The translations under genes were made by a program, and so were the position numbers. Of a stretch of 64,000 bases of DNA, positions 1-64,000 are shown one piece after another (within the stretch, counting starts at the first letter, position 1; every line of letters begins with the position of its first letter). This DNA is from Flavobacteriaceae bacterium (GTDB lineage Bacteria; Bacteroidota; Bacteroidia; Flavobacteriales; Flavobacteriaceae). The notes under the pieces were generated by a model. The model was not told the DNA's origin. It saw nothing but the letters and a program-made list of their open reading frames with translations, and ran no database searches. Location of the stretch: contig JADHMP010000010.1 in NCBI GenBank assembly GCA_016779985.1, forward strand, positions 15,481 to 79,480. Reading direction: 5' to 3'.

Positions 1-735
1 TCTGCGCAAGACTTTGTTAAAGTGGGCGATGAAGTAGAGGCTATTGTTCTTTCGCTTGACCGTGAATCTCGCAAAATGTCACTAGGTATTAAACAACTTA
101 CGCCAGATCCATGGACAGACATTACAACAAAATATCCTGTAGGTTCAAAACATAAAGGACTTGTGCGCAACTTCACAAATTTTGGTGTGTTTATTGAACT
201 TGAAGAAGGTGTAGATGGTCTAGTTTATATTTCTGATCTTTCTTGGACGAAAAAAGTCAAGCATCCTTCAGAAATTCTTAATCTTGCTGACACTATTGAA
301 GTTGTTGTGTTAGAGTTAGATGTAGAGGGACGTAAATTGAGTTTAGGTCACAAACAGACCAAAGACAATCCTTGGGATAAATATGAAAAGGAATTTGGTG
401 TTGACACTGTTCATGAAATTGAACTTACAGAAATTGTAGATAAAGGAGCTACCATTACATTCAATGAAGATATTGTTGCTTTTGTTCCATCAAGACACTT
501 GGAGAAAGAAAACGGTTCTAAGTTAAATAAAGGTGAAAAAGCTCAGTTTAAAATCATTGAATTTAGCAAAGAGTTTAAACGTGTGGTAGCCTCCCACACT
601 GTTATGTTCAAAGAACAAGAAATGAAGAATGTAAAAAGAGCCTCCAAAAAAGTTGAAGCTTCTAATTCAGAAGTGACTACCTTAGGAGATCTTGACGCAT
701 TAGCAGATTTAAAACAAAAAATGGATAAAAAATGA
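1..735 (+). CDS. rpsA: 30S ribosomal protein S1, C-terminal part (5' end lies outside the window)
   Basis: Frame 1 is open from base 1. Repeated S1/OB-fold modules are present (GDEVEAIVLSLDRESRKMSLGIKQ, GLVRNFTNFGVFIELEEGVDGLVYISDLSW). A strong hairpin plus T-run follows the stop. Confidence 0.85.
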   Translation, partial: SAQDFVKVGDEVEAIVLSLDRESRKMSLGIKQLTPDPWTDITTKYPVGSKHKGLVRNFTNFGVFIELEEGVDGLVYISDLSWTKKVKHPSEILNLADTIEVVVLELDVEGRKLSLGHKQTKDNPWDKYEKEFGVDTVHEIELTEIVDKGATITFNEDIVAFVPSRHLEKENGSKLNKGEKAQFKIIEFSKEFKRVVASHTVMFKEQEMKNVKRASKKVEASNSEVTTLGDLDALADLKQKMDKK

Positions 736-760
736 TATTTTATCCTATTCTAAAGAAAAA

Positions 761-789
761 GCCCTCCACCTAATGGAGGGTTTTTTTTT
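761..789 (+). terminator. Rho-independent terminator after rpsA
   Basis: Stem CCCTCCA (763-769) pairs with TGGAGGG (774-780) around a 4-nt loop, followed by a T9 run (781-789). Confidence 0.8.
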
Positions 790-803
790 CATTCAGAAAC
801 CAA

Positions 804-811
804 TACTTTTG
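804..811 (+). promoter_or_regulatory. Candidate Bacteroidota -7 promoter element (TAnnTTTG) for pyrR-pyrB
   Basis: TACTTTTG matches the TAnnTTTG consensus exactly, 17 nt upstream of the pyrR ATG. No clear -33 TTTG partner was found. Confidence 0.35.
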
Positions 812-827
812 TAATAGGAATAGTTTC

Positions 828-1370
828 ATGTCAAATAGAGTTCTGATTAACGAAAAAAAGCTAAAAATCATTCTGCATCGGCTATGTTGCCAACTCATTG
901 AACGCCACCATGATTTTTCTAATGTCATTCTAATTGGACTTCAACCAAGAGGAATTTTTTTGCTGGAAGTTCTTGATAAAATGCTTAGGGAAGAATACCA
1001 AATTGAAGCTTTGCAAACAGGAAAACTAGACACTACTTTCTTTAGAGATGATTTCAGAAGAGGTGCCCCTTTAAAAGCAAATGCCACAGAAATGGAAGTT
1101 GAAGTTGAAAACAAGGCTGTTGTTTTGATAGACGACGTACTTTACACAGGACGTTCAATACGCTCTGCCTTAACTGCAATAGACAGTTATGGTCGACCCA
1201 AAAACATCGAATTATTAGTGCTCATTGATAGAAGATTTAGTCGCCATTTACCAATACAACCCGACTATTTGGGCGCTCAAATTGATGCACTTGAGGGAGA
1301 AAAAGTACGTGTGCATTGGGAAGAGGGGCTCAATAAAAGCAAAGTACATTTGGAAAAACACAACGCATGA
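828..1370 (+). CDS. pyrR: Bifunctional pyrimidine regulatory protein / uracil phosphoribosyltransferase PyrR
   Basis: 180 aa with the PRTase PRPP-binding motif VVLIDDVLYTGRSIRSAL. Its stop overlaps the pyrB start (ATGA). Confidence 0.85.
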   Translation: MSNRVLINEKKLKIILHRLCCQLIERHHDFSNVILIGLQPRGIFLLEVLDKMLREEYQIEALQTGKLDTTFFRDDFRRGAPLKANATEMEVEVENKAVVLIDDVLYTGRSIRSALTAIDSYGRPKNIELLVLIDRRFSRHLPIQPDYLGAQIDALEGEKVRVHWEEGLNKSKVHLEKHNA

Positions 1371-2305
1371 AGACACTTTCGGTAGCTCATTTATTAGGAA
1401 TCAAATACCTCAATCAAGACGACCTTTCCCTTTTATTTGAAACTGCCGACTACTTTAAAGAAGTAATTAATCGCCCCATCAAGAAAGTGCCTAGCTTGAG
1501 AGATATAACTATTGCCAATCTCTTTTTTGAAAATAGCACACGAACAAAATTATCTTTTGAATTAGCTGAGAAAAGGTTAAGTGCAGATATTCTCAACTTT
1601 TCAGCAGGGCAGTCATCAGTTAAAAAAGGAGAAACTTTGATTGACACGGTGAATAATATTCTAGCCATGAAAGTAGACATGATAGTGATTCGACATCCCA
1701 CACCTGGAGCGTCTCATTTTCTTTCACAACATGTAAATTCTTGTATAATTAATGCTGGAGATGGCACCCACGAGCATCCTACTCAAGCTTTGCTTGATTG
1801 TTTCTCACTGCAAGAAAAATTGGGTGATTTAAAAGGAAAACGCATTGCTATCGTGGGAGATATTTTACACTCTAGAGTAGCCCTTTCAAACATTTATACT
1901 TTGAAGATGTTGGGTGCTGAGGTGCAATTGTGCGCACCAAAGTCACTTCTTCCTAAGCCCATAGGAGCCCTAGATGTCTCAGTTTCTTCTGATTTGTTAA
2001 AAACACTTAAATGGTGTGATGCGGTAAATATGTTGAGGGTACAAAATGAAAGGATGGATTTAAATTATTTCCCTTCTACTAGAGAGTACAGTCAACACTT
2101 TGGGCTCAATAAAAAAATTATTGATCAACTTCCTCACGAAATAGTCATTTTACATCCAGGTCCAGTAAATAGAGGTGTCGAAATTACAAGTGAGGTGGCA
2201 GACTCTGAGCAAGCCATCATTTTAGACCAAGTTGAAAATGGTGTGGCCATCAGAATGGCTGTTATTTATTTGTTGGCCAACAAGCTAAATATTTCCACAA
2301 CGTGA
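1367..2305 (+). CDS. pyrB: Aspartate carbamoyltransferase catalytic subunit
   Basis: 312 aa with motifs FFENSTRTKLSFELAEKRL, HEHPTQALLD and HPGPVNRG. Confidence 0.92.
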   Translation: MKTLSVAHLLGIKYLNQDDLSLLFETADYFKEVINRPIKKVPSLRDITIANLFFENSTRTKLSFELAEKRLSADILNFSAGQSSVKKGETLIDTVNNILAMKVDMIVIRHPTPGASHFLSQHVNSCIINAGDGTHEHPTQALLDCFSLQEKLGDLKGKRIAIVGDILHSRVALSNIYTLKMLGAEVQLCAPKSLLPKPIGALDVSVSSDLLKTLKWCDAVNMLRVQNERMDLNYFPSTREYSQHFGLNKKIIDQLPHEIVILHPGPVNRGVEITSEVADSEQAIILDQVENGVAIRMAVIYLLANKLNISTT

Positions 2306-2619
2306 TTGAAGTTTTAGAAAATAAAATTTATCGAGTTGTAGAAAAAGATTTTGTTAATCAGGTTGATCTACTAATTAAAGCACTTGAAAAGAAAGAGCCA
2401 GGAGATTTAATTATTGTATTTCCAACTCTCATCCCTACTTTCCTAAAAAATCTTGATCGACTTATTTCCTATCAAAAAAAACAAAACCGTTTATTGGTTT
2501 GGGTTTTACATTCAGAAACCTCCAATCAAATTCCTGCAGAATGGACCTGCGTTCCCACACTTCAGGAAGCAATAGATTATATACAATTTGAACAAATGCA
2601 ACGCGATTTAGGATTTTAA
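2302..2619 (+). CDS. Hypothetical 105-aa protein translationally coupled to pyrB
   Basis: GTG start overlaps the pyrB stop (GTGA). It fills the whole pyrB-rnz gap. I recognise no family. Confidence 0.55.
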   Translation: MIEVLENKIYRVVEKDFVNQVDLLIKALEKKEPGDLIIVFPTLIPTFLKNLDRLISYQKKQNRLLVWVLHSETSNQIPAEWTCVPTLQEAIDYIQFEQMQRDLGF

Positions 2620-2627
2620 ACAAAGCA

Positions 2628-3533
2628 ATGGAACTCACAATTTTAGGATGTCATTCAGCTACTCCAAGAGAAAATAAACATACTACTGCACAAGTTTTAG
2701 AGGCAAATGGCCACCTTTTTTTAGTGGATTGTGGGGAGGGCACACAGATTCAATTGCGGCTGGCTAAAGTCAAATTTTCAAGAATTCAACATATTTTTAT
2801 TTCTCATCTTCATGGGGATCATTTTTATGGATTAATTGGATTAATCAGCACTTTCCGATTATTAGGAAGAAATGCACCACTTTATATTTATGGCCCCAAG
2901 GGAATAAAAGAAATTATTTCGCTTCAATTGAAATATGCACAGTCGTGGACAGATTATCCACTTCACTTTATTGAATTAGAACAGACAAATCAATCTGTTA
3001 TTTTTGAAGATGAAGTGATTAAGGTTTCAACTATTCCTTTGAATCATCGCATTTACACAAATGGTTTTCTCTTTGAAACTCAAGAGGGCTTGAGAAAAAT
3101 TAATAAAAAGGCAACGGCAAAATTAGATTTGTCTGCTGTCCAATTTCAACAATTACAGGCAGGACATGATTTGATTTTAAGTTCGGGAAAAGAAATAAAG
3201 AATGAGGAATTAACAATGGCTCCAAAACCTGTCAAACGCTATGCATTCTGTAGTGATACTTGTTATGATGAAAGTATAGTTCCACAAATTGAAGGAGTTG
3301 ATTTGCTCTATCATGAAGCCACTTTCCTAGAACAGAATATTGATTTAGCGATCAAGACAAAACACTGCACTGTCAAACAAGCAGCAACCATTGCCAAAAA
3401 AGCGAAGGTGAAAAGTTTAATGATAGGTCATTATTCAAATCGATATAAAGATAAAAACAGTTTTCTTGAAGAAGGAAAAAGTATTTTTAACCCAATACTT
3501 CTTTCTGAAGATTTAATTAGAATTTCTATTTAA
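2628..3533 (+). CDS. rnz: Ribonuclease Z (metallo-beta-lactamase fold tRNA 3' endonuclease)
   Basis: 301 aa with the HxHxDH motif SHLHGDHFYGL. Length and layout are typical of the short RNase Z form. Confidence 0.85.
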   Translation: MELTILGCHSATPRENKHTTAQVLEANGHLFLVDCGEGTQIQLRLAKVKFSRIQHIFISHLHGDHFYGLIGLISTFRLLGRNAPLYIYGPKGIKEIISLQLKYAQSWTDYPLHFIELEQTNQSVIFEDEVIKVSTIPLNHRIYTNGFLFETQEGLRKINKKATAKLDLSAVQFQQLQAGHDLILSSGKEIKNEELTMAPKPVKRYAFCSDTCYDESIVPQIEGVDLLYHEATFLEQNIDLAIKTKHCTVKQAATIAKKAKVKSLMIGHYSNRYKDKNSFLEEGKSIFNPILLSEDLIRISI

Positions 3534-3564
3534 TGAGAATGGGTTGTAAATTAGACTAAGAGAA

Positions 3565-4209
3565 ATGAAAAACAATATAGGACATTTAAGAAGATCGTAT
3601 GATAAGCATACTTTAGAAGAGTCTCAGCTTGAGAAAACTCCAATAAAGTTATTTGAAAAATGGTTTCAAGAGGCTGAACAAAATGATGAAATAGAAGAGC
3701 CTAATGCAATGACTGTAAATACTTTAGGGATTGATGGTTTTCCACGAGGGCGGGTGGTATTGCTCAAAGCTTTTAGTGCTTCTGGATTTGTTTTTTATAC
3801 TAATTATACTAGTGAAAAAGGAAAAGCCATTGCTCAACATTCTAAAGTTGGGTTGAGCTTTTTTTGGCCCTCACAACAAAGACAAATCCATGTGCAGGGT
3901 AAGGCCAGCAAACTTTCAGAGGAAGAGTCAGAAACATACTTCCAAAGTAGACCAAGAGGAAGCCAGCTTGGAGCTTGGGTTTCTCCTCAAAGTCAAGTGA
4001 TAGAAAATAGAGCAGTATTGGAATCATCACTTCAACAATTAGAAAAGAAATATAAAGATCAACGTATTCCAAAGCCTAAACATTGGGGAGGCTACCTAAT
4101 AGCTCCTCAAGCTTTTGAATTTTGGCAAGGAAGACCAAATCGGTTACATGATAGAATTCGATATTTACAAGTGGATTCAGAATGGAAATATGAACGTCTA
4201 GCACCCTAA
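3565..4209 (+). CDS. pdxH: Pyridoxamine 5'-phosphate oxidase
   Basis: 214 aa with C-terminal signature FEFWQGRPNRLHDRIRY and FYTNYTSEKG. Confidence 0.9.
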   Translation: MKNNIGHLRRSYDKHTLEESQLEKTPIKLFEKWFQEAEQNDEIEEPNAMTVNTLGIDGFPRGRVVLLKAFSASGFVFYTNYTSEKGKAIAQHSKVGLSFFWPSQQRQIHVQGKASKLSEEESETYFQSRPRGSQLGAWVSPQSQVIENRAVLESSLQQLEKKYKDQRIPKPKHWGGYLIAPQAFEFWQGRPNRLHDRIRYLQVDSEWKYERLAP

Positions 4210-4212
4210 AGA

Positions 4213-4686
4213 ATGAAAGAATTAATTTTACTAAGACATGCTAAATCCTCTTGGGAGAGTCCGTTATCAGACATTGATAGACCTCTTATGCCCAAAGGAA
4301 TTGATAGGATTTCAGCAATGACACGTAGTTCAATTTCATTATTTGAATCGGTTGATGAAGTGTATTCTAGTCCTGCAAATAGGGCCCTACACACTGCTGT
4401 ATTAATGCTCAGAAATGCGAAGCTTCCATTGGATATTTTAAAAGTGGATCAAAGACTCTACACTTTTGATGCTGAAGATGTGATTTCATATATAGGAAGC
4501 TTAGATTTTGTTGGTAAGAGAATTGTTTTAGTGGGGCATAATCCCGCTTTTACAATCGTTGCCAATCAATTAGGAAATAAAAATATTTCTCATCTGTCTA
4601 CCGCTGCTTGGGCGCATCTTACTTGGGAGAATGAAGAAGATTTAGAAGCCAAAACGGTGATCGGTGATCCAAAAATGATATTGTAG
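4213..4686 (+). CDS. Histidine phosphatase superfamily protein, SixA-like
   Basis: 157 aa with an N-terminal RHA motif (LILLRHAKSSW) and a later VGHNP motif. Length matches SixA. Confidence 0.7.
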   Translation: MKELILLRHAKSSWESPLSDIDRPLMPKGIDRISAMTRSSISLFESVDEVYSSPANRALHTAVLMLRNAKLPLDILKVDQRLYTFDAEDVISYIGSLDFVGKRIVLVGHNPAFTIVANQLGNKNISHLSTAAWAHLTWENEEDLEAKTVIGDPKMIL

Positions 4687-4690
4687 AACT

Positions 4691-6727
4691 ATGAAACGCT
4701 ACATTAATAGAGAATTAAGTTGGTTGGATTTCAATGCTAGAGTCCTTCAAGAAGCAGCTGACCAAAGAGTACCATTATTAGAGCGCCTTCGATTCATTGG
4801 GATTTTTTCTAACAATTTAGACGAATTTTTTCAGGTTCGTTATGCTACAGTAAAACGAATTGCTCAATCTGATAAAACAGGAAAAAAAATCTTTGGAGGG
4901 AATATTGCTTCAGAGCTACTCAATGAAATAACTCAAAAAGTTATCGCGCAACAAAAAGAGAGTAATTTGATTTTAGATGAAATTGAAAAAGCCCTTGCTC
5001 TTGAAGAAATATACTTTATTGATGAGAAACAAGTATTTCCTGAACACGAGTCTTTTCTAAAAGAGTATTTTATTAATCACGTCAGTCCTGCATTAATGAC
5101 TATTATTCTTAAGGAAGATGAGGTGCAAGATCTTAGAGATCACTCTGCTTTTTTGGTTATTAAACTGGTTTTTGAACAAGCAGACTCACAATATGCTTTA
5201 ATAGAAATACCAAAGGAATTAGACCGCTTTGTAGTATTGCCAAAAATAGATGAAAAGCAATACATCATGTTTTTAGATGATGTGATTCGCTTCCATTTTC
5301 AACTCATATTCAACTTTTTTGATTACAGTTCCATTAGCTCCTTTATGATCAAAGTGACTCGAGATGCTGAGTTAGATATGGAGGGAGATGTCTCTAAGAG
5401 CTATGTCAATAAAATTATAGAAAGTGTAAGGGATCGAATTTTAGCCGAACCAGTTCGTCTTGTGTATGATAGTGGTATTGAAAAGGATATGCTTCAACTT
5501 TTAAAACACAAACTTGAAATTGATTCTACAGACAGTTTGATTCCTGGAGGGCGTTATCATCATAGAAGAGATTTTATGAAATTTCCCAATCTACACCGGC
5601 AAGATTTAAAATATAAGCAAATAGAACCTTTAGCTATTCCGGGTTTGTCTTTAGAAAAAAGTATTTTTGGAGCTATCGCTAAAAAAGATTTCCTTCTTTA
5701 CACCCCATTTCATAGCTTTTCCTATTTCGTTAAGTTTTTAAGGGAGGCCGCTTTAGATCCAGAAGTAATTTCTATTAAAATTACAATTTATAGACTTTCT
5801 AAAATTTCCAATGTTGTGAGTTCCTTAATCAACGCAGCTAAAAATGGAAAGAAAGTTTTAGTTCAAATTGAATTACAAGCCCGTTTTGACGAGGCGAATA
5901 ACATCAACCATGCAGAGCAATTAGAAGCTGCTGGGGTAAAGCTAATATTTGGTATTCAAGGGCTCAAAGTACATTCTAAAATTGGAGTGATTGAAAAACG
6001 TGTCAATGATAAAATAAAACGATTTGGTTTTATAAGTACAGGAAATTTCAACGAAGATACGGCTAAGGTGTATACAGATTATACTCTTTTCACGTCAAAT
6101 AGAAAATTGCTCAAAGAAGTAAATAAGGTGTTTAACTTTTTAGAAGTCCCTTATAAACTTAAAAAATATAAACATCTAATTGTGTCTCCACACTATAGTG
6201 CCAATACGATAGAACGGTTGATAGATAATGAAATAAAAAACAGGTTAGAGGGTAAAACGAGCGGTATTCAATTAAAGATGAATGCCATAACCAATTATAA
6301 ATTGATAGATAAGTTATATGAGGCAAGTGCAGCTGGGGTTCCCATAAAAATGATTGTAAGAGGCATATGCTGCTTAATTCCAGGAGTGAAAGGGCTAAGT
6401 GAACACATTGAAGTAGTCAGTGTGGTGGATAAATTTCTAGAACATCCACGTGTTTACATTTTTGAAAATGGAGGTGAGCCAAAATATTATATTTCCTCAG
6501 CTGACTTTATGACCCGAAACATAGAAAATAGGGTAGAAGTAGCTGCTCCAATTTATGATCTTGATTTGCAAAATCAAATTCAAGATGTTTTTTCACTTTG
6601 TTGGGATGACAATATCAAGGGAAGACACGTAAATGGAAAAAAGGGGAATCGATTTATTGATAACAAAAAATCAAAAATTCGATCCCAATGGGCAGTTTAT
6701 GAATATTATGAAAAGCGGAGTGAATAG
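4691..6727 (+). CDS. ppk1: Polyphosphate kinase 1
   Basis: 678 aa with N-terminal INRELSWLDFNARVLQEA and an HKD-like segment LKVHSKIGVIE. Adjacent to ppx. Confidence 0.92.
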   Translation: MKRYINRELSWLDFNARVLQEAADQRVPLLERLRFIGIFSNNLDEFFQVRYATVKRIAQSDKTGKKIFGGNIASELLNEITQKVIAQQKESNLILDEIEKALALEEIYFIDEKQVFPEHESFLKEYFINHVSPALMTIILKEDEVQDLRDHSAFLVIKLVFEQADSQYALIEIPKELDRFVVLPKIDEKQYIMFLDDVIRFHFQLIFNFFDYSSISSFMIKVTRDAELDMEGDVSKSYVNKIIESVRDRILAEPVRLVYDSGIEKDMLQLLKHKLEIDSTDSLIPGGRYHHRRDFMKFPNLHRQDLKYKQIEPLAIPGLSLEKSIFGAIAKKDFLLYTPFHSFSYFVKFLREAALDPEVISIKITIYRLSKISNVVSSLINAAKNGKKVLVQIELQARFDEANNINHAEQLEAAGVKLIFGIQGLKVHSKIGVIEKRVNDKIKRFGFISTGNFNEDTAKVYTDYTLFTSNRKLLKEVNKVFNFLEVPYKLKKYKHLIVSPHYSANTIERLIDNEIKNRLEGKTSGIQLKMNAITNYKLIDKLYEASAAGVPIKMIVRGICCLIPGVKGLSEHIEVVSVVDKFLEHPRVYIFENGGEPKYYISSADFMTRNIENRVEVAAPIYDLDLQNQIQDVFSLCWDDNIKGRHVNGKKGNRFIDNKKSKIRSQWAVYEYYEKRSE

Positions 6728-6729
6728 CT

Positions 6730-7623
6730 ATGGAGATAGATAAATATGCAGCGATAGATATTGGTTCAAATGCCGTTAGAATGCTCATTACCAACGTCAT
6801 AAAGATGGAAGGATCGGTCTATTTCAGAAAAAATTCACTAATTCGAGTGCCCATCCGGTTAGGAGAAGATTCATTTACTTCAGGTGAAATCTCTAAAAAG
6901 AACAAAAACCGCCTTATCGACTCCATAAAAGCCTTTAAATTGCTCATGGAAGTCCATAATGTTAAAAATTATTTAGCTTATGCTACTTCGGCGCTTCGAG
7001 AAGCCACCAATGGTCAAAAAGTGGTCAAAGAAATTAAAAAGAAAAGTGACATCAGCATTGAATTGATTGATGGAGCAAAGGAAGCGGCAATTATTTCAAA
7101 CACTAATATTTTTGATCAAGTGTCTATTGAAAAAACCTTTCTTTATATTGATGTAGGTGGCGGGAGCACAGAATTTAGCGTACTTCGAAAAGGAAAAAGA
7201 ATTTGCTCAAAATCGTTTAAAATTGGAACGGTAAGATTACTCAACGAACATGTGAGTCAACAAGTGTGGCTAAGTATCGAAAAATGGATCAAAACGAATT
7301 TAAAAGGGTACAATAAGATTTATTTATTAGGAACTGGAGGCAATATCAATAAACTCCACAAGATGGCCGGTTTAAAGGAAGATAAACCAATAACTTATTT
7401 AATATTCAATGCTTTATATAAAAAGCTAGCTGCCTTCACCTATCAACAACGCATTGTGAAATTAGGATTAAACCCAGATCGTTCAGATGTTATTTTACCG
7501 GCAATGGAGATATACATCAAAGCTTTACGATGGAGCAGGTCTAAAGTTATTTATGTTCCGAAGGTGGGCCTATCTGACGGTATGATTAGAGAAATTGCAA
7601 AAAAAAATGGAATAACACTCTAG
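6730..7623 (+). CDS. ppx: Exopolyphosphatase, Ppx/GppA family (single-domain short form)
   Basis: 297 aa with ASKHA phosphate-1 motif AAIDIGSNAVRMLI and DVGGGSTEF. Starts 2 nt after ppk1. Confidence 0.85.
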   Translation: MEIDKYAAIDIGSNAVRMLITNVIKMEGSVYFRKNSLIRVPIRLGEDSFTSGEISKKNKNRLIDSIKAFKLLMEVHNVKNYLAYATSALREATNGQKVVKEIKKKSDISIELIDGAKEAAIISNTNIFDQVSIEKTFLYIDVGGGSTEFSVLRKGKRICSKSFKIGTVRLLNEHVSQQVWLSIEKWIKTNLKGYNKIYLLGTGGNINKLHKMAGLKEDKPITYLIFNALYKKLAAFTYQQRIVKLGLNPDRSDVILPAMEIYIKALRWSRSKVIYVPKVGLSDGMIREIAKKNGITL

Positions 7624-8201
7624 CCGTGGATGTTTTCTTTTTTTCCTAATTTTTGCATTAATTCAGCTTCATAAGCTAACAATGCTTGCCATTTTTTTTT
7701 CACGAGCGCAGGCGAGGCATAAATTTTTGCTAGCTTAAGAAAAAGCACATAGTGATTGGCTTCACTAATCATTAGTTTTTTATAAAAGGTCCTTAATTTG
7801 AGATCGCTTAAATGCTCAGATAAAAGTCTAAAGCGTTCACAACTTCTTGCTTCAATCAAACCAGCATATAGAAGACGGTGAACCAAATGGATTTCTCTTG
7901 ATCCTCCCTTTGGAAAAAAAGTAAGAAGGTCACGAACATAATAGTCTGGTCTTTCTTTGCCTAGTGTGTATCCACGTTCTTTGATGAGTTGATGAACCAT
8001 TTTGAAATGACTCATTTCCTCTTGCGCAAGATCAATCATTTCTGAAACTAGTTCTTCTTTTTCGGGAAATGAAATGATAAGAGAAATGGCAGTGCTAGCT
8101 GCCTTTTGCTCACAATAGGCGTGATCGGTTAAAATTTCGCTAATATTTTTCTCCACAATGTTGACCCAACGTGGATCTGTGGGTAGTTTCAATCCAAGCA
8201 T
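7620..8201 (-). CDS. miaE: tRNA-(ms2io6A37)-hydroxylase MiaE (ferritin-like di-iron)
   Basis: 193 aa with motifs DHAYCEQKAASTAISLI and ISEANHY, and a conserved N-terminus LKLPTDPRWVNIV. Confidence 0.75.
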   Translation of the reverse strand: MLGLKLPTDPRWVNIVEKNISEILTDHAYCEQKAASTAISLIISFPEKEELVSEMIDLAQEEMSHFKMVHQLIKERGYTLGKERPDYYVRDLLTFFPKGGSREIHLVHRLLYAGLIEARSCERFRLLSEHLSDLKLRTFYKKLMISEANHYVLFLKLAKIYASPALVKKKWQALLAYEAELMQKLGKKENIHG

Positions 8202-8212
8202 TGTTTAAGTGT

Positions 8213-8887
8213 TTAAAAATCTAAATCAAAGGTTTCTTTCAAATTTTTTAATTCTGGATTAATTTTTACAAGAAAATCATATTTTTCCTGAGCCGTATAA
8301 ACCGTTTCTTCTCTAATCTGTTCACTAATTGAAAGTTCAATTGTTAAGACAAAATTATTTAATTTTTCTCTTAAATAATTTAATATTTCGGGTAGCGCTT
8401 CTTTCAATTCTACTTGGTTAAGTGTATTTGCCACTTGATAGGAAACCACAAAATTATCGTTTAACAACGGTTTCTTAAGCGCAAGAATCGACGCTAGATT
8501 TTGTGATCCTTCTTTGATCTTCAGTTGGGTAAAATTATACCAGTGTTTTTGCAAATCTTCTTCTGTAAAGGTGTTTTTTACTACTTCACTGGGATTATTT
8601 GGAATATTCTTTTGTTGCTCAGCCTGCTTTTTTAATGCTATGCTAGAAATGGATAGACTTGAAACGGCTTTGGCTTGAGTTGGAGCCTCTAAATCTTTTC
8701 TTTTTTCTGAAATTTCGGGCAATTTTTCATCCTCCTTGTCAATTTCTATTAGACCTTTTTCGAATTGAACATTGGGTGCCTCCTCTATCTTTTTTTTGTT
8801 GATTTGTTGAGAAAGATCTACTTTTTCAATTGTGGTAAATTGATCGTAGTAATTATGTGGAATTATGTAGTCTTTTTTTTTTCTCCA
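8213..8887 (-). CDS. dnaX: dnaX tau-specific C-terminal segment, open in the -1 frame relative to the upstream dnaX ORF
   Basis: My hand translation of the minus strand shows this frame is open without a stop from 8887 to the stop at 8213-8215. The ORF-track start at 8722 is only a TTG inside the open frame. This frame equals the upstream dnaX frame shifted by -1 at the A10 run. Confidence 0.65.
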   Translation of the reverse strand, partial: WRKKKDYIIPHNYYDQFTTIEKVDLSQQINKKKIEEAPNVQFEKGLIEIDKEDEKLPEISEKRKDLEAPTQAKAVSSLSISSIALKKQAEQQKNIPNNPSEVVKNTFTEEDLQKHWYNFTQLKIKEGSQNLASILALKKPLLNDNFVVSYQVANTLNQVELKEALPEILNYLREKLNNFVLTIELSISEQIREETVYTAQEKYDFLVKINPELKNLKETFDLDF

Positions 8888-9939
8888 TTAAAATGGAGTG
8901 AAGCTAATTGCATAAGACAAAGCTCAATATGCAAATTTTTATTTTGACTACTCTTAAAACTAATCTCACACTGATTCAACACTTCAAGGGCCTCTAGAAG
9001 CCACTCAGAATTTATATTTTGTGATTGTTTTTCATATTTATCTTGAATGCCTTGCCCAAGTTCTAGAAGAGCATGTGTCTTTTGGTCTTTGACAAAAAGA
9101 AGGGTCCTTAAATGCTCCTCTAATCCCAAAATAAACTGCATCCCGTCAAACCCTTTTTGTCTTAAAGAATTAAAATCAATAAGCACTTCTGGAATTTGGT
9201 GTTTTAAAAATTGATTGACAAAAGAAAAATAAGAGTCAAAATCAAGAACATTTAGGTTTTCGGCTACAAGAGTTGTTTTAAGGTTACCATTAGTAAAACT
9301 AACCATGCGGTCATAAATTGAAAAAGCATCTCTCAAAGCACCGTCTGCTTTTTGAGAAATAAGGAGAAGCGCTTCATCCTCAAATTTCAATTCTTGTTGA
9401 ATGGCAATTTTTGTTAAATGCTGTTGGATATCTAAAACACTTATTCTTTTAAAATCATAAACTTGACAACGAGATAAAATGGTGGGGATAATTTTGTTTT
9501 TTTCTGTAGTGGCTAAAATGAATATTGCGTGTTTTGGTGGTTCTTCTAGAGTTTTTAAAAAAGCATTGAAGGCTGACTGGGTGAGCATATGCACTTCATC
9601 AATAATATACACTTTATGTGTTCCTACTTGAGGAGGAATACGAACTTGTTCGTTAATTTTTCTAATGTCTTCTACTAAATTATTTGAGGCAGCGTCTAGT
9701 TCAAACACATTAAAAGCAAAATCTTCTGACTGATTTCCATTTTGCGAGTTAATTTCTTGGGCAAGTATCCTCGCACAGGAAGTTTTTCCTACCCCTCTTG
9801 GGCCACAAAACAAAAGTGATTGAGCCAGTTGTTGAGTGTCTAAAGCATTTTGGAGGGTTTGCGTAATTGCTTGTTGCCCAACAACTTCTTCAAACCTTGT
9901 GGGTCTATATTTTAAAGCCGAAACGACAAATGATTCCAT
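8863..9939 (-). CDS. dnaX: DNA polymerase III subunit gamma/tau, 0-frame (gamma-like, domains I-III) product
   Basis: MESFVVSALKYRPTRFEEVVGQ, Walker A GPRGVGKTS, DEVHML and ILSRCQ motifs. The likely start is the ATG at 9939, not 9981. It stops 3 codons after the A10 run. Confidence 0.9.
   Translation of the reverse strand: MESFVVSALKYRPTRFEEVVGQQAITQTLQNALDTQQLAQSLLFCGPRGVGKTSCARILAQEINSQNGNQSEDFAFNVFELDAASNNLVEDIRKINEQVRIPPQVGTHKVYIIDEVHMLTQSAFNAFLKTLEEPPKHAIFILATTEKNKIIPTILSRCQVYDFKRISVLDIQQHLTKIAIQQELKFEDEALLLISQKADGALRDAFSIYDRMVSFTNGNLKTTLVAENLNVLDFDSYFSFVNQFLKHQIPEVLIDFNSLRQKGFDGMQFILGLEEHLRTLLFVKDQKTHALLELGQGIQDKYEKQSQNINSEWLLEALEVLNQCEISFKSSQNKNLHIELCLMQLASLHFNGEKKKTT
8873..8882 (-). 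other. A10 homopolymer: candidate slippery site for transcriptional or -1 ribosomal slippage in dnaX
   Basis: The minus strand reads AAT GGA GAA AAA AAA AAG ACT ACA TAA. One extra A fuses the two dnaX ORFs. Confidence 0.6.
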
Positions 9940-10028
9940 TACATTACAAATATAGGAATCGCACCATTTTGAAAGTTCCACTTCTTAAGATAAAAAGCCA
10001 TAATTATTAACAAAGATGCTAAATTTGT

Positions 10029-10322
10029 GCCGCAGGCTATCTTATCGCTTTATTTTTATAAATAGAGAGGAAAGTCCGGACACCGTAGGGCAGCATAGCG
10101 GGTAACACCCGTCGTGACAGCAATGTCATAGGAAAAGTGCAACAGAAAGCAAGTACAGTTTGGCTGTAGTGAAATCAGGTAAACTCTATGCGGTGCAACG
10201 CCAAGTATATCTACAATTAAGAGTGGTCCGTTCAATGTAGAGGGGTAGGCGGCTAGAATGTGTCAGCAATGGCCCATCCAGATAAATGATAAGACTCGAC
10301 AGAATCCGGCTTATCGGCCTGC
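10029..10322 (+). ncRNA. rnpB: RNase P RNA, bacterial type A
   Basis: Universally conserved GAGGAAAGTCCGGAC (P4 5' strand) and ACAGAATCCGGCTTATCGG (P4 3' strand). GGGTAGGCGGCT...AGATAAATGA parallels E. coli M1 RNA. 5' GCAGGC pairs with 3' GCCTGC (P1). Ends are approximate (+/-5 nt). Confidence 0.9.
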
Positions 10323-10859
10323 TTTTTCTTTTGAAAAAAAACTAAAACTATTATTTCCATACACTCTTGAATATTCCCAGTTAGAGTGTCTATCAAATAA
10401 ATATTTTTTTTCGTGCTCAATAATTAGCAACCCCTGCTCTTGAAGTCTTGGTATTGCTTCATCAATTAAAACTTCATATGCCTTATAATCCCAATCATAG
10501 GGAGGGTCAGCAAATATGAAGGTAAAATTTTTGTGACTTTTTGTTAAATATTGAATTACATCACTTTGAATAGTGTGGATTGTAAAATCAAGCACCTCGG
10601 AGGTTTTATCAATAAATGCAATACACTTTCTGTTTTGTTCTACAGCAGTGATCTCAGATACTCCTCTAGAAGCAAATTCATAGCTTATGTTTCCTGTACC
10701 TGAAAACAAATCTAAGACGACAATATTTTCAAAACTAAATTGATGTTGTAAAATATTAAACAAACCTTCTTTGGCTCTATCAGTAGTTGGCCGAACGGGT
10801 AAATTTTTTGGTGCTAGGAGCCGTCTTCCCTTAGCACTTCCCGAAATGATTCGAATCAT
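10311..10859 (-). CDS. rsmD: 16S rRNA (guanine966-N2)-methyltransferase RsmD
   Basis: 182 aa with MIRIISG..KGRRL, the SAM motif LDLFSGTGNIS and the catalytic FADPPY. Confidence 0.85.
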   Translation of the reverse strand: MIRIISGSAKGRRLLAPKNLPVRPTTDRAKEGLFNILQHQFSFENIVVLDLFSGTGNISYEFASRGVSEITAVEQNRKCIAFIDKTSEVLDFTIHTIQSDVIQYLTKSHKNFTFIFADPPYDWDYKAYEVLIDEAIPRLQEQGLLIIEHEKKYLFDRHSNWEYSRVYGNNSFSFFSKEKAGR

Positions 10860-11650
10860 ATCAAGAAATTTACAAGAAAGGGAGAAGGATGTTCTTCTGA
10901 GTGTTTATGTTCTCTTTCAGGAGAAAGAAAAAAAATAGCATTCTGATAGCTTTTGGTAGCCTCATAATATTTTCTAAATGGCTCAAATGTGCCCATAAAA
11001 ATCATAGAAAACTCGTCTGGATTCCATTTCATTTGCTCTACAATAAAAAAGAGATAATACAAAAAGGTCTCTTCTGAAATCAATTCAAATGTGTTGTAGA
11101 GTTCAAACTGATCTCCTTTAAAAACAAATACATCAAAGCTATCTTTACTCAAATGAATATAAACCTTGTTTCCTGGGTATTTTGAAAGTTTTTGTAGGAT
11201 ACAATCAAAAAGTTTTTTGATATAATGTGTTCTTTCTACAGATTTAGCATGTGCCTTTAAATAATCAAAAACAAGTGGTCGTTCTTCATACATAAGAATC
11301 AGTTTTTGCACTTCATTTTGATCATAGACCAATTTACTAGTAGACGATTTTGGTGCAAAAAACTGCCAATATTCTTTTAGTTTACTTTCAGAAAAAAGAG
11401 GCTTAGGTATAAAAAGGCAAGGCCCGTCATGACAAATCCATTGGATGTCATCATATTGTTTTTCGGGGGAATAGTGCAATAAAGACTCAAAAATATGACG
11501 TGTTTCCTCATTAAAGGAAATAGTTTCTTGAAAGTCTATAGATTCAGAAGTACAAAAAGAAAAACCATTTTTGTAGCTGTGAATGGAAAGTGAATTTGTG
11601 TGCGAGCTATTATTCTTTTCTGGCATCAAAAATAGTTGGCCAGTTTCCAT
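10856..11650 (-). CDS. Conserved hypothetical protein (DUF3822-like by position upstream of rsmD in flavobacteria)
   Basis: 264 aa with a 4-nt overlap with rsmD. The family call is from remembered synteny, not motifs. The start could be the Met at 11626. Confidence 0.5.
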   Translation of the reverse strand: METGQLFLMPEKNNSSHTNSLSIHSYKNGFSFCTSESIDFQETISFNEETRHIFESLLHYSPEKQYDDIQWICHDGPCLFIPKPLFSESKLKEYWQFFAPKSSTSKLVYDQNEVQKLILMYEERPLVFDYLKAHAKSVERTHYIKKLFDCILQKLSKYPGNKVYIHLSKDSFDVFVFKGDQFELYNTFELISEETFLYYLFFIVEQMKWNPDEFSMIFMGTFEPFRKYYEATKSYQNAIFFLSPEREHKHSEEHPSPFLVNFLI

Positions 11651-12257
11651 TTGTACTCACGTCGGTGAGCGATCCCAAAATAATTTCGGGGCCATTGACA
11701 CCATCTACAGAAACTGTTTCGTTTTCTTGCTTTACCAAGTCTTCATTTTGGTCGTGTAGTATAATATTTTTAGCCACTTTAACTTCAAAAACAGGAACTT
11801 TATAATTGTTCTTGTTAATAATGTCTGCCTTTAGTTGGAATTTGGCGTCAATACCTTCAATAGGTACCATTTCCATTTCTTTATATCTTGAGCTTGTTTT
11901 GAAAAGAGAATCTTTTACTGGAACAAAACCTAACGTATCAATCACGATGACCTCTTTTAGCATGTCAATACGATATGTTCTATCGTATTCTATGTAGGAA
12001 GAATCTCGTTGTTCAATGAGGGTAAAAATACCTTCATCTATAAACTTCACAAGGCTATCAAAATTATTGGAAAACGCTCCTTTAACGTCCCTGTGAGCAA
12101 TTTGTGCCAAACGAATGTCTTTTAACCGATCTATGACTTGAGCATAACGCTCATTTTTTTTCTGATTAAACTGTATCGGACCGTTTATCGAATCGTAAAT
12201 TTTGTAACTAAAGAAAAACGACAATATCCAAAGTACAATCTGAGCAACTAGTTTCAT
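11610..12257 (-). CDS. Hypothetical membrane-anchored protein
   Basis: 215 aa with an N-terminal hydrophobic helix (LVAQIVLWILSFFFSY). Appears co-oriented in an operon with the DUF3822-like gene and rsmD. Confidence 0.55.
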   Translation of the reverse strand: MKLVAQIVLWILSFFFSYKIYDSINGPIQFNQKKNERYAQVIDRLKDIRLAQIAHRDVKGAFSNNFDSLVKFIDEGIFTLIEQRDSSYIEYDRTYRIDMLKEVIVIDTLGFVPVKDSLFKTSSRYKEMEMVPIEGIDAKFQLKADIINKNNYKVPVFEVKVAKNIILHDQNEDLVKQENETVSVDGVNGPEIILGSLTDVSTNGNWPTIFDARKE

Positions 12258-12353
12258 TTAATGATAAATTTTAAGACAAAAACAAATCTACAATTTTTTT
12301 TTAATCACTAAAGTTTTTGAAATAATTTATCTTTATCCATTACGACTTACCTT

Positions 12354-13775
12354 ATGAACCGCTCAGCCATTTCGGCTTTTTTAGAAAAAAACTTTGGATT
12401 TGTCCCCACAGCGTCCCAAGAAGCTTGGTTTCCTGCCATTGCTGCTTTTTTAGCCAATCAAGAAAACAATTCAGTCTTTATTTTTAAAGGCTACGCAGGA
12501 ACCGGAAAGACAACCCTTGTTGCCTATTTGGTGCAACACCTTCAAACTCTTCGATTTAAATGGGTTTTAATGGCACCAACTGGCAGAGCAGCAAAAATTT
12601 TATCACACTATGCTGGTCAGAAAGCTTTTACTATTCACAAGCAAATATATTTTCCAAAAAGTAATAGTAGGGGAGGCATTCAATTTCAATTGAAACCCAA
12701 TAGATTTACAAAAACAATTTTTATTGTTGACGAAGCTTCGATGATAGGAGATGATGCGCAACAATCAAAATTATTTGAAAATGGCTCCTTATTAGAAGAT
12801 TTGGTGCATTATGTTCGGCAGGGTAAAGATTGTAAACTCCTTTTTGTGGGTGATACCGCTCAATTGCCTCCCGTACATTTAGATAGAAGCCCAGCTCTAG
12901 ATGAGGTTACTATGGAAAAGTTTTATTTTGATGAAGTCTTTTGTACAGAACTTTCTGAAGTTGTTCGACAAGCTAAAGACTCAGGTATCTTATATAATGC
13001 TACCAAAATACGAGAACAAATAAATCGAGAATTTTTTGAAGCTTTTGAATTTGAGCTTTCTCCTTTTGATGATGTGATACGTTTAGAAAGTGGAGAGGAA
13101 ATATTAGAAGCTCTTCAAGAGTCTTATGATGAGGTGGGAAAAGAGGATTCGGCAGTCATCGTTAGATCCAATAAAAGGGCTACTCTATATAATAAAAATA
13201 TTCGAAACCGCATTTTATTTTTGGAACATCACCTAGCAGTTGGAGACCAATTGATGGTTGTTAAGAATAACTACTTTTGGTTAAGTGCTGACTCACAACC
13301 AGGATTTATTGCCAATGGAGATTTAATTGCAATTACAGCCATTCATAAGTATAAATCACTGTATGGTTTTTCATTTGCAGAAGTAAGTGTTAAGTTGGTT
13401 GATTATCCAGAAGAGCCTTCTTTTGAAACCACTCTTTTATTAGATACTTTAGAAAATGATCATGCTTCTCTCACTTATGAAAAATCGCAAGAATTATATC
13501 AAGCAGTTCTTGAAGATTATGCCGACATAAAATCTAAATATAAAAAACTATTAAAAGTCAAGAAGAATCCTTTTTTCAATGCACTTCAGGTTAAATATTC
13601 TTATGCGATCACTTGTCACAAATCTCAAGGGGGCCAATGGAAAAGAGTGTTTATTGAGCAACCCTACTTACCCGAGGGTATGGATAAAGATTTTTTCAGA
13701 TGGTTATACACTGCCTTGACACGTGCTAAAGAAAGAGTATATTTGGTGGGATTTTCAAAATCTTATTTTAATTAG
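12354..13775 (+). CDS. RecD/Pif1-like SF1 ATP-dependent DNA helicase
   Basis: 473 aa with Walker A GYAGTGKTT, Walker B FIVDEASMI, VGDTAQLPPV and a C-terminal AITCHKSQGGQW motif. Confidence 0.8.
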   Translation: MNRSAISAFLEKNFGFVPTASQEAWFPAIAAFLANQENNSVFIFKGYAGTGKTTLVAYLVQHLQTLRFKWVLMAPTGRAAKILSHYAGQKAFTIHKQIYFPKSNSRGGIQFQLKPNRFTKTIFIVDEASMIGDDAQQSKLFENGSLLEDLVHYVRQGKDCKLLFVGDTAQLPPVHLDRSPALDEVTMEKFYFDEVFCTELSEVVRQAKDSGILYNATKIREQINREFFEAFEFELSPFDDVIRLESGEEILEALQESYDEVGKEDSAVIVRSNKRATLYNKNIRNRILFLEHHLAVGDQLMVVKNNYFWLSADSQPGFIANGDLIAITAIHKYKSLYGFSFAEVSVKLVDYPEEPSFETTLLLDTLENDHASLTYEKSQELYQAVLEDYADIKSKYKKLLKVKKNPFFNALQVKYSYAITCHKSQGGQWKRVFIEQPYLPEGMDKDFFRWLYTALTRAKERVYLVGFSKSYFN

Positions 13776-13780
13776 AAATT

Positions 13781-14518
13781 TTGCGTGTTGTAGCTTTAAT
13801 TCCAGCCCGATATGATGCCCAGCGTTTTCCAGGCAAACTGATGGAAGCTTTGGGGTCTAACACTGTCATTGGACAAACCTACACGGCAGCAGTAGAGTCA
13901 GCTCTTTTTGATAAAGTGGTGGTAGTTACTGATAGTGAGCGCATTGCCAATCATCTCAATGAAATTGGAGGAAATGTGCTCTTAAGAAAAGAAGAGCATG
14001 CTTGTGGAAGTGATCGTATTGCAGCAGTTGCTCACGAATTTGAGGCTGATATTTTTCTAAATATTCAAGGAGATGAACCCTTTTTAGACACCGACAGCTT
14101 AAAGGCTTTGTTGGCTGTCTTTAAAAATGATCCAAACCAAGAAATTGCTTTGGCTTCTCTTATGAACCTTATTGTTGATGCTAACGAAATTGAAGATCCA
14201 AATGTGGTTAAAGTAATAGTTAACAAAAAAAACCAGGCACTATATTTCTCTCGTTATCCGATTCCTTACAACAGAAATACTGAAAACTCGCCTAAGCGTT
14301 TTAAACACCGAGGCGTATATGCCTTCAGAAAAGACGCTTTAGTTTCATTTAGTCAACATGAAGTTACCCCTCTTGAAGAGTCAGAAAAAATTGAATGTAT
14401 TCGATTTCTTGAAATGGGACAGCGAATACAAATGATAGAGACCACAAGAGAAGGAATTGGAATTGATACACCAAAGGATTTGCAAAGGGCCAGAAAAATA
14501 AGCCATAAAAAAGATTGA
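13781..14518 (+). CDS. kdsB: 3-deoxy-manno-octulosonate cytidylyltransferase (CMP-KDO synthetase)
   Basis: 245 aa with ALIPARYDAQRFPGK, NIQGDEPF and IGIDTPKDL. TTG start. Confidence 0.88.
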   Translation: MRVVALIPARYDAQRFPGKLMEALGSNTVIGQTYTAAVESALFDKVVVVTDSERIANHLNEIGGNVLLRKEEHACGSDRIAAVAHEFEADIFLNIQGDEPFLDTDSLKALLAVFKNDPNQEIALASLMNLIVDANEIEDPNVVKVIVNKKNQALYFSRYPIPYNRNTENSPKRFKHRGVYAFRKDALVSFSQHEVTPLEESEKIECIRFLEMGQRIQMIETTREGIGIDTPKDLQRARKISHKKD

Positions 14519-15058
14519 ATGAGGTCACAATTTTCGAGATGGTTTTATTTTAAATTTTTGGGGTGGAAACTCATTGGAAGTTTACCTGATCTAAAAAAAT
14601 ATCTAATTATTGTTGTGCCACACACTAGCTGGCGTGATTTTTTTGTAGGCCTTTTAGTGAGAAGTATATTAAAAGAAAAACTAAATTTCGTGGGTAAAAA
14701 AGAACTTTTTGGCCCATTAACAGGTTGGTTTTTCAAAGGGTTAGGCGGTGCACCAATTGACCGGTCAGGAAATAAAAATACGGTTGATGCAATTGTATCC
14801 CTTTATCAACAAAGAGACTACTTCAGGTTGGCTCTGGCACCAGAGGGTACTAGAAAAAAAGTAGACCAGTGGCGCACTGGTTTTTATCATATTGCTAAAA
14901 AACTTAATATCCCAATAGTTCCAGTGGCTTTCGATTATTCAAAAAGAAGAGTGACCATTTTTAATGCCTATTCTATGCTTGAGGAGCAGGAAAAAGATTT
15001 TAAGAATTTAAAAGCTTATTTTGAAGGAGTTAAAGGGTATCATCCAGAGCGGAGCTAA
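14519..15058 (+). CDS. Lysophospholipid (1-acyl-sn-glycerol-3-phosphate) acyltransferase family protein
   Basis: 179 aa with the HX4D motif (PHTSWRDF) and APEGTR. The start abuts the kdsB stop. Confidence 0.75.
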   Translation: MRSQFSRWFYFKFLGWKLIGSLPDLKKYLIIVVPHTSWRDFFVGLLVRSILKEKLNFVGKKELFGPLTGWFFKGLGGAPIDRSGNKNTVDAIVSLYQQRDYFRLALAPEGTRKKVDQWRTGFYHIAKKLNIPIVPVAFDYSKRRVTIFNAYSMLEEQEKDFKNLKAYFEGVKGYHPERS

Positions 15059-15066
15059 ATGACCAT

Positions 15067-15774
15067 TTATTCCATGGTGTGGTTCACATTTTGGACATCT
15101 TCGTCTTGCTCAATTTTTTCTAAAAGTTTTTCAAGTTCTTCCTGTTGTTCAAGTGATATTTTTTTTGTTACCCGAGGTATCCGATCAAATCCAGAAGACA
15201 AGATTTCTAAGTTTCTATTTTCTAATTCTTTTTGAACCGCCCCAAACTTTTCAAAAGGAGCATAGAGCAATAGACCATCTTCATCAACAAAAACTTCTTC
15301 AACACCATAGTCTATGAATTCAAGTTCTATTTCTTCTGGATCAAGACCCTCAGAAGGAATTCTAAAATTACACGTGTGATCAAACATAAATTCCACAGAA
15401 CCTGTTGTTCCAAGGGTACCATTGGCCTTATTAAAATAGCTTCTGATGTTTGCCACCGTGCGGTTATTGTTGTTAGTTGCTGTTTCAACTAAAATGGCAA
15501 TTCCATGTGGACCATACCCTTCAAATAATATCTCTTTATAATTCTCGGTAGCTTTATCACTTGCTTTTTTAATGGCACGCTCCACATTATCTTTAGGCAT
15601 GTTTGCAGCCTTTGCATTTTGAATGACTGCTCTTAAGCGTGCATTATTGCCTGGGTCTGGGCCTCCTTCTTTGACGGCTATGACAATATCTTTTCCAATG
15701 CGTGTAAATATTTTGGCCATTGCAGACCATCGTTTCATTTTTCTTGCTTTACGAAATTCAAATGCTCTTCCCAT
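15067..15774 (-). CDS. YebC/PmpR family DNA-binding transcriptional regulator
   Basis: 235 aa with N-terminal MGRAFEFRKARKMKRW and KAANMPKDNVERAIKKA. Confidence 0.9.
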   Translation of the reverse strand: MGRAFEFRKARKMKRWSAMAKIFTRIGKDIVIAVKEGGPDPGNNARLRAVIQNAKAANMPKDNVERAIKKASDKATENYKEILFEGYGPHGIAILVETATNNNNRTVANIRSYFNKANGTLGTTGSVEFMFDHTCNFRIPSEGLDPEEIELEFIDYGVEEVFVDEDGLLLYAPFEKFGAVQKELENRNLEILSSGFDRIPRVTKKISLEQQEELEKLLEKIEQDEDVQNVNHTME

Positions 15775-15806
15775 GGATTGGATTTAGTGTCAAAAGTAAA
15801 AAAAAA

Positions 15807-16637
15807 TCACAAGGGCTTTTTTGTGTTTAAAATGTTGCAGTCATTCAACACATCGCTATAAGAGAGGAGTAGGTGATTAGGGAGTTTATTCTCTTTGGGC
15901 AAAGTGGCTAAATAGCGCATTTGATTTGAAGTAAACACTTGTTTAAATCGTCCAGCTTTTTTATGTCGTCCATTTATTAGGAGTTGAACAAATTCATAAT
16001 GCGAAATCAGATCTGAACTTCCCAAATGATAAATTCCAGTTTTTTTTTGATTGATGATATAATGAATTTGTTGTGAAAGTCTGGAGTCGCTGTTTACGTT
16101 GATGATTGTGTTGGGAAAAACTTCGATGGGCGCTCCAGCTACTATAGCCTTATCAAATGCTACAACCCTTGGTGCTTGTTTGCCGAAAATCATTGGGAGG
16201 CGCGCGATTACATATTTTCCGATAGGAAGCCGCATGATTTGATTCTCAATTTTGATTTTTATTTTACCATAAACACTCTCTGAAAAGGTTTTGTCATACT
16301 CATAGGAGGGGTAGTGTCTAAAGGTATCGAACACATTGGCGGAGGATAAAAACAAAATTCTTGAGTTGTGTTTTTTCACATAGTCACAAAGTAGATTATG
16401 AGCATCAATTTGAGTGTCAAAATCACCCCGAAGAGCGGAGATAATAAGTTTGGGTTTAACCTCGCGTAAAAGAGCGCTTAATTCTTCATTTTCAAGATCA
16501 AGAGGATAAAAATTTTGATTTTTTCTAAAACCCTTAGCAGTATAGTAGGTTGCTTTTACTTCAAAAAAAGGAGCTAATTCTTTATATAGCGTATGACCAA
16601 TAAAACCGCTCCCTCCTAAAATTAAAATCGGTTTCAA
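15807..16637 (-). CDS. NAD(P)-binding Rossmann protein, RmlD/epimerase-like
   Basis: 276 aa with N-terminal ILILGGSGFIGHTL. Substrate is not inferable. Confidence 0.6.
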   Translation of the reverse strand: MKPILILGGSGFIGHTLYKELAPFFEVKATYYTAKGFRKNQNFYPLDLENEELSALLREVKPKLIISALRGDFDTQIDAHNLLCDYVKKHNSRILFLSSANVFDTFRHYPSYEYDKTFSESVYGKIKIKIENQIMRLPIGKYVIARLPMIFGKQAPRVVAFDKAIVAGAPIEVFPNTIINVNSDSRLSQQIHYIINQKKTGIYHLGSSDLISHYEFVQLLINGRHKKAGRFKQVFTSNQMRYLATLPKENKLPNHLLLSYSDVLNDCNILNTKKPL

Positions 16638-17713
16638 AGAGTGGGTTTTAGAAAGGGTGGATTAACAATTTTTGCAGAGACAAATTTAGTTCTAATCTTT
16701 ATCAACACATTGTGGTCAACTTTAGCATTTTCTTTTTCTATATAAGCCAAACCGATACCACATTGTAAACTTGGAGATTGTGTTCCTGAGGTAATCTTTC
16801 CAATTGGTTTTTCAGTTAAATCAAAAACCTCATATTCACTGCGCGGAATTCCTCTTTCAAGCAATTGAAGTCCAACTAATTTTTGTGGTGTTCCATTTTC
16901 TTTTTGATTTTGTAAAATGCTTGCTCCTATACATTGCGTTTCTGGTTTTGTAACCCAACCCAATCCTGCTGCTATAGGAGAGCTATTGTCATTCAATTCA
17001 TTTCCATAAAGACAATATCCCATTTCTAATCTCAACGTATCTCTCGCTGCTAGACCGATTGGTTTTGCCCCAATTGTCAATATTTCGTTCCAAATGGTTG
17101 AAGCATATTTTTTATCAAAATAGAGTTCTACACCTCCTGAACCCGTATAACCAGTATTTGCAATTACTACAGACTCACAGTCTGCAAAAGTACCCTGCTG
17201 GTGTGAATAGTATGCAATCTCTTTTAGAGACACATCAGTCAGAGATTGGAGTGATTCAATTGCTTTTGGACCCTGAACCGCAAGAAGAATGGTCTTGTCA
17301 GAAAGATCTTCCAGCTGAACGTCAAACCCTTTTTTTTGCTGTTCCAACCATTTCCAATCCTTTTCAATATTGGCTGCATTGACCACAAGCATATAGTCGT
17401 TTGGACTTAACTGATAGACGATTAAATCGTCTATCACACCTCCAGTTTCATTAGGAAAGAAATTATATTGTGCCTTGCCTGGTTTTAATTTGGTAATGTC
17501 ATTGCTGCAAACCCGTTGTAAAAATGCCAATGCATCAAGCCCACTAATTTTAAATTCGCCCATATGTGAGACATCAAAAACGCCGAACTCATTCCTAACA
17601 GATAGATGCTCCTTAGTGACTCCTTCATACTGAACAGGCATTTCGAACCCAGCAAAAGGAACTATTTTTGCGCCTAACTTTAAATGCTCATTGTAAAGTG
17701 GTGTTTTTTTCAT
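16634..17713 (-). CDS. gcvT: Glycine cleavage system aminomethyltransferase T
   Basis: KKTPLYNEHLKLGAKIVPFAGFEMPVQY and FDVSHMGEF. The ATG at 17713 is preferred over the upstream TTG at 17743. Confidence 0.9.
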   Translation of the reverse strand: MKKTPLYNEHLKLGAKIVPFAGFEMPVQYEGVTKEHLSVRNEFGVFDVSHMGEFKISGLDALAFLQRVCSNDITKLKPGKAQYNFFPNETGGVIDDLIVYQLSPNDYMLVVNAANIEKDWKWLEQQKKGFDVQLEDLSDKTILLAVQGPKAIESLQSLTDVSLKEIAYYSHQQGTFADCESVVIANTGYTGSGGVELYFDKKYASTIWNEILTIGAKPIGLAARDTLRLEMGYCLYGNELNDNSSPIAAGLGWVTKPETQCIGASILQNQKENGTPQKLVGLQLLERGIPRSEYEVFDLTEKPIGKITSGTQSPSLQCGIGLAYIEKENAKVDHNVLIKIRTKFVSAKIVNPPFLKPTL

Positions 17714-17755
17714 ATGTTGCGTTAATCTTGACTTTAAAAACAAATAATCTTGCTC

Positions 17756-19369
17756 ATGGCTAAAAATTTATTATCTACAATTCTACTTTTATTAGTCTCA
17801 TTTATTTCCTCGGCGGTATGGGGACAAAATTCGGGACTTTCCCCTGAATTTCATAAAATTAAACGAAAAGAATTGAGAGAAAAAATGCCTACTAATAGTG
17901 TTGCTGTTTTCTTTTCTTCCCCTGTGAGAAATAGAGCCAATGATGTTGATTATATCTATCATCCTGATCCTAATTTTTACTATTTGTCTGGATGGGAAGA
18001 ACCTCATGCAGTTTTATTGATTTATAAATCTCCTCAACAAGATGATGCCGGAATCTATTTAGATAAAATATATGTTCGAGAACGCAATGCATACAGAGAA
18101 ATGTGGGACGGCAGAAGAAAAGGAATTGCTGGAGCCTCAACAATGGGCTATGACCGTGTTGCTGAAAGAAGCTTATTTAAGAATGATGCACATCATTTTG
18201 AGACTTTCGACAAGGTTCTCTTTTTTAATTTTGAGAATGACGTAAAAGATTTCAAAAATGATTCCAATGATCTTTTTGATTTGCAGCAAACTTTTAAAGA
18301 CAAAATAAACTTTCCTCAAAATTTTGACGGACAGCGTTATGAACTCTACTCACAAATTAGGGATGTTGCCCCAGAGGATGCAGATGAACTAAAAGATCAA
18401 TTAGGGTATTATTTGAGACAAGACCAGAGTTTAAAAGAAGATCCAATCATAAAATCTTTTTTAGAGGAGAAAGAAAACCTTTCAGTTGAATTGCAAAAAA
18501 AGGCAGACTTAGAAGTAGCTCCTTTTAATTATGATTTGAAAGTACTAAAAAGATATATGGCTGAACTAAGAGAAATTAAAACCCAAATTGAGGTAAGCTT
18601 GATTAGAAAAGCGGTTAGAATTTCTGCCCAGGGCCAAAGAGAAGTAATGAAAGCGTTGCATGCTGAGATGACAGAAAGAGAAGTGCAAGGAATTCATCAG
18701 TATGTTTTTAAAAAATATGGTGCTGCCCATGAAGGCTATCCTTCTATTGTTGGTGCTGGACACAACGGATGTGTTCTGCACTACATTACCAACGATAAAG
18801 AAAATATAAACAATCAGCTTATTTTGATGGATTTAGGAGCAGAATATAAAGGATATACGGCAGATGTCACCCGGACAGTGCCCGTTACAGGAAAATTCAC
18901 TCAACCCCAAAAGGAGTTATATAAGATTGTATATGCTTCACAACAAGCAGGTATCAAAGCAGCCCAAGTAGGAGCTGATTTTAAGGAGATTAGAGAGGCC
19001 TGCTATCAAGTTGTCAAAAACGGTCTTTTGGAATTAGGATTGATTGACAAACCAGAAGATTTTAGACGGTATTTACCTCATGGTGTAGCGCATCATATTG
19101 GGCTAGATGTGCATGACCCTGGTTTGTATGAAAAATTAGCTGAAAATATGATTATCACTGTAGAGCCAGGAATTTATGTTCCCAAAGACAGCCCTTGTGA
19201 TCCAAAATATTGGGATATTGGAATACGTATTGAAGATGATGTTTTAATTACCAAAGAAGGACCAATTACACTATCTGACGAGGCGCCAAGAAAGTGGGAT
19301 GAGATTGAAGCATTGATGGCAGAATCAAGTCCTCTTGATAACTTTGTTTTGCCAGAAATTGAGGATTAG
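17756..19369 (+). CDS. Xaa-Pro aminopeptidase (M24B family) with signal peptide
   Basis: Metal-ligand motifs LMDLGAEYKGYTADVTRT, HGVAHHIGLDVHD, VEPGIY and IRIEDD. The ATG at 17756 is preferred to the TTG at 17750. Confidence 0.85.
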   Translation: MAKNLLSTILLLLVSFISSAVWGQNSGLSPEFHKIKRKELREKMPTNSVAVFFSSPVRNRANDVDYIYHPDPNFYYLSGWEEPHAVLLIYKSPQQDDAGIYLDKIYVRERNAYREMWDGRRKGIAGASTMGYDRVAERSLFKNDAHHFETFDKVLFFNFENDVKDFKNDSNDLFDLQQTFKDKINFPQNFDGQRYELYSQIRDVAPEDADELKDQLGYYLRQDQSLKEDPIIKSFLEEKENLSVELQKKADLEVAPFNYDLKVLKRYMAELREIKTQIEVSLIRKAVRISAQGQREVMKALHAEMTEREVQGIHQYVFKKYGAAHEGYPSIVGAGHNGCVLHYITNDKENINNQLILMDLGAEYKGYTADVTRTVPVTGKFTQPQKELYKIVYASQQAGIKAAQVGADFKEIREACYQVVKNGLLELGLIDKPEDFRRYLPHGVAHHIGLDVHDPGLYEKLAENMIITVEPGIYVPKDSPCDPKYWDIGIRIEDDVLITKEGPITLSDEAPRKWDEIEALMAESSPLDNFVLPEIED

Positions 19370-20670
19370 CGTGACAGCAAGAAATCTTTTACTTCTTTAT
19401 AGTCTGCAACAGGATAACTTTCTTTTTCTCGATTTATAATATTCTTGATCTGATCTGGTAGTTCTATTTTGGTTTTCAGAGTGGATTCAACCGTGTCTAG
19501 AAATTTGATGGGGTGGGCAGTTTCCATAAAAACACCATAAAAATGTTCATTTTCAAAATCATTCAAGAATTTTTTTAAGCCCAAATAACCAACAGCCCCA
19601 TGAGGATCTGCAACATAATTTGCGGTGTCATAGATTTCCTTAATTGCCTTTCTGGTAGAAGTGTCAGTAAAACGGTAGGCTTTGAATTCTTTTTTCATTT
19701 TGTGAAAATCATTATTAAATAATTTTTCAATCCTTATGAAATTGCTTGGATCACCTACGTCCATGGCATTTGAAATAGTCTGCTTAGACGTTTTGGGTGT
19801 ATAAATACCTTCTTCTAAAAATACCGGAACGGTGTCATTTATGTTTGTACATGCAACAAATTGATCTATAGGCAGGCCCATTTTTTGTGCCAAAAGACCA
19901 GCACAAATATTTCCAAAGTTTCCACTGGGTACGGCAACTGCAATTTTTTGTTGTCTGGCTTTTAATTCCTTATAAACAAAGAAATAATAAAACATTTGTG
20001 GAAGCCACCTAGCCACATTGATTGAGTTGGCTGAAGTCAATTGAATCTCATCTTTTATTTGAGGATCAATAAATGCACTTTTCACCATGTCTTGACAATC
20101 ATCAAATGTTCCGTCTACTTCTAAAGCAGAAATATTTTTACCTAAGGTGGTTAACTGCTTTTCTTGAATTTCACTTACTTTTCCTTTGGGGTAAAGAATG
20201 ACAACATCTATCCCTGGGACATTATAAAAACCATCAGCTACTGCACCCCCCGTATCACCAGAAGTAGCTACTAAAACAGTTATTTTTCTTTTTGAAGAAG
20301 TAATATTGAAACTTGACAAACAGCGCGCCATAAATCGAGCCCCTACGTCTTTAAAAGCAAGAGTGGGCCCCTGAAATAATTCCAAAGTAGCAATTTGGTC
20401 TGTAATTGGAACAACAGGAAAGGGAAACTGAAGGGTGTCTTCTACAATAGTTCTCAGTTTTTGTTTACCGATAGCCTTACCTACAAAAGGTTGAATAGCT
20501 CGATAGGCAATCTCATAGTTTGAAAGGGTATTTATTTCTTCAAAAAATGATTGAGGTAATGAAGGAATATCTTCTGGAAAATAGAGTCCTCTATCAGGAG
20601 CTAAACCTTGAATAACAGCTTTATCAAATGAAACACTCTGAGAATTATAATTTAGACTGTAGAACTTCAT
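19366..20670 (-). CDS. thrC: Threonine synthase
   Basis: 434 aa with the PLP-lysine motif GPTLAFKDVGARF. Last gene of the thrA-thrB-thrC operon, with a 4-nt overlap with thrB. Confidence 0.9.
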   Translation of the reverse strand: MKFYSLNYNSQSVSFDKAVIQGLAPDRGLYFPEDIPSLPQSFFEEINTLSNYEIAYRAIQPFVGKAIGKQKLRTIVEDTLQFPFPVVPITDQIATLELFQGPTLAFKDVGARFMARCLSSFNITSSKRKITVLVATSGDTGGAVADGFYNVPGIDVVILYPKGKVSEIQEKQLTTLGKNISALEVDGTFDDCQDMVKSAFIDPQIKDEIQLTSANSINVARWLPQMFYYFFVYKELKARQQKIAVAVPSGNFGNICAGLLAQKMGLPIDQFVACTNINDTVPVFLEEGIYTPKTSKQTISNAMDVGDPSNFIRIEKLFNNDFHKMKKEFKAYRFTDTSTRKAIKEIYDTANYVADPHGAVGYLGLKKFLNDFENEHFYGVFMETAHPIKFLDTVESTLKTKIELPDQIKNIINREKESYPVADYKEVKDFLLSR

Positions 20671-21596
20671 CTTGATTCGAGAATTGTTATTCCAGAAGGA
20701 TTTATAGGTGAAATGTGGAGATCTATCTCAATATCAATGTGTTTAGTGGCTTCAAGCATAGCTGCGCCAACTTTTTTGGCTTGTTCTTCTCCTTTAGATA
20801 AGGCGTAAATGGAGGGGCCTGACCCAGATATACCGCTTCCTAGAGCGCCGGCATGAAGTGCACTACTTCGAATTGTTTCAAATTCAGGAATAAGCATGGC
20901 ACGAACAGGTTCGATGACTTTATCAATCATAGCTCTAGAGAGCAGCTGATAGTCGTCTGTATATAAGGCGCTTATAAAGGCACCCAAATTGCCCCATTGT
21001 TGAATGGCTTGTTTGAGTCTAATATTTTTTTTCAGAATGGCTCTCGCATGTGCTGTTTTTAATTCAACCTTTGGGTGAAGAAGGGTAGCAAAAAGTTCTT
21101 TTGGGTATGGGAGTTTGATGATGTCTAAACTATCATTGCATCGAACTAATGTAAACCCGCCTAACAACACTGGTGCTAAATTGTCTGCATGCGCAGATCC
21201 ACTGGCTAGTTTTTCTCCCTCCATAGCAAATTTGACCAATTCATTTCTATTGTAGGGTTTTCCCATAAGCTCGTTGATAGCAAAAACAGCGCCTGCTGCA
21301 CTGGCAGCACTGCTACCAATGCCGCTTCCAGGTTTAATTTTTTTATAAATATCAATGTCAAAACCAAATGGTACTGGATGGGCTTTAATGAGCGCGTTGG
21401 CTGCAACTCCTGCTACATTTTTGGTGGGGTCAAGGGGAAGGTCTTGTCCTTCAATTTTAGTGATTCGAACTCCTTTATGGTTAGATTTACGGACAACCAT
21501 TTCATCTCCAATAGGCCCTAAACAAAATCCGAGTACGTCAAATCCGCAAGAAACATTAGCAACACTAGCTGGCGAAAATATCCGAATACTCTCCAT
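20667..21596 (-). CDS. thrB: Homoserine kinase
   Basis: 309 aa with the GHMP kinase motif KPGSGIGSSAASAAG. Confidence 0.9.
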   Translation of the reverse strand: MESIRIFSPASVANVSCGFDVLGFCLGPIGDEMVVRKSNHKGVRITKIEGQDLPLDPTKNVAGVAANALIKAHPVPFGFDIDIYKKIKPGSGIGSSAASAAGAVFAINELMGKPYNRNELVKFAMEGEKLASGSAHADNLAPVLLGGFTLVRCNDSLDIIKLPYPKELFATLLHPKVELKTAHARAILKKNIRLKQAIQQWGNLGAFISALYTDDYQLLSRAMIDKVIEPVRAMLIPEFETIRSSALHAGALGSGISGSGPSIYALSKGEEQAKKVGAAMLEATKHIDIEIDLHISPINPSGITILESR

Positions 21597-21598
21597 AT

Positions 21599-24049
21599 TT
21601 ATCGTTTACCTATTCGAATAATATCTCCAAATATTCCCGCTGCTGTCACTTCTGCACCTGCTCCAGCACCTTTAACAATTAAAGGCTGTTCATTATAGCG
21701 GTTGCTGTAGAAAAGGATGATGTTGTCACTCCCCTCAAGATTATAAAAATCATGATCAGGAAAGATATGTTGAAGCCCAACAGAGGCTTTATTGCCGTCT
21801 AGTTGTGCAATATACTTCAATCTTGCTCCTTTTGCATTGGCTTCCTCAAGGAGTTTATCAAAATGAGTTGCGTTCGCTTTCAGCGATTCAAAAAAAGCAT
21901 TATTTGAATTAGTTTGTAAGGTTTCTAGAGGTAAAAAACTTTGATTGTCAATATCGTTCAATTCAATTTGCAAACCACTTTCTCTAGCAAGAATAAGAAT
22001 TTTTCTTGCCACATCAACACCACTTAAATCAATTTTAGGGTCGGGTTCTGTAAACCCTTTTTCTTGGGCTTCTAAGACAACGTCGTGAAAAGCAACTCCG
22101 GTGGTAAAGGCATTAAAAATAAAATTTAAACTACCCGATAAAATCGCTTGTATCTTGTGAATTTTATCACCAGATGCAATTAGGTTGTTGAGGGTGTCGA
22201 TAACAGGTAAACCTGCTCCTACATTGGTTTCAAACAAAAATGGCGCTCCATATTTACGTGCAATTTTTTTGAGATTTACATAATTGCTTAATGAATCTGC
22301 ACAAGCAATTTTGTTGCACGTTACAACCCCAACGTTATGTTCTAAATAGCGAGCATATTCGTTGGCAATAACCTCACTGGCAGTGTTGTCAACGAAAATA
22401 CTATTTCTAAGATTAAGTTTTTTCACATGTTTAAAAAACAGGTCTCTGTCTGCTTTGGTAGCGCTACTAGCTAATTGATTTTTCCATTCAAACAGATCTA
22501 AAGGCTGTTCTCCCAACACCATTTTCTTAGAATTTGACAGTGCTACTACTCTCACCTTTAAGAGCAGGTGTTCAAGCAAATAAGAACTTTGTTGCTCAAT
22601 TTGTTCGATAAGTTTGGTTCCTACATTTCCTACTCCTGTAATGAAAAGATTTAATTCTTTGGTTTGAGTCTCAAAAAAGGTTTCGTGAATGGTATTTAGT
22701 GCCTTTTGAATATTTTTTTGATCTATTATTAAAGAAATATTACGTTCTGAAGCGCCCTGAGCAATCGCACGGATGTTTATGTTATTAGTACCAAGACTAC
22801 TAAATAGTTTTCCACTAATTCCTTGATGGTCTTTCATTTTATTCCCAACTACAGCAATATTAGCCATGTTGACTTCAGCTCGGGTTGGAGACACTTTCTG
22901 TTGGGCAATTTCAAAGGTAAATGCGTCATCAATCACTTTTTGTGCTTTTATCGCTTCGGTGCCCTTAACTCCAATACAAATAGAATGTTCTGAAGAGGCC
23001 TGTGTGATCATAATGATATTTATACTATGCGACGAAAGGGCTTCAAAAAGACGTTTGGAGATACCAGGTATACCAATCATACCACTTCCCTCAAGGGTAA
23101 TTAGAGCCACATTATCAATATGACTAATTCCTTTGACAATTTCTCCATTTATTTGGTCGCCATGAGAATCGATTTGAGTCCCTGGTGCTACAGCGTCAAA
23201 GGTATTTTTAATATAAGTTGGAATTTGTTTTTTGACAATAGGTTGCAATGTTGGAGGATAAATGACCGTTGCCCCAAAGTGAGACAATTCCATAGCTTCT
23301 TGATAGGAAAGTTTAGGAATTGGCTTTGCTTGAGAAACTTTCTTGGGATTTGCAGTAAACATACCGCTAACATCCGTCCAAATTTCTAATGACTTTGCCT
23401 CTAGAAAGTTTGCTAAAAGAGCTGCTGTATAGTCAGATCCTCCACGGCCTAAGGTTGTTGTTTCTCCCGCTACATTTGAGGCGATAAAACCAGGGACTAT
23501 AACAACATTCTCTTTTATATTTTGGAAAGTAGATTTGGTTTTTTCTGTACTAATTTCAAAGTTTACAACCGGGTAAGCTACACTTGGTTCAGTTTGAATC
23601 AAATTTCGTGCGTCCAAGAATAAAGCTGGAACATGCTGTTCTCTCAAAAGAACTTGAATAAGCTGACTTGAAAGAAGTTCTCCAAATGATGTCACTTTTG
23701 AATAAATGCGCTCTGTTTCTTCTTGAAGCTGCGCAACAGATTCAAGCAATGATTCTAACTTGTTTAACTCACTTCTCACAAAGCTTATGCTTTCACTTTG
23801 TTTGGCTACTGGAACAAAATATTTTATTGGCTCTAAGTGCCTATTTTGTAAAACTTCTATTTGATCTTTAAAATCATTTTCCCCATTGACAGCTTGTTTG
23901 AGCATATCAACCAAAATATCAGTAACACCTCCTAATGCAGAAACCACTACAACAATTGGTTCTGTGGAGTTATTTCGAATTATTTCAAAAACTTTTTCTA
24001 AACTTGCAGCATTGGCCACAGAAGTTCCACCAAATTTTAAAACTTTCAT
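21599..24049 (-). CDS. thrA: Bifunctional aspartate kinase / homoserine dehydrogenase I
   Basis: MKVLKFGGTSV start at the ATG at 24049 (the track start at 24106 is a TTG). ACT-domain region and a C-terminal homoserine dehydrogenase part (GVGNVG). Confidence 0.9.
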   Translation of the reverse strand: MKVLKFGGTSVANAASLEKVFEIIRNNSTEPIVVVVSALGGVTDILVDMLKQAVNGENDFKDQIEVLQNRHLEPIKYFVPVAKQSESISFVRSELNKLESLLESVAQLQEETERIYSKVTSFGELLSSQLIQVLLREQHVPALFLDARNLIQTEPSVAYPVVNFEISTEKTKSTFQNIKENVVIVPGFIASNVAGETTTLGRGGSDYTAALLANFLEAKSLEIWTDVSGMFTANPKKVSQAKPIPKLSYQEAMELSHFGATVIYPPTLQPIVKKQIPTYIKNTFDAVAPGTQIDSHGDQINGEIVKGISHIDNVALITLEGSGMIGIPGISKRLFEALSSHSINIIMITQASSEHSICIGVKGTEAIKAQKVIDDAFTFEIAQQKVSPTRAEVNMANIAVVGNKMKDHQGISGKLFSSLGTNNINIRAIAQGASERNISLIIDQKNIQKALNTIHETFFETQTKELNLFITGVGNVGTKLIEQIEQQSSYLLEHLLLKVRVVALSNSKKMVLGEQPLDLFEWKNQLASSATKADRDLFFKHVKKLNLRNSIFVDNTASEVIANEYARYLEHNVGVVTCNKIACADSLSNYVNLKKIARKYGAPFLFETNVGAGLPVIDTLNNLIASGDKIHKIQAILSGSLNFIFNAFTTGVAFHDVVLEAQEKGFTEPDPKIDLSGVDVARKILILARESGLQIELNDIDNQSFLPLETLQTNSNNAFFESLKANATHFDKLLEEANAKGARLKYIAQLDGNKASVGLQHIFPDHDFYNLEGSDNIILFYSNRYNEQPLIVKGAGAGAEVTAAGIFGDIIRIGKR

Positions 24050-24225
24050 AGTCTTTAGCCTTTCATGGGGTGAATAAAAATATTCTACCACCGTTGACGA
24101 GCGCAAAAATAGAACTAAAAGCTAAGGCAAAAATGTTTTTGGGCTAAAAATTACAAGTCCTTGAAATTAAGGCTAACCGATTATAAAATAGTAGCCTCCT
24201 AAATCTAATGTCAGGTTTACAATAT

Positions 24226-26784
24226 CTACTTAGCTGCAGGTTGCTTTTGATCAACAGAAAGTGATAGTTTAGAATCATCATCTGATTTATCAATCAACAG
24301 CGAATCTCCTTCTTTTAATGTATTATCAACAACATTTTCTGCTACTAAATCTTCTATGTATTTCTGAATGGCTCGGTTTAGTGGACGCGCTCCATATTTA
24401 TTATCAAACCCTTTTTCGGCAAGAAAGTCTTTTGCGGCGTCAGTTATTGTAACGTCATAACTTAATTTTTGAATACGAATGATAACCTTGTCGAGTTCAA
24501 TATCTACAATTTTTCGGATGTCTTTTTTATCAAGTGCATTAAATATAACGATGTCATCCACACGATTTAAGAATTCAGGAGTAAACGTTTTCTTTAATTC
24601 CTTATTAATAATACCCTTTTCTATATCAGTAGATTGCGCTTTTTGAGAGGCAGTTTCAAAACCCACGCCAGTTCCAAAATCTTTGAGTTGACGAGCACCA
24701 ATGTTAGACGTCATGATAACAATAGTATTTTGGAAATTTACTTTCCTACCTGAGCTATCGGTCAGAAACCCGTCGTCTAAAACCTGTAGAAGCATATTAA
24801 AAATGTCAGGATGAGCTTTTTCTACTTCATCTAGAAGAATTACTGAATAAGGTCTTCTTCTTACCTTTTCGCTCAGCTGACCTCCTTCTTCATAACCTAC
24901 ATAGCCAGGAGGTGCGCCAATGAGTCTAGAAATTGCAAATTTTTCCATATACTCACTCATGTCGATACGGATCAAATTTTCTTCAGAATCAAAAATTTCA
25001 GAGGCAAGGATCTTCGCAAGTTGTGTTTTACCAACTCCCGTCTGTCCCAAGAAAATAAATGAGCCAATGGGTTTATCAGGATCTTTTAAACCAGCACGAT
25101 TTCTTTGTATGGCTTTCACTACTTTTTCTATGGCCTCTTTCTGACCGATCAATTTCTGACCAATAATAGCTGCTAGTTGAGCTAATTTATTCTTTTCAGA
25201 CTTTACTACTTTATTGACAGGAATGTTTGTCATCATGGACACCACATCTGCAATATGAGTGTCATTGACGGTCACTCGATTTTGTTTAGACTCTTCTTGC
25301 CACCGTTCTTGGGCGTCAATTAGATTTCTCTCTACTCTTTTTTCATCATCTCTGAGCTTGGCCGCTTCTTCATATTTCTGCTTTTTAACTACAGAATTTT
25401 TATTTTCACGAACATCCTCAAGTTGTTGTTCTAATTCTATGATTTCTTTAGGAACACTCATGTTGTTTATATGAACTCTAGATCCTGCTTCATCAAGGGC
25501 ATCTATGGCTTTATCAGGCAAAAATCGATCAGATATATACCGGTTAGTGAGTTCAACACATGCTTTTAATGCCTCATGAGTATAATTTACATTGTGATGG
25601 TTTTCATACCGGTCTTTGATGTTTTCAAGAATTTCAAGAGTTTCTTCTTCTGTAGTTTCTTCCACTAAGACCTTTTGAAAACGTCGCTCTAGAGCTCCAT
25701 CTTTTTCAATATGTTGTCTATATTCGTCAAGGGTAGTAGCACCAATACATTGAATTTCACCTCTTGCTAGGGCAGGCTTAAACATATTTGAGGCATCTAA
25801 ACTGCCTGTGGCACCTCCAGCACCAACAATTGTGTGGATTTCATCTATGAACAAAATAATATTATCGTTTTTTTCCAGTTCGTTCATCACTGCTTTCATG
25901 CGTTCTTCAAACTGACCACGGTATTTAGTGCCTGCCACTAAGCTAGCTAGATCTAAAGTTACTACTCGTTTGTTGTATAATACTCTAGAAACTTTTTTCT
26001 GAATTATCCGCAAAGCAAGTCCTTCTGCTATGGCAGATTTACCAACACCGGGTTCTCCAATAAGTAAAGGATTGTTTTTTTTGCGTCGGCTCAAAACTTG
26101 AGACACTCTTTCAATTTCTTTTTGACGACCAACAACGGGATCAAGTTTATCTTGTTCTGCTAACAATGTTACATCACGACCAAAATTGTCTAAAACAGGT
26201 GTTTTGGTTTTTTTGATTCCTTTTGATTCTGTTGTAGGAACAAATGGATTTTCTTTATTTCCCTCACCCTCATTTTCTTTTTCATCTGGAAATGATGACG
26301 CTGATGGAAGGTCAGAATAATGGTCTTGATCACTTGCTAGCATGACTTTGAATTGTTCCTTAACGATATCATAATCAACGTTTAATTTTGATAATAATTG
26401 CGTTGTAGGATCATTTTCATTTCTTAAAATACAAAGTAAGAGATGAACAGTATTTATAAATTCACTTTGAAAAAGTTTAGCTTCTAAAAATGTTGTTTTA
26501 AGTGCTCTTTCGGCTTGCCGAGTAAGATGCAAGTTTTTTTTCTCGTGCATCCCTTGCTCATTTTCAAGAGCAGCTGGGTTTAAAATTTCAACCTTGCGTC
26601 TTAATTCTTCGAGATTTACTTCTATCGAATTTAAAATTGCAATCGCTTTTCCATCTCCATCCCTCAAAATTCCCAGCATGAGATGTTCTGTACCAATAAA
26701 ATTGTGCCCAAGGCGTAAGGCTTCTTCTTTACTGTAAGCAATCACATCTTTAACGCGAGGAGAAAAATTATCATCCATATTCAA
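24226..26784 (-). CDS. clpC: ATP-dependent Clp protease ATP-binding subunit, ClpC type
   Basis: 852 aa with Clp_N repeats, two Walker A sites ([18 protein letters not shown]) and a UVR-like linker ([13 protein letters not shown]). Confidence 0.9.
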
Positions 26785-26998
26785 TCGTTATTTTTATCCT
26801 TTAGTTTTCAAAAATTAGACCAAAGAATTACCCTATAGCTAATAGACAAAAAAAAAATTATATTTCAAAAGTTAGACGTTAATAATTTTAACCAAAAATA
26901 TCGTTAAAGTGTTAATAATTTATAGAATAAACTAGCTTTTGCATATATTGTTTGATAGTGTAGATGCTTATTTTAGCAGCTATATTCATTTTTAATTT

Positions 26999-29494
26999 AT
27001 GGATCAAAGAGAAAGACTAATTCCGATTAATATTGAGGACGAAATGAAATCGGCCTATATAGACTATTCAATGTCTGTCATTGTGTCACGTGCCTTACCC
27101 GATGTGAGAGATGGTCTAAAGCCAGTGCATCGTCGAGTTTTATATGGTATGCACGAATTAGGAATTCGCGCCAACACTGCTTATAAAAAGTCAGCAAGAA
27201 TTGTTGGTGAAGTATTAGGGAAATATCATCCCCATGGTGATTCTTCAGTATACGATACAATGGTTCGTATGGCCCAAGAGTGGAGTCTACGCTATTTGCT
27301 CATTGACGGTCAAGGAAATTTTGGTTCTGTTGACGGAGATAGCCCTGCGGCTATGCGATATACAGAAGCTCGAATGAAAAAAATGGCAGAAGACCTTTTG
27401 ATTGATATCGAAAAAGATACCGTTGATCATCAACTGAATTTTGACGATACCCTTAAAGAACCCACCGTACTCCCTACGCGAATTCCAAATCTTCTTGTTA
27501 ACGGTGCTTCTGGAATAGCAGTTGGAATGGCCACAAATATGCCACCACACAACTTAAATGAAGTGGTTGAAGGGACAGTAGCCTATATTGAAAACAATGA
27601 GGTTACAATAGAGGACCTCATGGAGTTTGTTAAAGCACCAGACTTTCCAACAGGCGGAACAATCTACGGATACGAAGGAGTCAAAGAAGCCTTTTTGACT
27701 GGGAGGGGGCGCGTGGTTATCCGTGCAAAAGCAAACATAGAAGAAGTAGATGGTAGAGAATGTATCATCGTTGATGAAATTCCATATCAGGTTAACAAGG
27801 CAGAAATGATCAAAAAAACTGCCGAATTAGTGAATGATAAAAAAATTGAAGGCATTTCTAATATTCGAGATGAATCAGATCGAAAAGGAATGCGCATTGT
27901 TTATATCCTCAAAAGAGATGCTATTCCGAACATTGTTTTAAATAAATTATACAAGTATACCTCACTTCAATCTTCTTTTAGTGTAAATAACATTGCATTG
28001 GTCAATGGCAAACCCGAGATGTTGAATCTAAAAGACATGATTCGACATTTTGTAGAGCACCGTCATGACGTTGTGGTTCGAAGAACAAAATTTGAGCTTA
28101 AAAAGGCAGAAGAGCGAGCTCATATATTAGAGGGATTGATCATAGCCTCAGATAATATTGACGAGGTGATAGCCCTTATTAGGGCATCTGCCAACGCTGA
28201 AGAAGCAAGAACCGCGCTACAAAAGAAATTTGAACTGTCAGAAATTCAAGCAAAGGCAATTGTTGAAATGCGCTTGCGCCAACTCACAGGTCTTGAACAG
28301 GATAAGCTAAGAACAGAATATGATGAGTTGTTAAAAACTATTGCCGATTTGAAAGATATTCTTGAGAACAAGGAACGTCGCATGGAAATAATTAAAACAG
28401 AGCTTCTTGAAATCAAAGAAAAATATGGAGACAACCGTCGTTCAAAAATAGAATATGCGGGAGGCAATTTTAGCGTTGAGGATATGATCCCTGATGAAAA
28501 AGTAGTTATCACCATTTCACATGCAGGTTATATTAAAAGAACTCCCTTGGTAGAATATAAAACGCAAAATAGGGGGGGTGTTGGTCAAAAGGCTTCTACC
28601 ACTCGTGATGAAGATTTTCTCCAAGATATTTTTGTGGGAACTAATCATCAGTATATGTTGTTTTTCACTCAAAAAGGAAAATGTTTTTGGATGCGTGTAT
28701 ATGAAATTCCAGAAGGATCTAAAATTGCTAAAGGAAGAGCCATTCAGAATCTGATCAATATAGAACAGGATGACAAAGTGAAAGCCTTTATATGTACTCA
28801 AGACCTGAAAGACGAAGAATACATCAACAATCACTATGTCATTATGGCAACTAAAAAGGGACAAGTCAAAAAGACAGCCTTAGAGCAATATTCAAGACCT
28901 CGTGCCAATGGTATTAACGCAATTACCATCCGTGAAGATGACGAACTTCTTGAAGCTCGATTAACCAATGGACTTAGTCAAATTCTTATCGCTGTTCAAT
29001 CTGGAAAAGCTATTCGATTTGAGGAAAGTAAAACACGCCCTATGGGTAGAAATGCTTCAGGCGTTAGGGGTATCTCTTTGGCGAGTCCAGATGATGAGGT
29101 TGTTGGAATGGTTGCTGTAAACGATATGGATGCCAATATTTTAGTGGTCTCAAAAAATGGATACGGCAAACGATCAGCACTGGATGATTATCGAATAACA
29201 AATCGAGGCGGAAAAGGTGTCAAAACTATTTCTATTACTGAAAAAACAGGCCATTTAGTTGCTCTGAAAAGCGTGTCAGACGCCGATGATTTGATGATTA
29301 TTAATAAATCTGGAATTGCTATCCGGATGGAAGTTGCCGGTTTGCGAGTTATGGGACGTGCTACACAAGGTGTTCGACTAATAAATCTTAAAGAAAACGA
29401 CAACATTGCTGCTATTGCTAAGGTTATTAAAGATGACGAGGCAATTGATGACATTAATGACATTGATGTTAGTGATGGCACTGTTATTGAATAA
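26999..29494 (+). CDS. gyrA: DNA gyrase subunit A
   Basis: 831 aa with [12 protein letters not shown], the active-site region [10 protein letters not shown] and C-terminal beta-pinwheel repeats. Confidence 0.95.
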
Positions 29495-29521
29495 TATTCC
29501 AGAAATATCAAAATTACCAAA

Positions 29522-30742
29522 ATGAAAAATCGATTTATTTTATTATTCAGCCTTGTGCTTAGTTTAGGCTTTGGACAAAAAAAAGAATACCGTTCAGCCT
29601 TAAAGAAATTTAATGGTGGAGACGTTGATGGTGCTGCCCAAATGTTGGCAGACAATGCTCAAATTCTCAGCAGTGCAGATGCTAAGTTAGCTCCCTCCAT
29701 TACATTTTTAGAGGGTAAAATTGCTGCTGCTAAAGAAGAGTTTGAACAAGCAAAAGCGAAATTTGATGAGGCTAAAACACAGGGGGTTAGCTCCTCTGAA
29801 GTTGATGTTGAACTTGAAAAGCTAGTGGCATCCCTAATTAATTCAGCGATAGCAGACAATGAAGCTAAGGCATTTATTGAAGGTGCCGCTAAACTCTTTA
29901 TGGCTTATCAGATCAAACCAGAAGTCAATCAAGACTATCTTTATTACGCTGCATCAGGTGCTGTTAATGCTCAAAATTTTGATCTTGCTTTGGCTTACTA
30001 CGAAGAGCTAAAAAATATCAAATATGAAGGGATCACCACAAATTATTATGCTACTGAAGTGGCATCAGGAAATGAAATAAGTGTGAGTGAAACAGAATAT
30101 GAACTTTACAAGAAGTCAAAAGATTATACTAATCTAAGAGAAGAGCAAACAGAATCTAAATTTCCTGAAGTTGTAAAAAACATAGCTTTAATATATGCTG
30201 AGCAAGGAGATAATGAAAAGGCCATGGCAGCAGTTCAAGAGGCAAGAAAGAGCAATCCAGATGACTTAAATTTGATTTTGACAGAAGCCAATATATACAT
30301 TCAGCTTGATGAGAAAGAAAAATTTCAAGAATTGATAAAGGAAGCTCTGGAACAGGACCCAAATAATGCACTTCTTTATTTTAATTTAGGAGTGGTCAGT
30401 TCTGATTTAGGAGATAACATGGCTGCTAGAGGATATTATGAAAAAGCTATTGAAATCGATTCTACCTATGAAGCGGCATATCTCAATCTAGTTTCATTAA
30501 TTCTTAATGGTGAGTCTACCATTGTAGATGAAATGAATTCTTTAGGAAATTCACGTGCAGACAACGCTCGCTATGATGAGTTGAAATTAAAACGTGAAGA
30601 TTTATATAGGGAATGTATACCCATTCTAAAAGGTTTGGTTGAACTCAACCAAAACGAAGAGGCAATAAAAACATTAATGAATATTTATGGCACCCTTGGT
30701 GATAATGAAGGTTTTAAAGAAATGAAAGCCCTTCTAGAATAG
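29522..30742 (+). CDS. Tetratricopeptide-repeat protein with signal peptide
   Basis: 406 aa with repeated TPR-like A/Y/L patterns (ALAYYEELK, ARGYYEKAIEIDSTYEAAYLNL). Follows gyrA, as is common in flavobacteria. Confidence 0.7.
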   Translation: MKNRFILLFSLVLSLGFGQKKEYRSALKKFNGGDVDGAAQMLADNAQILSSADAKLAPSITFLEGKIAAAKEEFEQAKAKFDEAKTQGVSSSEVDVELEKLVASLINSAIADNEAKAFIEGAAKLFMAYQIKPEVNQDYLYYAASGAVNAQNFDLALAYYEELKNIKYEGITTNYYATEVASGNEISVSETEYELYKKSKDYTNLREEQTESKFPEVVKNIALIYAEQGDNEKAMAAVQEARKSNPDDLNLILTEANIYIQLDEKEKFQELIKEALEQDPNNALLYFNLGVVSSDLGDNMAARGYYEKAIEIDSTYEAAYLNLVSLILNGESTIVDEMNSLGNSRADNARYDELKLKREDLYRECIPILKGLVELNQNEEAIKTLMNIYGTLGDNEGFKEMKALLE

Positions 30743-30764
30743 TTTGCCTTATTTTGAATACTCA

Positions 30765-30788
30765 CCCCGCTCTAAAGCGGGGTTTTTT
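30765..30788. terminator. Bidirectional hairpin terminator between convergent TPR and NlpC/P60 genes
   Basis: CCCCGC (30765-30770) pairs with GCGGGG (30777-30782), followed by a T6 run. The upstream side is A-poor, so it mainly serves the + strand. Confidence 0.7.
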
Positions 30789-31530
30789 ATACAACCCTTT
30801 TGATTAGTCGAAGTTTATGGGAATGCATATTGCTGTGGCTATTAAAAATACCCGTTTGATCAATTCGATCAACCCGAACAGTACCATGGGCATGAATTAT
30901 ATGGTGATTTTTCAACAGTATGCCTACATGAATAATTTCTCCTTGTTCATTATCAAAAAAAGCCAAATCTCCTGGCTCACTCTCATCAATAAAACTTAGG
31001 CTAGCTCCAATTTCTGCTTGTTGATGCGCATCTCTTGGCAGGTTGATACCATACAATCTATAAACCATTTGAACCAAACCAGAACAATCAATACCAAAAG
31101 GTGTTTTGCCACCCCAAAGATAAGGGGCATTTCTAAAAAGATGTGCAAAATCACAAAGCATGGTTTTATTTTTCTTTTTGGGAACAACCTGGCCATCAAA
31201 CTCATCTCCAAAAAAATCAGAAACACCAACATTACTTCCAATTACCACAGGTTTTAGCCCATTTTGAGATACAACATAATGAACCATATCAAAAGTTAAG
31301 GTTGGATTTTTATTTAGTGTAATAGCCTTTTTTTCAGAAATTTCTCGTTGTTGTTTTTCTTCAATCCACCCTTCATAGTGGTCCAATAGTCCTGAAACGT
31401 ATAACCAATTGTCTTTCTTTTTGATGATTTTAAAACTATCACCATATAAAAACTGAGAAACAAGTTCACTTTTGTGGTCTTTCTCTTTTCTAAGGGGGAT
31501 AATGCTTAAATGGCAACAACCGTAATTCAA
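30787..31530 (-). CDS. C40 (NlpC/P60) family peptidoglycan peptidase with N-terminal SH3-like region
   Basis: 247 aa with the catalytic Cys motif WGGKTPFGIDCSGLVQMVY and a downstream His (IIHVGIL). TTG start. Confidence 0.8.
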   Translation of the reverse strand: MNYGCCHLSIIPLRKEKDHKSELVSQFLYGDSFKIIKKKDNWLYVSGLLDHYEGWIEEKQQREISEKKAITLNKNPTLTFDMVHYVVSQNGLKPVVIGSNVGVSDFFGDEFDGQVVPKKKNKTMLCDFAHLFRNAPYLWGGKTPFGIDCSGLVQMVYRLYGINLPRDAHQQAEIGASLSFIDESEPGDLAFFDNEQGEIIHVGILLKNHHIIHAHGTVRVDRIDQTGIFNSHSNMHSHKLRLIKRVV

Positions 31531-31717
31531 ATAGTGTTTTTTAATTCATTTTAACAAAAATAATCAATTTATGACCACATAGTTAGTGAATTAGGTTAAA
31601 GCAAAAAGGCATTATGCTTATTTTAGCTTAATAAAAACAAAGCGTTTCATTCTGATTGATTTTTTAAAAAAATATAAAACTCAAATTGGTAGATGGATTC
31701 TAGTATTAGGCGTCTCT

Positions 31718-33688
31718 TTGTCCATCCTCTATCTCTTTCCAAAAAGTGGACAATTTAGGTATGAATATCAAAAAGGGCGTGTTTGGCAATACCCAAGCTT
31801 GTATGCCCCTTTTGATTTTTCTATTTTAAAAAGTGTTGAAGATTTAGAAGTTGAACAGAATAAAATTAAGAATTCTTTATATCCTTATTTCCGTGTAGAT
31901 TTAAAAATAAAGGATAGTGTTTTTGCTAATTATGAAGTTTTATTTTTTAATCATTTTTCTATTGACGATTCGATTGTTAGCTCTCAAAACCTTTATAACA
32001 AAGGGAAATTAATTCTAAATGACATTTATCAATTTGGAGTGCTGCCACCCAATAATTCAACATCTTTAGATTCACTTTATCTCATTCAAAACAATCAAGA
32101 AATTCCGCTTTCTTATGATGATTTGTTTGATTTAAAAACGGTAGAGTCTTTTGTTTCTAAAAAAATAAAAGAAAATTCTCTTGAAACATATATTAAACCT
32201 TTTGGAGATTTATTTTTTGATCTAATCAGCCCTAATATTTTTTATGATGAACGATTTACAATAGAGGCAGAAAAACAAGCACTTCAACAAATTTCAAAGG
32301 CACGTGATTTTAAAATTAGAGGCGAGCTGATCATTGCTGAAGGTCAGGTCATTGACGAGGAACACATTACTATTTTAGATTCTCTGCGCTACGCTTATTC
32401 TCTTCAAAGAGAAGAAAATAATGCCTCACTTTGGATTATCATTGGGTATGGCGTTTTGATAATCATTATTTTTTCACTGCTATTAATGTTTTTGAAAAAA
32501 TACAGACCTGAGATTTATTCAAGCAATAAGCAACTGAGTTTTATTTTATTTAATGTTCTTTTAATTATTGCCCTAACCACATTATTAATAGATTTTAATG
32601 TAGCCTATATTTTTTGTGTTCCATTTTGCATTTTGCCTCTTATCATAAAATCATTTTTTGACGCTCGATTAGGGCTTTTCACTCATGTGTTGATGATTTT
32701 GCTCATTGGCTTTATTATTCCCAATGCCTTTGAATTTATTTTCCTCCAAGTTGTGGCTGGGATTGTCACTTTACAAACAACAAATCAATTGCATAAGCGT
32801 GCTAATTTATTTTTTTCTGTTGGTCAAATTGTATTGGTCTATATTTTAGCATTTGTTGCCTTCACCCTTATTCAAGAAGGGAGTTTTTGGGAAATTGATA
32901 TAAGGGTTATTGGCCTTTTATTACTTAATGGTTTGCTCACATTATTTGTGCAGCCGCTGATTTATATTTTTGAAAAATTGTTTGGCCTCACTTCTGATGT
33001 GTCTCTTTTAGAGCTTACAGACACAAATTCTACTCTATTAAAAAAATTAGCAGATCAGGCTCCTGGCACTTTTCACCATGCTTTGCAAGTGGCAAATTTA
33101 TCTGAAGCAGCTGCTAACGAAATAGGAGCTAATGCACTGTTGGTTCGTGTTGGTGCACTTTATCATGACATCGGAAAGATGAAAAATCCAAATTATTTCT
33201 CAGAAAATCAAACGGCTAAGATTTCTCCACACGATGAAATTGCACCAGAAGAAAGTGCAGCAATTATTATTGATCATGTTTATCAAGGTATTGAAATAGC
33301 CAAAAAATTTAAATTGCCTGAGCGAGTGATTGATTTTATCAAAACCCATCACGGAACAACAACAGTTTATTATTTTCTAAAAAAAGCTGAAGAAGCATCG
33401 AAAACCCCTCCTGAGGTGGCTAAATTTACTTATCCAGGCCCCAAACCCTTTTCAAAAGAAACAGCTCTTTTGATGATGGCAGATGCCGTTGAGGCGGCAT
33501 CAAAAAGTCTGCGTAACCCCGATGTTGAAAAAATAAAACTATTTGTTGAGCGAATCATATCTGGTCAAATGGAACAACAACAATTTCATGAATCTGACAT
33601 CACATTAGCAGAAATTGAAACAGTAAAAGAGGTCTTGTTTAAGAAATTAATAAACATCTATCAACTAAGGATAGAATATCCAAAATAA
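31718..33688 (+). CDS. 7TM-receptor-type HDIG domain phosphohydrolase (start codon unresolved; frame is open from 31595)
   Basis: Extracellular N-domain, about 7 hydrophobic helices, then an HD domain (HHALQVANLSEAAA, LYHDIGK, THHGT). See the finding on the start codon. Confidence 0.8.
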   Translation: MSILYLFPKSGQFRYEYQKGRVWQYPSLYAPFDFSILKSVEDLEVEQNKIKNSLYPYFRVDLKIKDSVFANYEVLFFNHFSIDDSIVSSQNLYNKGKLILNDIYQFGVLPPNNSTSLDSLYLIQNNQEIPLSYDDLFDLKTVESFVSKKIKENSLETYIKPFGDLFFDLISPNIFYDERFTIEAEKQALQQISKARDFKIRGELIIAEGQVIDEEHITILDSLRYAYSLQREENNASLWIIIGYGVLIIIIFSLLLMFLKKYRPEIYSSNKQLSFILFNVLLIIALTTLLIDFNVAYIFCVPFCILPLIIKSFFDARLGLFTHVLMILLIGFIIPNAFEFIFLQVVAGIVTLQTTNQLHKRANLFFSVGQIVLVYILAFVAFTLIQEGSFWEIDIRVIGLLLLNGLLTLFVQPLIYIFEKLFGLTSDVSLLELTDTNSTLLKKLADQAPGTFHHALQVANLSEAAANEIGANALLVRVGALYHDIGKMKNPNYFSENQTAKISPHDEIAPEESAAIIIDHVYQGIEIAKKFKLPERVIDFIKTHHGTTTVYYFLKKAEEASKTPPEVAKFTYPGPKPFSKETALLMMADAVEAASKSLRNPDVEKIKLFVERIISGQMEQQQFHESDITLAEIETVKEVLFKKLINIYQLRIEYPK

Positions 33689-33732
33689 ATATTGTTTTTT
33701 TAAACGGATAATTTACTTTTGCTTACCCTTTA

Positions 33733-33816
33733 GGAGAGGTGCCAGAGTGGTAATGGAGCAGATTGCTAATCTGTCAACGTGAAACCGTTGCCAGGGTTCG
33801 AATCCCTGTCTCTCCG
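33733..33816 (+). tRNA. tRNA-Ser (anticodon GCT)
   Basis: Cloverleaf by hand: acceptor GGAGAGG/TCTCTCC, anticodon loop TTGCTAA, long variable arm CAACGTGAAACCGTTGC and T-arm CAGGGTTCGAATCCCTG. No encoded CCA. Confidence 0.92.
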
Positions 33817-33820
33817 CTGA

Positions 33821-33858
33821 ATACTCTGTAAAGTATTGATTTACAGAGTATTTTTTTT
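33821..33858 (+). terminator. Rho-independent terminator after tRNA-Ser
   Basis: A 12-bp stem ATACTCTGTAAA / TTTACAGAGTAT with a 7-nt loop, followed by a T8 run. Confidence 0.85.
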
Positions 33859-34092
33859 AAAGGGGGATGTATAGGGGAATGTTTTACCCCCATTTAAGCC
33901 TTGTCCTTGTTTTTTCACATCATAACCTTTTTAGCTCTTCGTTAAGCGTTTTCTTGTTGATTATGTAGCTCAAAAAATCATTAATCACAAATCAAACTTT
34001 TTAAGACAAAATGCAAACTATGATCCGCAAATAAAATCATACATTGGAAAAATAAATTGATTTTTATGAAAAAAAACTTTGCATAATTTAAG

Positions 34093-35217
34093 ATGGGGAC
34101 TTCTAATCTTTTGGGTGTTTTTATAGCTCTTTCGGTATCCATTTTTGTAATGTATATAGCAAAGATCGAAAACAAGATTATTCAAAAAATAGTATATTGG
34201 TTACCCGCTATATTACTCACTTTTTTGATCCCTGGGCTATTATCCTTTCTGTTTAACTTATCCCTTGAAAACATTGTTTTGCACGATTGGAGTAAAACTT
34301 ATATTTATCCAATCACTATTTTTTGTATTATGAGTTCAATGTCTTTAGCCCAACTAAAAATTGTTGGCCTAAAACCGCTGTTGCTTTTTTTTATTGGCTC
34401 TTTTACCATTGCGATAGTACCTGCTATTCTAGTAATGCCCTACTTCAGTGGCAGTGAGCAAATGATAGATTTATATAAAGGGATTATTCCCATTGTTGGA
34501 AGTTGGATAGGAGGGAGCTCAAGCATGTTAGTACTTAAAGAATACGTTTCTGTGAGGGAGGATCTTTTTCTTTCTGTTCTTCTTCTAGATAACATGATTC
34601 AGAACATAGTGATGATTTTATTGTTTCAAATCATCCGAAGGACTGATTATTTTAACAGAAAATTTAACATTGGTCAGTCACATGAGTTCAAAAAGAATGA
34701 TTCAAAGATTGATACAGGGTCAAAAAATCAATCTTTGTCTGTGTTGATCTCAATTGCTGTAACTACTTCCGTTATTCTTCTTAATTTTAGTTTTATCACC
34801 AATGTTGTACTACTTTCAATTCTAGGATTGTTTATTGGAAATAGCTTAAAATTTTGGTCTTTTGGGATAAATCTAAAAATAGGCTCTGTTGGAATAATTG
34901 TAATTATGTCAATACTGGGGCTCAAACTTAAATTTAATGATTTTGGGTTGCCTTGGATCCTTATTCTATTTATGATCAACTGGATGATTATCAATTTAGT
35001 TGTTATTGCATATTTCAATTATAAACTTAAAATATCTATGGCTTGGGGTCCAATTGCGATGATGGCCAATATTGGAGGAATCTCTACTTCGCCAGCCTTG
35101 GCCTCAGCGTATAATGAAAAATTGATGCCTCATTCTGTTGTTTTAGCTATTCTAAGTATGGCTACAGGCACTTTTTGGGGGTTTTTAACAATCTTTTTGA
35201 TTGAATTGCAACTCTAA
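34093..35217 (+). CDS. Polytopic membrane protein, DUF819-like
   Basis: 374 aa with about 10 hydrophobic segments and a VGSWIGGSSSM motif that I associate with the DUF819/YjcL family. Family call is tentative. Confidence 0.55.
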   Translation: MGTSNLLGVFIALSVSIFVMYIAKIENKIIQKIVYWLPAILLTFLIPGLLSFLFNLSLENIVLHDWSKTYIYPITIFCIMSSMSLAQLKIVGLKPLLLFFIGSFTIAIVPAILVMPYFSGSEQMIDLYKGIIPIVGSWIGGSSSMLVLKEYVSVREDLFLSVLLLDNMIQNIVMILLFQIIRRTDYFNRKFNIGQSHEFKKNDSKIDTGSKNQSLSVLISIAVTTSVILLNFSFITNVVLLSILGLFIGNSLKFWSFGINLKIGSVGIIVIMSILGLKLKFNDFGLPWILILFMINWMIINLVVIAYFNYKLKISMAWGPIAMMANIGGISTSPALASAYNEKLMPHSVVLAILSMATGTFWGFLTIFLIELQL

Positions 35218-35374
35218 ATTAGGAATTGTTGAATAAATAATTTCTTTTCTTTTGAGATCTGATGTTATGTTTTGATTTGTGAGCCATTATGTTTATTTTC
35301 AAATATTAAAACCATAAATCAGTTAAAATGATACACAATAAACGCACTTTTTCAACTATCCCAAATTGTATTTT

Positions 35375-36784
35375 ATGAAGAATCAAAATGGTCTCAAAAA
35401 GGGATATAGAGAACGATTAGATATTGCCACAGAAAAGATAATCAATAACACGGAGTGCCCTATTCCAGGGTTAGTAGTTTTTGCTAAACGAGGAAGTGAT
35501 ACATATCATAAAGCTTTTGGCTTAGCCGATAAGGAGAAACAATTACCAATGAAACCAGATGCTCAATTTCGCTGCTTTTCTATGACTAAAGTGTTTGCAT
35601 CTACAATAGCATTAATGCTAAAGGAACAAGGATTACTTGATTTAGAAGCACCTATTGGAACTTATTTGCCCTCTTTTAATAAGGAATTTGAAGTAATAAA
35701 GGAGCCAACTGAAAGAGAAACAGAGGTCAATCAAATACCTTACACTTCTTTTATGTCGGGGAAAACCACAAATCTTTCGTACAGCAAGAGCGTAGCAAAA
35801 AATGAAATTTTAGTTAAGCATTGTTTGGCTGAATCGGCAGGCATTGGATATGATATGTGGACCGATTTTGATTTGGCTTTTAACCAACCCATATTTGGAC
35901 ACCAATTTGGTGTAGTTCAGGCTCTTAGACGAAAAAAGGGTATTGGATATTACAGCTCAAATTCAATTATTGGACAAAATTCTACACTTAAAGAATATTG
36001 TGATGCCATCGCTTCAGCAGGTTATTTGGTGAGTGAGCCTGGTACATTTTCATATGGTCTTGGAGCCCTTTTATTGGGAAGAATAATTGAGGTCGTTTGG
36101 GAAAAAAAGGTGGGAAGATTTATTCGCTTTTCAGAAATATGTAATCAGAAATTATTTAAACCTCTCGATATGACTAGTGCGGCATTCTTTTTAGACGATG
36201 GGGATCCACGTATTTCAAAAATCCCCCAATTATATGGAGCATTTGCTAATGATACCTCTGGTGGAAAATTAGAAGTGATGCCCTATATAGATTGTTTGCC
36301 AAACATTGATAGCCTTCCAAATACGGTAACTACTGATCAGTACCAAGGATTTAGAAAGTGCGAAAGTGGAGATACTGGCTCTTGTATGACTGTTGATGAT
36401 TACGCTAAGTTTTATGAAATGTTACTTGCTAATGGACATGCTGCTGATGGTACAAAAATTTTAGAACCTCAATCAGTTAAAGAATTGACATATGGCGAAT
36501 TTTCAGGTATTAACCGCCAGTCTAAATTAGCTCAAGCATTTGGTCTAACAGGGGAGCGAGCCTCTTTTAATTACGGGTGGGCTGTAGAACCAAAGACAGA
36601 TAAATTACCACATTGTAATCAGTGGTCTGGTTATGCCAACAATCATGGGAGATTATACATAGAGGAGGATGCTTATATCTTAATATTTCCACAATTTATG
36701 GCTTCAACACCAGCTGGTTTTCCTGTTGGAGATCCAATGATAAAAGAGCCTCTAGTGGCCGCTTTTCTCTCAGAGTGGTGTTAA
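35375..36784 (+). CDS. Serine hydrolase, beta-lactamase/esterase (class C-like) fold
   Basis: SxxK motif (FSMTKVF) about 70 aa from the N-terminus, about 470 aa long, with no obvious signal peptide. The ATG at 35375 is preferred to the TTG at 35366. Confidence 0.7.
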   Translation: MKNQNGLKKGYRERLDIATEKIINNTECPIPGLVVFAKRGSDTYHKAFGLADKEKQLPMKPDAQFRCFSMTKVFASTIALMLKEQGLLDLEAPIGTYLPSFNKEFEVIKEPTERETEVNQIPYTSFMSGKTTNLSYSKSVAKNEILVKHCLAESAGIGYDMWTDFDLAFNQPIFGHQFGVVQALRRKKGIGYYSSNSIIGQNSTLKEYCDAIASAGYLVSEPGTFSYGLGALLLGRIIEVVWEKKVGRFIRFSEICNQKLFKPLDMTSAAFFLDDGDPRISKIPQLYGAFANDTSGGKLEVMPYIDCLPNIDSLPNTVTTDQYQGFRKCESGDTGSCMTVDDYAKFYEMLLANGHAADGTKILEPQSVKELTYGEFSGINRQSKLAQAFGLTGERASFNYGWAVEPKTDKLPHCNQWSGYANNHGRLYIEEDAYILIFPQFMASTPAGFPVGDPMIKEPLVAAFLSEWC

Positions 36785-36899
36785 GGAGTGCAACCTCATT
36801 TTATGTAATACTTTTATTTCCTAATAGATCCTATTACCAACTTTTAAGGGAATATTGTATAGAGTATTTTTGAGCAGGTGAAGAAAGTCAGTTTTTATC

Positions 36900-36976
36900 A
36901 AAAAACGCTAAAAAATGATCAAAAATTCTCAAAAATGACCAAAAAATGATATAAAAAGGGAAAAAATGATCAAAAA
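36900..36976 (+). repeat. Eight helically phased A5-6 tracts (predicted intrinsically curved DNA) carrying the AAATGAYCAAAAA motif
   Basis: A-tracts start at 36900, 36910, 36921, 36931, 36941, 36953, 36961 and 36972. Spacings are 10, 11, 10, 10, 12, 8 and 11 nt, mean 10.3 bp. Confidence 0.75.
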
Positions 36977-37387
36977 CATTGAGATTATATTTTTTAATGC
37001 CTTTATCAAATAAAACATCCACTCTAGTAGACGGTTTTTTGTTTTAATGCACTTTGGCTAAAGTTGTTTATGTCAGTGATCTTATTTTTCTTTTTTGGAG
37101 CATCATCAAGCAAAGTTTGAGTTGGTAACATTTAAAATTGTTTAGATTATTTTCTGTTTCTAATATAATTCAAACTTCCTTTTTTTGTAGAAATTTATTC
37201 TTCAAGCTATGCTCATAAATAGTCAACAAAGTCTACTTTGAATGACCAAAAATATTCTTATCAAACGCGGGTCTAATTATTCTTCTTTTTTTAGATCATC
37301 GAGAAGAAAAATAAGTAATTTAAGCAAACTTTTATTTTAGCAGATTCTTAAAAAGGAAATTATTCAACAACATACAACTCAATACAG

Positions 37388-38896
37388 ATGAATCCAAAAT
37401 ATTTTATTTCACTTATGCTGATAATTGTTTTTTCTTCATGTGAATCGGTTCATAAGAAGAAAAACTCAGGTTTAAACTTCATCATCTTTATTGCAGACGA
37501 TATAAGTTGGGATGATTTTGGTTGCTATGGAAATGAATTTGTGCAGACACCCAATATAGATCAATTAGCTACTGAAGGAATGATCTTTAAAAATATGTAT
37601 TTGACAACAAGTTCTTGTAGTCCAAGCAGAAACTCCATCATCACAGGAAGATATCCTCATAACACTGGTGCACCCGAACTGCATTCTGAGCCCCCTATGG
37701 AAATGAAAACCTTTATAAAAGAACTAAAAGACAACGGCTATTTTACTGTTTCATCTGGTAAATTTCATTTAGGGGAATATGCAAGGTCGAGTTTTGATAT
37801 AATTCATGAAAATAAAAATGAAACTGGACTAGGGGGAGAGTCCAAATGGGTGAGTACAATAGAAAACCGCCCTATGGACAAGCCTTTTTTTTTATGGTAT
37901 GCCTCTCACGATGCACATAGAGATTGGGAAAAAAATAAATTCACAGGCACTCATAACCCTAACACCATAGTCCCTCCAAATTATTTGGTGAATGATTTAC
38001 CCACAAGAAACGATTTATCCAATTATTTTGATGAAATAAAGCGATTTGATTTTTCTATAGGAAAGGTCATAGAAACCCTAAAAGAGCAAAAAGTTTATGA
38101 CAACACTATGATAATTGTTATGGCTGACAATGGGCGCCCCTTTCCCCACAGTAAAACAAGATTAAATGATCAAGGGATAAAAACGCCTTTTATTGTGTTC
38201 AACAATAAATTGAATGTGAAAGGAATAACAAAAAGTTTGGTCAGTTCAATAGACATAGCGCCTACTATTCTTGAGCTAGCTAACCAAAAAAAGGGTTCGA
38301 CCTATCAAGGTAGAAGTTTTAAAAAAATATTATTGAACCCTGATATACCATTTAGGAATTATGTTTTTGCTGAACATAATTGGCATGATTTCGAATCGTA
38401 TGAGCGAATGGTTAGAAGTGAGCAATTTATGTATATCGAAAATAAAAGAAACCAGTTTGCCCAGCGTGGACCCCTAGACGCAATAAATAGCGATTCCTAT
38501 GCGAGTCTTTTAGAGCAGCTTGACTCAGGAGGAATTTCAGAAATACAAAAGGAAATTTTTATTAGCCCCCGTGAAAAAGAAGAATTTTATGAAATAGACA
38601 AAGATATTTTTCAAAGGAAAAATCTCATTCATAATCAGTTCTATAGCAATGAAATTAATCAATTAAAGAACGTTTTAGCACAGTGGAAAAAAGAAACTGG
38701 AGATACTGAACCAAAACAAATAACCAAAGATTGGTATGAAAGAAGACCAGGGCCAAAAGCTAAAATAAAAGTGGTTGAAAATGACTTGCCAAAAGGAGGT
38801 AAATATTCATTGACGACCCCCTTTTATGGAAAAAGAGGCGAATTACCAGGCGCTTCGAAAAAGGCTACAAAAATAAACAACAAAGGCCCCTTTTAA
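37388..38896 (+). CDS. Formylglycine-dependent sulfatase (S1 family), lipoprotein
   Basis: 502 aa with lipobox VFSSC, IIFIADDISWDD and the active-site CSPSRNSIITGRYPH (Cys codon at 37616-37618). Confidence 0.88.
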   Translation: MNPKYFISLMLIIVFSSCESVHKKKNSGLNFIIFIADDISWDDFGCYGNEFVQTPNIDQLATEGMIFKNMYLTTSSCSPSRNSIITGRYPHNTGAPELHSEPPMEMKTFIKELKDNGYFTVSSGKFHLGEYARSSFDIIHENKNETGLGGESKWVSTIENRPMDKPFFLWYASHDAHRDWEKNKFTGTHNPNTIVPPNYLVNDLPTRNDLSNYFDEIKRFDFSIGKVIETLKEQKVYDNTMIIVMADNGRPFPHSKTRLNDQGIKTPFIVFNNKLNVKGITKSLVSSIDIAPTILELANQKKGSTYQGRSFKKILLNPDIPFRNYVFAEHNWHDFESYERMVRSEQFMYIENKRNQFAQRGPLDAINSDSYASLLEQLDSGGISEIQKEIFISPREKEEFYEIDKDIFQRKNLIHNQFYSNEINQLKNVLAQWKKETGDTEPKQITKDWYERRPGPKAKIKVVENDLPKGGKYSLTTPFYGKRGELPGASKKATKINNKGPF

Positions 38897-38906
38897 TTTT
38901 GACTAA

Positions 38907-40439
38907 TTGAAAACAAACTCAACAAAAATGAATAGAATTTTTTTATTAATATCTCTATTAGCTACCGCCTTGTATTCCCAGCCAGATGAAAAGCCATCTA
39001 AAATGAATGTGCTTTTTATTGTGGCAGATGATATGAATTGTGACATTGGCGCCTATGGGAATAAAAAAGTGCTAACTCCTAACATTGACAAACTAGCAAA
39101 ACAAGGCGTATTGTTTGGGAACGCCCATAATCAATACCCTTGGTGTGGACCTTCTAGAGCTTCTTTTATGACAGGTATGTATCCAGATCAGACCAAAGTC
39201 AAAGCATTGAGAATTTATCTTAGACAGGCTGTCCCTAAAGTTGTAACCATTGGGCAAAGTTTTAAAAAAGAAAACTATCATTCTGTTAGAGTAGGTAAAA
39301 TTTTTCACTACCATAATCCAAGAGATATAGGAACTGCAGGACATGACGATAATTACACTTGGACGCAAACAGTGAACCCTTATGGCAGGGATAAAATTGA
39401 AGAATATAAAATCAACACTTTAAAACCTAAAGCCTATGGTGGCACGTTGAGTTGGATGGCAGCTGATGGGTCAGACGAAGAACAAACAGACGGTATTGGA
39501 GCGACGGAAACCATTAAGTTTTTAGAAAAGTTTGCTGAAAGTGGAGAAAACTTTTTTCTAGCCTTTGGGCTGTATAGACCACATACACCCTACGTGGCTC
39601 CTAAAAAATATTTTGACCTCTATAAAACAAATCAAATGGAGATACCCAGAAGTTCAGATGACTATTTAAAAACGATACCTACTCCTGCTGTAAAAAGTAT
39701 TAGGGATCCACAAAAGAAGGAACAATTGAATCTACCTAAAGATTTAGCCCAAACAATCAAAGAGGCATACTATGCCACTACAAGTTTTGTGGATGCGCAA
39801 GTAGGAAGGGTATTAGATAAATTGAAAGAAACAGGTTTAGATAAAAATACAATTGTGATTTTTACATCAGATCACGGCTATCATTTAGGAGAACACGGAC
39901 ACTGGCAAAAGCGTACTCTTTTTGAAAATGCAACACGTGTTCCTCTAATTGTTTCTGGGCCAGGCATCAATAAAAATGAAAAAATTATGGAAGCTCCCAT
40001 AGAGTTGGTTGACATTTATCCTACCCTAATGGACCTTACACAAATTGAAACTCCAGAATTTGTCTCTGGGAAAAGTTTTGCACCACTTTTGAAGGATTCT
40101 TCTGCACGAGTGAGAAAAAGTGCATTGACAGAATTATCGGTAAAATTGGGACCCAATACAAGAGTACAAGGATATTCTTTAAAAACCGATCGGTTTCGAC
40201 TTACGCAATGGGGTAAATACGGTGTATTGGGATATGAGCTATATGACCATAAAAGCGATAAGGGAGAACTTAACAATCTTTCAATGAATAAACAATATCA
40301 AAAAATGAAAGATTCATTGATTGAAATAATCAACTATAGAATTGCGGAAGCAAGAAAAAAACCAAAGGGTTTAGGACCACAATTTGAAGGAGTTTTAGAA
40401 TGGGATGAACCAGAAACGATTCATTCGCAACCTAAATAA
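38907..40439 (+). CDS. Formylglycine-dependent sulfatase (iduronate-2-sulfatase-like)
   Basis: Signal peptide, LFIVADDMN, the active-site CGPSRASFMTGMYP and TSDHGYHLGEHGHW. The start may be the ATG at 38928. Confidence 0.85.
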   Translation: MKTNSTKMNRIFLLISLLATALYSQPDEKPSKMNVLFIVADDMNCDIGAYGNKKVLTPNIDKLAKQGVLFGNAHNQYPWCGPSRASFMTGMYPDQTKVKALRIYLRQAVPKVVTIGQSFKKENYHSVRVGKIFHYHNPRDIGTAGHDDNYTWTQTVNPYGRDKIEEYKINTLKPKAYGGTLSWMAADGSDEEQTDGIGATETIKFLEKFAESGENFFLAFGLYRPHTPYVAPKKYFDLYKTNQMEIPRSSDDYLKTIPTPAVKSIRDPQKKEQLNLPKDLAQTIKEAYYATTSFVDAQVGRVLDKLKETGLDKNTIVIFTSDHGYHLGEHGHWQKRTLFENATRVPLIVSGPGINKNEKIMEAPIELVDIYPTLMDLTQIETPEFVSGKSFAPLLKDSSARVRKSALTELSVKLGPNTRVQGYSLKTDRFRLTQWGKYGVLGYELYDHKSDKGELNNLSMNKQYQKMKDSLIEIINYRIAEARKKPKGLGPQFEGVLEWDEPETIHSQPK

Positions 40440-40458
40440 ATAGTATTCTATCAAACAA

Positions 40459-41793
40459 ATGTATTTTAATTATAGTGTTTCTCGGGTTAGAAAAATAATG
40501 TGTCTTGGCTTATATCTGCTCTGCCTTTTAGTGAGTGCTCAAAATTCAAACCAACCACCAAATATTGTTTTAATAATGGTAGATGATTTGGGCTATGAGT
40601 GCATCAATTCTTATGGGGGCACTTCATATAACACCCCTCATTTGAGCGCATTGGCTAAGTCAGGTTTACAATTTGAGAATTGTCATTCTCAACCAATTTG
40701 CACCCCTTCAAGAGTTAAATTGATGACCGGAAAATCAAATAAAAAGAATCACACAAAATTTGGTTATCTCAACCCCAAGGAGAAAACATTTAGTCAGCTT
40801 CTAAATAAAAAAGGATATGCTACACTAATTGCAGGTAAATGGCAACTGGGCAGAAAGGCATCATTGCCAAAAAACTTTGGTTTTGACGAATATTTATTAT
40901 GGCAACTAACAACATCTGGAAGAGACTCAACAGGGCGTGACAAGAGATATGTAAATCCAGTTTTAGAAATGAATGGGAGCTATTATGAAGAGAATGAGGG
41001 TAAATACTCCACTGACATAATGATAGACTACATAAACGACTTTATTTATCGAAAAAAAGATCAACCCTTTTTCGTTTACTATCCGATGATTTTGACCCAT
41101 TGTCCTTTTGATCCAACACCACATTCTAAAGATTGGGACCCGACGGATATGGGCTCGAAAACCTATAAGGGAAATGCTAAATATTTTGGAGATATGGTCT
41201 CTTATATGGATTTTTCTGTAAGTCGAATTGTTAACACTCTTGACCAGCTCGGGTTAAGAAAAAAGACTCTAATTATTTTTACAGCAGATAATGGTACTGA
41301 TGTGCCTGTAGTCTCTATGATGGACAATATTTCTGTGGTTGGTGGAAAAGGAAAAACGACTGATAATGGAACCCATGTTCCACTGATTGTGAGTTGGCCA
41401 GGAAAAGTGAAACCCAATGCGCATACCAATACTCTTATTGATTTTAGTGATTTTTTTCCTACAATATGTGACGTAGCAGGGATTCAATTAGACTCAAATC
41501 TAGATCTTGATGGCATAAGTTTTTATCCTGAGCTTATTGGAAAAAAAGCAATACAAAGAAGATGGATCCATACTTGGTATAATCGTGATGGAGGTTCAAA
41601 TCCACTTCGTGCCACGAGGGAGTGGGTAAGAGATGAAACCTATAAGCTTTATGTAGGCAATGAATTTTATAACGTCAAAAAAGATCCAGAAGAACAATAT
41701 AATATTCCACTTGAGTTGATGAGTGATGATGAAAAAACCCTTCGCCAAGAATTTATAGCTATTTTACAATCGTATACTTATTTAAGAAACTGA
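40459..41793 (+). CDS. Formylglycine-dependent sulfatase (arylsulfatase A-like)
   Basis: VLIMVDDLGYE, the active-site CTPSRVKLMTGK and FTADNGT. The start may be the Met at 40498. Confidence 0.85.
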   Translation: MYFNYSVSRVRKIMCLGLYLLCLLVSAQNSNQPPNIVLIMVDDLGYECINSYGGTSYNTPHLSALAKSGLQFENCHSQPICTPSRVKLMTGKSNKKNHTKFGYLNPKEKTFSQLLNKKGYATLIAGKWQLGRKASLPKNFGFDEYLLWQLTTSGRDSTGRDKRYVNPVLEMNGSYYEENEGKYSTDIMIDYINDFIYRKKDQPFFVYYPMILTHCPFDPTPHSKDWDPTDMGSKTYKGNAKYFGDMVSYMDFSVSRIVNTLDQLGLRKKTLIIFTADNGTDVPVVSMMDNISVVGGKGKTTDNGTHVPLIVSWPGKVKPNAHTNTLIDFSDFFPTICDVAGIQLDSNLDLDGISFYPELIGKKAIQRRWIHTWYNRDGGSNPLRATREWVRDETYKLYVGNEFYNVKKDPEEQYNIPLELMSDDEKTLRQEFIAILQSYTYLRN

Positions 41794-41878
41794 GCAATAT
41801 TTATTTTACAGAATGAGCTGTAATTAAATCTGCAAATACTTTATTTTTAAAGAGATTTTTAACCATAAAACGATTACA

Positions 41879-42724
41879 ATGGATCAGCAATTAGTAGAAA
41901 TAAGAGAAAAACAAAGAGAGTCATGGAATAAATTTTCTTCTGGATGGAAAAAGTGGGATGATTTAGTTATTCAGTTTCTGCATCCCATGGGGGAGGAGAT
42001 CATTCAACAGCTTCATTTAAAAGTAACAGACACTGTACTTGATATTGCTGGAGGCACAGGAGAACCGGGTCTCACAATTGCCAGTAAAATATCCAGTGGT
42101 AAGGTAATAATTACAGATTTAGCTGAAGATATGCTTACAATCGCAGCTGAGAATGCAGCCAAAAAGAAAATAAAAAATGTGGAAACCCAAATCTGTGATG
42201 TGTGTGAGCTTCCTTTTGATGACAATTCTTTTGACGCGATAAGCTGTCGTTTTGGATTTATGTTTTTTCCTGATTTATTGCTTGCCACTAAGGAAATGGT
42301 AAGAGTCCTTAAACCGGGAGGCAGAGTTGCGGTTTCTGTTTGGGGTGTTGCGCAAAAGAATTTCTGGGTGACTGCAATAGGTGGAACTATAAATCAAAAC
42401 ATGCAACTGACTCCACCCCCTCCAGGAGCTCCCGGCATGTTTCGTTGTGCAGAAAGTGGAATGATCCAAAATTTATTTGAAAAAGCAGGATTAAAAAATA
42501 CTTCTGAAAAAGAGGTAATCAGTAAACTCGACTTAGAATCTGCAGAAGTCTATTGGGAAATGATGACTGATGTTGCTGCCCCTTTTGTTGCAGCGCTTAG
42601 CAAAGCTGAGGACGAAATGAAAGAAAAAATTAAACAAGAAGTTTTTCAAAAAATAAATGAAAAGTTTGGTAATGCTACTGTTTCCCTTGATGGTAGTGCT
42701 TTAGTGATTGCTGGAGAAAAATAA
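41879..42724 (+). CDS. Class I SAM-dependent methyltransferase
   Basis: 281 aa with motif I VLDIAGGTGEPG and the post-I acidic residue ITDLA. No signal peptide. Confidence 0.75.
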   Translation: MDQQLVEIREKQRESWNKFSSGWKKWDDLVIQFLHPMGEEIIQQLHLKVTDTVLDIAGGTGEPGLTIASKISSGKVIITDLAEDMLTIAAENAAKKKIKNVETQICDVCELPFDDNSFDAISCRFGFMFFPDLLLATKEMVRVLKPGGRVAVSVWGVAQKNFWVTAIGGTINQNMQLTPPPPGAPGMFRCAESGMIQNLFEKAGLKNTSEKEVISKLDLESAEVYWEMMTDVAAPFVAALSKAEDEMKEKIKQEVFQKINEKFGNATVSLDGSALVIAGEK

Positions 42725-43564
42725 TCATTGTAATACCCTGTTGAAAAAGTCATCGATATCATTGATGTCTTGTATACCTAATATCCAACAAACTTCAGCA
42801 AGGTCAGAAAAATCGAGGCCACCATTTGCAATAGCTTCATTAGTATAGCGTCCTTCTTTTCCATTGTATTTATTTGAGATTGCAATGGCTTCCTTCCAAA
42901 TGCGTTTCAGTTTAGGATTAGATAGTCTTTCTTGCACCCCTTTGAAATTAGAATTTTTAAAGCCTGGAGTACCATTGTTAAGTCCATTTCCATCAGGTAT
43001 TTTTATATAGTCAGTGTATTTTTTTACATAGTCAAGTTTTTCAGCAGAGGTAACAGATTCATTCCAATCGCTGTGTTGCACCACATGAATGGATGTAGAA
43101 GTATTTAGTGTGGGCATCTGGTTCTTCACCGTCTTAACAAGTTCAGCTGTAAAATCAGACTGCCCCGCCTCAGCAATCCAAACAGCTCCCTCATTCTTTA
43201 AGATAGGCTCTATAAGAGTAAATACTTCTCTCACTGAGAATTCAAGATTATTATGGGCGTCAGTCCAATGAGTGTCAAAAATGAGAGGTAGTAAAGAATA
43301 GGGAGGAACATATAAACCTTCTTGAACCCCATAAGCTCCAGCAACAGCATGATAATTGATCGATTTGTATTTTGAATTTGCACTAAGAGTAGCAAAAGCA
43401 GCCATTGTATGGATATCATCTACATCTGTTTTGCAGTCATAATTCAATAGTAACAAATCAGTGGCTTGATTGAAGCTTTTTGTTTGAGCCATAACATCTT
43501 TAGCTGTCAAAAGCGAGATTACACTTAAAAGAATTAAGAAGGATTTTTTTTTCGAGCCATTCAT
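42725..43564 (-). CDS. Secreted hypothetical protein
   Basis: 279 aa with a signal peptide (SFLILLSVISLLTAKDVMAQ). The acidic cluster YDCKTDVDDIH weakly recalls nucleoside-hydrolase-like folds, which is not enough for a call. Confidence 0.55.
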   Translation of the reverse strand: MNGSKKKSFLILLSVISLLTAKDVMAQTKSFNQATDLLLLNYDCKTDVDDIHTMAAFATLSANSKYKSINYHAVAGAYGVQEGLYVPPYSLLPLIFDTHWTDAHNNLEFSVREVFTLIEPILKNEGAVWIAEAGQSDFTAELVKTVKNQMPTLNTSTSIHVVQHSDWNESVTSAEKLDYVKKYTDYIKIPDGNGLNNGTPGFKNSNFKGVQERLSNPKLKRIWKEAIAISNKYNGKEGRYTNEAIANGGLDFSDLAEVCWILGIQDINDIDDFFNRVLQ

Positions 43565-43702
43565 TTTAGATACTTGTTTTATTCTATAAATATATAATTA
43601 CAATTTTATATGCTCGTCTTTAGTACATTTCTTTATTACTTACAAGGAATACAATCAATCATTTTTTATAATTTTAAAGACGAAAACGATAAATCAAAAT
43701 TC

Positions 43703-44203
43703 ATGAAGAAACTCATTCTGTGCACTCTTTTATTCTTGGCTTATTCTTGCGATACAGAAGATTCAGCCAGTGAAGAAAACACTAGTGTTTTTTTAACAAA
43801 AAATAATAATACCATTTGGTCTGATCCAGACCTATATTATGGGGAATATCCTGACATTAAATTTTCAAATGCAGAATATTTTATTTCCTTTTTTAGTATT
43901 GATGTTTCAGCTTCTTATTGTGAGGGTTGGAAAAAAGGAGAAACCATTTATGATGGTGTTAAGTGGGAAATCACCATTACCAAAGATGAAGAGAACACCC
44001 TTTGGTTTGACTATGATCATTATGGTTTTGGAGAATTTATAGAATATAGCATAACGCATAAATACAATATTGTAGACAACAACTTATTCTACACAAATTC
44101 AAATGGAGATTCCTTCATTTTTGCTCCATCGCAAAAAAATTATGCAGAAGATTTTCTCGACACAGGAGCAGTCATAAAATTAGATGGTTGTATGTTTTAT
44201 TAA
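43703..44203 (+). CDS. Hypothetical lipoprotein
   Basis: MKKLILCTLLFLAYSC lipobox at the internal ATG at 43703. The acidic stretch after the Cys is DTEDSASEE. Confidence 0.6.
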   Translation: MKKLILCTLLFLAYSCDTEDSASEENTSVFLTKNNNTIWSDPDLYYGEYPDIKFSNAEYFISFFSIDVSASYCEGWKKGETIYDGVKWEITITKDEENTLWFDYDHYGFGEFIEYSITHKYNIVDNNLFYTNSNGDSFIFAPSQKNYAEDFLDTGAVIKLDGCMFY

Positions 44204-44319
44204 GCCCGAATAGTCTTATTCTAATATTTAATGGGCCCACAGTTTAGTTGTAAAATATATTTTACTTATTAAAATTAAAGTAATTTTTATAAATTTATTG
44301 AAACCATAAAACAAAAAAA

Positions 44320-45087
44320 ATGAAGAAAATTATTATTGGAAGTTTCCTTTTATTTAGTGCCTTTTCATTTTCTCAAACCACAGCCATGATTGCCTTGGTT
44401 TTAGAGGAGGGCAAAGAGAGTGAATATTTAGCAAAAGAAAAAAACTGGAACAAAGCAGCTCAGGCCATGGTTGATGCTGGTATGATTGCACAATGGTCCG
44501 TTTGGAAGAGAACGCCAAGAGATGGAGATGAAGACTGGGCTCACTATTATGTTTTTAGAAGGACTACAGCAGAACAGGATGCGAATCCCAAAAAATGGGA
44601 TAATCTGAATCAAGTAATTGCTAGGGCTTTTAAGGGTAAAAGCCAAAAAGCAATAGATAAAATGCTTTCTTTTGAGGGCATATTTAAAGACCGTAGAGAA
44701 CGAGAATACAAATGGATTTCTACCACAGGTTGGCTAGGGCTTGAATGGGAAATAGGAGACAAGGGCTATTTTCACTTTATGAGACAAAAAAAGGATGATT
44801 TTGTAAACTATGAAGACCAACTATGGAAGCCAGTTGCACAACAACAAATTTTAGATGGCTACAGGAAATTTTGGGGCTTAGGTGAGATTACTAAAAAAGA
44901 TGATCCTACTAAAGCGCTCAATGCTAATTTCACTCATATTGCTTTTAATTTTATGACTAAAAAGGGAGCAGCACCAGCTCCAGAAATACCCGATGATTTT
45001 ATAACTCAAAAAGCCTGGGAGGGGCTTCAAAATTCAAGAGAAATGCTCCCCTCAGAAGAGTTGACCTTAGTTTATTCTACCTTTTAA
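44320..45087 (+). CDS. Secreted hypothetical protein
   Basis: 255 aa with a signal peptide (IIIGSFLLFSAFSFSQT). Followed by a hairpin terminator. Confidence 0.6.
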   Translation: MKKIIIGSFLLFSAFSFSQTTAMIALVLEEGKESEYLAKEKNWNKAAQAMVDAGMIAQWSVWKRTPRDGDEDWAHYYVFRRTTAEQDANPKKWDNLNQVIARAFKGKSQKAIDKMLSFEGIFKDRREREYKWISTTGWLGLEWEIGDKGYFHFMRQKKDDFVNYEDQLWKPVAQQQILDGYRKFWGLGEITKKDDPTKALNANFTHIAFNFMTKKGAAPAPEIPDDFITQKAWEGLQNSREMLPSEELTLVYSTF

Positions 45088-45112
45088 ACAAGGAGTTACA
45101 TTTCTATTAAAA

Positions 45113-45140
45113 AAACCTCCCTTGTGGAGGTTTCTTTATT
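45113..45140 (+). terminator. Rho-independent terminator
   Basis: AAACCTCC (45113-45120) pairs with GGAGGTTT (45126-45133) around a 5-nt loop, with a T-rich tail. Confidence 0.7.
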
Positions 45141-45737
45141 CATTTTTTTTAACTTTATATTTTCCCGTGTGGACTGGGAGTCAAAATAAAGTCGCGGTTG
45201 GAGAGAACGCATCCGAAAAAATCGTTACATAAGTTTCATTCATAATTATTGCTCTGTAGAGTTTCTAAGATTATGCAAAAGCTTTTGAAAACGAACAGCA
45301 AGACATCAATCTGTTTATTTTTATGCCCCATAATTGGAAACTGTAATGAGCAATTTTTATGGTAAAATTGTATGTCATGAAATATTACAACAAAACTAGA
45401 ACCATTGAACAAAAAGTGCTTGATCGTCAAACTCTTGTTTTATTAGAGAAACAAAATGATCTTTTAAAAGAGATTTTGGAAGTATTAAAAAAATGATTTA
45501 AAGCTTTTTTTTCGCTCCTGTTTTTTATTGTATACTCTCTAGTAATCCTAAGTAATTTAGTATCAGTTTTCAAGCTATTTAAAGAGATGAGGCTGAGTCT
45601 CATTTACCTGTCTTTTCAAATAAAATAGCAGAAAACGAGGGGATAATTTTACAACTAAGTTTGTTCTATGGCCACGCTTTCTATTTTGAAATACTGGAGA
45701 GTATTTGTTTTCTATTGAAGTAGTGAAAGGCTTAAAA

Positions 45738-46136
45738 TTAATTTTTAGAGAATTTTTTGTTTAGTTCATCCACCTCGCTACGCCCAAAAAACATTCCTCC
45801 AATTTTCTCGATTACTTCATCAGTAATTGCTCTGGCTGAAGTTATATTCCGAATGGAAAAACGCTGCCCGTCAAAAGATTGCAAAACATTTTCTTTTTGT
45901 CCCAAAACAATCGAAGTGTGTAGACGTTCTGTGAGAATGGCCCTCAGCGTTAGTGACCATTGGTCGTGCTCTTCCTCAAAAGCATCAATAGTCTTGTAGG
46001 TAGTGTAAAGCACTCTTTGGTTTGTTTTGTAATTAAGATCTTTTCTTGGTGTACTTTCATATACTGATTGAGCATATAGTTTTGAACTCATGATAAATAA
46101 AATTAAAACAATTGATTTTAAGGGTATACCAAGCAT
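45738..46136 (-). CDS. Small secreted hypothetical protein
   Basis: 132 aa with a signal peptide (IVLILFIMSSKLYAQ). I recognise no family. Confidence 0.5.
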   Translation of the reverse strand: MLGIPLKSIVLILFIMSSKLYAQSVYESTPRKDLNYKTNQRVLYTTYKTIDAFEEEHDQWSLTLRAILTERLHTSIVLGQKENVLQSFDGQRFSIRNITSARAITDEVIEKIGGMFFGRSEVDELNKKFSKN

Positions 46137-46234
46137 CGATAAGACGATTTAAATTGTACTGTTTAGAATTGTTAGCACTTATTGAAAAGTAAAAATAGTT
46201 CTTATATTTAAATGATTCTTATGAATTTTAATAG

Positions 46235-47809
46235 ATGAGCAGAAAAAATCTTTATTGTTTATTATCACTAGTGGTAATTTCTTTTTTATCATGCAACACT
46301 CAAAATAAAGATAGCCGCCCTAATATCCTTTTTGTCATTGCAGACGATCAAAGTTTTTCTCACACTTCATTTTCTGGTTCTAAATGGGTTGAAACACCTG
46401 CCTTTGACAGAGTAGCAAAAGAAGGGCTTTATTTCACTAATGCTTATACTCCCAATGCAAAATGCGCTCCGTCAAGAGCTATTATTCTCACGGGAAGAAA
46501 CAGCTGGCAGTTAGAAGCTGCAGCAAATCATTGGCCTTTTTTTCCTGAAAAATATCAAACCTTTCCAGAGGTTTTAGCCAACAAAGGTTATTTTATTGGC
46601 AGAACTGGCAAAGGGTGGGCCCCCGGGATAGCCAAAAAGAATGGCAAACCAAGAGAACTAGTAGGCCCTAATTATATCTCCCATCAAATAAGCCCACCTA
46701 CAAAAGAGATTTCTAAAAACAATTATTTTAAGAACTTTCTACATTTCCTAGAAGACAAACCTGATGAAAAACCTTTCTTTTTTTGGTTTGGCGCTCACGA
46801 GCCACACCGCAATTATTCCTATGGTTCAGGAGTGGCTATAGGTAAAAAAGAGACGGCTATGCTCAATACGATACCTCCCATTTTTCCCTTGACTGAAACC
46901 GTAAAAAATGATCTACTCGACTACGCTTTTGAAATTGAACATTTCGACCAACAACTCAATAAAATGCTTGACCATCTTGAAACCACCGGAATGTTAGAAA
47001 ATACATTGGTGATTGTTACTTCAGACAATGGAATGCCTTTTCCTCGTGTCAAAGGTCAAGTTTATCCTTATGATCATCATTTACCACTTGCTATACGTTG
47101 GGGTGAAGGAATAAAAAAACCAGGACGAGTGATTGACCAATTTGTGAGTTTTGCTGATATTGCTCCTTCCATATTGTCAGCTGCTCAGGTCGCTCTTGAG
47201 GAATCCAATATGCAGCCGATCGAAGGAAAAAATTGGCAGGACTATTTTAATAATAGTTTTTCAACTGAAACTTCTGCTCAACATCAATTTATTCTTATTG
47301 GGAAAGAGCGCCACGATGTAGGAAGGGAAAATGATGGCGGTTATCCAGTACGTGGCATTGTGACTAAAGAGTATGCCTATATAATCAATTTTGAACCCAC
47401 CCGCTGGCCGGCTGGAAATCCAGAGACAGGCTATTTGAATACCGATGGAAGTCCAACCAAAACAGAAATTTTAAATCGTAATCGCAAACAAGATTCGACT
47501 CTTTGGAAGTTGGCATTTGGAAAGCGCTCTGCAGAGGAGCTTTATGATCTTAAAATAGATCCTTATTGTCTGAATAACTTAGCCAATGTGAACTCCTTCA
47601 ATGAAATTAAAGAAGAGCTAAAAAATAAATTGATTAAAAATTTAACTGTTCAAAAAGACCCAAGAATGACCGACCCTCACACCCCTATTTTTGATTCTTA
47701 TCCTTATGCTGATAAAAACACACAAAATTTTCATGAGCGGTGGAGCAGAGGTGAAAAAATAAATACTGGGTGGGTGAATCCAACTGATTTTGAAAAAAAC
47801 GCTAAATAA
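46235..47809 (+). CDS. Formylglycine-dependent sulfatase, lipoprotein
   Basis: 524 aa with lipobox SFLSC, ILFVIADDQS, the active-site CAPSRAIILTGR and TSDNGMPFPR. Confidence 0.88.
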   Translation: MSRKNLYCLLSLVVISFLSCNTQNKDSRPNILFVIADDQSFSHTSFSGSKWVETPAFDRVAKEGLYFTNAYTPNAKCAPSRAIILTGRNSWQLEAAANHWPFFPEKYQTFPEVLANKGYFIGRTGKGWAPGIAKKNGKPRELVGPNYISHQISPPTKEISKNNYFKNFLHFLEDKPDEKPFFFWFGAHEPHRNYSYGSGVAIGKKETAMLNTIPPIFPLTETVKNDLLDYAFEIEHFDQQLNKMLDHLETTGMLENTLVIVTSDNGMPFPRVKGQVYPYDHHLPLAIRWGEGIKKPGRVIDQFVSFADIAPSILSAAQVALEESNMQPIEGKNWQDYFNNSFSTETSAQHQFILIGKERHDVGRENDGGYPVRGIVTKEYAYIINFEPTRWPAGNPETGYLNTDGSPTKTEILNRNRKQDSTLWKLAFGKRSAEELYDLKIDPYCLNNLANVNSFNEIKEELKNKLIKNLTVQKDPRMTDPHTPIFDSYPYADKNTQNFHERWSRGEKINTGWVNPTDFEKNAK

Positions 47810-47814
47810 AATTT

Positions 47815-49245
47815 ATGCAACAATTTTCCCTTCTTAGTGTACTTTTATTTTTTTTCTTTTCCTGCCAAGAAAAGGACTTAGAGAGAAAAAATAAAACATC
47901 AAAACCAAATATAATTTTAATTGTAGCGGATGATTTAGGGTATGGAGATTTAAGTATTTATGGTCAAAATAATTTTGAAACTCCAAACATCGATAAGTTA
48001 GCTAAAAATGGAATGTTATTTACACAATTTTATTCTGGCAGTACTGTTTGTGCCCCCTCCCGTTCAGCTTTAATGACAGGTCAGCACACAGGGCATACTC
48101 CTGTCAGAGGCAATAAAGAAGTGCGTCCTGAAGGTCAGCACCCTTTGCCAAAAGACACACCTACTCTCGCAAAAGCGTTGCAAAAAGAAGGCTATGTTAC
48201 TGGAGCCTTTGGCAAATGGGGATTAGGAGCGCCTGGATCTGAGGGTGATCCAATGAAACAAGGTTTTGATACGTTTTATGGGTACAACTGCCAACGGTTT
48301 GGACATCACTATTATCCAACACATTTGTGGCACAATCGAGACTCTATACTTATTTCCCAAAATTTCAATAAAGCAGATCAAGTATATGGTCCAGATCTCA
48401 TCCAAAAGGAAACTTTAAAGTTTATTGAAAGGTATCAAAAACAACCCTTTTTTTTATATGTGCCAAGTATTATACCGCACGCAGAACTGATTGCCCCAGT
48501 ACCATCAATGTCAGTATTCAGAAATAAATTCTTACCTGAAAAAGAGTTCATTGGTGTTGATGATGGCCCCGAATTTGGCCAAGGGCCATATCGATCTCAA
48601 AAAGAAAGCCATGCTGCCTTTGCTGCTATGATATCCATTTTAGACCGACAAGTAGGGGAAATTGTAGATAAGATTTCCGATTTAGGGCTTTTGGAAAATA
48701 CCCTAATTCTTTTTACATCAGACAACGGCCCACATATTGAGGGAGGAGCAGATCCAGATTATTTTGACAGCAACGGCATATTAAAAGGGTATAAGCGAGA
48801 CCTCTACGAAGGGGGAATAAGAGTTCCATTATTAGCTCAATGGTCTGGAAAAATTGAGCCCAATTCAATATCAAATCATATAGCAGCCTTTTGGGACTTT
48901 TTTCCAACACTCACAAGTCTTTTTGATTCGAACAAAAAAACTTATAAAGATGGCATTTCTTTTTTACCCACCCTTTTGGGTCAAGAGGAACAAAAGAAAC
49001 ACAACTATCTCTACTGGGAATTTCATGAAAAGGGAGGGCGTCAAGCCATTCGCCAAGCCAGATGGAAACTAGTTAAATATGATGTTTTTTCTAAAAACGA
49101 AACTAAAACAGAGCTTTATGATTTGAAACTTGATCCCTCTGAAGAAAATAACTTATCAAATCAATTTCCTCAGAAAGTGAAAACCCTAGAAAGTTTACTC
49201 GAGCAAGCAAGAACTCCTTCTAAGGTTTTTCGTTTTAATGAATGA
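47815..49245 (+). CDS. Formylglycine-dependent arylsulfatase, lipoprotein
   Basis: 476 aa with lipobox FFFSC, IILIVADDLGYGD, the active-site CAPSRSALMTGQHTGH and FTSDNGPH. Lies 5 nt after the previous sulfatase. Confidence 0.9.
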   Translation: MQQFSLLSVLLFFFFSCQEKDLERKNKTSKPNIILIVADDLGYGDLSIYGQNNFETPNIDKLAKNGMLFTQFYSGSTVCAPSRSALMTGQHTGHTPVRGNKEVRPEGQHPLPKDTPTLAKALQKEGYVTGAFGKWGLGAPGSEGDPMKQGFDTFYGYNCQRFGHHYYPTHLWHNRDSILISQNFNKADQVYGPDLIQKETLKFIERYQKQPFFLYVPSIIPHAELIAPVPSMSVFRNKFLPEKEFIGVDDGPEFGQGPYRSQKESHAAFAAMISILDRQVGEIVDKISDLGLLENTLILFTSDNGPHIEGGADPDYFDSNGILKGYKRDLYEGGIRVPLLAQWSGKIEPNSISNHIAAFWDFFPTLTSLFDSNKKTYKDGISFLPTLLGQEEQKKHNYLYWEFHEKGGRQAIRQARWKLVKYDVFSKNETKTELYDLKLDPSEENNLSNQFPQKVKTLESLLEQARTPSKVFRFNE

Positions 49246-49252
49246 TTATATA

Positions 49253-50176
49253 TTATTCTAATAAACTGCCATTATAATAACTAATCTCACTGGTAATTTT
49301 TCCATCGTTATTGAAAGTGTGTTGGAGATGAACAGAAAGTTTGATGCGTTTATCTGTTTTCTTTTCCTTAAGGCGATACGTCCACCAAGATATAACAACA
49401 TGTTGTGACCCTTCGTAGTCAAGTAGATCAGGATACCCAACCTCATCAATAGATTCTATTTCAAAACGCTCAAGCCCGCTTTTTAGGGATGCTTTATTTT
49501 CTTCCAGACTCAGAAAGGTGCCATAGGGCATATTGATGTCATAAAAACGAGAAGTATCTGTAAAGTCTTCAAAAATCGAATCAAAATTTCCAAGCTCAAG
49601 ATGAGCAAGCATTTTTCTGACCTTTGAAATGTCTGGATGCCCTTTATAAAGGGTGCCATTTGTCATTGTTTCAAAGGTCTCTTGATATTTTTGGAAAAGA
49701 CGCATATTGGTTTGAATCAATACGTTTTTGATTTTAGTTCCTTCCTTATTGAAGAAAAAAGTACAATCAAAGGGCATGTCGAATTTGAATCCAGTGGTTT
49801 TGTCAAAACCTCTAAATACATCAAAGGTATAGACCACTAGACCACTGCGTTTATACTCCAAAGCATCTGGATATGAACTTCCTCTTCTGTTTAGTGAAAA
49901 ACCCAATAAATTCGAGCTCCAGTATTTAGACTGATTGACAAAAACATCAATAGAATTTCCTTTATCGTCTTTGTTGGTTGTGAGCGCATTGTAGGCAATA
50001 AAGTCATCAGTAGCCATGCTTCTTAATTTGTTTTCATCACCTGCCACATAGGCTTCCAAAAAAGATTCAGCAAAATCAATGGCGGGATGTTCATCATAAA
50101 TTTTGCCATTGTTGTTTTTCTGCGCTTGAAGCCCTGTGAGTAATAAGAATAAAAATAAATAAAGTGATTTTTTCAT
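49253..50176 (-). CDS. Secreted hypothetical protein, possibly tandem NTF2/SnoaL-like domains
   Basis: 307 aa with a signal peptide. The FLEAYVAGDENKLRSMATDDFIAYN pattern resembles the SnoaL-like N-terminal helix. Tentative. Confidence 0.5.
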   Translation of the reverse strand: MKKSLYLFLFLLLTGLQAQKNNNGKIYDEHPAIDFAESFLEAYVAGDENKLRSMATDDFIAYNALTTNKDDKGNSIDVFVNQSKYWSSNLLGFSLNRRGSSYPDALEYKRSGLVVYTFDVFRGFDKTTGFKFDMPFDCTFFFNKEGTKIKNVLIQTNMRLFQKYQETFETMTNGTLYKGHPDISKVRKMLAHLELGNFDSIFEDFTDTSRFYDINMPYGTFLSLEENKASLKSGLERFEIESIDEVGYPDLLDYEGSQHVVISWWTYRLKEKKTDKRIKLSVHLQHTFNNDGKITSEISYYNGSLLE

Positions 50177-50314
50177 TGGTATTTGTGTTTATAGTTATAT
50201 CCAAATGTAGAATATTTTAGCCTCCAAAAAAATAGGATTTTTTAATTTTTTTTATCTCAAGGTAAATGTAAGGAAGACAAATTCTCTATTGTACATCGTT
50301 TTTAGATAAAAAAA

Positions 50315-52483
50315 TTATAGATCGAAAAGATATTGAAACTTAAAATAAAGTTGTGAATCTTCTCGACCAAAATTTGTTGTAGGTTCAACTCTCGAATACC
50401 CGTTCGTCCCACCAATATAAAAAATCGTAAATGGATTTGGATTCCATTTCAGTAGGGGTTGAATAAAAAAGACTTGGTCAAAGTCATTGTATTCTCCGAT
50501 TAGTCTAAAGGAGAGATTTTTATTAAACTGAAAGTTAATATTTACACGGCCAATATACCCCTTGAAATAGAGATTGCGATCTTCTTTTGATCTCAATTCA
50601 GAATATCGAATACTCGGATTTAGGCTTAGTTTAGGACTCAATTGAAAGTTATTAAATGTCCCAAAGAAGAGCGCATTCCCTACGGCAGGCTTATCTTCAT
50701 CATAACGAATGGATTCATCAAATGAAACAAAGGCTCGCATATTAATTTTTTCAGAGGGGTTATAACCGTTAAAAAAATTTATTCCTGTCATATTACGACC
50801 AAAGAACCCTGCAAATTCTTCGTTTACAACATGATAAATATTTAGCCCAGTTCTAAAACTTCCTTTCCATTGAATAAAAAGATCATTATATATATCAAAA
50901 TATTTTCTAAGTTGGTTGTAATTGAAAATGAATTCTGACCCTAGACTAACATTTAATTGCTGTACCAAACCCTCTTTCTTTTTGGGAAAATAGGTGTAAG
51001 AGTGATTAAATTCAATGTTTCGAATGCTGTTTTGAGTGACAAATCCAAGCGGGGCGTTATAATTTGGCGAATATTGTAAATAGCTTAGCGTGGTATTCCA
51101 ATTTCGAGTATTTCGTTTTAAAGAAACGAGCGAAGCATCCCCTTGTTTTTTTTCTCCATCGAGAAGAATCGATTTACCACGTATTATTTCATCGCCTTCT
51201 ATCCAATCTGCATTAGGTTCTACAGAAAGACTTTTATTAAATTCAAAATTGAGGGTATAGAGTTCTGCAAAACGCAAAAGACCATTTAACCCAAAAACAT
51301 GACCATTTCCTCCTCCTTCGAACACTCTGTTTGTTGACAAGAGTCCGATATAAGACCCCTTTTTGAATGTTCTTTGATAGCTAAAAATATTAGACAACGC
51401 TTTTCCACCTTCACCGGTTGTCGATCCATTTTCACCAGCAATTAGAATGGGTGATGATTGATCATAGGCTGCTAACCAATAAACCCTTTGTTTATCTCCT
51501 TGATGAATGAGTTTGATGGAAGCTAAAGGATCATTTATTGTTCTCGTGTAAACTGTATTTAAATTAGAATTTATAATTTCATTTCCTTCGTTAAAATAAG
51601 GTCTTCGCTCTGGAAAAAACAAAGCAAATGTGGTGTTAGCAGTGACTTGTGACACGTCTGCCTCTACTTGTGAAAAATCTGGATTCAACGCAAATTCTAA
51701 TGAAGTCATACTGTTTAGGTCAAATAGACCGCTGAGCCCCAAGGTACCCTGCGGTTTTCCATAACTAAAAGTAGTATTAGCCTTTTCGCCCGAAAGACCC
51801 CCATATACATAAGGCAGAAGGTTTATTCTATTTTTGGATTTTACATTTTTTAAGATAATTTCTTCAGGCGTTTGACAAATAATACATGGATTATTTCTAT
51901 CGATGGGAAAATTGATGCTCTGACTCCGGGTATCTTCTGTATAGGTGGTTCTTGCGAAAACTACTTTCCATTTCATTTCCTCAGCAGCCTTAAATTGTAA
52001 ATTAGAAAATGGAATTTTTAATTCTACATGATACGCATTAGGATGTTTTGATGCTTTAGACTCAAAGTTGACGTCATAATTGTCTTCTCCCCCTGTGGGT
52101 AATATTTTAATATCCATTTGATTTCCCTCTGGATTAGCTCCCAAGACAATCATATATCGACCATCACCATAGGTATCAAAACCTATTAGAACATTATCGT
52201 CTTGAAAACCTTCATCCCTATTTCTAATAGAAGAGCGAAGAGTTGACATTTCAGCTTCTGCAACAAATCCAATGTAAAGATCAGTACTAGAGTAGGTTGC
52301 ATAAGCAGTTGTTTTTTGTGGTGCAGGTGAATTGTCACCTGGTTGAACTTCATATTTAATTGAAAACTGTTGTGCTTCACTCCATTCAGAGGCATTGACA
52401 ACACCGTCAAACTCTGGTAAGGTCGTTTGAGCATGAATGAAGGATAAAAGCAATGGGGATAGGTAGGCTGCTATTTTGTTCAT
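50315..52483 (-). CDS. CBM9-like N-domain plus large beta-barrel protein (DUF5916-like)
   Basis: 722 aa with a signal peptide. The N-terminus (DGVVNASEWSEAQQF...TDLYIGFVAEAE...DDNVLIGFDTYGDGR) resembles CBM9/DOMON-type modules. The remainder has alternating beta-strand patterns rich in aromatic, G and N residues. Confidence 0.55.
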   Translation of the reverse strand: MNKIAAYLSPLLLSFIHAQTTLPEFDGVVNASEWSEAQQFSIKYEVQPGDNSPAPQKTTAYATYSSTDLYIGFVAEAEMSTLRSSIRNRDEGFQDDNVLIGFDTYGDGRYMIVLGANPEGNQMDIKILPTGGEDNYDVNFESKASKHPNAYHVELKIPFSNLQFKAAEEMKWKVVFARTTYTEDTRSQSINFPIDRNNPCIICQTPEEIILKNVKSKNRINLLPYVYGGLSGEKANTTFSYGKPQGTLGLSGLFDLNSMTSLEFALNPDFSQVEADVSQVTANTTFALFFPERRPYFNEGNEIINSNLNTVYTRTINDPLASIKLIHQGDKQRVYWLAAYDQSSPILIAGENGSTTGEGGKALSNIFSYQRTFKKGSYIGLLSTNRVFEGGGNGHVFGLNGLLRFAELYTLNFEFNKSLSVEPNADWIEGDEIIRGKSILLDGEKKQGDASLVSLKRNTRNWNTTLSYLQYSPNYNAPLGFVTQNSIRNIEFNHSYTYFPKKKEGLVQQLNVSLGSEFIFNYNQLRKYFDIYNDLFIQWKGSFRTGLNIYHVVNEEFAGFFGRNMTGINFFNGYNPSEKINMRAFVSFDESIRYDEDKPAVGNALFFGTFNNFQLSPKLSLNPSIRYSELRSKEDRNLYFKGYIGRVNINFQFNKNLSFRLIGEYNDFDQVFFIQPLLKWNPNPFTIFYIGGTNGYSRVEPTTNFGREDSQLYFKFQYLFDL

Positions 52484-52626
52484 TTAGGTGGATTCTAATA
52501 GCAAGACACATTTTGCCTTTAAATGTTACATTGTATGCTGTTAATTTTTGAAACCACTAATTTTAAGATGATTTTTTAAATAAAAAGTATACATTGTTAT
52601 TTGCTAATGTCATTATTATCCAGTCA

Positions 52627-54060
52627 ATGAAGTCATTCAAAATAATATTCTTATTTGTATGGTTTAGTTTTTTTGTATTGATTACTAGTTGTGCTAAAGA
52701 ACAGCAGGACACAAAACAAAATATTCTATTGATATGTGTAGACGATCTACGTCCAGAATTGAAAAGTTTTGGTGCGAACTACATCATTGCACCAAATATT
52801 GATCAACTGGCCAAAGAAGGAATTTCTTTTCAGAAGCACTTTGTAAATGCTCCAAGTTGTGGCCCCTCAAGATATACGTTATTAACGGGTCAATATGGAA
52901 CAGTAGAGAATGACGCCCTTTTTTTGAGGGCTAAAAAAATTAGAGAAAACAATGGAGTAGTACCCAAGAGTATGCCAGAATGGTTCAAGTCTAATGGCTA
53001 TACAACAGTTGCTGTAGGTAAAGTTTCCCATCACCCGGGTGGAAGAGGAGGAGTTGATTGGAATGACTCTACAGCGCTTGAAATGCCAAATGCATGGGAT
53101 AAACATCTTCTTCCAGTGGGGGTATGGAAACATCCTCGTGGAGTGATGCATGGGTTGGCTAACGGAGAAATTCGGATCAATGCAGGGGATATGGATGTTT
53201 TCCAACATGCAAAAGGGAGTGACAACAGCTATCCAGATGGTTTAATTGCCAATGAGGCGATTAGTCAACTTGAAGCACACACAGTAGCATCGGATGCTCC
53301 ATTTTTTCTTGCTGTTGGAATCATCAAACCTCATCTGCCTTTCGGAGCGCCAAAATCATATTATGATTACTATGAGGAGGTCACACTTCCAGAAATAGAG
53401 CATCCTGAAAAGCCAAAAGGAAAAACGACATGGCACCCTTCTGGAGAATTCATGAAATACAACCGATGGGATAAAAATCCAAACACTAATAGCGCCTTTG
53501 CAGAGGAGGTCAGACGTCATTATGCAGCTGCCATAAGTTATGCAGATGCTCAAATAGGAAAAATCATGAGCGCCTTAAAACGATCAGGCGCCTATAAAAA
53601 TACTATAGTGGTACTTTGGGGAGATCATGGTTGGCATTTGGGGGAACATGCCATATGGGGGAAGCACAGTTTGTTTGAAGAATCTTTACATTCTCCTTTA
53701 ATTATTCGATATCCAAAAATGAAAAACAAAGGGTTCAAAACGAATGCTATTGTTGAGACACTTGACCTTTTTCCAACATTAACAGATTTAGCAGGAATAG
53801 AAACACCATCCTATGTACAAGGCGTTTCATTAAGGTCAATTTTACTAGATCCTTCAAGTGCTGGTCATATGGCTTTTGCTTACAAAAATAAGGCTTCAAC
53901 CATTAGAACTGCTACCCATAGATTGATTTTACACAAAGACGGTTTCGTAGAATTATACAACCATCAATCACTTGATAAGGAAACAGTGAATGTGGCAGAT
54001 CAAAATCAAGAATTGGTCGATGAGTTAAAAAAGAAATTGAAAGAAAGAGAAGACCTTTAA
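52627..54060 (+). CDS. Formylglycine-dependent sulfatase (iduronate-2-sulfatase-like), lipoprotein
   Basis: Lipobox [14 protein letters not shown], the active-site [13 protein letters not shown] and [14 protein letters not shown]. The ATG at 52627 is preferred to the TTG at 52594. Confidence 0.88.
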
Positions 54061-54100
54061 AATTGGCGGGGAATAAATAGAGTATTTATTTTATATCTAT

Positions 54101-55612
54101 TTATTGATTCATGGAAATCAAAAACTCTTCATTGCTTTGGGTTCTTTTAAAGCGATCGTTAATAAACTCCATAGCTTCCACAGGATTCATATCGGCTAAA
54201 TATTTGCGCATAATCCACATGCGTTGAATCGTATTTTCGTCTAATAATAAGTCATCTCTTCTAGTGCTAGAAGAAATTAGGTCTATAGCAGGGAAAATTC
54301 TTCGGTTAGCAATTCTCCTATCGAGCTGTAATTCCATATTTCCGGTTCCTTTAAACTCTTCAAAGATCACTTCATCCATTTTAGAGCCAGTTTCTGTGAG
54401 TGCTGTGGCTATGATTGAAAGCGAGCCACCTCTTTCTATATTTCGTGCTGCTCCAAAAAAGCGCTTAGGTTTGTGCAAAGCATTAGCGTCAACACCGCCA
54501 CTCAATATTTTTCCAGAGGCAGGTTGCACTGTATTGTAAGCTCGAGCGAGTCGCGTAATAGAATCCAAAAGGATCACCACATCATGCCCACATTCAACCA
54601 ATCGTTTTGCTTTTTCCAACACAATATTGGCCACCTTAACATGTCGATCTGCCGGCTCGTCAAATGTTGAAGCGACAACCTCTCCATCTACATTTCGTTG
54701 CATGTCAGTCACTTCTTCTGGACGCTCATCAATAAGTAAAATTAATTGATACACTTCAGGATGGTTGGCTGCAATGGCATTGGCAATGTCCTTTAGGAGC
54801 ATTGTCTTTCCTGTTTTGGGTTGTGATACAATCATGCCACGTTGTCCTTTTCCAATGGGTGAGAACAAATCCATGATCCTTGTGGAGATTGTGCTTTTTT
54901 GTTCTGCTAGTCTGAATTTTTCTTGTGGAAATAGTGGCGTTAGATGTTCAAAAGAAACTCGGTCACGCACCAATTTTGGCTCCAACCCATTGATGAAATC
55001 AACCTTAATGAGTGGAAAATACTTCTCTCCCTCCTTGGGAGGTCGAACAGAGCCCAAAACAGTGTCCCCGGTTTTTAGCCCAAATAGACGAATCTGAGAC
55101 TGTGAAACATAAACATCATCGGGGGATGAAAGATAGTTGTAGTCAGAAGAGCGTAAAAAACCATAGCCCTCAGACATGATCTCAAGTACACCCTCGGTAG
55201 TAACTATACCATCAAATTCAAAATCGGGTTCTCTATATCGGTTTCGATTATCTTTATTGTGGTTAACCTCTCCTTTAAATTTCTTGTTTTTATTCTTTCC
55301 ATTATTGTTGTTGTTGTGAGGCCGATTATCGAATTTTCCGTTATTTTTTTGCTCTTTAGGAAGCGGTTGGTTGTTTTTTTTGACGGGTTGAATGGGCTTT
55401 ATGATCGGAAGACTTTCTTTCTTTATCGGTTCTGCTGGTTTGATTTCATTAGATGAAGAAGAGGCTTCTTGTGGATTGGCCGCAACATGATCGATGATTT
55501 GATAAATCAAATCCATCTTTTTTAAACCTGTTATTCTTTTTACACCAATGGTTTTGGCCATTTCTTGTAATTCAGGGAGTTTCTTGGTTCTTAAAGAAGC
55601 TATTTCGTACAT
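54101..55612 (-). CDS. rho: Transcription termination factor Rho with an N/K-rich N-terminal insertion
   Basis: 503 aa with an N-terminal Rho_N helix bundle ([14 protein letters not shown]), a CSD-like EGYGFLR motif, Walker A QPKTGKT, and Q- and R-loops. Confidence 0.95.
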
Positions 55613-55630
55613 AAAAATTTAATAGGAAAA

Positions 55631-55638
55631 CAAAAATA
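55631..55638 (-). promoter_or_regulatory. Candidate -7 promoter element (TATTTTTG on the minus strand) upstream of rho
   Basis: Exact TAnnTTTG match 18 nt upstream of the rho ATG. No supporting -33 box was checked. Confidence 0.3.
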
Positions 55639-55747
55639 TGAAGAGGTAATATTATCTTCTGTAGAACAGAAGTTCACAACAATAATACAAATTTTATGTT
55701 AAAAAAAAGCAATTTTAAAAAAAACTTAATTTTGTAAAAAAATTATC

Positions 55748-56125
55748 ATGATCGAGCGCCTGCAAACCCTTTATTTATTTTTAGTCTTTCTTTTCTCTTG
55801 TGGGTTGTTTTATTATTCTACTGGCGAAAATACTACTACCCTTTTTTCTAGTTATTATGGATTTATTTTTTCTCCTATTGTTTCCATCATCACAATAGTG
55901 TTGTTTAAAAAGCGCCCTTCACAAATTTTTTTATGTTTTGTTTTACTTCTTTTGCAAGCAATTCAAATTGGTTTTTATATAAAAGCTTTTCAACCCACAG
56001 CTGGTTTTGGTTGGACAGAATATGTGGTTGTCTTTTCTTTGATAAACTTTATTTTAATAACCTTGGCTCGACGAGGGATTAGAAAAGATGAAAATTTAGT
56101 GCGTTCAATTGACCGCATTCGATAA
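55748..56125 (+). CDS. Small 4-TM membrane protein (DUF4293-like)
   Basis: 125 aa with N-terminal MIERLQTLYLFLV and four hydrophobic segments. Divergent from rho, as I recall for flavobacterial DUF4293 genes. Confidence 0.55.
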   Translation: MIERLQTLYLFLVFLFSCGLFYYSTGENTTTLFSSYYGFIFSPIVSIITIVLFKKRPSQIFLCFVLLLLQAIQIGFYIKAFQPTAGFGWTEYVVVFSLINFILITLARRGIRKDENLVRSIDRIR

Positions 56126-56647
56126 TGCCCCTCTCAATCCTATTTCAATAGCTTCTAAATTATTGATCTTTCCGTTCGTAATTTCAAATCTCAAAAGAGT
56201 TTTGATTTTATGAAAACCAATATTACCAGCCGCACCTGGGTTCATATGAAGATGACCATTTTTTTTGTCTTGCATTACTTTTAAAATGTGTGAATGTCCA
56301 CATACAAATAGGTTGGGCTGATGTTTTTGAATGAGTTCTTTAGCCTTGACGCCATAGCGACCTGGATACCCCGCAATGTGAAGCATCAAAACAGACAAGC
56401 CCTCGCAATTAAAAGATAAATATTCTGGTGCTACTAGTCTTATTTTGTAACTATCAATGTTTCCATAAATAGCCTTAGTTGGTTTAGAGGCTTCTAGAGT
56501 CTTTAAAACATCCAATTTTCCAATATCACCTGCATGCCAAACCTCATCTGTATTTTTAATATAAGGCATGATTTTCTCATCTAAATGCCCGTGTGTATCG
56601 GAAAGCAATAATATCTTTTTCACTTCTTGAAAGTAGAGGTTATTCAT
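56105..56647 (-). CDS. Metallophosphoesterase, YfcE/MJ0936 family
   Basis: 180 aa with motifs LLLSDTHGH, VWHAGDIG and VCGHSH. Confidence 0.8.
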   Translation of the reverse strand: MNNLYFQEVKKILLLSDTHGHLDEKIMPYIKNTDEVWHAGDIGKLDVLKTLEASKPTKAIYGNIDSYKIRLVAPEYLSFNCEGLSVLMLHIAGYPGRYGVKAKELIQKHQPNLFVCGHSHILKVMQDKKNGHLHMNPGAAGNIGFHKIKTLLRFEITNGKINNLEAIEIGLRGALSNAVN

Positions 56648-56770
56648 TCAAGTATAGTTCAAAAATATTTCATTACCCTTTTTAGTGGAAATTGTTTTAA
56701 AAAAAGCTTCAACAATTTTTTGAGGGGCAAGCCAAAAACCCGATATCTTTGATACATTAAGAAAAGTAAG

Positions 56771-57520
56771 GTGCGCTATTTTTTGGAATTTTCATACGCT
56801 GGAACACATTATCATGGGTGGCAACGTCAATCCAATGCAGTTTCTATTCAAGAAACAATGGAAAATATGCTCACTACTTTTTTCAAAAAACCAATTCCTT
56901 TAGTAGCGGCTGGTAGAACAGACACTGGTGTTCATGCGCAACAGATGTTTGCTCATTTTCAAGTTATAAATCCTATCAAAGATCATATTCAATGGCTTTA
57001 TAGGGCCAATCAATTTTTGCCCAATGACATAGCAGTTCAACACCTACTTAGGGTAAATGAAGAGGCCCACGCCCGTTTTGATGCTATTGCAAGAACGTAT
57101 CAATATCATATAAAAAATATAAAGTCACCTTTTCAAAACGAATTACATTATTGTTTATATCAAGACTTAAGCCTTGACAAAATGAATAAGGCCGCCCAAA
57201 TACTTATGGAATATGAAGACTTTGAATGTTTTTCAAAATCGAACACTGACGTAAAAACATTTTTGTGTAAGATAAGTTCAGCAAAATGGGAGAAAACAAA
57301 AAACGGTTATATCTTTACCATCACAGCTAATCGTTTTTTACGTAATATGGTCAGAGCTATTGTGGGGACATTAATAGAAATAGGCCTTAATAAGAAAACA
57401 ATAGAAGATTTGCACAATATCATTCAATCTAAAAACCGCTCAGAGGCGGGCTTTTCTGTCCCTGCCCGAGGTTTATTTTTGACCCAAATCACCTATCCTG
57501 AAAGTGTTTTTATTAAATGA
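56771..57520 (+). CDS. truA: tRNA pseudouridine(38-40) synthase
   Basis: 249 aa with YAGTHYHGWQRQ and the catalytic Asp motif AAGRTDTGVHA. GTG start. Confidence 0.9.
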   Translation: MRYFLEFSYAGTHYHGWQRQSNAVSIQETMENMLTTFFKKPIPLVAAGRTDTGVHAQQMFAHFQVINPIKDHIQWLYRANQFLPNDIAVQHLLRVNEEAHARFDAIARTYQYHIKNIKSPFQNELHYCLYQDLSLDKMNKAAQILMEYEDFECFSKSNTDVKTFLCKISSAKWEKTKNGYIFTITANRFLRNMVRAIVGTLIEIGLNKKTIEDLHNIIQSKNRSEAGFSVPARGLFLTQITYPESVFIK

Positions 57521-59280
57521 GTAAAGCCAAAACCTTTTTTGATTTTAAGCTTTTTAGGGCCTTGCTTAATTATGTTAAACCTTATAAAAGCACCTACTAT
57601 TTTGTTCTTAGTGCGGCTATCTTACTTTCTGTTTTTTCAAATTTAACTCCCTATTTGCTCAAAATTACTGTAGATGACCACATTCGTTTAGGAAACTATG
57701 ATGGCACCCTCAAAATGACATTACTCATGTTTGGAGCCCTATTTATGGAGGTGCTTTTTCAATTTCTCTTCGTATTCTATGCCAACTGGTTAGGACAAAA
57801 GGTGGTAAAAGATCTACGAGTAGATTTATTTCGTAAAATCATCCATTTTAAGATGGCCTATTTTGATACTACCGCTGTGGGAAGATTAGTCACTAGATCA
57901 GTAAATGATATTGAAACCATTGCTAGCATTTTTTCTCAAGGGCTCTTTATGATTATTGCTGATTTCTTAAAAATGGCTTTGGTCATCATCGTCATGCTGG
58001 CCGTAGATTGGCGTTTGTCTCTTATCGTATTTTCTATTTTTCCTGTTATCATATACGCCACAAGGCTTTTTCAAAAAGCCATGAAGAATGCATTTGAGGA
58101 GGTTCGATTGCAAGTTGCTAATCTAAACACATTTGTTCAGGAAAGAATTAGTGGAATGAAAATAGTCCAAGTCTTTCATCGAGAACAAATTGAATATGAA
58201 AACTTTCTTTCTATCAACGAAAGGCACAAAAAAGCTTGGCTTAAAACAGTATGGTTTAATTCGATCTTCTTTCCAGTAGCTGAAATTGTTTCTTCGATTA
58301 CTATTGGACTTCTTGTATGGTATGGTGGATTTAATGCAATTAGTAGTGGAAGTATTTCTTTAGGAACCATCTTTTTGTTTGTTCAAATGTCACAAATGCT
58401 TTTTAGACCTTTGCGTCAAATTGCAGACAAATTCAATACCCTTCAAATGGGTATGGTTGCTACAGATCGTATTTTTGGTCTTTTAGCTACTTCAAGCAAC
58501 ATTGAAGACAAAGGCACCCTATCAGCAAAAAATTTAGAGGGAGAGATTGTTTTCAACAAGGTTCACTTTTCATATGTGCCTGATGAGGAGGTGCTTAAAG
58601 GAATTTCGTTTCAAATTAAAAAAGGAGAAACAGTGGCCATAGTAGGGGCAACTGGGGCAGGTAAATCAACTATCATCAACCTCTTATCTCGTTTTTATGA
58701 TTTTGATAAAGGAGATATTACTATAGATGGTGTTTCAATAAAAGATTTCAAGTTGCATACTTTACGAAAAGAAGTAGCCGTGGTGCTACAAGATGTTTTT
58801 TTATTTGCAGATTCCCTCTATAACAACATCATTCTTTTTGACGAGTCAATCAGTGAGGAAGAAGTGATTCGGGCTGCCAAAGAAATTAGAGTACACGAAT
58901 TTATAGAATCACTACCCGGAAAATATCACTATGATGTAAAAGAAAGAGGGGTGCTACTTTCATCTGGTCAACGTCAACTCATTGCCTTTTTGAGAGCCTA
59001 CATAACCCAACCTAACATATTAATTCTAGACGAAGCGACTTCTTCTATAGATACTTATTCTGAAGAACTTATTCAAAAAGCAACTTCTATTCTTACAAAA
59101 GGTAAAACGTCAATTATAATTGCTCACCGCTTAGCTACAGTGAAGAATGCTGATCGGATCATTGTTATGGATCAAGGTCAAATTGTTGAAACAGGTTCTC
59201 ATAAAGAATTAATGAAACTTCTAGATGGGCACTATGCAAAACTCTATGAAATTCAATTTGCTGCTGAAACCCCAGTTTGA
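57517..59280 (+). CDS. ABC exporter, fused permease/ATPase (MsbA-like)
   Basis: 587 aa with a 6-TM N-domain, Walker A GATGAGKST, signature LSSGQRQ and Walker B ILILDEATS. Confidence 0.88.
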   Translation: MSKAKTFFDFKLFRALLNYVKPYKSTYYFVLSAAILLSVFSNLTPYLLKITVDDHIRLGNYDGTLKMTLLMFGALFMEVLFQFLFVFYANWLGQKVVKDLRVDLFRKIIHFKMAYFDTTAVGRLVTRSVNDIETIASIFSQGLFMIIADFLKMALVIIVMLAVDWRLSLIVFSIFPVIIYATRLFQKAMKNAFEEVRLQVANLNTFVQERISGMKIVQVFHREQIEYENFLSINERHKKAWLKTVWFNSIFFPVAEIVSSITIGLLVWYGGFNAISSGSISLGTIFLFVQMSQMLFRPLRQIADKFNTLQMGMVATDRIFGLLATSSNIEDKGTLSAKNLEGEIVFNKVHFSYVPDEEVLKGISFQIKKGETVAIVGATGAGKSTIINLLSRFYDFDKGDITIDGVSIKDFKLHTLRKEVAVVLQDVFLFADSLYNNIILFDESISEEEVIRAAKEIRVHEFIESLPGKYHYDVKERGVLLSSGQRQLIAFLRAYITQPNILILDEATSSIDTYSEELIQKATSILTKGKTSIIIAHRLATVKNADRIIVMDQGQIVETGSHKELMKLLDGHYAKLYEIQFAAETPV

Positions 59281-59281
59281 A

Positions 59282-60067
59282 TTAGTAGTCAATATCTGTT
59301 TTAAGTTGATCAAGAAGGCGGTCAGCTGTTTTGATTTCTATCAAATTTTGATCTTTAATATACGTAATGCTACCACGTTGTTCAGAGACAACTAAAACAA
59401 TAGCATCGGTTTTTTCTGAAATCCCTAAACCAGCACGATGTCGAATACCATATTTTTTGGGAAGCTTTTCTTGCGAGACAGGGAGAATCACTCTTGAAGC
59501 AATGATTTTATTTTGTCTCAAAATAATTGCTCCGTCGTGCATTGGACCATTTTTAAAAAAAAGAGTTTCTAGCAACTGAGGAGCGATAACTATTTCAACC
59601 TCATTTTCTGGGGTGATTAAAAAGTCAAGATTATTACTTTGCTCAATGACAATCAAGGCCCCAGTTTTGCTCTTGGCCATTTGCATACAGTCTGACACTA
59701 AGGTTTTGAGTTGTACATTCGTATTAGTTTGTTTTTCTTTTAAGAAATCAAAAAAGCGAATAACACGTCGTTTATTGGTGAAATTCGTAGAACCTATTAG
59801 CAGTAGAAATTTTCTTATTTCTTGCTGAAATACCACAATTAAAGCAAAGAAACCAACGCTGATAAAATTACCTAGAATACTACTCAGCATATCCATTTGC
59901 AGAGCAGCGGTGAGTTTCCATATGATATATATAATCACAATACCAATAAAAATATTAATTGCAACTGTGCCGCGAACAAGCTTGTAGAGATAGAAAAGAA
60001 GTAAGGCTACAAGGATAATGTCAAAGACATCTACAAAAGAAAAATCAAGAAAATCAAGCGTATTCAA
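59282..60067 (-). CDS. cdaA: Diadenylate cyclase, membrane-anchored CdaA type
   Basis: 261 aa with three N-terminal TM helices and DAC-domain motifs GALIVI, HDGAIIL and RHRAGLGISE. Confidence 0.88.
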   Translation of the reverse strand: MNTLDFLDFSFVDVFDIILVALLLFYLYKLVRGTVAINIFIGIVIIYIIWKLTAALQMDMLSSILGNFISVGFFALIVVFQQEIRKFLLLIGSTNFTNKRRVIRFFDFLKEKQTNTNVQLKTLVSDCMQMAKSKTGALIVIEQSNNLDFLITPENEVEIVIAPQLLETLFFKNGPMHDGAIILRQNKIIASRVILPVSQEKLPKKYGIRHRAGLGISEKTDAIVLVVSEQRGSITYIKDQNLIEIKTADRLLDQLKTDIDY

Positions 60068-60095
60068 AAAACTGATTTTTGTAAAATTAAAAAAT

Positions 60096-60926
60096 CTATT
60101 GCATTAGGGCTACCAAATCAATACATTCTTTAGCCGCTTTCACATCGTGAACTCTCAAAATATTAGCTCCTTGAAGTAGGGCTTTGGTGTGCAGAACTGA
60201 AGTTCCATTGAGAGCTTGTTTAGGAGTAATAGAAAGTGGTTTGTAAATCATAGACTTTCTTGACAAACCAACTAGAATAGGAAGTTCTAAGGTTTTGAAT
60301 ACATTCAAATGACTTAGAATTTCATAGTTATGATCGATGGTTTTTCCAAAACCAAATCCAGGATCTATAATCAGATTATTTATCCCTGCTTCGTTTGCTT
60401 CACTGATTTTTTTTGAAAAAAAATAAAGTATCTCTTGAACCGTATTCTCGTAGGTAGGATTGTTTTGCATATTTTGGGGCATTCCTTGCATATGCATCAT
60501 CACATAGGTAGCGTCAAATTCACTGACAACTGGAAGTATTTCTGGATCGGCATTACCACATGAAATATCATTAATCATGGGCACACCCATGGCTAATACT
60601 TTTTGTGCAACACGGCTGTAAAAAGTATCAACCGAGAAGTGTTTTGAAGGAAAATGTTCTAATAAATATTCCAACACAGGTAGCAATCGCTCCAATTCTT
60701 GTTCAGCAGATAGAAGGTTGCTCCCAGGGCGCGAACTCATGGCTCCAACATCAATAAAATCAGCTCCTTCATCAAGCATTTTTTGTACTTGGGCTGAAGC
60801 TGCTTTTTTGTCTTCAAATTTCCCCCCATCATAAAACGAATCAGGAGTTAGGTTTAAAACACCCATGAGTTTAGGGACATTAAAATCAATCAATTTACCC
60901 TGAATTTGAATCGTCTTATCGAACAT
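60096..60926 (-). CDS. folP: Dihydropteroate synthase
   Basis: 276 aa with GVLNLTPDSFYDGG, GADFIDVGAMSSRPG and DPGFGFGK. Confidence 0.92.
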   Translation of the reverse strand: MFDKTIQIQGKLIDFNVPKLMGVLNLTPDSFYDGGKFEDKKAASAQVQKMLDEGADFIDVGAMSSRPGSNLLSAEQELERLLPVLEYLLEHFPSKHFSVDTFYSRVAQKVLAMGVPMINDISCGNADPEILPVVSEFDATYVMMHMQGMPQNMQNNPTYENTVQEILYFFSKKISEANEAGINNLIIDPGFGFGKTIDHNYEILSHLNVFKTLELPILVGLSRKSMIYKPLSITPKQALNGTSVLHTKALLQGANILRVHDVKAAKECIDLVALMQ

Positions 60927-60997
60927 TTTTAATAACTTTTTTATAATATTCTTTTGAACCCGAAAATATATTCGAAATTTACTCTAAAAATAATTTA

Positions 60998-61543
60998 TTG
61001 GAAGCCACACAGCTAGAATATTCACAAATAAGAGAGAAATGCCGTGATTTGTTTCAAAAGAAAATGCATGACTATGGCGCCGCTTGGCGTATTCTTAGAA
61101 TTCCCTCACTTACTGATCAGTTGTTTATAAAAGCACAGCGCATTAGAGGCCTCCAAGAAAACAAAGAGCATCGCATTGAAGAGGGGCAAGAAACAGAGTT
61201 TATTGGGGTTATCAACTATGCTATCATGGCCTTAATACAGCTAGAACAAGGGGTTGTAGAACAACCTGATTATTCTACAACAGAAGCGCTGTTGCATTTT
61301 GACAAACAGTTTGAAAATGCCAAAAGTTTAATGGAAGCCAAAAATCATGATTACGGTGAAGCTTGGCGCGATATGCGTGTTAGTTCTTTGACTGATTTGA
61401 TTATTCAAAAGCTATTGCGCGTTAAACAAATTGAAGATAATCAAGGAAAAACACTTGTCAGTGAAGGTATTGATGCTAATTATTTAGACATTATTAATTA
61501 TGCTGTTTTTGCTTTGATTCATTTACAAAATTCAGAAGAATAA
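60998..61543 (+). CDS. DUF1599-like protein (internal two-fold repeat)
   Basis: 181 aa with two copies of the HDYG(A/E)AWR...SLTD(Q/L)...K..R(I/V) module. Divergent from folP. TTG start. Confidence 0.6.
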   Translation: MEATQLEYSQIREKCRDLFQKKMHDYGAAWRILRIPSLTDQLFIKAQRIRGLQENKEHRIEEGQETEFIGVINYAIMALIQLEQGVVEQPDYSTTEALLHFDKQFENAKSLMEAKNHDYGEAWRDMRVSSLTDLIIQKLLRVKQIEDNQGKTLVSEGIDANYLDIINYAVFALIHLQNSEE

Positions 61544-62619
61544 TGGGTCCCTATTTAGCCAATAAAACCCTTCAAATGGGTTTCACTCTGTTTGGTGTAG
61601 TCACCCTAGTTTTTTTTCTTTTTAATGTATTGCCAGGTGACCCTAGCCAAATGATGCTAGGGCAAAACCAAAATGAGCAACAACGATTTCTAATAAAAAA
61701 GAAATATGGTTTTGATTTACCCATTGAAACACAATATCTCTATTTCATCAATGATCTTTCTCCACTATCATACCATTCTAAAGACACAAATTCCTTTACA
61801 CATTATGAAAAGAATAAATATGGTGGAGTAGTAGTTTTAAACCAATCTTCTGGACAATGGGTGTTGAAGTTACCTTATTTAAGAACATCTTATCAAAAAC
61901 GAGGAAAACCTGTGTCGGAAATCATAAGAGAGACCCTTCCAAATACAATTATTTTAGCTATTGCAGCGATGAGTATTGCCGTTGTTTTTGGAGTCACACT
62001 AGGGATTATTGCTATGTTGAAAAAGGATCATTTTATTGATAAATGTCTTCAAGGAGTAAGTACTCTGGGAATGAGTTTGCCTTCCTTTTTCAGCGCTATT
62101 TTAGCTTCATGGCTATTTGGGTTGGTTTTGCATGAATTCACAGGCTTAAACATGACAGGAAGTTTATTTGAACTTGACGACTATGGAGAAACCCATCAAT
62201 TAACACTTAAAAATTTAGTACTACCTGCATTTGTTTTAGGCATTCGCCCGTTGGCTGTTATTATTCAATTAATGCGTAGCAGTTTGCTTGAAGTAATGGA
62301 GCAAGATTATATCCGTACGGCTCGGGCTAAAGGATTGTCTTTGGCTAGAATCATCTATAAACACGCCCTTAAAAATGCTTTAAACCCAGTTATAACTGCT
62401 GTTTCTGGATGGTTTGCTTCTCTTTTAGCAGGAGCTATTTTTGTGGAATATATTTTTGGATGGAGGGGCTTAGGTAAAGAAATTGTAACGGCATTAAATC
62501 TTTTGGACGTTCCCGTAATTATGGGAGCTGTTATGATTATTGCGTTCTTTTTTATTATTATTAATATTGTGGTAGACTTACTCTATGTCTATTTAGATCC
62601 ACAAATAAAACTTAATTAA
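61543..62619 (+). CDS. ABC transporter permease, DppB/OppB-like
   Basis: 358 aa with the N-terminal helix pattern TLFGVVTLVFFLFNVLPGDP and the EAA-type loop DYIRTARAKGLS. Confidence 0.8.
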   Translation: MGPYLANKTLQMGFTLFGVVTLVFFLFNVLPGDPSQMMLGQNQNEQQRFLIKKKYGFDLPIETQYLYFINDLSPLSYHSKDTNSFTHYEKNKYGGVVVLNQSSGQWVLKLPYLRTSYQKRGKPVSEIIRETLPNTIILAIAAMSIAVVFGVTLGIIAMLKKDHFIDKCLQGVSTLGMSLPSFFSAILASWLFGLVLHEFTGLNMTGSLFELDDYGETHQLTLKNLVLPAFVLGIRPLAVIIQLMRSSLLEVMEQDYIRTARAKGLSLARIIYKHALKNALNPVITAVSGWFASLLAGAIFVEYIFGWRGLGKEIVTALNLLDVPVIMGAVMIIAFFFIIINIVVDLLYVYLDPQIKLN

Positions 62620-62622
62620 TTT

Positions 62623-63372
62623 ATGAGAAATCAAATTGTTGCTGGAAATTGGAAAATGAATAATGATCAATTAGCTACAGAAAAACTGTTGTCCGATTTA
62701 CGGGATTTAACCGTTAAAAATGGTACGCGCATACTGGTTGCACCTACAGCTGTTCATCTAGCCCAAAGTGTAACACAATTAAAAGATTCGTCAATAACCG
62801 TTGCAGCTCAAAATATGCATGCTGCTACTGCGGGCGCATACACGGGTGAAATAGCAGCTAATATGCTAAAAAGTGTGGGGGTACACACCGTCATTTTAGG
62901 GCATTCCGAACGCAGAACCTATTTTTATGAGACTAACACCCTACTTGCAGAAAAAGTTGCTTCAGCGCTCACACAAGCGATGGAAATAATCTTTTGTTTT
63001 GGAGAACAATTGGACGAACGAAAGCAAGGAAATCATTTTGAAATTGTTGAGCAACAACTCACTGAGGCATTGTTCAATCAGGACAGTATTGATTGGAAAA
63101 AAATCATTTTAGCGTATGAACCTGTTTGGGCCATTGGAACAGGTGAAACCGCAACTCCTGAACAGGCGCAAGAAATGCATCAATTCATAAGAGGCTTACT
63201 AAAATCAAAATATGGAGATGAAATTGCCCAAAACACCTCAATTCTTTATGGTGGAAGTGTAAAACCTGGCAACGCCAAAGAAATTTTTTCAAAGCCTGAC
63301 GTTGATGGAGGTCTTATTGGTGGTGCATCGCTGAAAGCAGAAGATTTTATGGCTATTGCCAATGCATTTTGA
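62623..63372 (+). CDS. tpiA: Triose-phosphate isomerase
   Basis: 249 aa with VAGNWKMN, ILGHSERR and AYEPVWAIGTG. Confidence 0.95.
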   Translation: MRNQIVAGNWKMNNDQLATEKLLSDLRDLTVKNGTRILVAPTAVHLAQSVTQLKDSSITVAAQNMHAATAGAYTGEIAANMLKSVGVHTVILGHSERRTYFYETNTLLAEKVASALTQAMEIIFCFGEQLDERKQGNHFEIVEQQLTEALFNQDSIDWKKIILAYEPVWAIGTGETATPEQAQEMHQFIRGLLKSKYGDEIAQNTSILYGGSVKPGNAKEIFSKPDVDGGLIGGASLKAEDFMAIANAF

Positions 63373-64000
63373 TGACGCAAAACTACATTTCCTATTCTTT
63401 CAAAATCTCACCAAAGGAACCTTGGACTGATATTTTATTAGCTACTCTTTCAACACTCCCTTTTGAAAGCTTTGAAATGACAGTAGATGGGTTAGAAGCC
63501 TACATTGCTGAAAATGATTGGTATGAAGATATTCTAGAAGATATTGAATTACTAAAAAATGATGAAGTTTCTATTGTTTTTGAGCAAAAAAGTATTGCTA
63601 CAGAAAATTGGAATGCCAACTGGGAGGCAGAATTTTTGCCAATTCAAATTAGTGATCATTGTGTGGTGAGAGCTGATTTTCATCCATCTACAGGACTGCC
63701 ACTAGAACTCGTCATCACACCCAAGATGAGTTTTGGTACAGGTCATCATCACACCACCCAAATGATGTTGAATTATGGCTTAGAAATGAAACTTGAAAAT
63801 AAAGTGGTGCTAGACATGGGTTGTGGCACAGGAATCCTTGCTATTCTGGCCGCAAAAAAAGGAGCAAATGTGGTCCATGGTATTGATAATGATGCCAATT
63901 GTGTTTTAAACAGCCAAGAGAATGCCCAAAGAAATAATCAAAATAAAATTATTTTTAGCCAAAGTGATACACCGCCAAAGAAAGAAGAATTTTATGATTA
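63372..64000 (+). CDS. prmA: Ribosomal protein L11 methyltransferase, N-terminal about 209 aa (3' end lies outside the window)
   Basis: The ATG overlaps the tpiA stop (TGATG). My translation gives MTQNYISYSFKISPKEPWTDIL...MSFGTGHHHTT...VLDMGCGTGILAI. The frame is open to the window end, and it is absent from the ORF track because no stop is reached. Confidence 0.85.
   Translation, partial: MTQNYISYSFKISPKEPWTDILLATLSTLPFESFEMTVDGLEAYIAENDWYEDILEDIELLKNDEVSIVFEQKSIATENWNANWEAEFLPIQISDHCVVRADFHPSTGLPLELVITPKMSFGTGHHHTTQMMLNYGLEMKLENKVVLDMGCGTGILAILAAKKGANVVHGIDNDANCVLNSQENAQRNNQNKIIFSQSDTPPKKEEFYD

Follow-up and report, generated by a model that had tools for sequence, protein, structure and literature searches.

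The dnaX gene of an uncultured marine Flavobacteriaceae lineage is divided between two reading frames at a run of ten adenines on the gamma/tau boundary. Comparison with relatives shows the same division preserved across many genomes, and it is almost certainly a real and conserved recoding site, neither an error nor a pseudogene. The tau subunit is essential because it links polymerases and helicase to the clamp loader. In this gene tau is obtainable only through a change of frame, so recoding would have to be frequent and reliable. Genes of this kind have been known since 2013, including in Flavobacterium, and the gene described here is a real member of the class as presented in the dnaX passages of two publications (Antonov et al. 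2013, NAR 41:6514, PMC3711429; Atkins et al. 2016, PMC5009743). What is added here is toggling of the register within a clade, the finding that the two registers are about equally common in a sample of Bacteroidota, and a predicted hairpin adjoining the 5' side of the run. None of these three was found in the dnaX passages of PMC3711429 or PMC5009743.

The gene was located in a 64,000-nt stretch of DNA, the whole of which was analysed and is called the window. Its features, with coordinates in the window, are as follows.

8863 to 9939, minus strand: dnaX frame-0 ORF, encoding a gamma-like clamp-loader subunit (358 aa, domains I-III)
8873 to 8882, minus strand: A10 run (T10 on the plus strand), the candidate slippage or shift site at the gamma/tau boundary
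8883 to 8898, minus strand: predicted hairpin CTCCAT-TTTA-ATGGAG (6 bp, 4-nt loop; -6.5 kcal/mol, z = -2.3)
8213 to 8887, minus strand: open -1 frame (stop codon at 8213-8215; nearest upstream -1-frame stop, TAA, at 8888-8890)
8573 to 8872, minus strand: tau linker of ~100 residues, predicted to be disordered and holding the YIIP and SLSISSI motifs
8216 to 8572, minus strand: tau C-terminal globular domain, extension residues 101-219 (pLDDT ~95)

Frame 0 begins at the ATG at 9939 and ends at a TAA (8863-8865) two codons past the run, and the minus strand across the junction reads ...CTC CAT TTT AAT GGA GAA AAA AAA AAG ACT ACA TAA, so that the run is parsed in frame 0 as GAA AAA AAA AAG. From 8872 down, the -1 frame encodes a tau-specific extension of 219 residues past the run, beginning DYIIPHNYYDQFTTIEKVDLSQQINKKK. 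Insertion of one A into the run produces a single protein of 575 aa. The 169-aa ORF listed at 8213-8722 has as its start an internal TTG, codon 51 of the -1 frame. The original prediction had read the junction and the A10 run in this way and had described a 358-aa gamma-like protein from 9939, a -1 frame open from 8887 to 8213 with 219 further residues, an internal TTG as the supposed start of the 169-aa ORF, and a tau-sized protein of roughly 575 aa with one extra A. Checking of the sequence and translation bore out all of these. Only ~25 nt (8863-8887) are common to the two long frames, and the run lies within this overlap at the boundary of domains III and IV. A10 or T10 runs are not rare in themselves in this AT-rich window (~1.6 expected by chance, 2 observed); what exceeds chance is the placement in the frame overlap at domain III/IV. 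The window contains 42 homopolymer runs of at least 8 nt, and the dnaX run alone sits at a frame junction, with no gene broken by any of the remaining 41.

Both parts were assigned by homology. By sequence comparison, the assignment of the N-terminal part to DnaX is unambiguous (TIGR02397 dnaX_nterm, E = 6e-107), and the 358-aa product matches the Pfam families DNA_pol3_delta2 (4.6e-35) and DNAX_ATPase_lid (3.1e-11). Its match by sequence in the PDB is E. coli tau/gamma domains I-III (E = 1e-74). The fused protein aligns end to end with models of full-length DnaX, among which PRK05563 covers residues 10-551, and the 575-aa tau is colinear across the junction with 13 uninterrupted tau proteins. 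The models and the alignment agree with the earlier placement of the junction at the domain III/IV boundary. From its first residues just past the run (peptide DYIIPHNYYDQFTTIEK), the linker is modeled with low confidence (pLDDT 42-62 over extension residues 1-100). It is poorly conserved in the alignment with uninterrupted tau proteins, except for the motifs GEKKK(D/G)-(Y/F)(I/L)IP and SxLS(L/I)SSI. The C-terminal domain is well conserved among relatives, whose homologous ORFs carry PF28557/DUF8439 in precomputed annotations. A Pfam-A search with the 219-aa extension gave no match, and a PDB sequence search with the full-length profile gave matches confined to domains I-III and none for the C-terminal domain. 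Foldseek with the model of this domain returned weak matches to DnaA domain I and DciA (best E = 0.047), with none below E = 0.001 and 2AYA absent among the 50 matches listed. The fold of DnaA domain I and DciA is also found in DnaX domain V (PMC8216460); PMC5109545 was uninformative on this link. The modeled C-terminal domain may accordingly have a type-II KH fold like that of domain V, an assignment kept tentative because no Foldseek match fell below E = 0.001.

The original prediction had left two explanations standing, obligatory slippage or a 1-nt homopolymer error in the assembly, and had proposed a comparison of dnaX among relatives. In that comparison the run and the split frames are conserved in clusters at 78-96% identity. 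For six protein clusters 15 loci were fetched; every one has exactly A10 and reads GGAG-A10-G, with a frame-0 stop two codons on and 219-243 aa of open -1 frame. In a metagenome scan with run length left free, 20 of 20 junction matches were A10. The exact 358-aa product is on record, and its 90% cluster has 28 members; together they are found on over 100 contigs, drawn from five sources (NCBI, JGI, ENA, Logan, and Tara). Split loci were drawn from many independent Illumina-era assemblies. Uninterrupted relatives without an A-run had been named as the observation that would speak against a programmed site; the nearest uninterrupted relatives (~54% identity) instead retain the run as A11. If the assembly had lost one base, the true genome would be A11 with an ordinary uninterrupted tau ORF. 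Homopolymers are a classic source of error, one added A brings back the 575-aa ORF, and natural in-frame A11 alleles are known in more distant relatives. Against this stand the identical length in all 15 loci of the six clusters and in every junction match, the breadth of the sources, and the 41 other long runs in the window that leave frames intact. The same kinds of assemblies also resolve A11 in L014-L017 and in L100/L101. We regard an assembly error as vanishingly improbable. Because A10 and the split frames occur in all relatives compared down to 78% identity and in many assemblies, and because this is the sole frame-breaking run, recoding is taken to be obligatory; of the two explanations first offered, that one stands and the error does not.

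The C-terminal polypeptide could instead be made separately from an internal start such as the TTG at 8722, or the -1 frame could be a pseudogene remnant, with no covalent tau in either case. In every relative the downstream part has been called as an ORF of its own, and the lineage that combines A11 with a +1 frame has an ATG in the tau frame just ahead of the run. The tau frame is nevertheless open from the run onward in all lineages. Its first 50 codons, within the poorly conserved linker, contain 0 stops vs 1-7 in the other frames, and although the linkers of relatives are very divergent, the -1 frame stays open and indels are in frame. The argument for coding in the linker rests on the lack of stops and the in-frame indels and not on substitution counts by codon position, which show only a weak third-position bias. 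The first available start varies by lineage, giving called ORFs of 169, 113, 180, 123, 105, and 84 aa, and in several lineages its use would leave out the conserved SLSISSI motif or truncate the 119-aa domain. Uninterrupted tau proteins share the junction peptide GEKKK(D/G)(Y/F)(I/L)IP, and the C-terminal domain is well conserved. In the Pol III holoenzyme, tau function requires that the polymerase- and helicase-binding C-terminus be covalently attached to the clamp-loader body, which also argues against separate polypeptides. A split gene or a remnant is therefore very improbable. Phase variation at the DNA level, in which replication slippage would maintain A10 and A11 subpopulations, was rejected as the main route to tau since the consensus is fixed at A10 in every assembly; it is also unlikely because an essential gene cannot rest on rare DNA variants.

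Run length and register were compared more widely using 80 loci from a contig scan. These are an arbitrary sample of the matches listed. Among them, at least 57 Bacteroidota loci bear the run, and 50 of 57 have A10. Tau is in frame at 31 of the 57 and split at 26, a 31:26 ratio among the matches listed that is no census. Nearly all of the tau-in-frame loci among these matches (30 of 31) have a stop in the -1 frame within 0-3 codons. In the 57 loci listed, the run may begin at any of the codon positions and be followed by G, T, or C; among the 26 split loci listed, 20 have G there. In L100 and L101 the run is A11 and tau is in frame. In a sister lineage (L014-L017) the G has been lost, so that an A11 run precedes C and tau lies in the +1 frame; GGAG has become GAAG. 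A +1 shift is also needed at L041 (A9) and L059 (A10). Runs of 9, 11, or 12 nt are present among close relatives. Close relatives toggle between a fused gene with A11, a gene split toward -1 with A10, and a gene split toward +1 with A11.

Sequence upstream of the run has unusual folding potential. The predicted hairpin in the window ends with 0-nt spacing at the first A of the run and contains the Shine-Dalgarno (SD)-like GGAG in its 3' arm. Measured against same-gene controls, the 32 nt upstream of the run show exceptionally stable folding, with a median at the 6th percentile over the loci. Of 33 dereplicated upstream sequences, 16 have a hairpin whose end lies 0-1 nt from the start of the run, vs 13% of same-gene control windows, an enrichment (p = 1.3e-6; KS p = 1.7e-9) calculated on sequences that are not fully phylogenetically independent. 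Among the junction matches the stem is preserved and the loop varies, with one variant pairing through G-U, and the hairpin sequences are unrelated between families. The hairpin is small, and roughly half of the dereplicated lineages lack it, as does the A11/+1 sister lineage. Its conservation may partly reflect constraint on the protein because the stem overlaps conserved codons. That the predicted hairpin stimulates slippage is a tentative suggestion, somewhat short of an even chance; the enrichment itself is possibly a new detail. As part of an intrinsic terminator the hairpin was rejected on both strands: the sense strand has A's after it and not T's, and on the other strand the T's precede it instead of following.

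Transcriptional slippage is probably the main route to tau. Normal decoding of the A10 message would give the 358-aa gamma-like subunit (domains I-III), and tau, consisting of domains I-III, the ~100-aa disordered linker, and the C-terminal globular domain, would come from expression events that enter the -1 frame. In the proposed mechanism, the nascent rA tract shifts its pairing on the dT10 template, RNA polymerase incorporates one extra A, and normal translation of the resulting A11 mRNA would proceed through ...GEKKK-DYIIPH... to 8213. Messages with A12 or A9 would encode a second short product ending ...GEKKKKRLHNST or ...GEKKRLHNST. The nascent-RNA hairpin at 8883-8898, ending at the start of the run in a terminator-like geometry, may assist; it would leave the rA:dT hybrid as the sole hold on the transcript and allow the RNA to shear back by one base. 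Slippage is favored because run length is conserved and the heptamer A_AAA_AAG is not, because shifts in both directions are needed among the loci, and because a downstream stem-loop is absent. If messages varied in run length, all register states would be tolerated, which a fixed -1 shift on the heptamer would not allow. Downstream structure is not enriched across 64 loci (median at the 66th percentile relative to same-gene controls, with only 5% of loci falling in the lowest tenth), and in the window it is weak (-5.9 kcal/mol) and begins 23 nt past the run. The literature search found neither RNA data on any Bacteroidota dnaX nor protein data on its recoded tau. Proteomics cannot separate slippage from frameshifting since the tau sequence (GEKKKD...) is identical by both routes.

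Programmed -1 ribosomal frameshifting of the E. coli type is a less probable source of tau, and we consider it unlikely to be the main one. On a homogeneous A10 mRNA, ribosomes whose P and A sites are occupied by tRNA-Lys would slip back one base on A_AAA_AAG to make tau, and those that did not shift would stop two codons on and make gamma. The heptamer is in the right phase in the window and in the whole clade, and with G after the run in 20 of the 26 split loci among the matches listed, frameshifting could contribute or even dominate. An SD-like GGAG also lies just 5' of the run. The stimulatory SD of E. coli dnaX is spaced ~10 nt from its heptamer, whereas GGAG in the window is 4 nt from A_AAA_AAG, and it is lost in the sister lineage. 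SD pairing is generally little used in Flavobacteriia. A downstream stem-loop is neither conserved nor enriched, the conserved run of 10 nt is longer than a heptamer requires, and T or C comes next in many loci. The lineages in need of a +1 shift (L014-L017, L041, and L059) and the runs of 9, 11, and 12 nt among close relatives also argue against this route. Reversed dnaX cases are put in ribosomal-frameshifting terms by Atkins et al. 2016 (PMC5009743), who also describe a Chlorobium dnaX candidate with E. coli-like stimulators. Antonov et al. (PMC3711429) inferred transcriptional realignment for A10 two-ORF dnaX genes.

In E. coli, the dnaX -1 frameshift combines A_AAA_AAG with an SD on the 5' side and a stem-loop on the 3' side. 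The window shares with it the gene, the boundary, a heptamer in phase, and a gamma stop right after the site. It differs in that polarity is reversed, no stem-loop stands a few nt 3' of the heptamer, the SD-like element is mis-spaced, and the conserved element is a 10-nt run and not the heptamer. In Thermus dnaX, too, a long A-run marks the domain III/IV boundary and directly follows GGAG (GGGAG-A9), stops lie nearby in the alternative frames, and two products have a common N-terminal part. Transcriptional slippage there occurs on a run of 9 nt, compared with 10 nt in the window (Thermus thermophilus; Larsen et al. 2000, via PMC5009743), and no context element for it is described in the relevant passages of PMC5009743. 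In Thermus, tau is frame 0 and slippage gives gamma, whereas in the window gamma is frame 0 and slippage would have to give tau. This inversion relative to both E. coli and Thermus, with the genomic frame encoding gamma and tau reached by a -1 shift or an extra A, had been proposed in the original prediction and holds. The arrangement of the Thermus type with tau in frame is absent from the window and present at 31 of 57 loci among the matches listed. A parallel for the hairpin is Roseiflexus IS630, in which a nascent-RNA stem-loop stimulates transcriptional slippage (Penno et al. 2015, via PMC5009743). As in the window, an inverted-repeat hairpin lies directly 5' of the slippage motif in a terminator-like geometry. 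The IS630 motif is heteropolymeric (T5C5) with a 1-nt deletion and a hairpin of 6 G+C-rich bp, whereas the window has a homopolymer, a productive event that would be a 1-nt insertion, and 6 mixed bp with a predicted -6.5 kcal/mol.

A broader and more doubtful reading, which we consider less likely than not, is that the functional unit of Bacteroidota dnaX is a terminator-like module in which a hairpin abutting A10 drives insertion slippage at high frequency. Such a module would supply a fixed mixture of message lengths and make the genomic register nearly neutral, and 1-nt indels would flip genes repeatedly among tau in frame, gamma in frame (-1), and gamma in frame (+1) among close relatives. 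If this were true, an essential replication protein would be produced routinely from a gene in the "wrong" frame, and the site would be the first in a cellular housekeeping gene where a hairpin stimulates insertion slippage on a homopolymer.

The two-ORF or "reversed" dnaX class comprises 17 genes from 12 genera in Antonov et al. (PMC3711429), among them Flavobacterium johnsoniae, F. psychrophilum, Cytophaga hutchinsonii, Capnocytophaga ochracea, Chlorobi, and Coraliomargarita, and is restated in Atkins et al. (PMC5009743). In this class the ORF for domains I-III ends just past a poly-A run (A10 in nine of the genes) and an overlapping ORF in the -1 frame encodes the tau C-terminus, so that tau needs recoding. 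The window gene agrees in having a stop within a few codons, a homologous -1 ORF, and a conserved frame transition and motif. It differs in its origin, an uncultured marine Flavobacteriaceae lineage absent from that set. For annotation, the 358-aa product and the downstream "hypothetical" ORF are one dnaX gene with two products, and the advice to join them, with no pseudogene or assembly-error flag, applies to many genomes of Flavobacteriia, Cytophagia, and Sphingobacteriia. Whether dnaX recoding beyond E. coli and Thermus is transcriptional or translational is now testable in culturable relatives, Flavobacterium johnsoniae among them, given a conserved run length, two common registers, shifts in both directions among close relatives, no downstream stem-loop, and an enriched 5' hairpin. 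Two Flavobacterium loci in the sample (L039 and L040) read A10-GTTGAGCAAT, identical to Figure S3 of PMC3711429.

The dnaX gene of the window is divided between two reading frames that meet at a run of ten adenines (A10). Re-reading the minus strand reproduced exactly the junction described in the original prediction, and the interpretation given there was right: this is a genuinely split dnaX in which frame 0 yields gamma, the short product (domains I–III), and the shifted frame yields tau, the long product with its C-terminal extension.

9939 (ATG) to 8863–8865 (stop), minus strand: dnaX frame-0 ORF, 358-aa product
8873–8882, minus-strand dnaX: A10 run, in the context ...CTC CAT TTT AAT GGA GAA AAA AAA AAG ACT ACA TAA
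8887 down to 8213–8215 (stop), minus strand: open -1 frame, with a TAA stop at 8888–8890 just 5′ of the run
8883–8898 (16 nt): hairpin CTCCAT-TTTA-ATGGAG, ending exactly at the first A (-6.5 kcal/mol, z = -2.3)

Only ~25 nt are shared by the two long frames, and these include the run. Beyond it, 219 residues beginning DYIIPHNYYDQ... are encoded in the -1 frame, and insertion of one A gives a 575-aa protein. At 35% G+C, ~1.6 A10 runs are expected in the window by chance and 2 are observed; the run itself is unremarkable, and what is non-random is its location and conservation. The window has 41 further homopolymer runs of at least 8 nt, none at a frame break. The only other 10-nt A run (26848–26857) is outside any open frame of at least 100 aa and adjoins the end of an 853-codon minus-strand frame (24229–26787). 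The tau linker contains a shorter minus-strand A8 run (8790–8797, CAACAAAAAAAAGAT, encoding INKKKI), 75 nt 3′ of A10. Slippage there would truncate tau; KKK is present at this site in two close relatives (loci L001 and L005).

By sequence matches, the 358-aa part is unmistakably the DnaX clamp-loader body, with Pfam domains DNA_pol3_delta2 and DNAX_ATPase_lid, TIGR02397 (dnaX_nterm, E = 6e-107), and E. coli tau/gamma domains I–III in the PDB (E = 1e-74). The fused 575-aa protein matches full-length DnaX models along nearly all of its length (PRK05563 over residues 10–551, the Bacteroidota-type PRK14971 in two stretches), and is colinear through the junction with 13 uninterrupted relatives (SLHF(N/D)GEKKK(G/D)-(Y/F)(I/L)IP). 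Judged by these alignments, it behaves as full-length tau. An AlphaFold model of the 219-aa extension has a ~100-residue disordered linker followed by a globular domain (residues 101–219, pLDDT ~95). Fold searches with this domain returned weak matches (best E = 0.047), and three of the four targets with E < 1 and probability > 0.5 were DnaA domain I or DciA, which have a type-II KH fold in common with DnaX domain V (Marsin et al. 2021, PMC8216460). The predicted domain is consistent with an equivalent of tau domain V.

When the fused sequence was used as a protein query, close relatives (99% to 78% identity) were without exception 358–361 aa long, and full-length proteins of 560–590 aa appeared only at ≤55% identity. 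The exact 358-aa sequence of the window is already on record in a 90% cluster (n = 28) found on >100 contigs, and all 15 members listed are 358 aa. Alignment of related dnaX loci, proposed as a check with the original prediction, showed that A10 and the split frames are conserved in 15 loci fetched for six 358/359-aa clusters (assemblies from Tara, ENA, JGI, Logan, and NCBI). Each of the 15 reads GGAG-A10-G, stops in frame 0 two codons on, and keeps a -1 frame open for 219–243 aa with a conserved end (...NPELKNLK(E/D)TFDLD(F/L)). The linker is highly divergent, with indels in multiples of three, and synteny is as in the window (rsmD-like methyltransferase, dnaX, miaE, ppx, ppk). Assembly error was rejected as the cause of the split because relatives in independent assemblies have the same A10 layout and no other run in the window lies at a frame break. 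A metagenome collection scanned for the junction, with run length free at 8–13 nt, yielded 20 dnaX junctions with at least 12 flank variants, all exactly A10. The sole non-A10 match (locus L105, 1381–1411, ATGGAG-A9-TAAAGGGTATATAATT) has flanks unrelated to dnaX junctions and appears to be a chance match instead of a dnaX site.

Split dnaX genes of this type were first described in 2013, and what is new is their occurrence in an uncultured marine Flavobacteriaceae lineage. The closest named genome among the matches listed is a Flavobacteriaceae MAG (80% identity). In their dnaX passages, Antonov et al. (2013, PMC3711429) describe a -1 transition between two adjacent ORFs in 17 genes from 12 genera (A10 in nine of the genes), including Flavobacterium johnsoniae, F. 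psychrophilum, Cytophaga, Capnocytophaga, Chlorobi, and Coraliomargarita. They propose transcriptional realignment by analogy with Thermus, and the two-ORF class is restated in the corresponding passages of Atkins et al. (2016, PMC5009743). Flavobacterium loci fetched here have A10-GTTGAGCAAT, the same as in Figure S3 of Antonov et al.; the window gene therefore adds a member to this class.

The register, i.e., which frame holds tau, was compared in 80 Bacteroidota loci, an arbitrary sample among the matches listed. A run of at least 9 nt occurs at the gamma/tau boundary in 57 of the 80 (exactly A10 in 50 of the 57); no run was found there in the Bacteroidales loci within the sample. Tau is in frame 0 (fused) in 31 of the 57 run-bearing loci, which share the layout of Thermus (tau in frame 0, quick -1 stop): a -1-frame stop follows 0–3 codons past the run in 30, within one codon in 27. 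The other 26 are split, with a frame-0 stop 1–5 codons past the run and tau in the -1 frame (n = 24) or the +1 frame (n = 2). Across run-bearing loci, G, T, or C follows the run, whose start may fall at any codon position. Register sorts partly by taxon (L020–L099). All sampled Flavobacterium loci and most of those from Chryseobacterium, Halpernia, and Myroides are split; the fused A10 form occurs in many marine Flavobacteriaceae (Kordia, Flagellimonas, Maribacter, Aquimarina) and in Pedobacter, Mucilaginibacter, and Dyadobacter. Three loci (L072, L079, and L097) have an in-frame interruption of a different kind.

The window's relatives display all three states. Its own clade combines A10 with a -1-frame tau, and the nearest uninterrupted genes (L100 and L101) have the same synteny and flanks, A11, and tau in frame. 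In a sister lineage at 95–96% identity (L014–L017; three protein variants from four assemblies), the G has been lost; the junction there is GAAG-A11-C, which puts tau in the +1 frame. This register toggling could interest a specialist. In L014 (6213–7086; ENA ERZ23796817 NODE_639), ppk is called as a 101-aa piece (PP_kinase_C) and a 580-aa piece, and elsewhere the polyphosphate kinase gene is single (~680 aa); the contig may have a frameshift or an assembly fault here.

It is unlikely that the C-terminal part of tau is an independent downstream gene, as in all lineages the tau frame is already open at the run, with 0 stops in 50 weakly conserved codons versus 1–7 in other frames. The first usable start differs by lineage (called ORFs of 84 to 180 aa) and often falls within conserved sequence, and uninterrupted tau proteins share the conserved junction peptide. 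The tau sequence is identical whether made by a transcriptional or a ribosomal route. From sequence comparisons, we favor RNA polymerase slippage over E. coli-type ribosomal frameshifting. The latter is a less likely but possible route, with in its favor the in-phase A_AAA_AAG heptamer in the window and the G directly after the run in 20 of the 26 split sampled loci. Slippage is favored because the conserved run exceeds what the heptamer needs, the heptamer's last base varies, and close relatives tolerate both shift directions and several run lengths, as a spread of message lengths from the polymerase would allow. Two further points argue for it: downstream structure is not enriched across 64 loci (median 66th percentile of same-gene controls), and the GGAG, mutated in the L014–L017 sister lineage, lies 4 nt from the heptamer. 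The sole downstream structure in the window (-5.9 kcal/mol) starts 23 nt past the run. In both registers, one added A leads to the frame that counts (tau in split genes, an immediate gamma stop in fused genes), which would fit insertion-biased slippage as in Thermus. No experimental test of the dnaX recoding mechanism in any Bacteroidota was found in the literature searched.

Across the 64 loci, the 32 nt upstream of the run fold at a median 6th percentile of same-gene control windows. Dereplication left 33 distinct upstream sequences, of which 16 have a hairpin ending 0–1 nt before the run, compared to 13% of control windows (binomial p = 1.3e-6, KS p = 1.7e-9). Hairpin sequences are unrelated between families; most Flavobacteriaceae have the same 3′ arm with the 5′ arm shifted one codon. 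One locus (L027) has an A-U to C-G double change, and in the window clade the loop is variable and the stem kept, with one variant pairing via G-U. About half of the lineages lack the hairpin, as does the A11/+1 sister lineage, and its conservation could partly be protein constraint. Abutting the run, it matches the geometry of stem-loop-stimulated slippage in Roseiflexus IS630 (Penno et al. 2015, as summarized in PMC5009743), but that case is a deletion at a heteropolymeric motif, unlike the proposed insertion at the dnaX A run. The hairpin may be a new detail because it is absent from the dnaX passages of Antonov et al. (PMC3711429) and Atkins et al. (PMC5009743), and it too could interest a specialist.

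Rfam matches in the window include two RNA genes.

10029–10329, plus strand: bacterial class A RNase P RNA (Rfam RF00010, 200.7 bits, full length)
33733–33816, plus strand: single long-arm tRNA gene, 84 nt (Rfam RF00005, 55.7 bits), unrelated to the dnaX finding

The RNase P RNA occupies the gap separating dnaX from the rsmD-like methyltransferase gene and is oriented divergently from dnaX. ORFs at 10056–10235, 10253–10420, and 10258–10443 overlap it and are almost certainly spurious.
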